Notes under the pieces: generated by a model
The model's input: only the letters and a program-made list of their open reading frames with translations
The model's database searches: none
What the model was told of the DNA's origin: nothing
Program-made: the position numbers and the translations under genes
In this document: positions 1-64,000 of the stretch, in pieces
Numbering within the stretch: the stretch's first letter is position 1
How the letters are laid out: each line of letters begins with the position of its first letter
NCBI GenBank assembly: GCA_964016885.1
Contig: OZ024745.1
Coordinates: 92,814,001 to 92,878,000 of the forward strand
Origin: Eledone cirrhosa
Lineage: Eukaryota
Direction of reading: 5' to 3'
DNA: 64,000 nucleotides

Positions 1-299
1 TTGAATAATATAATATATATATAATATATATAATATATATATATTATAATATATATATTATATATATATAAATATATATATATATTATATATATATTATA
101 TATATTATATATATATTATATATATTATAATATATATATATTATATATATATTATATATATTATAATATATATATATATATATTATAATATATATATATT
201 ATATATATATTATATATATTATAATATATATATATATATATTATATATATTATAATATATATATATATATTATAATATATATATATATATATATATATT
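1..299. repeat. (TA)n microsatellite with TTA/TAA interruptions
   Basis: Direct reading; ORFs here are low-complexity I/Y artefacts. Confidence 0.95.
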
Positions 300-997
300 A
301 AAATAGAAAGATTTGAATGGATACAGTTTAGTTGAAAGGAATTTATTGACACGTGTTTCTATAACAGTTACATAACCTAAAACAGCTGATATCTACAAAC
401 TTTTAGTTATGCAGACATTCAATATTTCAATGTTATTATTTACTGTCATTTCATCAGAATAATATTACTGAGGACCTATTTAGTTTTTATAGAGAATATT
501 AGGAGGGAGGGGTGAAGTTGTTAGAAGAATAGTTGAAGGAGTGGTTTTTCGATAGCAGTGAGTAATTAGATTCCCATCTGTTGTTTTGACATTTTTTATA
601 GAATATATTATTGGTTATTTTTCTAAATCTATAGAAGGATTAGAGATAGTAAAGATATGCGTGGTTGGTTTTGTGTTTGCACTTAATTAACATTCAGACT
701 TAAATTTTTCTTTCAAGTGTACGCATACCTTCACCCACGCATTCACACACAAATATATTTGCACACCTCTACAAAATACATATACTCACAATTCACATAT
801 TCATACTTACATATATATACACATGCATACACATATATATACACACATGTATTCATGTACATACTTACGCGCTCATGTGTATACATTTTCATACTCAACT
901 TATCTTTATATACACACGTATAGACACACACATATATACATACTTACTCTAGTCCATGTGTACACACATACACATCTATATACACATATATACATAC

Positions 998-1038
<41 letters not shown>

Positions 1039-1656
1039 TATACATATATATATACATATATATATATAAGCACTTTAATACATGAATACACTTACATCTA
1101 ACTATACACATCAAACATATATATATATTTACTTATTTATATACATTTTCACATATATATACATACTTATGGACGTTTTTAGACACATTCATTATCGCAT
1201 ATTTGCACCTATTCTCATCGGCATATCTTTCCATTATTAGTGTGGTAATTTAAGGTTATTAATATATGTTGAGAAGAGATTGTTTTTATATTTTTCTAAC
1301 TAGATTAAGGTTTATATAGTTGGGGGATGTCCCTCTTTTATGTAATATTCGGCTTGTAGATGGGAATCTAATTACTCACTGCCACCAAGAATTCTCACTG
1401 CTATCAAAAAACCACTCCTTCAACTATTCTTCTAACAACTTCACCCCTCCCTCCTAATATTCTCTATAAAAACTAAATAGGTCCTCAGTAATATTATTCT
1501 GATGAAATGACAGTAAATAATAACATTGAAATATTGAATGTCTGCATAACTAAAAGTTTGTAGATAGCAGCTGTTTTAGGTTATGTAACTGTTATAGAAA
1601 CACGTGTCAATAAATTCCTTTCAACTAAACTGTATCCATTCAAATCTTTCTATTTT
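300..1656. mobile_element. Fold-back element with ~280-bp inverted arms (300-579 / 1358-1656) between (TA)n tracts; probable Penelope-like pLTR remnant
   Basis: aaaatagaaagatttgaatgg...attagattcccatct is the near-exact reverse complement of agatgggaatctaat...caaatctttctatttt; both arms contain a hammerhead-like core. Confidence 0.75.
1495..1540 (+). ncRNA. Degenerate type I hammerhead ribozyme motif (mirror copy on - strand at 416-461)
   Basis: CTGATGA-aatg..catt-GAAATATT; stem II aatg/catt and palindromic stem III present, stem I weak. Confidence 0.45.
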
Positions 1657-2205
1657 TCTCCGGATTACTTTTGGAACTACAACTGGAACCGTCGAGCAAA
1701 CTCTACGTGAGCTGATAATCTACTGCGTGTAATATTTATATTACAACACAACGGAAAATACTGTATATATATTAAAATATATATATATATATATATATAT
1801 TAAAATATATATATATATATATATTAAAATATATATATATATATATATATATTAAAATATATATATATATATATATTAAAATATATATATATATATATTA
1901 TAATATATATATATTATATATATTATAATATATATATATTATATATATTAAAATATATATATTATAATATATATATATTATATATATTAAAATATATATA
2001 TATATATATATTATAATATATATATATTATATATATTATATATATATTATATATATTATAATATATATATATTATATATATTATAATATATATATATATA
2101 TATTATAATATATATATATATATTATATATATATATATATTATAATATATATATATATTATATATTATAATATATATATATATATATATTATATATAATA
2201 TATAT

Positions 2206-2432
2206 GTCATTCTCGATAAAAGCACTGGATATGTAGTCCTGATGATTTCTAACGAGAATGAAACGCGTAGATTACTTCCCTTGCTTTTATCGAGAATCTA
2301 ATTGTAATACGTGACGTATTCTATTCTATAGCGATTAGGTCTTCAAAATGTTTATTATAAACATACAGAATATTTTCGAATATTCTATGTCTATATTCAC
2401 ATATATATCGCTATTTCAGAGCATTTATTCCA
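2206..2432 (+). mobile_element. Small non-coding hammerhead-bearing element in (TA)n with 16-bp inverted repeat (2209-2224 / 2282-2297)
   Basis: attctcgataaaagca...tgcttttatcgagaat brackets the ribozyme; TA arrays on both sides. Confidence 0.7.
2233..2275 (+). ncRNA. Minimal type I hammerhead ribozyme
   Basis: gtagtc-CTGATGA-tttct aacg agaat-GAAACGCGTA-gattac: stem I gtagtc/gattac (one G-U), stem II ttct/agaa, palindromic stem III ACGCGT, GUA cleavage triplet. Confidence 0.9.
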
Positions 2433-2648
2433 ATATATATATATATATTATAATATATATATATATATATTATATATAATATATATATATATATATAATA
2501 TATATATATATTATATATATATATTATAATATATATATATAATATATATATATATTATAATATATATACATATAATATATATATATATAATATATATATA
2601 TATATATAATATATATATATATATATAATATATATATATATTATATAT

Positions 2649-3893
2649 GAGTCAAAAGGACTTAAAATTAACCTGGCTAAGACCAAAGTTCTAGTTTGTA
2701 GGAAAGAAAACAAGGCGGCGGTCCCTTCTGGGAAATGGGCGTGCTCGGTATGTAGGAAAGGCGTAGGTAGAAACTCCATCTTATGTCCTAAATGCAAAGT
2801 ATGGGTGCATAAAAGATGTAGTGGGATCACAGGTAAGCTAACTAAGAACATAGACTTTACATGTGGCCGGTGTTCTGGTGCAATAAGTAGCAGCAAGTGC
2901 CCACAAAATACTAGCTCTTTCAATTGCGCAGAGGGTTCTATAGAAATAGTGGACAGCTTCCGTTACCTGGGCGATAAAATCAGCAGTGGGGGAGGGTGCT
3001 CTGAAAGTACTGTAGCTAGAGTCAGAACTGGTTGGAAAAAGTTCAGAGAGCTTATACCACTATTAGCTGCTAAAGGGTTCTCCCTAAAAATGAAAGGCAG
3101 GTTGTACGATGCTTGCATACGAACAGCAATGTTGCATGGTAGTGAGACCTGGGCATTGTGTGCAGAGGATATACGCAGACTAGAGAGGAACGAAGCTTGC
3201 ATGCTCCGCTGGATGTGTAACAGTAATATACGTGAACGGCAAAGCATAAACGAACTAAGGAAAAAATTAGAGATAAGAGGGATCAGATGTTGTTTACTCG
3301 AGAGAAGGCTGCGTTGGTATGGACACGTGATGCGCATGAAAGTCGATAGCTGTATTACAAAGTGCAGGGCAATAAAGATAGACGGTAGCCACGGAATAGG
3401 CAGACCTAGAAAAACATGGGATGAGCTGATAAACTCCGACCTCACACACTTACACCTCTCCAAGACAATGTCACTGGACCGTGACCTTTGGCGGTACTCA
3501 GTAACAGAGAAGACCCGCCTTGCCAGTAGGCATCTCTAACAAAATACACCCCTCCCGCCACCACCCCCACCCCATCCACACCACCCCGTTCTATGTAAAG
3601 TTATGTTGGTGCCGCGCCATCCAGGCCGAAACAAATGAGATCGTGTAAGTGTCACGACAAAAAACACACAGTCCACGCTGTAATGTGGCCGTGTAGGCAA
3701 CACGGTAAAAACCTCCCAGACCCACACTGTAAATGTGGTTGGTGTTAGGAAGGGCATCCAACTGTAGAAAACCTGCCAGACAGTCCTATGCGAGCAAGAC
3801 AATCACTCTTGCCTCAAGTGGGACTACCCCCGTCCAAACCCATGCAAGCGTGGAACACGGACGTTAAACGTTGATGATGATGATGATGATGAT
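2649..3893 (+). mobile_element. 5'-truncated RTE-clade LINE, subfamily A (PHD-like finger, RT C-terminal domain, 3'UTR, (GAT)n tail)
   Basis: ORF 2805-3539 with FRYLG, MLHGSETW, RRLRWYGHVMR, GRPRKTW; ends aaacgttgatgatgatg. Confidence 0.93.
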
Positions 3894-4074
3894 ATATTAT
3901 AATATATATATATAATATATATATATATTATAATATATATATATATAATATATATATATATAATATATATATATATATATTATAAAATATAATATTATAT
4001 ATATTATAATGTATATATATATTATAATATATATATATTATATATATTATAATATATATATATATATATATTAT

Positions 4075-4770
4075 AGTAATAATAATAAAATTGAAGACTA
4101 AAATCCAAAGAGGGCTCGATAAGGAAAATATATATCAAATATATAAGAACCGTAGAGCAAATATTTATTAAAATAACAGATTAAAGTTTAAGCAAAGAAT
4201 CGCTGCTTTCACCCTTAACGGGATCTTCTGAAACTAACAAAGTCAATCTGTAAACGCAGAACTGGATATTTCAAAAAACGTTGCAACCGGAGGAAGACAG
4301 GAAGACGATACTTTGGTTCGTGGAAATGTTCGCTGGCAAAGAACGGGAAAAAACAAATAATACGTCATTAATAGGAGTGGTGAAAAACCATTACGCACAA
4401 AGACTGAACCATGTTTATGGTATAAAAGAGGTCGTAGACTAATGTTCTCTTAGGTGGTTCATAGAGACGTTCTCTGGCAATGAACGAAAAAACGAAGATA
4501 ATACGTCATATGTGGAGCGTGGAGAACAATAGCACGCATAGACAAAACCACGTAAATGGTATAGCAGAAGTCGTAGAATAAAATTCTAACTAGGAGACCA
4601 AATGAATCTCCGCGTGCGTGGTTTTGTATACCTATGGTAAGGTTTTGCGTATGCTTGTGTATGTATGTATCTGTTTGCGTGTATATATTTATTTGTTTCT
4701 ATTACTTCTGTATTGTATTTATTTACTTTGTTCTTAACTCTGTAGCGGAGATTCATTTGGTCTCCTAGTG
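4075..4770 (-). mobile_element. Non-coding PLE-type terminal repeat fragment with ~130-bp internal direct duplication and 25-bp inverted repeat (4589-4613 / 4745-4769)
   Basis: Homologous copies at 8035-8330 and 23575-23830; carries a variant hammerhead at 4185-4235. Confidence 0.6.
4185..4235 (-). ncRNA. Variant-core hammerhead-like motif (CAGAAGA); copies at 8260-8311 (+) and 23584-23634 (-)
   Basis: agttt-CAGAAGA-tccc gtta agggt-GAAAgca gcgattctt tgcTT-aaact: all three stems pair, U4 is replaced by A. Confidence 0.55.
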
Positions 4771-5045
4771 CAGTTTTAAATCAACATATGTTGATTTAAA
4801 ACTGCACTATCCACAAGTGTTTTTTAACCTTCATATCATGTCATCCTATTTTATCTGATGAAAACACAAATGTTATTGCATGATGATATTTGTTTTTGAA
4901 ATGCGCATAATAAAATACATGGAACTCTTTTAACCATCTTTTGATCTTATATATTATGTATACTCCAGTCCTACAAACTGTAGAGTGCTTCTTATCCGAT
5001 ATCTGCATTGCTTTATTGTACTACAATAAAACTTACCTCCTACAT
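4766..5045 (+). mobile_element. Hammerhead-bearing non-coding element (same family as 22487-22810) starting with a 44-bp perfect palindrome
   Basis: tagtgcagttttaaatcaacat|atgttgatttaaaactgcacta at 4766-4809; 3' end cctcctaca runs into (TA)n. Confidence 0.8.
4847..4917 (+). ncRNA. Type I hammerhead ribozyme with long stem II
   Basis: tattttat-CTGATGA-aaacacaaatgttattgcatgatgatatttgttttt-GAAATGCGCATA-ataaaata: perfect 8-bp stem I, palindromic stem III ATGCGCAT, AUA site. Confidence 0.92.
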
Positions 5046-5102
5046 ATATATTATAATATATATATATATATTATAATATATATATATATATATTATATAT
5101 TA

Positions 5103-5251
5103 GAAGAGGAGGACCAAGGTTGATGCCCTAAGGACAGACACTGGTCTGTTGGAGATGCAGGACATGGCAGCGATTATGATGGACAGAGACCGCTGGAGAG
5201 AACTCGTCCATGGATCTCGGGAATTTTACCCGCCTTAGATAGATAGATAGA
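5103..5251 (+). mobile_element. 3' end of a second RTE-like LINE with (TAGA)n tail
   Basis: Encodes ...MMDRDRWRELVHG; homologous to 45750-45870; inserted in (TA)n. Confidence 0.65.
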
Positions 5252-5276
5252 TATATATATTATAATATATATATAT

Positions 5277-5314
<38 letters not shown>

Positions 5315-5315
5315 T

Positions 5316-5347
<32 letters not shown>

Positions 5348-5355
5348 ATATATAT

Positions 5356-5387
<32 letters not shown>

Positions 5388-5702
5388 ATATATATATATA
5401 TATATAATATATATATATATATATAATATATATATATAATATATATATATATATTATAATATATATATATATTATAATATATATATATATATATAATATA
5501 TATATATATATATAATATATATATATATATTATAATATATATATATATATATATAATATATATATATATATTATAATATATATATATATTATAATATATA
5601 TATATATATATAATATATATATATATATATAATATATATATATATTATAATATATATATATATTATAATATATATAATATATATATATATATATATTATA
5701 AT

Positions 5703-6620
5703 ATGTTTCCTGCATTCGGCGGTGGATTGTACCGTGATGATGGGCTCCTTACCCTTAAAGGGTACGACCCCAGTAGTACAGACCGGGTCCGTAAACAATT
5801 AATCAGCTTCTTCCGCGACTGGGGATTTAAAATAACCCTACAAACGTCCCTGACCCGAGTAAACTTCCTGGACGTTACCCTTGACCTCGATAATGATCTG
5901 TTCTACCCATACAGGAAACCCAACGACAACCTGCACTACACCCACCGCCGGTCATACCATCCTAGGAACATCACCAATAACCTAGTTAAAAACATCTCCC
6001 TCCGCATATCTCGTTTGTCCGCTAATGAGCAGATATTCGAGGAACATGCGCCTTATTACAACCAGGCCCTCAAGCGGAGTGGTTTCCGAGAGGAAATATC
6101 CTACTGTCCAGCTTCCATTAGCGGAACCAGCAGGCGACACCGCCACCCACGCAATGTAACATGGTTCAATCCTCCCCACAACGCCGAGGTGACAACTCCT
6201 ATCGGGAAAATCTTCTTTAAGCTCATCGAAAAACACCTCTACCACAACATAATCAACAAAAATACCATCAAACTCTCCTACAGCACCACACCAAACTTTG
6301 CACAAAACATTGTCTCCTCTAACAACAAAAACTCAACCCCTATGGAAGAAATAACCTAAATAGCAGTGGAGAGCCGACCAGGAGGTGCAACTGTCCTGAT
6401 GGATCCATTTTCCCCCTGCAGAGATCGTAATGTGATCTACCAGTGCAACGCGAGGACGGACACCTCCAACAAAGCTTATATAGGATTAACCGCATGTGAC
6501 TTCAAGACCCGGCTATACCAACAGAGACATACTTTCCGAAACCCGGCCCGGCGTCACGCCACCACACTTTCGGGCCACATCTGGGACCTCAAAGATAACA
6601 ATATTACCTATGATCTCTAA
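5703..6620 (+). mobile_element. 5'-truncated Penelope-like retroelement: RT C-terminal half plus C-terminal GIY-YIG endonuclease (frameshifted, pseudogenised)
   Basis: LYRDDGL, NFLDVTL, PYRKP, WFNPP, IKLSYS; RCNCP in an alternate frame; VIYQC...YIGLT..FKTRL..RHTF..TTLSGHIWDLK; abuts (TA)n. Confidence 0.92.
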
Positions 6621-6642
6621 GGGTGCCGCCACGATACAAAAA

Positions 6643-7172
6643 ATCTAGTGCAAACTACATAAATGCTCGTACGAAGTATATGAAAAATTTGATACGGAAA
6701 TTGAAATCAGACCCCCCCCCCCCTAAAAAAATGCTGATATACGAGAAATTAAAGCAAAGAAACCACTAAGAAATATAGAAAGCACGGAAAGGGGGCAGCC
6801 ATCGGATAAGAAGGCAAGTATCCGGGGTCTAACACATCTGCTATAAAAAGCGGAGTCGGCCAATTCTATCATAGAATAGGGGAAGGGGGTGGGGGTACTG
6901 TGGCTACAAAGGACTGAGGGGCTGCCTCGGGTGGGCGAGAAAGTGAAAAGGACGACGACAAAGAAAGAGGACAAGGTGGAAGGACTAGCGAGGGATGGGG
7001 GAAAGAAGGAAATATAGAGGAAGCGATAAAAAGATATAAAAGATCTTACGTCTAGTGGCTTCTTTGCTTTAATTTCTCGTATATCAGGGAGGGGGGAGGG
7101 GATTCTGATTTAATTTTCCGTATCAAATTTTTCATATACTTCGTACGAGCATTTATGTAGTTTGCACTAGAG
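6643..7172. repeat. ~125-bp inverted repeat (6643-6770 / 7051-7172) downstream of the PLE ORF
   Basis: ctagtgcaaactacataaatgctcgtacgaag... versus ...cttcgtacgagcatttatgtagtttgcactag. Confidence 0.85.
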
Positions 7173-7380
7173 ATCTTATAACGAAACGGCCGTCTGGAAG
7201 GAAAGAGATATTTATTTAATAATGTCTCATATAAATTAATACAACCAGCTATCCACGAAATACTGATTAGTTAGCACTCCAAACACTAAATTGGGATAAT
7301 ACTTAAGTATATCCTAATGTTTGTTGAGTGAGATGGAGTTGGTCGGAGTATCGCTTAAGGCTTTCTCTGTTTATGTATTG

Positions 7381-7418
<38 letters not shown>

Positions 7419-7634
7419 GTTTGGCACAAGGCCAGCAATTACCCAGTTCATTACTGGTACTTTATTTTATCGACCTGGTAAGGATGAAAGGGAAAGCGGA
7501 CGTAAAATGATGATGATGATATTATATACTATATATATATTATATATATATATTAATGAAATAATTATCTTATGTTGTTTATTACATAACTATATATATA
7601 TTATCTATTATATATATAGTAAAACCTACTCCAA

Positions 7635-8002
7635 CCAGTAGGCATCTCTAACAAAATACACCCCGTCCCACCACCACCACCCCCACCCCATCCACACCAC
7701 CCTGTTCTATGTAAAGTTATGTTGGTGCCGCGCCATAGGCCGAAACAAATGAGATCGTGTAGGTGTCACGACAAAAAAACACACAGTCCACGCTGTAATG
7801 TGGCCGTGTAGGCAACACGGTAAAAACCTCCCAGACCCACACTGTAAATGTGGTTGGTGTTAGGAAGGGCATCCAACTGTAGAAAACCTGCCAGACAGTC
7901 CTATGCGAGCAAGACAATCACTCTTGCCTCAAGTGGGACTACCCCCATCCAAACCCATGCAAGCGTGGAACACGGACGTTAAACGTTGATGATGATGATG
8001 AT
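7635..8002 (+). mobile_element. RTE subfamily A 3'UTR fragment with (GAT)n tail
   Basis: Near-identical to 3524-3893. Confidence 0.9.
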
Positions 8003-8329
8003 ATATTATATATATATATAAATATATTATATATATAGTAATAATAATAAATTTGAAGACTAAAATCCAAAGAGGGCTCGATAAGGATAAATATATATCA
8101 AATATATAAGAACCGCTCCTATTAATGACGTATTATATTCGTTTTTTCCCGTTCTTTGCCAGGGAACGTTTCCACAAACCAAAGTATCGTCTTCCTGTCT
8201 TCTTCCGGTTGCAACGTTTTTTGAAATATCCACTCCTGCGTTTACAGATCGACTTTGTTAGTTTTCAGAAGATCCCGTTAAGGGTGAAAGCAGCGATTCT
8301 TTGCTTAAACTTTAATCTGTTATTTTAAT

Positions 8330-11330
<3,001 letters not shown>

Positions 11331-11867
11331 GCACCTGCAATTATAGGGAATGAAATCTTGGACAAATATATCTAAACATGGTACTATAAAAGTACAAAGA
11401 AGTAGAGTGTTTGCATGGCTTCAGTACTATGTAATTCAACTAAAACATCAAAAGGACTCATCTCAGAATAAGAATTATGCTAATAATGGTATGTTGTTTG
11501 CAGGCTTTGCAGTAAGTTACAAAATATCATAGCGAGAGTTGGTAAAATTTTCAGTTTTGTATTTAAATATGTCTTTTTAAAAAACAGCTCCATATATATA
11601 TATCCATATGTGGTTGATGGCTGAGAGAAAAGAGTACTCAATACCAAAGTAGAGTTTTAAGATTCATTAAAATTAAGGCTAAAAAGTTTTTTTATATATA
11701 TATATATATCTCAGAGATGAGCTTACACATTGAAGCATATCTGAGTATTCCAGAGTCAGGTTCAATCAATAATAGATCATTCCTCGAGCTGATCGACAGT
11801 GAAACATATGTAATATGTTATTAAATATGTATATGATGCTACACTGACTCTTTCTTCCTTTATTCTA

Positions 11868-11910
<43 letters not shown>

Positions 11911-12850
11911 GTGTGTGTGGATTTATGGATGTATGTACATATCACAGTATATAAGAACAAAAAAATTAGTCCTAAGGATCCCATTTCTAAAAAATGTGGG
12001 GTGGACTAAAAACATGTGGGGAAAATTTCAAAAAAATTAATGATCACTCACCAATTCAAGTAAAAAGCTTTCAGTACTGTGGCTATGAGCTTATACTTTA
12101 TTTATAATCTAAAACAAAAGAAAATTTTAAAATAAACTACATGAAGAAAGAGCTAAAAATAAATTAGGAAAAAAAAATATATATATATATTTAAATGAAA
12201 AGCAAAGAAAAAGAAAATTATTAGAGATAATTAGAAAATAACAAACTGTATAACTATGAACATTTATAAATACATAAAAAATCCAAAGCCAACCAAATCA
12301 ATTTTTATGATTCTTTTCTTTTTTTTTTTTTCATATTTCTTCCACCTCATTTAACTAGTTATTTTGTTGTTTTTGTTATTATAATTAATCAACAACCATA
12401 AAAGAATAGCAGCCATTGTACACATACACACATAAACACAAAAAAAAACACACCTATACACATAAAACACACACATATACACACACAAAACACAACACAT
12501 ATACATACATACAAAACACACATATACAGACATATACATAGACACATATACACACATATACACACAAAACACATGCACACACACATTGTAGCCTGATAGA
12601 ATTTTTCCTGTGTTTTGAGGTCTAAATGAGTGTGGTTAAGTCTCTAGTGCAGAATTTTGTAATATATTATAGACTGACACATTTAAGGACTTCAAACAGA
12701 ACACAACACAAGTTAACAATATATTAATTAATTAATCACATTGTTGGTCCCCTCACCACCATTTATTTCCATCATCAACAAATGATGATAATACAAAAGA
12801 AAAAAAATAATAATGAAAATTATTCATTTTGGTTATATTAATACAAAATA

Positions 12851-13716
12851 TGAGGTGTGTCAGAAAAGTTCCAGGACTGATGTCACAAAAGATTTATTTG
12901 AAACCCAAACTTCACACTAAGAGTTTTCTCCTTCAAAGTAATCCCCCTGGAGTATGTAACTGTAAACTTAGCTCTCAGCAGCGATCAAACTTTTTTCTTC
13001 ATAATTTTATATACATGTCCTCTGTTTCAGGTCGTCAAGCAATGAGCACAGAGCAACGAACAAACTTGAAAACTCCGTCAGAAGCACTGGGATTGCTGCA
13101 GCAAGTGTATGGAGATGAGACGATGTCACGCTCACGTGTTTTTGAGTGGTGCAAGATGACCCCCAGGAGCGGAAGGCCCTCAACAACCAGGACTGAGGTC
13201 AACGTTGAGCGCGTCAGGCAGATGGTGCATAGCGATCGTCGGCTGACTGTTCAACTGATAGCAAATGAGCTGGGCATGAATTGGGACAGCGTCTGGAAGA
13301 TTCTCACTGAAGATTTGGACATGCGGAAAGTCTGCGCGAAGATGGTGCCAAAACTGCTGAACGATGACCAGAAGGGTTGACGCATGCAAGTGTGCCAGGA
13401 CATCCTCGAGCATCTTGAAACCGAACCAGAATTGCTAGGGACAGTCATCACCGGTGATGAGTCATGGATCTTCGAGTACGACCCGGAGGGGACCCGTTTT
13501 GAAGACGTGGACGACATCAAAAAGGCCGTGACGACGGAACTGCAGAGGATCCCGGAAGAATCCTTCCAGGAGGGCATGCAAGCTTGGTAGAAAAGGATGG
13601 AAAAGTGCTTTAGATTCCAGGGGGATTACTTTGAAGGAGAAAACTCTTAGTGTGAAGTTTGGGTTTGAAATAAATCTTTTGTGACATCAGTCCTGGAACT
13701 TTTCTGACACACCTCG
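12851..13716 (+). mobile_element. Internally deleted mariner transposon with ~101-bp TIRs and TA target site duplication
   Basis: TIRs 12851-12951 / 13616-13716; transposase remnants MSRSRVFEW, RSGRPST, KVCAKMVPKLL, ITGDESWIFEYDPE, QGDYFEG. Confidence 0.93.
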
Positions 13717-13772
13717 TATGTCAACAGGACTAAAAATTGTTTTATTTAAAATTTATTTTTCATATAATGACA

Positions 13773-13980
13773 ACCTTTCAGCCGCCGGCCAGAATTCCTT
13801 CACCTCTTTCTGTTCAAACTGGCTGTAACTGGCCGCTCATTTTGATGTTATATATTCTCAACATAAATAATATCAAAATCTCATAGATTCAATATTATGT
13901 AAGATAATTATATAAGACAAAGCTTTTACCATGAAAATACAATAGTATATATAGAGTAATGGAAATGCTAATGGGTTAAA
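13773..13980 (+). mobile_element. piggyBac-type MITE family 1; other copies at ~15500-15660, 33334-33545, 36818-37022, 39466-39665, 43273-43458, 48599-48733, 62706-63041
   Basis: Consensus ends TTAACCCTTTAGCATT...AATGCTAAAGGGTTAA (TTAA TSD, CCC/GGG termini); shared body ggccagaattctctcacctctttctgttcaaac. Confidence 0.75.
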
Positions 13981-14151
13981 CTGTACATAATCGGTCACGC
14001 ATACTGATGTTAAGGTATTGTTTTCAAAATAAATAACATGAAAATCTCTATATTATGTGAGGTAAAACCTTTACCATGAAAATATAATAGTAAATATAAA
14101 GTAATGTAAATGCTAAAGACTTAAATACAAAAAATATCTGGTTAAGAAACC

Positions 14152-14199
<48 letters not shown>

Positions 14200-14649
14200 C
14201 AGTTAACTTAGCAGTTTGGTAGAAACCGATAATAATATAGGCACCCAACTCCAGTTAGTACTAGGGTCAATGTATGCATGGGCCCATAACTCCTGATGGA
14301 GTTGTAAGGATGCTGTAGTAAGGTACAGCATGTCTTGGGCACTTTAAACCTGATGGAACCCATTCCTCTCTAGGTTCGAACTTAGCCGATTTCTTCCAGA
14401 GGGTGAGAGAGAGGGGATCAACTCCAGTGCTGGACTGCTTCATTTTATCAACGTAAATAGATTGGCAATGGCAGTGGATTGGTACAGCTGGATGCCCTTC
14501 CTATCATGGACCACTTTACAGAAAGTGTACTGGGTGATTGTTTATCATGTGGATCACCAACACTAAGGAACATTGTCAAGTCTATGACAGCTAAAGAACA
14601 TGGATAAATAAATCAGAAATTGATTAAAAATTGAAACTGGGTTGAAAAT

Positions 14650-14920
14650 AGTTTACATAACTACAGTGTTTACCTAGTGCTAGGAATACACTTATGAGAC
14701 AATGGTTTACATCACTAAACAGTGTTTATCTGGTACTAGTAATACTATTCAATAAATACGCTTATGAGACACTAGTTGACATAACTACAGTGTTTACCTA
14801 GTACTAGTAATACACTTGAGTAAATACACTTATGAGACACAATAGCTCATATAACTACACAGTCTTTACCTAGTGTTAGTATTTCACTTGAATACATATA
14901 AATACACTTATGAGACATCT
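14650..14920. repeat. Degenerate minisatellite, ~50-60 bp unit
   Basis: Repeated acataactacagtgtttacctagt...aatacacttatgagac. Confidence 0.8.
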
Positions 14921-15666
14921 CTATAAAATCTATGAAGTTGTGGAAGAGGAGAAGAAAAAAGTTATTTAAATGGAATATGACTGAAGTTATACTATCTATA
15001 CTCTCTATAAAGGATATTAAATGATGTGATTTTGTTGCATGAAAAGGGACTTAATGGCACCACCAAGATATCAATCATATCAACAGTGTTTTACAGTTAA
15101 TTTACTTTCTTGTATCCTTCATCAGAAAGTAACACAGGAAAATGATTTGTAGACATTACCAAAGAAAATTAATGATTCAACAGATTTAGTAACTTGAAGA
15201 TTTCAATATGATTTTTAAAAAAATATAAATAAACATATCTTTAATACTATTGATTTTAATGGCTGGTATTATTTTCTATGACCAGTTTCAACCATACAGA
15301 ATATATCAATTATGACAAGCTAACAAAATAGTTTTGGCTTTGATTATAAAAATTAATTGAATGACTTATCAAATACTGGCTAGCAGACAATTAGAAAGCT
15401 TAGAGTAGTTTCCTATGTGAAGCATGCTATACTGGTAGAAACCTACTCTGATATTCTATCTTATAAACATGGTGATTTAGTTTCTCCAATCTAACAATCA
15501 GCTTTAGCATTTACATTATTCTATATTTACTATTGTAGTTTCATGGTAAACATTTTATCTCACATAATATCGAATCTATGAGATTTTGATGATATTTATC
15601 TTGGGAACAATACCTTAACATCAGTATGAGCAGCCAGTTTGAATAGAAAGAGGTGAGAGAATACCC

Positions 15667-16637
15667 AGATGGTTCTATAGAAATAGTGGACACCTTCCGT
15701 TACCTGAGTGACAAGATCAGCAGTGGTGGAGGGTGCTCTGAAAGTACAGTAGCCAGAGTCAGAACGGGGTGGAAAAAGTTCAGAGAGCTTATACCACTAT
15801 TGGCCACTAAAGGTTTCTCTCTAAAAATGAAAGGCAGACTGTGTGATGCCTGCATACAAACAGCTATGTTACATGGCAGTGAGACCTGGGCATTGTGTGC
15901 AGAGGTCCTGCGCAGACTGGAGAGGAACGAAGCATGCATGCTCCGTTGGATGTGTAATAGTAATATACGCGAACGGCAAAGCATAAATGAAGTGAGAAAT
16001 TAGGAATAAGGGGGATCAGATGCTGTTTACTCAAGAGAAGACTACGTTGGTATGGTCACGTGATGCGCGTGAAAGAAGACAGCTGTATAAAAAAGTACAG
16101 GGCAATCAAAATTGATGGAAGTTACAGAGTAGGTAGACCCAGAAAAATCTGTGACGATTTGATAAATTCCGACCTTACAGACAATGTCACTGGACCGAGA
16201 TCTTTGGCGCTACGCAATAATACAGAAGACCCGCCTTGCTGATGTACATAGTAAAATCTACAGTCAGTAGGCACCTCTAACAAAATACACCCCGTCCCAC
16301 TACCCCCACCCCATCCACACCACCCCTTTCAATGTAAAGTTATGTTGGTACCACAACATCCAGCCCGAAACAAATGAGGTCGTGTAGGTGTCACAACAAA
16401 AAAACACACAGTCCACGCTGTAATGTGGCCGTGTAGGTAACACGGTAAAAACCTCCCAGGTCCACACTGTAAATGTGGTTGGTGTTAGGAAGGGCATCCA
16501 GCCATAGAAAACCTGCCAGACACTCCTATACGAGCGAGACACGGTCTCCCAACCAATCTTGCCTCAAGTGGGACAATTCCCACCTAAACCCATGCTAGCG
16601 TGGAAGATAGACATTAAACGATGATGATGATGATGAT
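15667..16637 (+). mobile_element. 5'-truncated RTE subfamily A copy
   Basis: ORF 15653-16003 matches 2805-3539; 3'UTR and (GAT)n tail present. Confidence 0.92.
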
Positions 16638-16659
16638 GTGCTAATTTTTTTTCATGAAC

Positions 16660-16945
16660 GCCAAAACATGGATGAACTGAAAGAAAAACTGGGCATAAGA
16701 GGAATAATATGTAATGTGCAGGAGAGGAGACTGCAATGGTACATGTGATGTGTATGGATGATGGTTGCAGGGAGAAGTACAAAAACATCCCAGAGGAAAG
16801 GTATTGGAGTAGAGGAAGACTAAGGAAGACCTCGGCAGAGGTGGTGAGAGCTAAATTCATATCACTGAAGTTGACAGAAGAAATGATGAAGGAACATGGT
16901 GAGTGGGGTAAGGGGATTCTGTGCAGAAAAGCGATGTCCAACTCA
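16660..16945 (+). mobile_element. Degraded RTE 3' fragment (similar copy at 19751-20120)
   Basis: QERRL.W..HVM, SRGR..KT.AEVVRA. Confidence 0.8.
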
Positions 16946-17025
16946 AAAACATTGATATTTCAACAGCTTTCTTAAAACTAATTTTATTAATTAAATGGCT
17001 ACATTAATTCGAAACTTAGATGAGT

Positions 17026-17327
17026 AACAAAGGGGCTAATGACATAGACAGTGTCTTTCATTAGAAATATGGTAACAAAGGGGTTAAAGACATAATCAGT
17101 GTCTTTCATTAGAAATATGGTAACAAAGGGGTTAATGACATAGACAGTGTCTTTCATTAGAAATATGGTAACAAAGGGGTTAAAGACATAATCAGTGTCT
17201 TTCATTAGAAATATGGTAACAAAGGGGTTAATGACATAGACAGTGTCTTTCATTAGAAATATGGTAACAAAGGGGTTAAAGACATAATCAGTGTCTTTCA
17301 CGAGAAATATGGTAACAAAGGGGTTAA
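17026..17327. repeat. 48-bp tandem repeat (~6 units, alternating A/B variants) made from a piggyBac-MITE end
   Basis: Unit gacata(gac/atc)agtgtctttcattagaaatatggtaacaaaggggttaa(a/t); matches the terminus of the element at 37814 in reverse. Confidence 0.9.
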
Positions 17328-18204
17328 CTAACTTTATATTTTGGTCATGCTTCCTAAATTTTAATCATTTTGAACCCCAAAGTTCAAGTTCCCAAATTGT
17401 TCACTCTAATTTGAAGTTGGATCTTACAGTATAAAGAAATTTTAATTATATTTGATTAAATTAAGATAGAAAAAAGGCCAGAAATTACTAGTTTAGAAAA
17501 ATGAACCTATCTGTTAGACATGCAGTGACTAACAACAATGTTTTAAGTCTGTATGTCTGACATATATGCGTAGCTTGTGAATAAAAAATTCAAGAGATTT
17601 CGCTGCCCGTGGTGATCCCTGCCAAACATCTTTTGTAATGTATCGTCTTATTATCAACCAGCGAGAGTAATTGTTGCTCAAAAGCATCCGCCACTTTGTT
17701 TGCACATTTATTTATCGTTTCGCTTTCGAATCTTCCTCCTGTATTTCGTCGTTTATCATCAAAATATTTTTCTCGTTTTGGTAAGTTATATTGTTAATTT
17801 ATATATGATTTTTTTAAATTTATATTAACTATTTTTTTTTCAGTTCGTTATAACATGCTTATAATATTGGTTGTATCATATTTACTTGTATATTATTGTT
17901 CGTTTTATGTTAGATTATTTTATTATTATTATGTTAGTCTAACATAATAATAAAAAATAATCTATTTGTATGTAATATTTAATTTTTATTAATTCAACTA
18001 TAACAATTATTATGTAAAATATGATTGTTTTTTGTAGTTGTTTATATTAAAAGTCTGAAAATATTTTTATACATCTTACAATAATATTTATAAGATCATT
18101 TATAAAATACAATTATATAATCTAATTACATTACAACGATAATTTATTATTAATATATATCATGTTTAACTAGAGTTATTACAAGCGTTGCCTTAAAAAA
18201 ATAT

Positions 18205-18649
18205 TAAACTAGACCTGAAAAATGCGCAAGCTCAAAAGAGCCACAGAATGTTATAATAAACCTTCAAAAGTGTGGGACTAGAGTTGTTGCTCAAAAATAT
18301 TGTAATCATTATCTATCGTACACTCTGTGGCATCCTTTTATAAAAAAGAGACTCATAACGAACTCAAGACGACACGATAATTATTTAAGTGAATTTATAA
18401 TATAGAATTCGGTTTAAGTGCATTAATCATTACTAAACATCTAATATGAGATATTGAACATTAGCTTAAATAATTATTGTGTCATCTTGAGTTCGTTATG
18501 AGTCTCTTTTTTATAAAAGGATGCCACAGAGTGTACGATAGATAATGATTACAATATTTTTGAGCAACAACTCTAGTCCCACACTTTTGAAGGTTTATTA
18601 TAACATTCTGTGGCTCTTTTGAGCTTGCGCATTTTTCAGGTCTAGTTTA
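18205..18649. repeat. 185-bp near-perfect inverted repeat (18205-18389 / 18465-18649) with 75-bp spacer
   Basis: taaactagacctgaaaaatgcgcaagc... versus ...gcttgcgcatttttcaggtctagttta. Confidence 0.92.
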
Positions 18650-19700
18650 TTATGGCTAAACTCATGACTAAATTAATTTCTTTCAGTCACTACTTATACA
18701 GACATGCTCGAAATTATCACCTATTTAGGTAAAAATCATCTCTATAAGTAGGACCCTTATCTTAATAAACCAAGTTTTATATCTCAAGGCCTTAAATGAC
18801 TAACAATTTTTGGAATTTCCATTTACATTTCTGATAAAGTAAAAATATTATCTTCAATCTATTTTAAAATAAATTAAAAAAACACTAATCAATGAAAAAT
18901 GCACTCAGTCCTCACTCTAAAGTGGTTGATAATAGGAAGAGAACCCAGCCAGAAAAGTCCAGTCAAATTATGAAAAAACACAATCTATTACATTGTGCTG
19001 GAAAAAACCTATACAAAATATGGAAAAGTAGAAGTAAAATGACTGAAATCTGCAGTGTAATACAAAATAGGATTTACATAGTTTTATCTTCAGAAGCAAA
19101 TTGGCAGAGTCGTTAAGACGTCAGATAGAAAGCTTTACGGTATTTGCCCTACCTCAGTGCATGCTCTGAGTTCAAATCCCGCCGGGGTCAAATTTGCCTA
19201 GTACTGGGGTTGATTCTTCCTCTATAGAAAAAAATCGGCTGTGTTCATACCTGAAGTGAGTTGGGCTCCGCCAGGTTTAAGAGTGCCCCAGACACACCGT
19301 ATGACAGTGCCTATATGCCTCCACAAAAAGTTATGGGAACTATCTTATTAACTGTATTTACACAAAGGATTGTAAATATTTTGTGAGATCATAAAGAGAA
19401 TCAACTTTTGATAAATATGTGTAATGAAATTTAACTTATTTCAAGGATGAGTCAATGAACTCCTCAAAAATTATATAAACTTCTTGATGAAATGGACAAA
19501 TCTAACAAGTGAAGCAAAGGAAGCAAAGCTGAAGTGAAGCAAAGGAATATTTTCATAATTCTTCCAGACTAGGGGGTCAGGGAGATCAACTGATAACTAT
19601 TAACTCCACAAACCATTTATACAATGAATTAAAACTCAGTTACCACTCTATATTTATACAGATATAACTTTATTGTACACTTCAGGTACTAGCTCACTTC

Positions 19701-19753
<53 letters not shown>

Positions 19754-21221
19754 GAAGCTGCCATGCTTCATTGGATGTGAGAGAAAAGCAGAGACTGGAT
19801 GAACTGAAGAAAAAAACTGGGTTTAAGAGGAATCCAAAGTGGTGTGCAAGAGAGAAGACTGCATTGGTACAGACACGTGATGTACATGGATAATGATTAC
19901 TGGGTGAAAAAGTGGCAGGAAATCACAATGGTGGGAAGCCACAGTAGAGGTAGACCAACGAAGACCTGGGCAGAGGTGGTGAGAGCTGATCTCAAATCAC
20001 AGAGGCTCACAGAGGAAATGACGAAGGACCATAAGTGGAGAGATGTTGTGCTGAAAAGGATCCATCCAACCCATGCAAGCATAGAAAAACAGTCGTAAAA
20101 ATGATGATGATGATGACGAGGATGATTATATATATATCATGTTGGAGCTATATATTTTAATTTAATAACTATATTGAATATACCTTTTATGAACAAGTTA
20201 ATTAACATTATACAAACAATTAACTAATTAAGGGTGCTATATAAACAACAAAATATGAATGAACTATAAAACAACTAGAGTTTACAAACATTCTCATTAT
20301 AAACAATATTATCATAATCATCTTGTAATGATTACCTAAATGATTACCAAGGACAAATTAATTGCTTTAAAGTATTTCAACCATTATAGTTCTGAGTTCA
20401 GATTCTACCAGGATTGATTTTTATTTTTCATTCTTTAGAAGTCAATGGAATAAATGCCATTAATATATTTCAATTGAGTTAATTAACTATGCCTCTCTTT
20501 CCTAAAAATGTCTCATGCCTAAACAAAAAAAAAAAAAATTGTTAATTATTATTTTTTCAACTATATGATGCCGTAGTAATTTCTTAGCAAATTAAAATAT
20601 GAGAATATAATAGGAAATTTAGTTTAAATGACTATATTGTTAATGATGAAGGCATAACTGCTACATCTTTCCAGTGAATGTCCATACAAATCACACACTT
20701 TGTATTACTATAATCATCATCACCATCATCATTGTTTAACATCTACTTTCCCTGCTAGCAAGATTTGGATGGATCATCAGCAGACCAGAGTGGATCAGGA
20801 ATCTGTATTTCGCTTACTTTCAACTACCCTACTGAGATGGGCCGATAGCCTGCAACTCCCATACAATCCCGCACACTACCAAGTAATTTTGACACCAGCA
20901 CTAAGAAGAGCGTTATGCTGAAGAGTTGTCCCAGCCCTTTTGTTTGGCAGGTTTTCTATAACTGAATGCCATTCCTATCACCAACCACTTTGCAGAGTGT
21001 ACTGGTGTGTTTTAGAAGAAAATAAATATTCACAAGACCACATTTTTCTTAATTAAACCAACAAACATTGACTATTCTGTTCTAGAGGAGAACTAGAATC
21101 TATTTTAAACTTAAAATAAATACAAATCATCTAGTCTAGCCTACCAACAAATCTATGCCAGTAGTTTGAACCAATAAACTATTTCTAGCTTGCAGAGTAA
21201 ACTATAGCTAACATAAACATA

Positions 21222-21328
21222 TTGAATATATATAAAAATGAGAAACCTCATCGCTAGACTAGCCGTTAAAACATCAGTGAATAACGGCTGTTCTGGCAAT
21301 AAGGTTTGTCATTTTTATATATATTCAA
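21222..21328. repeat. Old imperfect palindrome, probable small MITE
   Basis: ttgaatatatataaaaatga...agccgtta / taacggct...tcatttttatatatattcaa. Confidence 0.7.
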
Positions 21329-21645
21329 ATCAGAGACAACATTGTTTTTGCATATCTATTGAGTTATTACTGACTAGTATTTACTAAAACACAAACAAAT
21401 TGGATTTGGGCCATGCCTTACAATTAGCTATAAGAACACTTTGAAAAGACTCTAAATACTTTCAACACTATTTTAGCATTGGCATTTTACTTTCAAAATA
21501 GAAAGCTGGTTAATATCTTACAGCTAAATTCTATCCATTAAATGTTTACAATATCTTCAAGGAACAAATCTAAAATGAAGAAAGCCAATGGTCAGAGAGT
21601 TGAACTGTTAACATTAGGTAATTTACCTCCTTCCAGCAGGTAAAT

Positions 21646-22050
21646 TTAACCTTTTTACATACCAACACGCCTGAAACTGCCCCTTGGTTCTATGATACAA
21701 AGCTGTTTATTTTAAAGTATTTATATTTATCTAAAAACCTTCCATCATAATTTAATGTTTGTTAAGTTCTTAATATAGGTAGGGTATATCTTTCCAGCAG
21801 ATAATTTTAAGCCACATGAAAATGCCCCTGGTTCTGTGAGAAAAAGCTGTTTGTTCTAAAGTGTTTATATTTGTTTAAAAATCTGTCATAATTTTATGTA
21901 AGAACCTTTAAGTTATGTTTCAAACTACAAATTGATAATGAGAAAGTTAGTTATATTACTAAACCCTCCCAAATTCTTGACTGTTTTCAAAATGATTTGA
22001 AAATTATAAGCAATGTTTTTCACTAGAAATATGAAAATTCAGGAGTTAAC
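21646..22050 (+). mobile_element. piggyBac-type MITE family 2; degraded copies at ~32507-32730, 34390-35072, 37814-38048
   Basis: ttaacctttt...ggttctatgatacaaa...agaaatatg...gttaa shared among copies. Confidence 0.6.
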
Positions 22051-22383
22051 AATCACTTTGTAGAGTGATCTATTCAGCATTTTTAGACAAGAACTTTATC
22101 ATATATAAAACTCTCGTCTAAATATGCTGAGCATTTTACTTTGAAATATAATGCCAGAAATATTTCAGTATTCAGAGAAGTTGCAAAATGGCAGACAAGC
22201 TAAAATGTAAGCCAAACATATTAAAAGTTTTTAAGCACTTTGACTACATTGAGATTAGTGTTGGCCTACATTGGCAAGAGTTAATGCAATTCAAAACACA
22301 AAAAGAAAAGGAAAAAGAAAAACAAGAAAAGAAAGAAAAGAAAATGTTAATTTTTAGGATGAAGAAATATCTAATTCCTCAAA

Positions 22384-22472
<89 letters not shown>

Positions 22473-22486
22473 TGTGTATATATATA

Positions 22487-22810
22487 TGTAGGAGGTGAGT
22501 TTTATTGTAGTACAATAAAGCAATGCAGATATCGGATAAGAAGCACTCTACAGTTTGTAGGACTGGAGTATACATAATATATAAGATCAAAAGATGGTTA
22601 AAGGAGTTCCATGTATTTTATTATGCGCATTTCAAAAACAAATATGTTGATTTAAAACTGCACTATCCACAAGTGTTTTTTAGCCTTCATATCATGTCCT
22701 CCTGTTTTATCTGATGAAAACACAAATATTATTGCATGATGATGTTTGTTTTTGAAATGCGCATAATAAAATACATGGAACTCCTTTAACCATCTTTTGA
22801 TCTTATATAT
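22487..22810. mobile_element. Fold-back copy of the 4766-5045 hammerhead element
   Basis: 22487-22644 is the inverted 3' part; 22643-22810 is the forward 5' part; arms 22577-22644 / 22743-22810 pair; flanked by TA runs. Confidence 0.88.
22703..22773 (+). ncRNA. Type I hammerhead ribozyme
   Basis: tgttttat-CTGATGA-aaacacaaatattattgcatgatgatgtttgttttt-GAAATGCGCATA-ataaaata; substitutions relative to the 4847 copy preserve pairing via G-U. Confidence 0.92.
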
Positions 22811-24274
22811 TATATATATATATATATATGCCAGTATGAAAAAAAGGACAATGATGATAGGCACATTTATATAATATTAGGGATGACTACTTCTAAAAGA
22901 GAACTCAATACATGTCTAGGGTGTGTCAGTGTTTGCATATATAAAGAGATGTGGGGTGAAGCAGCGGGCAATAAGAGAAGACATTTATAAAACTATTAGA
23001 CAGCAATCTGAAAGTGTGGCAACACTAGTACCATATTTTTATAGAGAAATGTCACAAATCTAAAACCTCTAATAAACTCTAACTATATAGAAATAACTTT
23101 GAATAATAGTGCCAAGAAGGTATTAATATTATAACATAAATCCTTGAATTTTCATTAGCTGCTTTAATGAATATATCCATATGTGCACATTACAGACATA
23201 TACAAAATGTCTGCATAGATATGCTCAATGTGCTCACACGTGTGCACATTGAGCATGTAGACACACAAAATCATTTTCTTTAAAGAAACTCCTCAATATC
23301 ATAAATTGCATAATATTTAATAAACACCCAACATCATTGCAAAATATATATATATATGTATTTATAAACCAACTGGTGTTGGTACCAAAGCAAGCACTCT
23401 ATGCATGTGCATAACAGGTCAATACACAATAAATATCTTTTAATATATATATCATTTCATTTTTTCATCATTTCATTTTACGTCCGCTTTTCATAGAAAA
23501 AAACAAGGACATTAATCGATGATGATGATGTAAACGAAACTTCCTCGATTTTTTCTATTATATATATTATAAGAACAGATTAAAGTTTAAGCAAGGAATC
23601 GCTGCTTTCACCCATAACAGGATCTTCTAAAACTGAAAAAAAAAAAAATCACTCTGTGGACACAGAAGTAAATATAAAAAAAAAAACGTTACAACCAAAG
23701 AAAACCAGGAAGATGATACATTGGTTTGTGAAGACATTCTCTGGCGATAGATGAAAAAATGTGAGGATAATTACACCGTTATGTGTAGCGAGAAGAACAA
23801 ACTCTTGCAAAGGCAAAAACACATTTATGCTATAAAAGAAATCAATGGACTAATATTTAGAATAATCGAATGATTTCCATCTCCAGAGTTTGAGGATAAT
23901 GTAAATAAAATAATTAAACGAAAATGACAGTTCTTAATAATAGAAAACATTAAAGTAATGTTATAAGATTAACGTCCGTGCATAATTATGTGCTTACGCA
24001 AACATATATATATATATACATATACATATAAATACATACACAGATACACACATACGTGTACATATATACATACACACATGAATATGCATTTAATATACGC
24101 ATGCATGTGTATATGCGCATATACCCACTCGATGTTCAGTAAGCATATGCTTATACACACACGTGCACACTCCCACTTGCAAAGGGTAATAAATACACCC
24201 GTACACATATATACATATAAATCCACATATACACATATACATGTGTACACATACCCATACATATACACACACAT

Positions 24275-24690
24275 ATCATCACCGTTTTACGTCCGTTCTT
24301 CCATGCTAGCATGGGTTAGACGGGTTGTCCTGTTGTGGGCAGTGTCCGGTCGGCTGACCTTGACTTGCTCATACGGGAACTGATTCTGGCTTTATTTCTA
24401 CAGCTGGATGCCCTTCCTAACACCAACCTCATTTACAGTGAATGCTGAGTGCTTTTTTTTCCATGGCACCTACACGTCCACTTTACAGTGTAGGCTGGGT
24501 GCTTTTTTTTTTTTTTTTTAGCCGTGGCATCTGCACAACCACTTTACAGTGGAATGATAGGGACCCCAGTCCTATCATCTCATTTCTACAGCTGAGTAAA
24601 CTGGAACAATGTGAAATAAAGTGTCTTGCTCAAGGAAACAACACATCACCTGGTCTTTCGATTGTGAATTCAATTCTCAGACCGGGTGAT
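24275..24690 (-). mobile_element. tRNA-derived SINE family 1, 5'-truncated
   Basis: Body matches 25799-26131; RTE-like tail ending (GAT)n. Confidence 0.85.
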
Positions 24691-24866
24691 GTATATATAC
24701 ACACACACGTATATACATGCGTATACATATATACGCACATATACAAACATATGGATAAGGTGTACCTACAAATACAAATAAATAATGGTATGAAAATAAA
24801 GTGGACTTAGCTAGCACATCATGACGTATATTATCTGCATATAGTCCGTACTATCCGTTTGATTAT

Positions 24867-25056
24867 AATTGTTTCTACTTTTGGCACAAGGCCATCAATT
24901 ATTCCAGTGCATTACTGGTACTTTATTTTATCGACCTCGTAAGGATGAAAGGCAAAGTCAACCTCGGCGGGATTTGAACTCAGATCGTAAAGGGACGTAA
25001 CTATGCTGGAAAGCATGGTGTCTGACCCTCTACCGATACTGCCAATCCACCGCCCC
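24867..25056 (-). mobile_element. tRNA-derived SINE family 2; other copies at ~7415-7490, 19095-19210, 38333-38489, 41414-41530, 41540-41762, 44171-44354, 44993-45232, 48150-48343, 49610-49833, 62816-62930
   Basis: A box tggcagtatcggtag, B box gttcaaatcc, body gcctttcatccttacggggtcgataaaataaagtaccag (resembles the Meta-type central domain), tail ggccttgtgccaaaagtagaaac(aat/tat)n. Confidence 0.88.
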
Positions 25057-25410
25057 GTTTGATTATAATGTTGGGCTGTAACACAGGAAAGTTTTATACC
25101 GTTTGTGTTTACAAGCCAAAATTGCCTCGGATTTTTTATTTAAGATTTGATTGTTGGCATAGTATATTTCCAGGGCTTCGGCGGCACAAAGATTAAATGG
25201 TCAATGTTTCCATTATACGATCAAGCTTTAGCTAGGTTCTCCCAGTGTAATCTATATTGGGTGTGGTTGTCTTTTAGACTCCAGATATAGGCCGAAAGTG
25301 ATGTCATGTTCCTTTTTAAAGGGTTATGAAAAGAATGGGTGCCCATGTATAGACGCTGCTTGAATCCATTGGCAGTTAACCTTACTAGACATGGGTGTGT
25401 CGACTATATT

Positions 25411-25746
25411 ATCATCATCATCATTTTACGTCCACTTTTCCCTGCTTGAAAGGGTGGGACGGGAACTGGTTCTGGCTTGATTTCTACAGCTGGATGCTCT
25501 TCCTAACACCAACATCATTTACAGTGAGTGCTGGGTGCTTTTTTGCCGTGGCACCTACACGTCCACTTTACAGTGGAATGATAGGGACCTCAGTCCCTAT
25601 CATCTCATTTCTACAGCTGAGTAAACTGGAGCAATGTGAAATAAAGTGTCTTGCTCAAGGAAAGAACACATCACCCGGTCTGAGAATTGAACTCACAACC
25701 TTTCGATTGCAAGGCCAATGCTCTAACCACTAAGCCATGTGCCTCC
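25411..25746 (-). mobile_element. tRNA-derived SINE family 1, full length
   Basis: Reverse complement of 25799-26131. Confidence 0.92.
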
Positions 25747-25798
25747 ATTTTTATTACTAGATATATATATATACACATACACACATTATATATATATA

Positions 25799-26128
25799 GA
25801 GGCACATGGCTTAGTGGTTAGAGCATTGGCCTTGCAATCGAAAGGTTGTGAGTTCAATTCTCAGACCGGGTGATGTGTTGTTTCCTTGAGCAAGATACTT
25901 TATTTCACATTGCTCCAGTTTACTCAGCTGTAGAAATGAGATGATAGGGACTGGGGTCCATATCATTCCACTGTAAAGTAGTCGTGGAGGTGCCACGGCA
26001 AAAAGCACGCAGCACTCACTGTAAATGAGGTTGGTGTTAGGAAGGGCATCCAGCTGTAGAAATCAAGCCAGAATCAGTTCCCGTTCCACCCTTGCAAGCA
26101 GGGAAAAAGCAGATGTAAAATGAAATGA

Positions 26129-26131
<3 letters not shown>
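25799..26131 (+). mobile_element. tRNA-derived SINE family 1, full length; other copies at 50160-50501, 60393-60709, 63341-63497(-)
   Basis: A box tggcttagtgg, B box gttcaattc, CORE-like ccttgagcaagacactt...ctcagctgtagaaatgag, 3' tail cccttgcaagcaggga..gtaaaatgatg shared with RTE subfamily B. Confidence 0.92.
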
Positions 26132-26177
<46 letters not shown>

Positions 26178-26179
<2 letters not shown>

Positions 26180-27291
26180 AGCAAGAGGACTGAGAGTGAA
26201 CCTAGCTAAGACAAAAGCCTTGGTGAACAACTTTTACACTAAATTCTTCACAATATTCATTGTTAATTCTAACCTTACTGACTGTTTCATTATACATAGC
26301 TTGTATAGCTCTCACAAGCCATTCATCTACACCTAGTTTTCTAGGAGCCCACCAGATAATGGAGCGGGGGACTCTGTCAACAGCAGTTGGAAGCAAGAGG
26401 ACTGAGGGTGAACCTAGCTAAGACAAAAGTGTTGAGTAGAAAAGAGGACAAAACTCTGATTCCGTCAGGGAAATGGCCATGTTCGATATGCAGAAAAGGA
26501 ACTGGCATAAATTCTATAAAATGCACACAATGCAGATCCTGGGTACACAAGAGATGTAGCGGGATAGCAGGCAAACTAACAGGTAGGGAGAAATATGTAT
26601 GCAGTAGATGTACAGGGAAATTAGACAGTAGAAGTCGCATTGATAGACACATTTTTCAAATGCAGGCGGGTGCTATAGAAGTGGTGAATAGCTTCCGGTA
26701 CCTAAGAAATCAGATTAGCATGGGAGGGGGATGTTCTGATGCCATAGTATCTAGAATAAGGATGGGTTGGAAGAAGTTTAGGGAGCTGCTTCCTCTGCTG
26801 ACAAAGAAGGGTTTCTCCCCGTGTACGAAAGGCCGGTTATATGAGGAGTGCGATGCTGCATGGTAGTGAGACATGGGCAGCAACTGCAGAGGATATGCGA
26901 CAGCTGGAGAGAAATGAGGCAAGCATGCTTTGTTGGATGTGCAGTGTCAATGTGCGTGAATGACCCAGCATGAATGTGTTGGGAGAGAAACTGTCTGAGA
27001 GGGATAGAATGTAGTGTACGGGAGAGGAGACTGAGGTGGTATGGACATGTGATGCGCATGGAGGATGACCGATGGGTGAAGAAGTGCCAGGAAATGCCAG
27101 TTGAAGGAAGACATAGTAGAGGTAGACCACAAAAAACATGGGCGGAGGTGGTGAGAACATATCTCAGATCGCTGAAGCTCACGGTGGAGATGACAAAGGA
27201 CCGTGACAAGTGGAGAGATGCTGTGCTGAATAAGACCCGTCCCACCCTTGCAAGCAGGGAAGAGCGGACGTAAAATGATGATGATGATGAT
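26178..27291 (+). mobile_element. RTE subfamily B copy with inverted 5' RT segment (26218-26380)
   Basis: ORFs 26387-26866 and 26974-27273 on +; DRVPRSIIWW..LGVDEWLVRAIQAMY on -; (GAT)n tail. Confidence 0.92.
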
Positions 27292-27296
27292 ACATA

Positions 27297-27396
27297 AAAG
27301 GTGTCACAAAAAAATTATACACACTTTGATTACCTGTACAAGCAATATTTATTAGAATGCTGTCGAAGTGTGTATACATTTTTGGAGACACCTTGT
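27297..27396. mobile_element. ~100-bp Tc1/mariner-type MITE; second copy in reverse at ~40878-40979
   Basis: TIR aaggtgtc(a)caaaaa..tatacac / gtgtatacatttttggagacacctt followed by TA; same body in both copies. Confidence 0.75.
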
Positions 27397-27808
27397 ATAT
27401 AAAACTTGAAAAAAATATATGAAACAGCAAGAATTGTTATAATACATGTTCTATTTTCTGCAATAATATTAATTTAAACTAGTAAAAATAAAACTTATCA
27501 AAATATTTAAAAATTAAAACAGAAATTTCTGAGAGAGTGTTGACAAAATAAAAGGTATGATTTTTTTTAAAAATCTACAACCGACCATGAAGTGAGGTGT
27601 TATAAAGGGAAGGGGGGAGTAGGTGGTAGCCACAAAGTAAGAAGGTGAGAACAAGTAGATTAGCCAGGTAAAAATAAGTTGCTGTCTCAGCTTATTGATT
27701 ACTAATCACTACTGACTGCTTCACTATCTACTAGTTCAGTAACTATCGGACACTGAACTATTCTGATAGAGCAAATAAACCAGGAAATTTATTTAGCTTT
27801 TCATTACT

Positions 27809-27856
<48 letters not shown>

Positions 27857-27874
27857 AATATATCTAGACATCAT

Positions 27875-27935
<61 letters not shown>

Positions 27936-29210
27936 ATATAAGATTTGTATGTGTGTACCCCCCCCCCCCCAACACACACACACACATCCCCCACTAACAC
28001 ACTCCTCAGTTTCACGGCCCCCACTCCCGGCCCTCCTCAAACTAACAATACTAACATACCCACTCCTCCCCCTAGCACACACACCCCACATGCCCGCCTG
28101 TACATATATACACGCACTCACACTATCCACACACCCTACTACCACCACTAACCCCCACCTGACCACCCCACAACTAATATTATTAACATCCCCCCAACCC
28201 ACCTTCCCCCTCACCTACATACACCCATCCACTGGTACACCACCCAACCACCACTAACCCCCACTTACACACCCACATTCAACCCCTTCCCCACCACCAG
28301 TAATACTAACACCCCCTCTACCACACACACACACCAGTACACTACACTCCCTCCTCCGTCCCCAACACCCTTTCTCTCCCTCTCTCTCCACCTACACCCC
28401 CTAACACACATCCCTTTAACACCTCCACTAATATACACACCCCCCACACACCACCACCTTCTCCCTCCACCTTTCACACCTATCCTCTCCCCTGTCCACC
28501 GTACCTCTGCACACACAGACACACAGTCCACACCACATACATACCCATTCTTTACCTGTAATCCTCCTCTACTGCTATCTCTTCACCCTGCCATGACCCT
28601 CTGACCACTTCCTGTTGCACGCGCACCCCACATATCTTCACTTCCACACTACCACACCAGGATTTCACACCACCGGTCATCGTTCCAGCTATCCATTCTA
28701 CGACACGCGAAATCTCCAACATCTTGTCTCACACTCCATGGAAATATCTTAGGAACATACACACGAACAAACATTATTTTCGAACCACGCCACCTACATC
28801 CACACCACATATAAACACAAACACACATGTGCGTATCCTCACATACACACACTCAGCCTCTGGACTCCACACGCCCCCTCTCCATCCACACACCGACTTC
28901 CACCACCCTCAGCCCCCCTGTCCACACCGGTTTCCCTTTTACCTGAACATGGAACCTTGTTCTTCCCCCAACTCTCACATTCACATACACACCTACACAT
29001 AAACACCACCTTCAGCCCTCCCTGTTTGAACCCCTCCCGCTCACTCTCCACCACCACCCCTACACGCCTCACACCCTTTCACCACTTGTTAATTTTTATT
29101 TTTTTTTTATTTCCTTTACTCTCTAAAAAAAATATTTTTTCCTCCCTTTTTCTTAAATGTCTATCCACCACTCCCCCACACACGCTCGGAACTCTCTTCC
29201 TACCCACTTT

Positions 29211-29246
29211 TCTCCTGATGAAGGGCTTATGCCCGAAACGTCGTCC
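29211..29246 (+). ncRNA. Minimal hammerhead core with degenerate stem I, in a probable PLE 3' terminal repeat (~28540-29340)
   Basis: CTGATGA-agggc ttat gccc-GAAACGTC; downstream tcaagcgtgaaactaata resembles the sequence after the 35184 motif. Confidence 0.6.
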
Positions 29247-29342
29247 CCCACCGCCCCACTCTCAAGCGTGAAACTAATACTAATATCATTTGTACTGCCT
29301 CTTCGTTTTTCTGTTTTTTGTTCTCTATTTATTAAACTATAT

Positions 29343-30661
29343 ATCATCATTGTTTAACGTCCATCTTCCACGCTAGCATGGGTTTGGACGTGAATTTTCC
29401 CACTTGAGGCAGGACTGGTTGTCTTGCTCGTATGGGACTGTCTGGCTGGTTTTCTATGGCTGGATGCCCTTCCTAACACCAACAACGTTTACAGTGTGGA
29501 CTGGGAGGTTTTTACCATGTTACCTACACGGCCACATTACAGCGTGGGCTGTGTGTTTTTTGTTGTGACACCTACACGACTTCATTTATTTAGGACTGGA
29601 TGTTGTGGTACCAACATAAATTTACATCGAAAGGGGGTGGTGTGGCTGGGGTGGGGGTAGTGGGACAGGGGTATATTTTGGTAAGAGGTGCCTACTGACT
29701 GTAGGTTTCGCAAGGCAAGGCGGGTCTTCTGTATTACTGCGTAGTGCCAAAGATCTCGGTCCAATGACATTGTCTTGGAGAGGTGTAGGTGTGTGAGGTC
29801 GGAATTTATCAAGTCGTCCCAGGTTTTTCTGGGTCTGCCTACTCCGTGGCTACCGTCTATTTTTATTGTCCTGGACTTTTTTATACAGCTGTCGTCTTTC
29901 ATGCGCATCAAGTGACCATACCAACGTAGTCGTCTCTCGAGTAAACAGCATCTGATCCCTCTTAATCCAGATTTCTCACTTAGTTCATTTATGCTTTGCC
30001 GTTCACGTATATTACTATTACACATCCAGCGGAGCATGCAAGCTACGTTCCTCTCCAGTCTGCGTATATCCTCTGCACACAATGCCCAGGTCTCACTGCC
30101 ATGTAACATTGCTGTTCGTATGTAGGCATCATACAGCCTGCCTTTTATTTTTAGAGAGAACCCTTTAGCGGCCAATAGTGGTATAAGCTCTCTGAACTTT
30201 TTCCATTCCGTTCTGACTCTAGCTACTGTACTTTCAGAGCACCCTCCGCCACTGCTGATTTTGTCACCCAGGTAACGGAAGGTATCCACTATTTCTATAG
30301 AACCATCTGTGCAATGGAATGGGCTAGTATTCTGTGGGCACTTGCTGCTACTTATTGCACCTGAGCACCGGCCACATATAAAATCTATATTCTTAGCTTA
30401 CCTGTGATCCCACTACATCTTTTATGCTCCCCTACTTTGCATTTGGGACATAAAATGGAGTTTCTGCCTACTCCTTTCCTACACACTGAGCATGGCCATT
30501 TCCCAGATGGGACCAGTGCCCTATTTTCCTTCCTAAATACTAGAACTTTAGTCTTAGACAGGTTAATTTTAAGGCCTTTTGATTCTAGGCCATGCTTCCA
30601 TGTTTGGAATTTCTTCTCTAGTTCAGCCATTGATTCAACTATAAGCATTAGATCATCAGCG

Positions 30662-30662
<1 letters not shown>
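29343..30662 (-). mobile_element. 5'-truncated RTE subfamily A copy beginning at YADD
   Basis: ORFs 30385-30696 (YADDL...GKWPCSVC) and 29582-30289; 3'UTR present. Confidence 0.93.
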
Positions 30663-30693
<31 letters not shown>

Positions 30694-33600
30694 CATACAT
30701 ATATATACTTATATATATACACATATGATTTAACAAATCCACTATCTCATTATTTCTATTCATGCCTTTTTGATGTAGTTTTTACAGCTGGATGCTCTTC
30801 CAAACACAAGGCACCACTATTGCATACATGTTATCACAAACAATGTCCTGACTTTCATTGAGGCTCTTGTTTTGTTATCTGAAACAGGTCACACCTCTTA
30901 TTCTCACATCACAAAAAATTCTTCATCAACCAAGTTTCAAAGTTCTTTATCATCCTTGTTCTGACTTCAGCCAAATCACACAACCTGATCACAATGTTAT
31001 GAAAGGGTAAGAGTTGTTGAAAGCAAATCTCTTTACCAAACTGAGCAATACAATCATGAGTGACAGTAGGGATAGTAACAAACTTAGCAACATAGTAGTT
31101 ATTACAATCCTTATCTGCAATGCTTTTCATGTCTCCATCTAATCAAAACACTATATGAAGAAGTTTATTGCATGACCAGAAGCAGACCGAGTCTTTAAAC
31201 CAGTGTGAGCACAACCATTGATTAACAGATTGCTGAGAGCTACAGCATGTTTTCACAATTAGGTTAAAACATGTTCCATTTTTATTTTAATCTTTGTGCA
31301 ACAGCTATGACAGTTTTTCATTACTTTTTTTCAGATGTTTTCTTTTAACCAGCCCAGTGACTCATCAGGCATTACCCAAATGCACATATGGCCAGTCTGC
31401 TTCTGTGCATGGCTCAAAATCAAACTATGTACAATATATCTTTATCATAGACATATGGATGGTTTCCAAATATTTGATTGGCCAACATGGTAAGGCCTGC
31501 TAAAGAAGCAACAAATACAATAACCCAACTTCTCTTAGTAGACTAAGTTTTATTGCTTGCTCATTCATTTTTACATATTTACATCTATTTTTCTCAAGTC
31601 ATCATAGACATAATACTCATAGTGAATATTTTATTAAGTCAAAAACTTATCTTTGTTGCATTGTCAGCAATGTTGTGTTACTGAAAACAGTTTCTTAAGA
31701 TTTCTTCTCATTATATTTCTCACAACAATGAGTTAAGTTTCTGCTAGTTTTGCTTCAGTTCGTCTTAATCATGTCAAGTCTGTGTATCATTTTAGACGAT
31801 CACCAATGAAACAGTATCACTAGGAGATTGAAGTTTTTCATGCTTTATGACAGTGAAGTCATTCGGCTAACATTCCCATGGTCGACTAACTTTCTTCAAG
31901 CTAACCAGTTAAGTATGAATGGTGAAAGATATTTATTTTGCAACTTTAATGACTAATGTAGAAAATGTTTTGAACACTAAGGTTAAATTCATGACATCAT
32001 CTCTCTCTAAATATATAAAAAGAAAAGTTCTCATCAGAGAACATAGATCTGGCGATGAAATGCTCTACAACTAAGGAGATATATTTGCAAGATTTGGCAA
32101 AAGTATATATCAATAACTTCATTGCCTTTAAATAAATTGTACTGCTAGTCCAAATATAGATCAAAGTAACTTATGCCTGTTCTAAATTTGAAGATAAATT
32201 ACACCAAACATTATCATCGTATCAGAGGCAACTATTGTAGTATAATACATTAAACAAGATTAATTTTAACAGTGTCAAAATCAAATATATTTATTTAGAA
32301 ATACCAGTTATAAATATTTTGAATTTTAATCTTATCATCATCTTCATCGTTTAACGTCCATCTTCCACGCTAGCATGGGTTAGACGGGTTTGTCCTACTT
32401 GATGCAAGATTGGTCGGGTGACCGTGTCTCACTCGTATAGAACTGTTTCTGGCTGGTTTTCCTAACGCCAACCACATTTACATTTATATGAAAATAAAAC
32501 AACTATTAATACTTTTGATACCAAACCACCTGAAACCAACCATGATTCTGTGATACAAAGTTGTCTATTTTAAGGAGTTTATACTTATCTGAAGATCTTG
32601 CATCATAATTTTATATAAGAATCTTTATGTTCCAAACACCAGCAAATAACGAGAAAGTTATATTAATAAATGTCTTCAAGTACTTGATTATTTTTTAAAT
32701 GATTAGAAATATGATAGAGGAAGTGTTAAATGCTTCACTTAAATTAGATGCTAAGTCTGAAAGTCTGAAAGGATTATTCTTCTAAATGATTTCCAACATT
32801 TTATAGAAAATAAATTAAGTTGTAATATTTTTATCAGTGAATTACACTCAATACACATTCAATAAATGTTATCCAGTAACCCAGTGGATGATTAAAGCAT
32901 TACCAAAGACTGTTTTTTTAAAGTAGGGTATCAAAACAAACCAACTTCTGTGAAGAAAACTATTTCAACACTAAGTTCTCCCTGTAAGGTGGTAATGCTG
33001 GAGTCCCAATAAAATGTTCCCAGTACATGTACAGTGGTTAGCATGAAAGGCATCGAGCCATAGAAATTAAACCCAAAACAGATTATACGAGAAAACCATG
33101 ATCGCCTTAACTAATCGAGCCTCAGTATGTGACAACCCATACAAGTATATAAAACAGATATTAAACATTGATGATGATGATGTCGAAAATATTTCCTGCC
33201 ACCTCCACCATTCTACTCCAAGAGCATAAGTGATTTAAACAAAATTTAAATTGTGCCAACAGGGAGCTGGAAACAGGACTTCAGTTTGTTGTGTGCCCCT
33301 CTCCATTAAATTATGTACAAACATTGACAATAATTAACCCTTTAGCATTCACATTATATATAATATTGTATTTTCACGGTAAAGGCTTTACCTCTCATAA
33401 TATTAAATCTATGAGATTTTAATATTATTTATGTTGAGAATAATATCTTAACATTAGTATGAGTGGCAAATTACAGCCGGTTTGAACAGAAAGAGGTGAG
33501 AGAATTCTGGCCGGATCCAGCTGGTTTAAATTCTGAAGGGTTAAACACTTACGTAAAAAAAAAAAAGATCACAGCTTTTAATGTGTCAACATATTTCATA

Positions 33601-33719
33601 AATAACATCTGTTTTTGACTTATATGCATATAACAGATGGAAGGAAACCAACTATAGAAACTGTGCCAAAAAAGGGAGGTGAGAAATATTCAGTTGTGTC
33701 AAGGGCACAACACAACATC

Positions 33720-34005
33720 TCTAATGTTGGTGACATGATAAAATGCACTTAGTACACACTATAAAATGGTTGGTGAATAGGGAGGGCATCTAACTGTAGA
33801 AAACTGCCAAACAAAGGTTAAAGGATCAAGAGGACTCTTCAATTGTGTCAAAGTCATAACAACCTCCATAGTGTTGGTGTCATGATAAGATGTACTTAGT
33901 ACACTCTGTAACCTTCCTAGTGTTGGTGCCATGATAAAATGTACTTGGAACACACTGTACCTCCCTAGCGTTGGTACCATGATAAATTGTACTTGATACA
34001 CTCTG
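33720..34005. repeat. Degenerate ~47-bp tandem repeat derived from SINE/RTE tail
   Basis: Repeated ctagtgttggtgccatgataaaatgtacttagtacacactgta. Confidence 0.7.
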
Positions 34006-34537
34006 CAGAGTACAGGAATGTATATAAGTGAGATGCAAGTTCTAGCCCGTGTCAGGGGTCAATTCTAATTAAGTACTGACCCGGTCTTTGAGGACACTTC
34101 TGACACTTTCTAACAGGGAAAATGATGATGGTGATGATGAAGCTGATGGTAATGATGTTGATGAACTCAACAAAATTGTTAGAACATCAGTTCTACTCTT
34201 CCTTCATAATATTAACCCCCCCTCCACACACACACACACAAAAAAACTATAAAAGAGTAAGTAATATTGTTCTGAGCATAAATGGCTTTAGATTAAACAT
34301 TTCTTCTCTTATTATTTGCCCACATATTCCTGAGAAGGTAATTGAGGCAGAATCCTCAAACACTCCTTCCAGCAGTTCCTTCAATTTCTAATGAAAGACT
34401 ATGATTTTCAAATTATTTTGAAAATAATCAAGAATTTGGAAAGGTTTAAGTAATATAGCTTTCTCTTTATCAGGTTGGTGTTTGGAACATAACAAAACTT
34501 ATTACAAAAAATTATGATGAAAGGTTTTTAATAAATA

Positions 34538-35012
34538 CTAGACCATCCGTCACACGTTGGGTCACATTCACTTTTAAAAATCATATTTACTTAAAAATAA
34601 TTTTTAAATAATTAAAATATAGACAAACATGTATATAATGTGAAATGAAACTGGAAGGCCCTTATATATACGTGTGTGTGTGTGTGTATACATATATATA
34701 TATGTGTGTGTATATATATATGTGGGTGTCTGATCTATAACACTGGTCATAGGCACACACAACAACACCATCAACTATCTTTCTCTCTTCCATTCTCCTT
34801 TTCTCTATGTCCCTCTTTCAATCTACTCTCTCACAAAGACTGTCTGTCTCTCTCTCTCTCTCTCTCTGTGTTTATGAAGGTACCCGTGGTCCAATTTATG
34901 CAAAAATTGTTTTATTCCATTTGTATTCCCATTATGTACCCTTTTGGCTGTATTACATTACAGACAAGCAAGCAAGCAATCACAGAATTTTAGTACTATA
35001 TAGATAGATAGA
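34538..35012 (-). mobile_element. Non-autonomous Helitron-like element inserted in a piggyBac MITE
   Basis: On - strand 5' TCTATCTAT..., 3' gacccaacgtgtgacggatggtCTAG; interrupts MITE family 2 sequence. Confidence 0.6.
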
Positions 35013-35183
35013 CACTTTGAAAAGAAATAGTTTTGTATCATAGAACCAGGGAGTCTGGTATCAAAAGGGTTAAAACCTGTCCAAGAGATGGCAAGATGAA
35101 TGGATCTGTTATTTTTCTCTAAAAACATTTTTTTTTTTATTCCGTCCTGCCCGTCCCTTCAATCTTTCTAATTTTTCATTCTT

Positions 35184-35219
35184 TCTTCTGATGAAGGACT
35201 AACAATTGAAACGTTAAGA
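35184..35219 (+). ncRNA. Minimal hammerhead motif, weak stem II
   Basis: tctt-CTGATGA-aggactaacaatt-GAAACGTT-aaga; palindromic stem III ACGT. Confidence 0.6.
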
Positions 35220-35328
35220 CCCTCTTCCTGCTATTTCAAGCATTGAACTAATATATTCCTTCGATATACTGTACCGATTGTGTTGTTATTTGTTTATCTG
35301 TTACATATACACCTATACATACATATAT

Positions 35329-35373
<45 letters not shown>

Positions 35374-35530
35374 GTTACAATGTCAAGCATATTTACTGGG
35401 ATACTGAGATTATAAGCACATTGTAACTCCATATACCGGCTCTGCATGATCCTATCATTGCATTGAGCTAAAATACACCTAGTAAATGAGTGAAATTTAC
35501 TCCCATTAATATTTCTATTATATATATATA

Positions 35531-36445
35531 ACAGTTGGAATCAAGGGGACTGAGAGTGAACATAACTAAGACAAAAGTGTTGATAAGTAGAAGAGAGGAC
35601 AATACTCTGATTCCATCGAGGAAATGGCCATGTTCGATATGTAGGAAAGGAACTGGCATAAAATTTACGCAATGCAGATCTTGGGTACACAAGAGATGTA
35701 GTGGGATAGCAGGCAAACTAACAGGTAGGGAAAACTATGTATGCAGTAGATGTACAGGGAAAGTTGGAAGTAGTAATTGCAGTGATAGACACATTTTTCC
35801 AATGCAGGTGGGTTCTATAGAAGTGGTTGATAGCTTCCGGTACCTAGGTGATCAGATTAGCATGGGAGGGGGGGGGGGTGTTCCGAAGCCATAGTATCTA
35901 GAATAAGGATGGGTTGGAAGTAGTTTAGGGAGCTGCTTCCTCTGTTGACAAAGAAAGGTTTCTCCCTGCATACGAAAGGACAGTTATATGATGCCTGTGC
36001 GAGATGCATGATGCTGCATGGTAGTGAGACATGGGCAGCAACTGCAGAAGATATGCAACGGCTGGAGAGAAATGAAGCAAGTATGCTCCGTTGGGTGTGC
36101 AATGTCAATGTGCATGAACGACCAAGCATAGACGAGTTGAGAAAGAAACTGGGTATAAGAGAGATAAGTTGAGGTATGCAGGAGAGAAGGCTGAGATGGT
36201 ATGGATAGGTGATGCGCATGGAGGATGGCCGCTGGGTAAAGAAGTGCTAAGAAATCCCAGTAGAAGGAAGACGCAGTAGAGGTAGACCACAAAAAACATG
36301 GGGGGAGGTTGTGAGAGCAGACCTCAGATCGCTGAAACTCACCGAAGAGATGACAAAGGACCGGGACAAGTGGAGAGATGCTGTGTTGAATAGGACCCGT
36401 CCAACCCTTGCAAGCAGGGAAAAGCAGACGTATGGTGATGATGAT
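35531..36445 (+). mobile_element. 5'-truncated RTE subfamily B copy
   Basis: ORFs 35535-35894, 35945-36172, 36311-36571; similar to 26381-27291. Confidence 0.92.
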
Positions 36446-39400
36446 ATACATATATCTATCTATATATATATATATATATACATACTCTATTACTTTCTCT
36501 TATCGTGCCTCCTTATGTTTATATTCAATCAGACAAGAGATAGAAATATATGGCTGCTATTTGGATATTAGAAACAAAGAATAATCTAAAATTACAATGA
36601 TGAATATATAAATAAGAAATTTAAGTCATCCCTTGAGATTAAGTCTGAAATAGCTTAAGAGTTTATTTACAATTGATACATTTTAGTTTATCTCTCAACT
36701 AACAAACATTGATATATAATATAACCTCCACAAATTTCTTGAGGTATGGTCATATTTGGAATCAATTAAGTCAAATTTAATTCACGCCCAAAGAAACAAA
36801 AGGTAAACTTGATTGTATTTAACCCTTTAGCATTTATAGTACGCTATATTTACTATTGCATTTTTATGGTAAAGGCCTTACCTCACATAACAAATCTATG
36901 AGATTTTGATATTTATTTTGAGAACAATATCTTAACATCAGTATAAGCAGCTGGTTACAACTGGTTTGAACAGAAAGTGGTGAGAGAATTCTGGCTGGAT
37001 ATGGCTGATTTAAACCCATTAACAATTGCACAAAGTTATGTCATTAAGTACCAGTAATATATAATAAACGAGGTGATGGATAAACATGGATTTCTGCTGA
37101 AGTTAGGTATCAATATTTGTCTTTTTATCCATTTTCTCAGAACAAAATAGCTTCCTTTGAAATTCTATTCTGTAAATGAAACTTGATGTCTTTGAATTCT
37201 TAGCTTGAAATTTCCAACTCATTTAAATTCACTTCATTCCTCCAACTCATATTGTCCAATCAAAACGTTTATACTATCATTTATCTTTCTAACATTTTTA
37301 AGTCATTTGAATTCAATGTCTATTTTACTGAAGCATTTTAAATAAAAAGAATTTAAAATAAATTTTATGGTTGGTCACACAGAACGTAAACTGTAGACAA
37401 CATTTTTCTGACAGCAGAGAAAGAAGGAAAAACTAGAAAGAACTATAAAATCTGGAGCAGTTGGAAATGAAGGGGACATGAATTTATTCATTTGTAGTCA
37501 GCTTCAGAATGTTGGTTAAACTTCGCAGTAACTTTGAAATTAATAATAATATTATGAATGTTTTTTTTTAAAGAAAAATGAATTATAGAATAACTTAGCT
37601 GAAAAACAGCCATTGCAGTTTTAGAATGATGGATTAGTTAGGTATAAAAAAAAAGATCATATTCATGGAAAAATGCACAGCAGTGACAAGCAATTCAACT
37701 CATACCAGAACTAAAACAAAATATAAATAAATAAAATAAAAACATGTTAAATGTTTAAGAAATAAAATTTAAAATATTCAGAGGCAAATTGAAATATATA
37801 TTTTGATATATCATTAACCTTATCGTTACCATATTTCTAATGAAAGATGTTTCAAGTAATTTTGAAAATAACAAAAAATTGGAGGGAATTTAGTAAAGTA
37901 ACTAACTTTTTCATTTGTAAGCTAAGGTTTCAAACAGTACTTAAAAATTCTTACATAAAATTATGATGGCTGATTTTTTAATATAAGGATGGACACCAAG
38001 AAATAAACAGTCATGTATGATAGAACCAGGTCGATATCAAAAAGGTTAAAAGATATTGAAGATGGGTTGTAAACAGAGGAGTTTTAAAGCAAACTCAAAA
38101 GCACAGTGGTACTTATGTGAGAGATTAAACTTGAGAAATTATCCAAACCAAATGTGAAAAGTTGCCATTCAAGTTGCAAACCAGTAAAATATTGGGGAAA
38201 GGCAAAAATATATATATACATCTAGGTCCTTAACTCCAGATAGTGTTGTAGGGACAGCAGTCTAACACACTTGGTTATTTTTTTAAAACTAATCTAAACA
38301 GCGTTGATTTCTTAGAGAGAGAGAGGAAGTACTGACTCCAGTATTAGACTGGTACTTTATTTATCAACCTTGAAAGGGTGAAAGACTAAGTTAATCTCAG
38401 CAGGTTTTGAACTCCAAGTTCAGCAAGTCAGAACAAATACCAAGACATTTTAAATCTTCCTTAACGATGACTCTGCCAATTCGCTGCCTTTATTGTATAC
38501 ATATGATTGCAAAAATCAAAACTATCTCTTAAACACTTCTATTCATGATTCATTATTCAAAAATAAAAATATAAAGATATGTCAAAGTATTACTTTATTA
38601 GTAAATCTTATTAAGATTTACAATATTTTACTAGAAAGCTACAGAACTCTTATTATTTTCTCAGGCAGTACCAAACCTAAATGATGCTATCTAATTGTTC
38701 ATATTACAACTAATGTCTTTTCTTCAGTTTTAACAACATTATCATCCACCATCACATATAATATCTGAACAATTTATCTTCAGAAATCTCATTTGTATAT
38801 CCAATTGACTAGAGACTTCTTTAGCACCAGCAATTTTAATATTTAATTCTTCAGTCACCCAGCAGACCACAAACAATTATATATAAACAGCATTACCATA
38901 TTATTTGAATTCTGGACTCAGCAGCACTCGTTTCATTACACATATTTTATAAGCATATTGATCGAAACTGTCCTACAGACTATTTGGTTTCAGAAGAAAT
39001 TTACAAACTATATTTTATTATTTGTTGACAATCCTACCTTTTATATCTTATAGAACAAACATATTTGGTAGGAAATTTACAGTGGAATGCCACAAATTCT
39101 CTACTCTCTTCTATATAGTTCTTATACACAATTTGAAATGTAATTTTTGGGTACAAGTTAAAGAAAGCTACATGCTGTTTCATCATCATCACCATCATTT
39201 TTACACCCATTTTTCTATGCTCGCATGGGTTTGTTTATGTATATATGTATATATATGTGTATGTTTCTGTGTCACGCTGAATTTCCATGAGAACTACGTT
39301 AAGGGTACACGTGTTTGTGGAATGTTCAGCCACTTGCACTTTAATTTCACGGGCAGCCTGTTCCATTGATCGTATCAACAGGAATACTAGTTGTCGTAAA

Positions 39401-41918
39401 TTAGCAGTGTCATGAGAATGTTGGATATAATGCTTTGTAGTATTCATTTTGGCTGTTTTCTCTGAGTTTAACCCATTAGCATTTAAACCTGCCATATCTG
39501 GCCAGAATTCTCTCACCACTTTCTGTTCAAACCGGCCATAACTAGCCACTCATACTGATGTTAAGGTATTGTTCTCAAAATAAATAATCTCATAGATTCG
39601 ATATTATGTGAGATAAAGCCATTACCGCAAAAATACAATAGTATATATAGAGTAATGTAAATACCACCAAGGTCATCTTTGCCTTTCACCTTTTCAAGGT
39701 TAATAAAAAAAAAAATACCAGTCCATTACTGTGGTTGATTCTTTCACTATATTTCTTTCTCGCTTCCTCCCTCTTTTTCTCTGCGAAGAACACAGCTATA
39801 GTTGGACTTAGAGAAGGGATAGCTCTGACAGGTTTAAAGTTCCCAAAACACTGTGTGACAATGGCCCCACTATGACACCATCATGAGTTATCGGTCCATA
39901 CATTCCCATGTATGTGTGTAGCTTGGCTGTGTAGTTAGGGATGGGGGGGTCACTTTGCAACCACATAGTTTTGGGTTCTGTTCTACTATATGGCACCATG
40001 GGCAAGTGTCTTCTATCATAGCCTCAAGCTAACCAATACCTTGTGAGTAAATTTTGTCAATGGAAACTTTAAGAGGGTCTATCATGTGTATGTGTATGTG
40101 TGTGTGTGTGCGTGTATGTATAGCATTAATTCATATCTGATACTGCCAAGGTGGCGTTTCTTTGTGCCTCACATAAACAATATTTCCTGTGACTCAGTGG
40201 TTTCCTGTGAAAAGATTAGTGCTCTAAATAAAGTTTGGTATTATCCATTTCATGACAGCATGGAAAAGCACGACATAAAAATAATATTGATGACATACAT
40301 ACTCAAAAAATATGTATATATAACCATACAAATACTTAAATACATATAATGCATTAATTTCTCATACGATTTTTTTCAAATATATTGCTTCATTGATAAA
40401 ATAAAAAGCAGGAGGAAATGACTTCATGCTTTAGTCACATGTGTTTCCTTTCAAGTTAAGGCTTTCAGTACACTTATTTACATAAACATTAGCACGAGTA
40501 AATATTTCCCTTTTCCTAGGATTATGAATTTTGTTCATTCAGTAGTAAGCTAGACCAAATAATTATATGCTACTTATGTTTGACTTTGAATACTGTTGAA
40601 AGATAAATTTGCCTTTCAAAGTTTGATATAAGTATTTACTCCAGTGCAGTTTACTGTTGAAAACAGAAGCACTGCATAATTTAAAGATTTTGGGCTATTT
40701 TTCAGTGCTGGGCTCCAAACCTTTCATGGACATATAGTAAAAAAACAAAAAACAAGCCAGCAAGCCATTCCAATGAATCCTACAAGGTGAGATTTGTTGA
40801 TTACAGAGAAAACAGTAACTAACATCTTATTTACAGAGTTGTCAGAGAAATTAAATTACTTGCATTAGATTGTATATATATTGTCCCAAAAAATGAATAC
40901 ACATTTCAACAGCATTCTAATAAATATTGCATGTACAGGCAACATCAAAGTATGTATACATTTTTTGGGACACCCTGTATATATATATATATATATATGT
41001 GCCCCACCCACCTCCCACTGTAAAGTGTTCATGTACGTCACAACATAAAAAACACCCAGCCCACACTTTAAAGTGGTTGTGTAGGTGCCAGGGTAAAAAA
41101 AAGGACCCAGTCCATACTGTAAATGAGGTTGGTGTTAGGAAGGGTATCCAGCTGTAGAAATCAAGCCAAAATCAGTTCTGTATGAGCAAGACATGGTCAC
41201 CTGACCTGGCATTGCCCACAACAGGACAACCTGTCTAACCCATGCTAGTGTGGAAGAATGGATGTAAAACGGTGATGATGATGATGTTAATATATATATA
41301 TAAATATATAAGCAAATAAACACATGGAAAAATGAATGTAAATGACAAACAAGTATCTATTTTCCTATTCAGCCACCCCTAGAAGTGAAATTTTGTATGA
41401 TATACATACAATAATAATTGTTTCTACTTTTGGCACAAGGCCAGCAATTACCCAGTGCATTACTGGTACTTTATTTTATCCACCCCGTAAGGATGAAAGG
41501 CAAAGTTAACCTCATCGGGATTTGAACTCAATAATACTAATAATGGTTTCTTATATAGGCACAAGGCCAGTAATATTTTTTGGGGGGAAGGAGAATGTCG
41601 ATTAAATCGACCCCAGTGTGTGACTGGTACTTTATTTTATCGAGCCCGTAAGGATGAAAGGCAAAGTTAACCTCGGCGGGATTTGAACTCAGAATGGCAA
41701 GGGCCGAAACTCTATACGTCAAAGCATGGCATCCGACCCTCTAGCGATACTGCCAATCCACCAATAATAATGAGTAGAAACAAGGTATTAATATAGTATC
41801 CTTATTTTTATACACTTATGACACTCATTTTGTAATCGATCAGTTCAAGGAATGATCAGCATTGATCACACACAAATCTGGAATCGATGACTCATCAGAC
41901 TTATGGATTCCTTCATGA

Positions 41919-42014
<96 letters not shown>

Positions 42015-42232
42015 TGCATGCATGCATGTGTGTGTGCATGCATGCGTGTAATAAGTTACAACAGTGACATGTATAGGTAGTTAAGTTCCATTAGGTTATT
42101 CACTCCAACTCATTCAGCCTGTCATATATGGAGATTTTAGAAAGTATAGGAGAGTTCTATATATTTATATATATATATATATTTATATATACGATATTAA
42201 CAAATGGAAACTATATTTATAAAACCATATTT

Positions 42233-42295
42233 ATTTCATTATACATATTTCAAGAACACCATGTTAAATTATGGTGTGCTTTCATCAGATAAAAT
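42233..42295 (-). ncRNA. Type I hammerhead ribozyme (intact core)
   Basis: - strand: attttat-CTGATGA-aagcacaccat aatttaac atggtgttctt-GAAATATGTATA-atgaaat. Confidence 0.9.
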
Positions 42296-42375
42296 ATAAT
42301 ATAGATCAGTTTTATAAATAAATATTGACATACCCTTAAAAAATGCAACCATTACTGTTGGAAGCTCCCGGGAGC

Positions 42376-42436
42376 TTTTATTTGATGAAAGCACACCATA
42401 ATTTAACTTGGTGTTCTTGAAATATGTATAATGAAA
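42376..42436 (+). ncRNA. Hammerhead copy with C3U core substitution (TTGATGA)
   Basis: ttttat-TTGATGA-aagcacacca...tggtgttctt-GAAATATGTATA-atgaaa. Confidence 0.7.
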
Positions 42437-42565
42437 TAAATATGGTTTTATAAATATAGTTTCCATTTGTTAATATCGTATTTTTACTCCAAATATTTGT
42501 TGAGTGCTTTATATCAGTTATAAAAATATTTGCTTGTTGTATCCCAACAATTTAAATAGAACTTT

Positions 42566-42608
<43 letters not shown>

Positions 42609-45519
42609 CTCAATAACAAATCCCAAAACATAATTTAAATGTCCCCATACCGGGCAAAATATTTTTTTTTTCTACAATAGAATGTTCACATATTAAGAGA
42701 ACCACAACACAATTGTAAAATAGACATCTTATAGATTTCTCCAAGAATGTAGTATCCTAAACATTGGTAGAAATTTTTCCAAAGTATTGCATAAATGATC
42801 TGTTTGATGAAAGACAACTTTCATAATTTCAAAAGCTTTCAGAATTACTATTTATACAGTTCTGAGATAATTAAAGCAATTAAAGCAGTTGTTATCAAAG
42901 GCAGGTAAAACAAAGAGGTTGTCAATAATAAGTGGATTGCCATCAACTAATGAGATTTACAATCCTGGCTTAATTTACAATCAGATTTGTTTTCCCCATA
43001 GATCTAAGTTTTGCTGCTGCTGGAAGAAAGCAAATTGTAAAGATTAGATAGATTTACTGAAAGAGAAATATTTAATTTTGTACTTAATTCCAGTAACATC
43101 TCAGTTGACCAGACTTTGGTCAAATCTTACAAAGTTGTTAGCTAAGCTATCGAACTGAGAAACATATCTCTAATAGCGATAGAAGGGCAATGAAATACTT
43201 CTTTTAAGCCCAAATAAACTGTCAAAAGGTTCCTACAAATCAAGAAGAAATTACTTTATTTATAAGAAACAGTTTAACACTTTAGCATTTAAACTGGCCA
43301 TATCCGGCCAGAATTCTCTCACCTCTTTCTGTCCAAACCGGCCGCTCATACCAACGTTAAGGCATTGTTCTCAAAATAAATGATATCAAAATCTCATAGA
43401 TTCGATACCATGAAAATACAATAGTATATATAGAGTAATGTAAATGCTAAAGGGTTAAATATAAAGAAAAAACTACTTTCTTTATAAGAAACAGTTTAAT
43501 AAAGCTCTAAATTTCTTTTTTTTTTTTTTTTCCATCTACAAGTATTGCCCACAAAGTTTTGAAGAAAAAAAAATCAGAGAATATATTATACAGCTTTTAC
43601 CCAAAATTAACATCTACGTTTCATCTAAACTATTGTGCCAAATAGTTTTACCCATTCTTAAATACTAATATTATCTTGTTCAGAAATTTGATGGGCCAAG
43701 GTCAACAACATTAAATGATTTTATTTTTACAGTTAGAAACCAGTGAATAAATATAAAATGTCACCTTTTCACATTTGTTCACAGGAGGTTTTGATTTTTT
43801 TTTTATTATTCAGAATTTTTCTTTTTTATCTTTTGTAGAAAAATGCCATTGTGAATGATATAATTTATAGGAGTGTTGATTGCAAAACATTCACTATACA
43901 CCTCACTTTGCCAAAATGATAACCTAGCATATACTGCTTGTTTACATTCCAGAATGACTCAAGATTGCTTTGTTGAGGTGTGTTCTTAACCTTGATGCTA
44001 CTACCGGCCAGGTTTTCAAACATTATTTATGGAATTTCAGAAAATTTACCATATATCAGCTCAACATTTGTGAATCTTTGAGAAATAAAAGTTTTACACT
44101 TATTGCTCATATCTTACTATCAAGTATGCCTAATTAGGATTTCCTTCTTGTACAGTACAGATAATCTACCAGTGGATTGGAAGTATCGGTAGAGGGTTGG
44201 ATACAATGCTTTGACACAGAGTTACGGCCCTTGCCATTCTGAGTTCAAATCCCGCTGAGGTTAACTTTGCCTTTCATCCTTACAGGGTCGATAAAATAAA
44301 GTACCAGTAATACACTGGGCAATTGCTGGCCTTGTGCCAAAAGTAGAAACAATTAAATCTTTGCTAGTCACTTTTAACTTCTTATTCTACTAAATGATAC
44401 TATTTAAATGTGGGGGGAGGGGTTCTGGAATAGAATCTTAATAATTCAGAAATGATTAATGTATTATTGTGGATATTTCATTTTATCTTTTCCAACTTTG
44501 TCACGTTTCATTGTCATTGAACAATAATTGCAGCAGGGTAAGAAATTCTGCATATTTTTCTTCTATTAAATAGTTTGGGGCTATGTTGTCATTGTCAATA
44601 GTTAAATTTTTTTTATTCTCTAAATTTTATTTACAAGCGTTCATTTGACAGATATGGAATGTTGTTCAATAAATTGTACAGAAAAAGAAAGCTGCACTGG
44701 AATGGACTATAAATGGCATAAATGAGAGGAAATGGAAGGAAAGAGCCAGGACTATTAGGCAACGGAAGAAAGAAAGGGTGAAGGAGGGAGGATGACAGAT
44801 TCTACACATAGGTCAGAGCAGTGTTTCGGCTGTGCCCTGCAGACAAAATGGTAAAAATCAATTTATTTATTGATTAAACCTTTTATTTCAAAAAGTCACT
44901 GACTATGATTTTCAAATAACTTTGGAAAAAATTATGGATTTGAGGGGATTTAATAAAATAAGATCTCCATTATTTATCTGGTGTTTAAAGACAGTGGATT
45001 GGCAGTATCAGTAGAGCATCTGACAACATGCTTTGCAGCATAGAGTTACTGCCGAGATTAACTTTACCTTTCATCCTTACATGGTTGATAAAATACAGTA
45101 CCAGTAATGCACCGGGCTAAATTTAATCCCCCCCCCCACCACCACCACCACAAAAAAAAAAAATAATAAATAAATAAAACAAATAATATTTTTTTAAATT
45201 GTTGCCCTTGTGCCCAAATCAGAAACCATCATTTATGTGGAGTTTGGAATATAACTCAACAAAGGTACTTACAAAGATAAATATAAACATTTTATAAGTT
45301 TTGTATTGTAGGGTCAGAAGTGCTTTCAGGCCTCAAAATAGTTAATGACGAATAATCAGCCACACAACACAACATGCCAATTTACACTTTTAATTTTAGT
45401 GGAATATAATTTTAAATTGTATATGCTTCTCATTGATCTGCTAGGTCCTAAATGCAACTAAATATTAACTTCTTAGGGTTTATAGAAAGACAGAACAATC
45501 ATATCCATGCAAATATGGA

Positions 45520-45872
45520 GCAATAGTGATGATGGTGGATGGGTGCTACATGAGAATGCTGAGGATGGCTCTGAACAGTAATCAGTATACACTGAGGATG
45601 AGGAACTCAGAGCCTCCCAAAAGTCAGCTCGAGAGTAGCACAGAGGAGACTAGGGTTAGCTGGACATGCTCACTGACATTCAGAGTTGACACTGCACTCA
45701 GTGGTCCTGTGGGAGCCCCTACATGGACACACTAGAAAAGGGAGACCGAAAATGCCATAAGGACAGACACAGGTCTCTTGGAGACGCAGGACATGGCGGC
45801 GATGATGAAGTTAAGAGACCACTGAAGAAAACTCGTCCATGGACCTCGAGAATTTTAGCCGCCCTAGACAGC
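45520..45872 (+). mobile_element. Degraded 3' region of a second RTE-like LINE
   Basis: DGCYMRMLRMALN...LAGH...WEP.HG remnants; 3' end homologous to 5103-5240. Confidence 0.65.
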
Positions 45873-46161
45873 GATGATAAAATTGCCGTAAAATCGCTCG
45901 ATATGCAAATGAAGTTAATCAGTCAATGTATACACTTGAGAATACTATGTATTCTCAGCATTTCAAGCGGGTAGCAGTAACGATCAGAATACACAATCTT
46001 GACAAGGAGCAAGACACTCCGAAACAATTGTCAATTGTTTTCTCTCAGCTACCACTGGAACGGATGACATCGTCATCTACCACGTGGTGTTTTATCAGGC
46101 TCTTTACTTGTAAACAAACCAAATATTAATAATGTTATGATATTATTATATCATTATTAAG

Positions 46162-46355
46162 AGGCGGTGGATTGGCAGTATCGATAGAGGGTCGGACGCC
46201 ATCCTTTGCAGCATAGAGTTACGGCCCTTTATGATCTAAGTTCAAATCCCGCCGAAGTTAACTTTGCTTTTCATCCTTACTAGGTCGATAAAATAAAGTA
46301 CCAGTAATGCACTGAGTAATTGCTGGCCTTGTGCCAAAAGTAGAAACAATTATTA
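46162..46355 (+). mobile_element. tRNA-derived SINE family 2, full length
   Basis: ggcggtggattggcagtatc...gttcaaatcccgcc...agtagaaacaattatt. Confidence 0.9.
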
Positions 46356-46798
46356 TTCACTTACGAATACAAGTGATAATCTATCTATATATTAATTTCA
46401 ACAATGTCAGTATTCCGTGTGTCATAATTCTCGATTATCATTGGTTCATAGGTTTCAAACGACGTGTTTGGATACACTATGTATATGTCAGTGTAGAGAC
46501 ATGTGTATGTGAGATGTGTGTGGAAATAAGAGGGGAAGGAAAACAATAGCTATTAACATGTGTGCGTGTGCGCAGCGTTACACAGAAAGTAAAAACTATC
46601 AACATGTGTGAGTGTGTGCGTAAGTTTGCATGCGTGTCCGCGTTTACATGCGTGTATGTGTGTGTACGTGCGGCATCCCACAATCGCCACGCAGTTTATC
46701 AGTCTGCGTGCCTGTCTGTCAGTCTAACATACACAGAGTTGTGAAGGGAGTAAATAGGGACCTTTTTTTACATTGACGGACATATTTTATATTTATTA

Positions 46799-47149
46799 TC
46801 TATATACATATAATATAAAAGATTGGAACTTCCATCATCCTTTTGAGAAACGTGGAACAACCCCGTCTATGCAATGATACACGTTTTACAGTCAGGCAGA
46901 AGATGAACCATCTCCTAGAGGTCACTATTCTAGGTAGGAGCACTTAGAAATGGTCATATACTATGCACAAACCGTACAACGAAGAATCTGGTATATCTGG
47001 AAGATTTTTTTAACTGTTTTTTGTATCACACAGACACCACGGACTCGCCTCATACTGTAACCAGACAAACATCCAATACAGTCATTTTCTCTTTTACCTG
47101 TCTTCTCTTATCATCTGTTTACCTGGGCGAAGCTGGGTACGTCAGCTAG
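46799..47149 (+). mobile_element. Non-autonomous Helitron
   Basis: 5' A|TCTATATA; 3' subterminal hairpin cctgggcgaagctgggt then CTAG|T. Confidence 0.7.
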
Positions 47150-48030
47150 TATATATAAAACTGAAGATGTCTGTCTGTGTGTGTGTGTGAGTTTGAATCC
47201 CTAAAACTAGAGAAGCACCCAGTTTCAGGGATTGTTCTGAGCAAAAAGAAATTTCAAATTTTCAATACCCTAGGGGTATTAGGCGATTTAGCGATCTCTC
47301 TCTATAATTCTTAGTCTTTCTCTTTAGATAGATACATACATATAACGTCGCGCCCTTATAATATCTGTCTGTATGTCTGGCTGTCTGCATTACATCACTT
47401 CCCTGAGGATGTCTGTCTGTGTGTGTGTGTGTGTCTGAGTTTGAATCCCTAAAACTCGAGAAGTACCTAACCGATGTTTTTCACACTTTACATGTGTATT
47501 ACTTATGTTTCAGGGAGTGTTATGCACATATTCAACTTTTTGATCTCCTAGGGCCCGCATTAGGTGAAAAAATGCGTTTTTTAAGCTTTTTAGGGGTTTT
47601 TTAAGGCGTTACGTCAGACCGATTTCCTTGAAATTGTAACTATGTATTAATCAGTTTCTTCTTCATGCCGCGAGCAAAGAAAATCCAACTTTTTTTTCGG
47701 CCTAGGGCCTGCATTAGGTGAAAAACTTCATTTTTTTCAGCTTCTGAGGGCTTTTTTGAGGCGTTACGCCTAGCCGATTTTCCCGAAATTTCAAGGCATA
47801 TTATGCACATAAAAAAAATTCATTTTCTTGATCCCCTAGGGCCTGCATTAGGTGAAAACTTGCATTTTTCCTGCTTCATCGAGGAAAATCTTAACGATTA
47901 TCTAGCCATCAGAGTATTCAGTTTATTTTCTTTACATATTGTCCAGGCATGCAGTTTTTCCATGATTAGGTCTGTTGGCGGCCCGCGATCAAAATACCTT
48001 ATCCCGTGCAACGCCGGGTACCACTGCTAG
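47150..48030 (+). mobile_element. Second non-autonomous Helitron with internal duplications
   Basis: 3' cccgtgcaacgccgggta..CTAG|T; repeated ctagggcctgcattaggtgaaaa blocks and duplicated gatgtctgtctgtg..gagtttgaatccctaaaact. Confidence 0.7.
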
Positions 48031-49029
48031 TTACCTATATAACAAGCAAAGATAAGGTATACATATTTATATAAACAAATAGAATACACAATTTAAAACT
48101 AAACAAAGAAATTTTAAACCAGAATCCCTATCAAATAAAGGAGATAACAATAATTGTTTCTACTTTTGGCACAAGGCCAGCAATTATCCCAGTACATTAC
48201 TGGTACTTTATTTTATCAACCCCGTAAGGGTGAAAGGCAAAGTTAACCTTGGCAGGATTTGAATTCAGACCGTAAAGCGACGTAATTCTATGCTGCAAAG
48301 CATAGCGTCCGACCCTCTACCAATACTGCCAATCCACTGCCCCTGGAGGTAACAATAATATTGTAATGATATATAAAGAGGTACCAATTCCAAAAGCTGA
48401 CACTAGACGTTCATCAGAAGATAGCGTTAGAAATAAAAGATGAAATAGAAAGAGTGAGAAGAGGAAGGAAGAGGAAAACATTTTTTTTTTAGAAAAAACA
48501 AGTGTATCAGCCATATTCGGTGTGTTGTATCAGTTCACTACATGCCTGTTCATACAAACAATATCTAAAGCAAGCAGTGTCATTTGTCTACATCCCAATT
48601 AACCCCTTTCTCTTCAAACCAGCTGCTCATACTTATGTTAAGGTATTGTCCTCAAAATAAATAATATCAAAATTTTGTAGATTCAGTATTATGTGTTTAC
48701 CGTAAAAATGAATAGTAAATGCTAAAGGGTTAAATGGTGGTGATGAAGATGAGCCATATATAAATATGGAATTGGAATAATGTCAAGAACTGCCTCAAAA
48801 AAGTCTAGTCCAACCCATGCCAACATAAAAAGGCGGATGCAGAAATGATGATATATAAGCAATTCACTGCATAAAACAAGAGATTCAAAGACTGTACTAC
48901 TTGGACATCTTGTTTGAAGCAAATGTCAACAAACTATCTTTGAAAATGTGACTAAATTAAACTAACTCTAGAAGTATTCTTACAGTTCCAACAATTATAA
49001 GAGCCAGCAGTTCACATATTCTTTGTAGA

Positions 49030-49315
49030 AGTCCTTATTGCTTCACATGTAGCTACTATACCCTATAACTTCACATGTAGCTACAACACCCAGATTCCTT
49101 CACATGTAGCTACTATACCCTATAACTTCACATAGCTGCTACACCCAAATTCCTTCACATGTAGCTACAACACCCAGATTCCTTCACATGTAGCCACTAC
49201 ACCCAAATTTCTTCATATGGAGCTACTACTCCCAAATTCCTTCACATGTAGCTACTATACCCAAGGTACTTCGCATGTAGCTACTATACCCAAATTACTT
49301 CACATGTATCTACTT
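49030..49315. repeat. ~28-bp minisatellite (~10 units)
   Basis: Unit ttcacatgtagctactatacccaaattcc; fully tandem with no unique spacers. Confidence 0.9.
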
Positions 49316-50819
49316 CAAACAAATTTTTAAAATAACGAGATAGCAAGGATATGTACGGGAATCGGATGATACATTGTTTTGTGAAAGAATACATTTTTCT
49401 GGAACATTTGATTATGCAATGTGTGTCTTGTTTTGAAGGCTATTTATCATGTATACAATGTGAGTTAGTTGTAAAGAGGAATCAAAAGCAGGTCACATAC
49501 TGAGCTAACTATAATTACACCTCAGCTCTACCACACATCACACTTTATTAATAGTATTATGATGTTAAAGAATTACAAAAGAATTCAGAAACTGTAATGG
49601 AAGAAAAAAATTATTGGTTTCTGAATTAGGCAGAAGGCCAACAATTTTTAGGAGAAGGGAAAGTCGATTAAATCAACCCCAGTGCATTACTGGTACTTTA
49701 ATTTATTGACCCCTGTAACGAGGAAAGACAAAGCTAACCTCGACAGGATTTGAACTCGGATCGTAAAGAGGCGTAACTCTATGCCATACAGCAAGCTGCC
49801 CGACATTCTAATGATACTGCCAATCCACCATCCTCATTATAGAAAATAAATCATTAAAAAAAATAATTCATTGATTAAATAAGGTGAGTGGTACAAATTA
49901 TATCATTCAAATGTTACTTTTTTTAATAAATTTTATATTAAATATAAAAAATTTTTTAAAGCTAATTTATTTTTGGACAAGTAACTGGTAATACTAAAAC
50001 TACTGTAGTATATATCATCACCATTTAACGTTCATTTTCCATGCTTGCATGGGTCAGACAGGTCAACATCAGACAGGCCACATCATACCTTGCTCAGACG
50101 GAACTGTAAATTTGGCTGCGATTTTTAAAGCTGGATGCCCTATATATATATATACATATGGAGGCACATGGCTTAGTGGTTAGAGCATTGGCCTTGCAAT
50201 CGAAAGGTTGGGAGTTCAATTCTCAGACCGGGTGATGTGTTGTTTCCTTGAGCAAGAGACTTTATTTCACATTGCTCCAGTTTACTCAGCTGTAGAAATG
50301 AGATGATAGGGAATGGGGTCTCTATCATTCCACTGCAAAGTGGTCGTGGAGGTGCCACAAAAAAAAGCACCCAGCACTCACTGTAAATGAGGTTGGTGTT
50401 AGGAAGGGCATCCAGGTGTAGAAATCAAGCCAGAATCAGTTCCCGTCCCACCCTTGCAAGCAGGGAAAAGCGGACGTAAAATGAAATAATGATGATGATG
50501 ATATATATACCATCATCGATTAATGTCTATCTTCCACGCTAGCATGGGTTAGACGTATCCCATTTAGAGGCAAGTTGGATCGGGTGACCATGTTTCACTC
50601 ATATAGAAGTGTTTCTGGCCGGTTTTCTATGACTAGATGCCCTTCCTAATGCCAACCAGATTGTCAGTGTGGGCTGGATGTAATATACATATATACACAC
50701 ATGGTGTATATATACATGTATGTGTATATACGCACATATCATATATATATATATACACACATATATATATACGCACATATCATATATATATATATACACA
50801 CATATACATATACGCACAT

Positions 50820-50859
<40 letters not shown>

Positions 50860-51238
50860 TATATATAAATGCACATATCATATATATATACATATATACA
50901 CGCACATATCATCATACATATATATATATACATCTGATTCTGGCTTGATTTCTACAGCTGGGTGTTAGGAAGGGCATCCAGCTGTAGAAATCAAGCCAGA
51001 ATCAGTTCCTGTACGAGCAAGACAAGGTCAGCCGACCGTACACTGCCCACAACAGGACAACCCGTCTAAGCCATGCTAGCGTGGAAGAACGGACATAAAA
51101 CGGTGATGATGATGATGATATATATATACATGCACATATCATCATATATATTCATATATACGCACATATATATATATGCACATACATATATACGCACATA
51201 TCATCATATAGATATATATATACGCACATATCACATAT

Positions 51239-54200
51239 ATCATCATCATCATCGTTTCACGTCCATATTCCACGCTCGCATGGGTTTGGACGGGAGTTTT
51301 CCCACTTGAGGCAAGAGTGGTTGTCATTGCTCGCATAGGACTGTCTGGCGGGTTTTCTATGGCTGGATGCTCTTCCTAACACCAACCACATTTACAGTGT
51401 GGACCTGGGAGGTTTTTACCGTGTTACCTACATGGCCACATTACAGCGTGGACTGTGTGTTTTTTTGTCGTGACACCTACACGACCTCGTTTGTTTCGGG
51501 CTGGATGTTGTGGTACCAACATAACTTTACATTGAAAGGGGTGGTGTGGATGGGGTGGGGGTAATGGGACGGGAGTGTATTTTGTTAGAGGTGCCTACTG
51601 ACTGTAGTAGGTTTCACTTTGCACTTAGGTAAGGCGGGTCTTCTCTATTACTGTGTAGCGCCAAAGATCTTGGTCCAGTGACATTGTCTTGGAGAAGTGT
51701 AAGTGTGTGATGTCGGAATTTAGCAAGTCGTCCCAGGTTTTTCTGGGTCTGCCTACTCCGTGGCTACCGTCTATTTTTATTGCACTGCACTTTTTTATAC
51801 AGCTGTCGTCTTTCATGCGCATCACGTGACCATACCAACGTAGTCTTCTCTCAAGTAAACAACATCTGATCCCTCTTATTTCTAATTTCTCCCTTAGTTT
51901 GTTTATGCTTTGCCGTTCACGTATATTACTATTACACATCCAGCGGAGCATGCAAGCTTCGTTTTTCTCCAGTCTGCGTATATCCTCTGCACACAATGCC
52001 CAGGTCTCACTGCCATGTAACATTGCTGTTCGTATGCAGGCATCATACAGCCTGCCTTTCATTTTTAGAGAGAACCCTTTAACGGCCAATAGTGGTATAA
52101 GCTCTCTGAACTTTTTCCATCCCGTTCTGACTCTAGCTACTGTGCTTTCAGAGCACCCTCCACCACTGCTGATTTTGTCACCCAGGTAACGGAAGCTGTC
52201 CACTATTTCTATAGAACCATCTGTGCAATGGAATGAGTTAGTATTCCCTGGGCACTTGCTGCTACTTATTGCACCAGAGCACCAGCCACATATAAAATCT
52301 ATATTCTTAGTTAGCTTACCTGTGATCCCACTACATCTTTTATGTACCCATACTTTGCATTTGGGACATAAAATGGCGTTTCTACCTACTCCTTTCCTAC
52401 ACACTGAGCATGGCCATTTCCCAGATGGGACCGGTGCCCTATTTTCCTTCCTACAAACTAGAACTTTAGTCTTAGACAAGTTAACTTTAAGGCCTTTTGA
52501 TTCTAGGCCATGCTTCCATGTTTGGAATTTCTTCTCTAGTTCAGCCATTGATTCAGCTATGAGCGTTAGATCATCTTCTTATAGGAGTTCCCATGGGCAG
52601 CCGGTCTTGAACTCCTCTGTTATAGCCTGAAGAGCAATAATAAATAGTAAGGGGGCTAAGGACGGAGCCCTGATGAACACCAACTTTTACGGTAAACTCT
52701 TCACTATATTATTCGTTGTTAATTCTAACCTTGCTGACTTTCTTTATACATGGCTTGTATAGCTCTCACAAGCCATTTATCAACACCTAGTTTTCTAAGG
52801 GCCCACCAGATAATCAAGCGGGGTACTCTGTCAAAGGCTTTCTCCAAGTCAACAAAAGCCAAGTATAGGGGTTTACTTTTAGCTAGGTACTTCTCCTGTA
52901 GTTGTCGTACAATGAAAAGAGCGTCTGTTGTACTTTTACCTGACACAAACCCGAACTGCATTTCGTCTAGATCAATTCGCTCTCTGATTAGTTGCGCTAT
53001 TACTTTTTCTGTGACCTTCATGACCTGGTCAATTAATTTAATGCCTCTATAGTTTCCCCTATCTAGGGCATCACCTTTACCCTTGTAGCAGTTAATGATG
53101 ATGCTGCTGTGCCAGTCCTTCGGAACGACCCCATTCTGTATGACTTGGTTTACTATCCGGGTGACCATAGTGCGTCCCACCGTTCCAGATGCTTTCAGCA
53201 TTTCGGCAACTATTTCCGAAGGCCCGGCCGCCTTACCCGTCTTCAATCGCCTTACTTATTATACTACCTTCAACTTTCACTGCTGGTCCCTCTATTGGGT
53301 CGATGTGGGGGAGACTGTCTTCTTCCCAATTATTCTCCTCATTTAGTAGCCTTTCGTAGTGACACTTCCAAGCTACCTTCTTATCAGCGTCAGTGATGGC
53401 AAGTACACCATCATCATTTAGGACACACTTCTCCCCAACAATATCACTGTTTTCCTTGACACATTGCCAAGCAATCCTGAACACCTCACGTTTTTGGTCC
53501 TCGCGTTGTAGAACATGCTTGAACTTTCTTTCCTCTGCTTCCCTTCTTGCGAAGTACACTTGTCTCCTAGCTTCCCTCCTGGCCACTTGATAGTCTTCTC
53601 TACTTCCCCCATCCCGCCATGCTTTCCAAGCCTGCTTTTTGGCCTTGATTGACCTCTCCACCTTACTGTTCCACCACCAAGTTACTCTCCTCCTGCTGCT
53701 CCAGACACAGGTTTCATCTGTCGCCTTCAGCAGGTTAGCTTTCAGGAATTCCCACTGTTCCTCTATATTCTACGACTCTAATTGCTCTTCCTTACTATCA
53801 AAAGCATCAAGTAATATGCTTTTAAATTTATGACTGGCTGTGGGGTCCTTTAATTTCCATATTTTTCTCCTGAGGATAATCCTCTTCTGTTGTCGAATAT
53901 GTCTCTTCCTGACTATGAGGTCGCTAATTATGAGTATGTTGAGACGTGCATTCTTCATGGGGGAGGGATTTAGTGTTTACAACAGACACTCTGTCACGTC
54001 TCCTGGTAAGGATATAATCTACCTGGCTTGTGTGTTCCCCCGATCTATAGGTGATCAAGTGATTGTCTCGTTTTTTGAAGTTAGTGTTACAGACAGACAG
54101 GTTATTTGCGTCACAGAATTCCAGGATTCTGGAGCCTTCCTCATTTCTAGTACCAAACCCATAGCCTCCATGGATTCCTTCATAGCCGTCACAATGTTGT

Positions 54201-55350
54201 CCAACGTGACCATTTAAGTCGCCAGCAATAATTATATAGTCACTGTCGGTTATTTGGGAGGTAGTGAGCATCAGTGTCTCATAGATTCTGTCTTTTATAG
54301 TGCTGGGCAGTCCGGATTGGGGTGCGTATGCAGTTATTACTGTAGTTCTATTGAGGACAAGTCTTAGTTTTATTCTGTCATTCACTCTATTTACGTCTAT
54401 TATCTTATCTGCCCACTTTTCTGCTACCATGATTCCTACTCCACCCAGCCCATTGTCATTTCCCACCCAGAAAAGCTTATAGCATCGTTCTTTACCCACG
54501 ATGAATCTAGCAGACCCACCCCTCCACCTGGTCTCTTGAATACAACAAACATCGACCTCCTTACGTTCAAGCATTTCTACAACCTCGTTAGAGCGACCCT
54601 TTAAGGTGCCTACATTCATGGTACCAACTCTGAAGTTTTGGATTGCGTTTGGAGGGTGGGAGCGGTGGGGCACAGGGGGGGATGGGGGAGACGGGGTTAT
54701 GTTAGCCATCCGCGGCCGAAACAAAGAGGAGGAGTCCTTGCATTCTCGTCCATGAGGTGAATTTGTCTTTATCTTTGGCATTGTCACTGAGCGTCCAGAT
54801 TTTTTCTTTCTTTTCAACACTCCAGAATTCCGTAGTCCATCCATCATATCGAAAGGCAACCAGGTAAGCGATAGCATAGGCCGCTGACTTATGATTGGCC
54901 CACGTAATAATGGTGGTGCGTGGGGGCGGGTGGCAGGGATATTGGGTAGTTAGCGAGAAGGTTAAGGTTTAAATAAGATCCCCGTATTTTTGGCATAATT
55001 TAACAAGCATAAAACAATAATACAAGATTTGTTTTGAAAAATACGCTAGAATTATCGAATAGAAAAGCAAAGATTGGATTCTGGGAGAAATGATACAGAT
55101 TGATGAATGGACTAAGGAATTAAAATGGTGAGAAGAGTGAAGAAATATTTGAACGTTACATTACACCATGATAGCAGCCTAGCCTGTCTAGGGTTGGCGA
55201 TTTTTGAGGTTTCGTACTTGCAGGATTTATTTTATATTTGGAGAGAGGGGAAGGGATTGGCGGCGAACCAGCATGATATAGAGGGGGGGGTGAAGATAGG
55301 AGAGAGCAGAGGTTAAGAGTTTAAATAAAGTCCTCGAATTTGGAGCATAA
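51239..55350 (-). mobile_element. Near full-length RTE-clade LINE (subfamily A): AP endonuclease, RT, PHD-like finger; disrupted
   Basis: APE GTMNVGTL, CIQETRW, YAPQ, GDLNGHVG, QVDYIL; RT KGDALDRGNYRGIKL, QFGF, FVDLEKAFDRVP; YADD mutated to stop-EDD at ~52570-52582; several frameshifts; (GAT)n tail; 5' boundary approximate. Confidence 0.95.
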
Positions 55351-55351
55351 T

Positions 55352-58876
<3,525 letters not shown>

Positions 58877-58893
58877 CCCAGATATTGATACCC

Positions 58894-58944
58894 AGATTCC
58901 TGATGATTTCTAATGAATGAAACAGCTCTAGTCCTGTAGAATCT
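58894..58944 (+). ncRNA. Type I hammerhead ribozyme with full hairpin stem III, in a ~160-bp island (58873-59030) within (TA)n
   Basis: agattc-CTGATGA-tttc taat gaat-GAAACAG ctctagtc CTGTA-gaatct: 6-bp stem I, 4-bp stem III, GUA site. Confidence 0.9.
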
Positions 58945-59070
58945 CTTCTATATTAAAACTATTATACTCTGCTATGTATTGAGTACCTTACTTACTGTGG
59001 TTACCTCCGATTCAACCCGGAATAACGTACATATATATATATATATACACATATATATATATATATACAC

Positions 59071-59123
<53 letters not shown>

Positions 59124-59126
59124 CAC

Positions 59127-59241
<115 letters not shown>

Positions 59242-59260
59242 CATATATATATACATATAC

Positions 59261-59323
<63 letters not shown>

Positions 59324-59324
59324 C

Positions 59325-59717
<393 letters not shown>

Positions 59718-59733
59718 AATTAAATATAACCTC

Positions 59734-59798
<65 letters not shown>

Positions 59799-59959
59799 TT
59801 CGTATTTCTAAAGAAATATGGTTTTAGGAAGCCATAGCTATGCAAACACGGGGGTGGGTCGGGGGTGGGGGGCTAACGGCCTCTGGTGGTGTCCAGCAGA
59901 AGCAAGGGGGACAACCGTCTATGCATTTCAGGCTTGACTGGCCTTCATCACGATGGTCC

Positions 59960-60381
59960 CTCCCACCGCTTGTTATATATAAAAACAATGAGTTAGAGAC
60001 TTTGTTGGTATGTAATTAACAGAGTTATGTTCATAACAGATATGAAGCACTCGACAGCTAAATTTATCTGGAGTATTATAATAATAATAATAATAATAAT
60101 AGTAATAAATGGAGTATATATCACTATAGCATCATAATTTATTTCGTTATATATATTTCAGGGATACTAAGTTATAGAATGCCTTCTTCAGACAAAATAC
60201 AATATTAGATGTATAAAATGTGACATACTCATAAGAGAGATCACATGTCACATTTTATACATCTAATATTGTATTTTGTCTGAAGGCATTCTATAACTTA
60301 GTATCCCTGAAATATATATAACGAAATAAATTATGATGCTATAGTGATATATACTCCATTTATTACTATTATTATTATTAT
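59960..60381. mobile_element. Fold-back hammerhead element; arms ~60085-60226 / 60245-60381
   Basis: Inverted arms read directly; - strand tail tactcc...gtcgagtgcttcatatctgttat resembles tails at 42485-42520 and 59650-59690. Confidence 0.85.
60140..60199 (-). ncRNA. Type I hammerhead ribozyme (CUGAAGA core); + strand mirror copy 60272-60328 has a 3-nt core deletion
   Basis: - strand: tattttgt-CTGAAGA-aggcattcta taact tagtatccct-GAAATATATATA-acgaaata. Confidence 0.88.
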
Positions 60382-60721
60382 ATATATATAATGGAAGCAC
60401 ATGGCTTAGTGGTTAGAGCATTGGCCTTGCAATCGAAAGGTTGTGAGTTCAATTCTCAGACCGGGTGATGTGTTGTTTCCTTGAGCAAGAAACTTTATTT
60501 CACATTGCTCCAGTTTACTCAGCTGTAGAAATGAGATGATAGGAACTGGGGTCCATATCATTCCACTGCAAAGTGGTCGTGGAGGTGCCATGGCAAAAAA
60601 AGCACCCAGCACTCACTGTAAATGAGGTTGGTGTTAGGAAGGGCATCCAGCTGTAGAAATCAAGCCAGAATCAGTTCCGGGAAAAAGCGGACGTAAAATG
60701 AAATGATGATACATATATATA

Positions 60722-62005
60722 CAGGGTGTGGATGATATTTGTTCGCAATTTTCAACTGCTAATTTTATGCAAATTTTTTTTACTTCCATTATCACTCTTG
60801 TCTTCATAAAAACAATGACTATATTTCCATTATTTATTTTCAGAATAATTGATTATGAATAATTTTGAACCTCCAAATTTGTGGAAGAGACACGGAGTTC
60901 TTCTTGGAATCCGCGCCGGGAGGACAAATAAGGAAATCTCAGTGTCAGCAGGAGAATGGTGGAAAAGGTCAGAAAGGAATTGGAAGATTCAGGATTCGAC
61001 TATGAAGCAACATCAGAGAGGAAAACACATGATCGACGAACTGACACCTTTAGAACGCCCGAGTTCGTCGCTGAAGTTCAGGATATCATCAACAATGAAA
61101 CTACAAGTCGATGCGGGCCATTGCAAGGGAGAAAGGCGTGGATGAAAAGCTCATTAGGCTGGTGGTACATGAAGACATTCGCTACGTTTCATACAAGATG
61201 AGGAAAGGACAATTTCTGTCAAAGGTGATGCAAGAAAAGCGACTGAAGCACGCAAAGAAGCTGATCAACAAGTTGAAACACCCACTGGAGCCAGACATGG
61301 TGTGGTTTTTCTCCAACAAGAAAAACTTCTGCCAAGACCAGAAGATCAACTCCCAGAACAACAGGTGGCTCGCTGTCTCATCCAAAGACGTGCCCAGAGT
61401 CATGCAGACAAAGTTTCCAGCAAAAACATTGGTCTTAGGTGTTGTCAGCAGTCAAGGTGACGTCATGCCACCTCACTTCTTCCCTGAGGGCCTCAAGCTG
61501 AACACCGATGGCTACATCTGCGTTCTGGGCGAGGTAGTAAAGCCCTGGATCGACCAGGTAGCTGCAGGTAGGCCGAATGTGTGGCAGCAAGACTCAGCGC
61601 CCTGCCATACCAGCCGAAAGATCCAAGCCTGGCTGTCAGAGAACTTCGTCGACCACACTTCACCTGACATCTGGCCTCCCAGCTCGCCTGACTGCAACCC
61701 CTTAGACTTCTTTGTGTGGGGCACAGTGGAACGAGACACCAACAGATCTAGCTGTAATACAAGAGACGATCTGAAGGCCAGGATCACAAGTGCCTTTAGG
61801 GGCCTAAGTCGGGGGACAGTGACGAAGGCCTGTAGCCGGTTCTGAGGCCGTCATCAAAGCCAATGGCGGGTTTATCGAGTGAGATCGAAAGAACAAGTCA
61901 TGAACACAAACTGACCCAAGTCTGATAAATATATCTTAAAAAATAAAAATTCTGTGTTTTTTTTCCTAGACAGTAATCTTGCGAACAAATATCGTCCGCA
62001 CCCTG
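60722..62005 (+). mobile_element. DD37D (maT-family) Tc1/mariner transposon, defective
   Basis: 27-bp TIRs cagggtgtggatgatatttgttcgcaa / ttgcgaacaaatatcgtccgcaccctg, TA flanks; QQDSAPCH-37aa-SPDCNPLD; first Asp mutated (FSNKK); frameshifts. Confidence 0.94.
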
Positions 62006-63506
62006 TATATATATATATAAACAAAATAAATGTCAGAGATGGTTCTAAAAATACTTCCAACTATAAAGAAATATTTCAGTTGCCTAACCTGATAAAATTC
62101 CAACAAAAAATAAAAAATTTTTTTAAAACCATAATTGGTTAATCATTTTTTACTGTACAGCATGATTGGCTTTTATAATCTATTACCTTAATCAATAAAT
62201 AATTTGAACAAACTCTTTAATTAGATTTGTAATTCCTTACCTGAATGTAGCTGAAACTTCAAAATACTCATAAACACACACATACATATGCACACATACA
62301 TTTATATATATAGACATACATACATACCCTCCCCTATAACTACAATAGTTGGCTTAGTTTAAAAAGCAAATGCATAAAAGCAAAACCAAGATAGTTATCA
62401 GTTACGTGAATGAAAGCAGCAACAGTTGTACCACATGAAGAAAATACAGCAGCTATTTTTTTTAAAAATACATATTTAAAGAATGAACCAGCTAAGATAG
62501 TCTAAAATGCACCTGTTATTAATAACATCAATGTAGACACACTTTTTAAAAAATAGGTTATATTTTTCAATGATATTAAATGTTTATAGATTTTAGATTG
62601 TATAACCATAAAAAAGAAATTCCTTTAGTATCGATTACCATCTTAGAATATTAGTCACTGTAGGTTTGCTTTGAGGTTTTTTGAGGGGGTTACTGTCTTT
62701 TTCTTTAACTCTTTAGCATTCAAACCGGCCATATCCAGCCAGAATTCTCTCACCTCTTCTGTTCAAACTGGCCATAACTAGCTGCTCATATTTAAGGAAT
62801 TGTTCTCAAAATAAATAATTGTTTCTACTTTTAGCACAAGGCCAGCAATTATCCCAGTGTATTACTGGTACTTTATTTTATCGACCCCGTAAGGATGAAA
62901 GGCAAAGTTAACCTCGGCGAGATTTGAACAATAATACCAAAACCTCAGATTCAATATTATGTGAGATAATTATGTGAGGTAAAGCCTTTACTGTGAAAAT
63001 ACAATAGTATATATAGAGTAATGCAAATGCTAAAGGGTTAAGGATATGATTAAGATGAAATTATAAACAGTTTTTTTTTTTTACAAGTGATGACCAAGGA
63101 CTTATAACCAGATTCTATTACTTATCAATAATTTATTTATACAATCTCATGACATTGTTTAAAAATTTTCCTCCACAATACACTAATGCAGAAACTTAAC
63201 ATCAAAATGGTTTCAGATATTACAACAGTAGCTACACATTATAATGTGTGTGTGTGTGTGTGACAGCTCACACCTATGCAGGTTTAGCTGGCCTCCTCCA
63301 AGGTATATCTCGGAGGTGTCTTGGGTGATTTAATGATAATGACCCCAGTCCTATCATCTCATTTCTACAGCTGAGTAAACTGGAGCATCGCGAAATAAAG
63401 TGTCTTGCTCAAGTCTGAGAATTGCCCGGTCAGAGAATTGAACTCGCAACCTTTCGATTGCAAGCCCAATGCTCTAACCACTAAGCTATGCGCCTTCACA
63501 TTAAAT

Positions 63507-63538
<32 letters not shown>

Positions 63539-63769
63539 TCAGATAAGGTGTGATAAAAACCAGCTAGACCATAAACCACCAGAGTACTCAATACTTGGGG
63601 TAGTAGAGTGGGTAATATCAAAAGATTTAGGACCCGACGGCTGAGCTCCGGTTGTTTCGACTGCTAGCTCAGGGAAAAGCAGACGTAAAATGATGATGAT
63701 ATATGTGTGTTATGTAATATATTTTGTATATAGTATGCATTTGGGTTTCATGTTAACATGGACATAAGT

Positions 63770-64000
63770 TATATATACATAGATATATAACATACATATA
63801 TATATAACCTATATATACATAGATATATAACATACATATATAACCTATATATACATAGATATATAACATACATATATATAACTTATATATACATAGATAT
63901 ATAACATACATATATATAACCTATATATACATAGATATATAACATACATATATATAACCTATATATACATAGATATATAACATACATATATACATAGATA
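63770..64000. repeat. ~36-40-bp minisatellite built from TA-rich sequence
   Basis: Unit atatatacatagatatataacatacatatatataacct. Confidence 0.9.

What the first reader, a model, noticed from the sequence alone, without database searches (positions are those of the whole stretch)
42189..42481. Ambisense hammerhead pair: intact on minus strand, C3U on plus strand
The inverted duplication spans the entire ribozyme, so either transcript polarity contains a hammerhead plus its full antisense. That would form a ~105-bp duplex able to switch cleavage off after transcription. One copy keeps CTGATGA and the other reads TTGATGA. A 16-bp palindrome aagctcccgggagctt (42362-42377) marks the start of the forward copy. 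The layout recalls viroid-like ambisense RNAs, but it could be only a by-product of PLE template switching.
Basis: partly seen in the sequence, partly recalled or inferred. Interest (0 to 1): 0.72.

Follow-up and report, generated by a model that had tools for sequence, protein, structure and literature searches.

The report
Mirror-image stub of Penelope-like retrotransposon
This hairpin is one of thousands of stubs of a common jumping gene, two short copies of the same ribozyme-bearing end pasted head to head into a TA repeat, and the mutation in one ribozyme occurs no more often than neighbouring mutations, so it is an ordinary insertion footprint and most likely not a viroid-like switch.

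Summary
The inverted repeat, both hammerhead motifs, the C3U change and the 16-bp palindrome are real. They are one short insertion of an abundant Hydra-clade Penelope-like retrotransposon (PLE): two 5'-truncated copies of its hammerhead-bearing end, head to head in (TA)n. The insertion runs on to 42566 through an 85-nt one-sided tail. Longer copies carry the RT plus GIY-YIG ORF with Hydra motifs. The layout is published, including hammerheads on opposite strands. The switch reading fails: C3U is at background genome-wide (54 arms versus 65 and 65 for two non-core C>T controls, against 4,256 intact), one-arm lesions are not in excess, and in either polarity the antisense arm is transcribed before the ribozyme. 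Junctions differ between copies, so the hairpin does not spread as a unit. Residual interest is mechanistic: 74 of 83 two-armed insertions have one short and one tailed end, arms share rare variants, and a third of arms reaching one base begin exactly there, suggesting double priming on one leader RNA. The scan noted the same kind of footprint before in other genomes and in other families of this genome. Expression and cleavage are untested.

The parts
42158..42188 (.). Left (TA)n target microsatellite
   Evidence: Sequence; homologous copies are flanked by (TA)n on both sides
42189..42371 (-). Short-ended arm: PLE end from element position -83 to +99 (C3 = 0), ending at the first fixed 3' end, no tail
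   Evidence: 127 of 241 unique arms end at +94..+105
42225..42304 (-). Type I hammerhead with intact core (C3 at 42288), 15-bp stem I, 9-bp stem II, 2-bp palindromic stem III (dimer type), predicted cut after 42240
   Evidence: core columns conserved across copies; cleavage not tested
42362..42377 (.). Junction palindrome centred on the element's own self-complementary CCGG (-83..-80); 8 nt of mirror copy, then a 69-nt skip over a 2-nt microhomology into the plus arm
   Evidence: the same centre recurs with 4 to 175 bp of mirror in L002-L005, L007, L010, L024, L065, L146
42376..42481 (+). Tailed arm: PLE end from -6 to +99, with hammerhead copy carrying C3U at 42382 and only 6 bp of stem I; predicted site after 42430
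42482..42566 (+). 85-nt one-sided tail (+100..+184), ending at the second fixed 3' end; in full-length copies it lies about 50 nt upstream of the ORF's ATG
   Evidence: 106 of 241 unique arms end at +173..+184
42567..42606 (.). Right (TA)n target microsatellite
   Evidence: Sequence

Best explanation
This is a single short insertion of a Hydra-clade Penelope-like retrotransposon, made of two 5'-truncated copies of the element's hammerhead-bearing end joined head to head inside a TA microsatellite, likely produced by reverse transcription primed from both cut DNA strands, with C3U most likely a neutral change that arose after insertion. Shown: family identity, the ORF of longer copies, the two fixed 3' ends 85 nt apart, copy-specific junctions, background rate of C3U. 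Inferred mechanism: the element's endonuclease nicks both strands of (TA)n; one 3'-OH primes cDNA at RNA position +99, the other at +184; both cDNAs copy the uncut leader towards its 5' end (about -88); the longer cDNA folds back at the self-complementary CCGG, extends 8 nt and anneals over 2 nt to the shorter one (or a perfect palindrome later lost 69 nt at its centre); repair seals the joint. The two hammerheads are passengers: they lie between the RT start sites and the RNA 5' end, so nearly any two-armed copy longer than about 100 nt per arm carries one on each strand.
For: Whole-unit homologues: 40 scored of 1,084 candidates, 88 matches. 38,524 exact hits of a 31-mer of the arm; 3,009 candidates for the RT stretch. 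The junction differs among the aligned copies apart from re-fetched duplicates and one three-copy recurrence (L004, L024, L025). Arms extend 5' to any length, up to the whole ORF; L088 shows inverted arm, pLTR, ORF, 3' UTR, pLTR. ORF has RWR, DKT, YRDD, CxCx5C, no CCHH in GIY-YIG, CxxC and CxH around E and N, the Hydra definition in PMC8557442. One short plus one tailed end in 44 of 50 pairs not selected by the window query (p=2.5e-10 on the 47 with a classifiable second end) and 74 of 83 in the larger set. Arms of one insertion differ by 2.4% versus 5.7% between insertions; rare variants shared 86 times versus 4.7 expected, 184 private. Five insertions have C3U in both arms (10 of 54 arms; at most 0.7 expected). 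The window copy has the minority T at +33 on both arms but C3U on one. Published: inverted 5'-truncated copy and one-sided tail (PMC8557442 Fig. 2 legend; PMC3846280); dual hammerheads 100-700 bp apart on opposite strands (PMC4209133); two RT start sites delimiting the tail, both strands cut and extended, hammerhead mutants not affecting insertion in vitro (PMC11167929).
Against: Priming order and a single shared RNA are inferred. Shared variants could also come from two RNAs of one source element or from gene conversion between arms. [quoted passage not shown] 9 of 83 pairs break the rule (3 tail/tail, 1 short/short, 5 with an end elsewhere; 2 of the 3 tail/tail are an inverted arm beside the internal pLTR of a full copy whose far end is short). 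Template jump versus later central deletion cannot be told apart for this copy. No target-site duplication can be read in (TA)n. Pfam gave no RT or GIY-YIG hit on the ORF pieces; only 2 of 107 homologues carry PF00078. No tree with named Hydra elements was built. Samples come mostly from the first-listed places on contig 1, and duplicates may remain after de-duplication.
Confidence: 0.9

Rival explanations
1. Ambisense ribozyme switch: both polarities are transcribed, the duplex turns cleavage off, and one core was inactivated by selection.
For: The duplex is thermodynamically overwhelming; one arm has a core change. PLE pLTRs have been proposed to be bidirectional promoters (PMC3846280).
Against: C3U at background; one-arm lesions 9 of 45 versus 13.8 expected; antisense arm precedes the ribozyme in both polarities; 2-bp stem III needs a tandem partner that neither strand has here, and such monomers were inactive in vitro (PMC4209133); this copy starts at -83, downstream of the candidate start site and its TATA-like box; junction not conserved.
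Confidence: 0.02
2. Self-priming fold-back: one cDNA or antisense template folds back and is copied to make the mirror arm, giving a perfect palindrome that is later trimmed by central deletion (the Arkhipova 2013 type of model).
For: Perfect or near-perfect palindromes exist (L065, L136, L146: 142-175 bp); a mirror of 6 bp or more at the junction in 19 of 56 close pairs (8 of 29 not selected by the query); it explains shared variants and L003, whose mirror carries the long arm's private base; L088 has a deletion starting at the same CCGG.
Against: In 18 of 44 unselected pairs the tail-less arm reaches further 5' than the tailed arm (15 the reverse, 11 equal), so neither arm contains the other, as in the window copy; each such case needs an extra deletion. 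37 of 56 close junctions show no mirror of 6 bp.
Confidence: 0.25
3. A non-autonomous MITE-like or retrozyme-like element that spreads as a fixed 377-bp hairpin unit.
For: 40 loci match nearly the whole 377 bp.
Against: Those hits were ranked by likeness to the query; their junctions differ, arm lengths run from tens of bases to kilobases, ends are unequal, and the tail can sit on either the longer or shorter arm (L020, L021, L024). No direct tandem of the unit here.
Confidence: 0.03

Closest known systems
Hydra-clade EN+ Penelope-like elements (Craig et al. 2021, PMC8557442; e.g. Penelope-13_HM, Hydra-1_Obim)
   Same: Protein motifs, (TA)n target, type I hammerhead near the end, inverted 5'-truncated copy; Penelope-13_HM is listed with the same hammerhead on both strands (supplement).
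   Different: Hammerhead sequence differs from every Hydra entry in that table, including Hydra-1_Obim; 3' UTR about 1.5 kb, so the element is about 4 kb versus <3 kb; tail 85 nt versus 30-40 nt; tens of thousands of arms.
Inverted-pLTR insertions with optional tail and junction palindromes (Adineta Pen2a etc., PMC3846280; PMC8557442 Fig. 2)
   Same: Head-to-head arms, tail on one end, palindrome at the junction, TATA-like plus Inr-like motif near the pLTR 5' end.
   Different: Here there is no ORF between the arms; the insertion is only two pLTR pieces.
PLE minimal hammerheads (Cervera and de la Pena 2014, PMC4209133)
   Same: Long stem II, tiny palindromic stem III, dual motifs on opposite strands 100-700 bp apart.
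   Different: Their U3 variant is compensated by A8; here U3 sits with G8 and is a rare private change.
Anolis Poseidon PAc in vitro (Frangieh et al. 2024, PMC11167929)
   Same: Two RT start sites downstream of the hammerhead bracket the tail; AT-rich target; both strands extended; uncut RNA is the template.
   Different: Different clade; PAc start sites lie inside the ORF, here upstream of the ATG; no strict one-site-per-strand pairing was reported.
Avsunviroidae and other ambisense ribozyme circular RNAs (recalled, not from a call)
   Same: A hammerhead on each polarity.
   Different: There the two ribozymes are different sequences processing multimeric RNA-to-RNA replication products; here they are one DNA sequence duplicated in mirror image with no monomer repeat.

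Membership tests
Hydra-clade EN+ PLE | Single ORF, RT followed by C-terminal GIY-YIG endonuclease | tested here: met
   In longer copies of the same family, not in the window copy: L088, L089, L090; by motif and alignment, Pfam silent
Hydra-clade EN+ PLE | RWK motif and DKG changed to DKT | tested here: met
   RWR (RWK in 6 of 7 aligned homologues) and DKT in L088; definition
Hydra-clade EN+ PLE | CxCX5C linker; CCHH absent; CxxC and CxH flanking E and N | tested here: met
   L061 and L090 translations
Hydra-clade EN+ PLE | (TA)n insertion preference and canonical hammerhead near the end | tested here: met
Hydra-clade EN+ PLE | Groups with named Hydra elements in an RT tree | not tested
   Named Hydra proteins were not available as sequences; homologues are mostly unnamed
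EN+ PLE insertion footprint | Inverted 5'-truncated copy with tail at one end only | tested here: met
   Window copy; 74 of 83 pairs
EN+ PLE insertion footprint | Target-site duplication | tested here: inconclusive
   Both flanks are (TA)n
Type I hammerhead ribozyme (minus copy) | CUGANGA, GAAA, A15-U16, H17 and three stems | tested here: met
   stem III only 2 bp, dimer type; no Rfam hit
Type I hammerhead ribozyme (plus copy) | Intact C3-G8 core | tested here: not met
   U3 with G8; natural U3 cores are mentioned in PMC7151607, so some activity is not excluded
Type I hammerhead ribozyme | Self-cleavage | not testable with these tools
   Needs a bench assay
Viroid-like ambisense RNA / non-LTR retrozyme | Tandem direct monomers or circular RNA processed by the ribozymes | tested here: not met
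   No direct repeat of the unit at this locus; circular RNA itself not testable
MITE | Fixed-length unit with equal terminal inverted repeats and conserved interior | tested here: not met

The most novel reading that the evidence does not exclude
The family is a natural record of an undescribed rule of PLE insertion: one (probably dimeric) enzyme complex primes both cut strands on one uncut, capped leader RNA, always using a different one of the two RT start sites for each strand, and the cDNAs run off at the transcription start (-88) and are joined through the CCGG palindrome. Support: 74 of 83 short-plus-tail pairs, shared rare variants, 593 of 1,802 arms starting at exactly one base behind a TATA-like and Inr-like motif, few arms starting at the ribozyme cut. 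I did not find this pairing rule stated in the passages read (searches), though 'tail at one end' is published and earlier scan notes propose similar models.
Probability: 0.4. Interest if true: 0.45.

Novelty: new member of a known kind. Interest (0 to 1): 0.16.

Why it matters
As a locus it does not: it is one of thousands of dead stubs. It matters as a caution (opposite-strand hammerhead pairs in animal genomes are the default by-product of PLE insertion, not viroid-like RNAs) and because this young, very abundant family gives numbers for how PLEs build their inverted ends, which the papers read here call unresolved. The 85-nt tail makes the two start sites easy to tell apart in an in vitro test.

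Tried and rejected
Rfam scans of the window and of 42100-42620: no hammerhead family. Pfam on ORF pieces: nothing above cut-off. RNA runs: no RNA holder listed; laying 4 contig sets of unknown kind showed only that the family and many other junctions are present; neither bears on expression. Cap-derived G before the -88 start: G in 38 of the first 100 listed matches (my count), but among 30 loci inspected only about 5 of 13 G's look untemplated: inconclusive. Cleaved RNA as template: 304 arms have a non-A before the cut site; of 30 inspected, 4 rows (3 insertions) truly start there by eye (the script flagged 10; 6 of those still carry the ribozyme); the neighbouring-position control failed because it hit a subfamily variant (2,361 hits), and junctions that restore the A are invisible. 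A special C>T hotspot between arms: C>T and G>A are similar (40 and 33). The cut position printed was off by one and was corrected. No earlier scan note matched by sequence.

Full report
Observation. The inverted repeat is real: arms 42184-42294 and 42376-42486, with two mismatches in the 106-nt true overlap, at hammerhead position 3 (C on the minus copy, T on the plus copy) and in loop II. Both copies have the parts of a type I hammerhead: stem II of 9 bp, GAAA, a 2-bp stem III whose 8-nt segment is self-complementary, and an AUA triplet; stem I is 15 bp on the minus copy and 6 bp on the plus copy (correcting an off-by-one). Rfam does not detect them. Either full transcript is predicted to fold as a long hairpin of about -170 kcal/mol.

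What it is. Searching the own genome with the 377-bp unit gave 88 matches from 40 scored of 1,084 candidates. Aligning 30 loci plus a second window copy showed fixed outer ends and differing central junctions. A 28-mer from the spacer has 1,476 exact hits, often as opposed pairs tens to thousands of bases apart; a 31-mer of the arm has 38,524 (older subfamilies included). Longer arms run through a 1.5-kb UTR into an ORF. Twenty 9.5-kb stretches around RT hits include near-complete copies; L088 reads inverted arm, pLTR with hammerhead and tail, ORF, UTR, pLTR. The protein has RWR, DKT, YRDD, CxCx5C, a GIY-YIG domain without CCHH, and CxxC and CxH around the conserved E and N, which is the definition of the Hydra clade of Penelope-like elements (PMC8557442 section 11). 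107 homologues were found, two named from Octopus species, which suggests a cephalopod host; Pfam was silent and no tree was built.

Anatomy of insertions. With C3 as position 0, 233 of 241 unique arms end at +94..105 or +173..184, in about equal numbers (127 and 106). Among head-to-head pairs not chosen by the window query, 44 of 50 have one end of each kind; in the larger set 74 of 83, with 3 tail/tail, 1 short/short and 5 with one end elsewhere (L001-L030 were left out because the query selects for this layout). Independent choice would give about half. The tail-less arm reaches further 5' in 18, the tailed arm in 15, and they are equal in 11 of 44. Arms of one insertion are closer than arms of different insertions (2.4% versus 5.7%) and share rare variants (86 versus 4.7 expected, 184 private); subfamily structure and gene conversion can contribute to this. 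5' ends pile up at -88 to -78: of 1,802 arms holding the word that starts at -88, 593 lack the base that precedes it in the element. That base follows a TATA-like stretch and lies in an Inr-like motif, like the pLTR promoter described for Adineta Pen2a (PMC3846280); a transcription start is my inference. The window's palindrome is centred on the element's own CCGG at -83..-80, followed by 8 nt of mirror and a 69-nt skip over 2 nt of microhomology; the same centre recurs in other copies with 4 to 175 bp of mirror.

The C3U test. Whole-genome exact counts of one 32-mer: 4,256 intact, 54 with C3U, 65 with C>T at the stem II mismatch, 65 with C>T in loop II; Fisher p=0.36. Five insertions have C3U in both arms, against at most 0.7 arms expected by chance. 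Among 53 pairs not chosen for a lesion, 8 have one arm truncated in the core; of the other 45, 32 have both cores intact, 9 one lesion, 4 two, against 29.6, 13.8 and 1.6 under independence. There is thus no excess of core lesions and no excess of one-arm lesions. The window copy carries a minority base at +33 on both arms but C3U on one, so C3U most likely arose during or after insertion.

Why not a switch. The copies point outward, so a transcript entering from either flank makes the antisense arm before the ribozyme; pairing would be expected to block folding from the start, not after cleavage (inference from the sequence). A transcript starting between the arms would hold no antisense, and this copy lacks the candidate start and TATA-like box. 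Hammerheads with such a stem III need a tandem partner; a monomer was inactive and dimers weak in vitro (PMC4209133), and the Anolis PLE hammerhead needed protein and was dispensable for insertion (PMC11167929). Expression is untested: no RNA holder was listed.

Mechanism. Best reading: the endonuclease cuts both strands of (TA)n, each 3' end primes cDNA at a different one of two RNA sites 85 nt apart, the cDNAs copy uncut RNA towards its 5' end and are joined by fold-back and microhomology. Two start sites bracketing the tail and extension of both strands are shown in vitro for another PLE; their strict pairing, one shared RNA and the joining step are inferred here. The main rival is fold-back copying of one arm followed by central deletion (PMC3846280), which fits the perfect palindromes but needs an extra deletion whenever neither arm contains the other. 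Few arms start at the ribozyme cut (3 insertions among 30 inspected of 304 candidates), though the control failed.

Relation to what is known. The layout is published: inverted 5'-truncated copy and one-sided tail (PMC8557442), junction palindromes (PMC3846280), hammerheads on opposite strands 100-700 bp apart (PMC4209133), and a Hydra-clade consensus with the hammerhead on both strands (supplement of PMC8557442). The family itself is not among the hammerheads listed there. The same window holds two more such footprints (59460-59735 and 22480-22830). Earlier scan notes reach the same reading for other genomes and for other families in this genome; they are leads, not support.

Papers seen: PMC8557442, passages, section 11, supplement part 2 of 59 and two supplement searches; PMC11167929, parts 1-2 of 4; PMC4209133, parts 1-2 of 4; PMC3846280, passages; PMC7151607, passages; bioRxiv 10.64898/2026.07.22.740005, passages only (its supplements were not seen and could list related families). 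Five searches. The viroid comparison is recalled.

Verdict: observation confirmed with two corrections; switch interpretation not supported, by-product interpretation supported; new member of a known kind; interest 0.16.

Noticed in passing
window 59460-59735: Second copy of the same family (older subfamily) in (TA)n: short arm plus tailed arm, joined inside stem II so that neither arm keeps CUGAUGA.
   Followed up: partly
window 22480-22830 and 4750-5050: A second hammerhead-bearing family with a perfectly palindromic stem III: at 22480-22830 a tailed minus arm truncated in stem II and a short plus arm with intact core (22711); at 4855 a tailed plus copy preceded by a junction palindrome.
   Followed up: partly
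window 5706-6545 (+): Broken Hydra-like PLE ORF fragment (35% identity to the family protein) directly behind a (TA)n-like array.
   Followed up: partly
window 29215-29260 (+): Compact hammerhead-like core with a 4-bp stem II next to a C-rich stretch; probably the end of another PLE family.
   Followed up: no
window 25673-25870: Inverted pair of a tRNA-like repeat around a (TA)n-rich spacer; a piece of the same repeat precedes the arm in L217 and follows L009.
   Followed up: no
window 60140-60335: Another fold-back of about 190 nt with a CTGAAG-type motif, flanked by (AAT)n; may be a further PLE stub.
   Followed up: no
L095:1-3930: Mirror-image arrays of a 310-nt tandem unit next to a family copy; resembles the two-armed retrozyme arrays in earlier scan notes.
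   Followed up: no
L203, L204, L212-L214: An older subfamily has G at hammerhead position 17 on both arms of an insertion and other N7 bases, with covarying stem II; inherited, not private.
   Followed up: no
L088:4640-4975: In full-length copies the order is candidate start site, hammerhead, two RT start sites, then ATG about 50 nt after the tail, so the hammerhead lies in the 5' UTR.
   Followed up: partly
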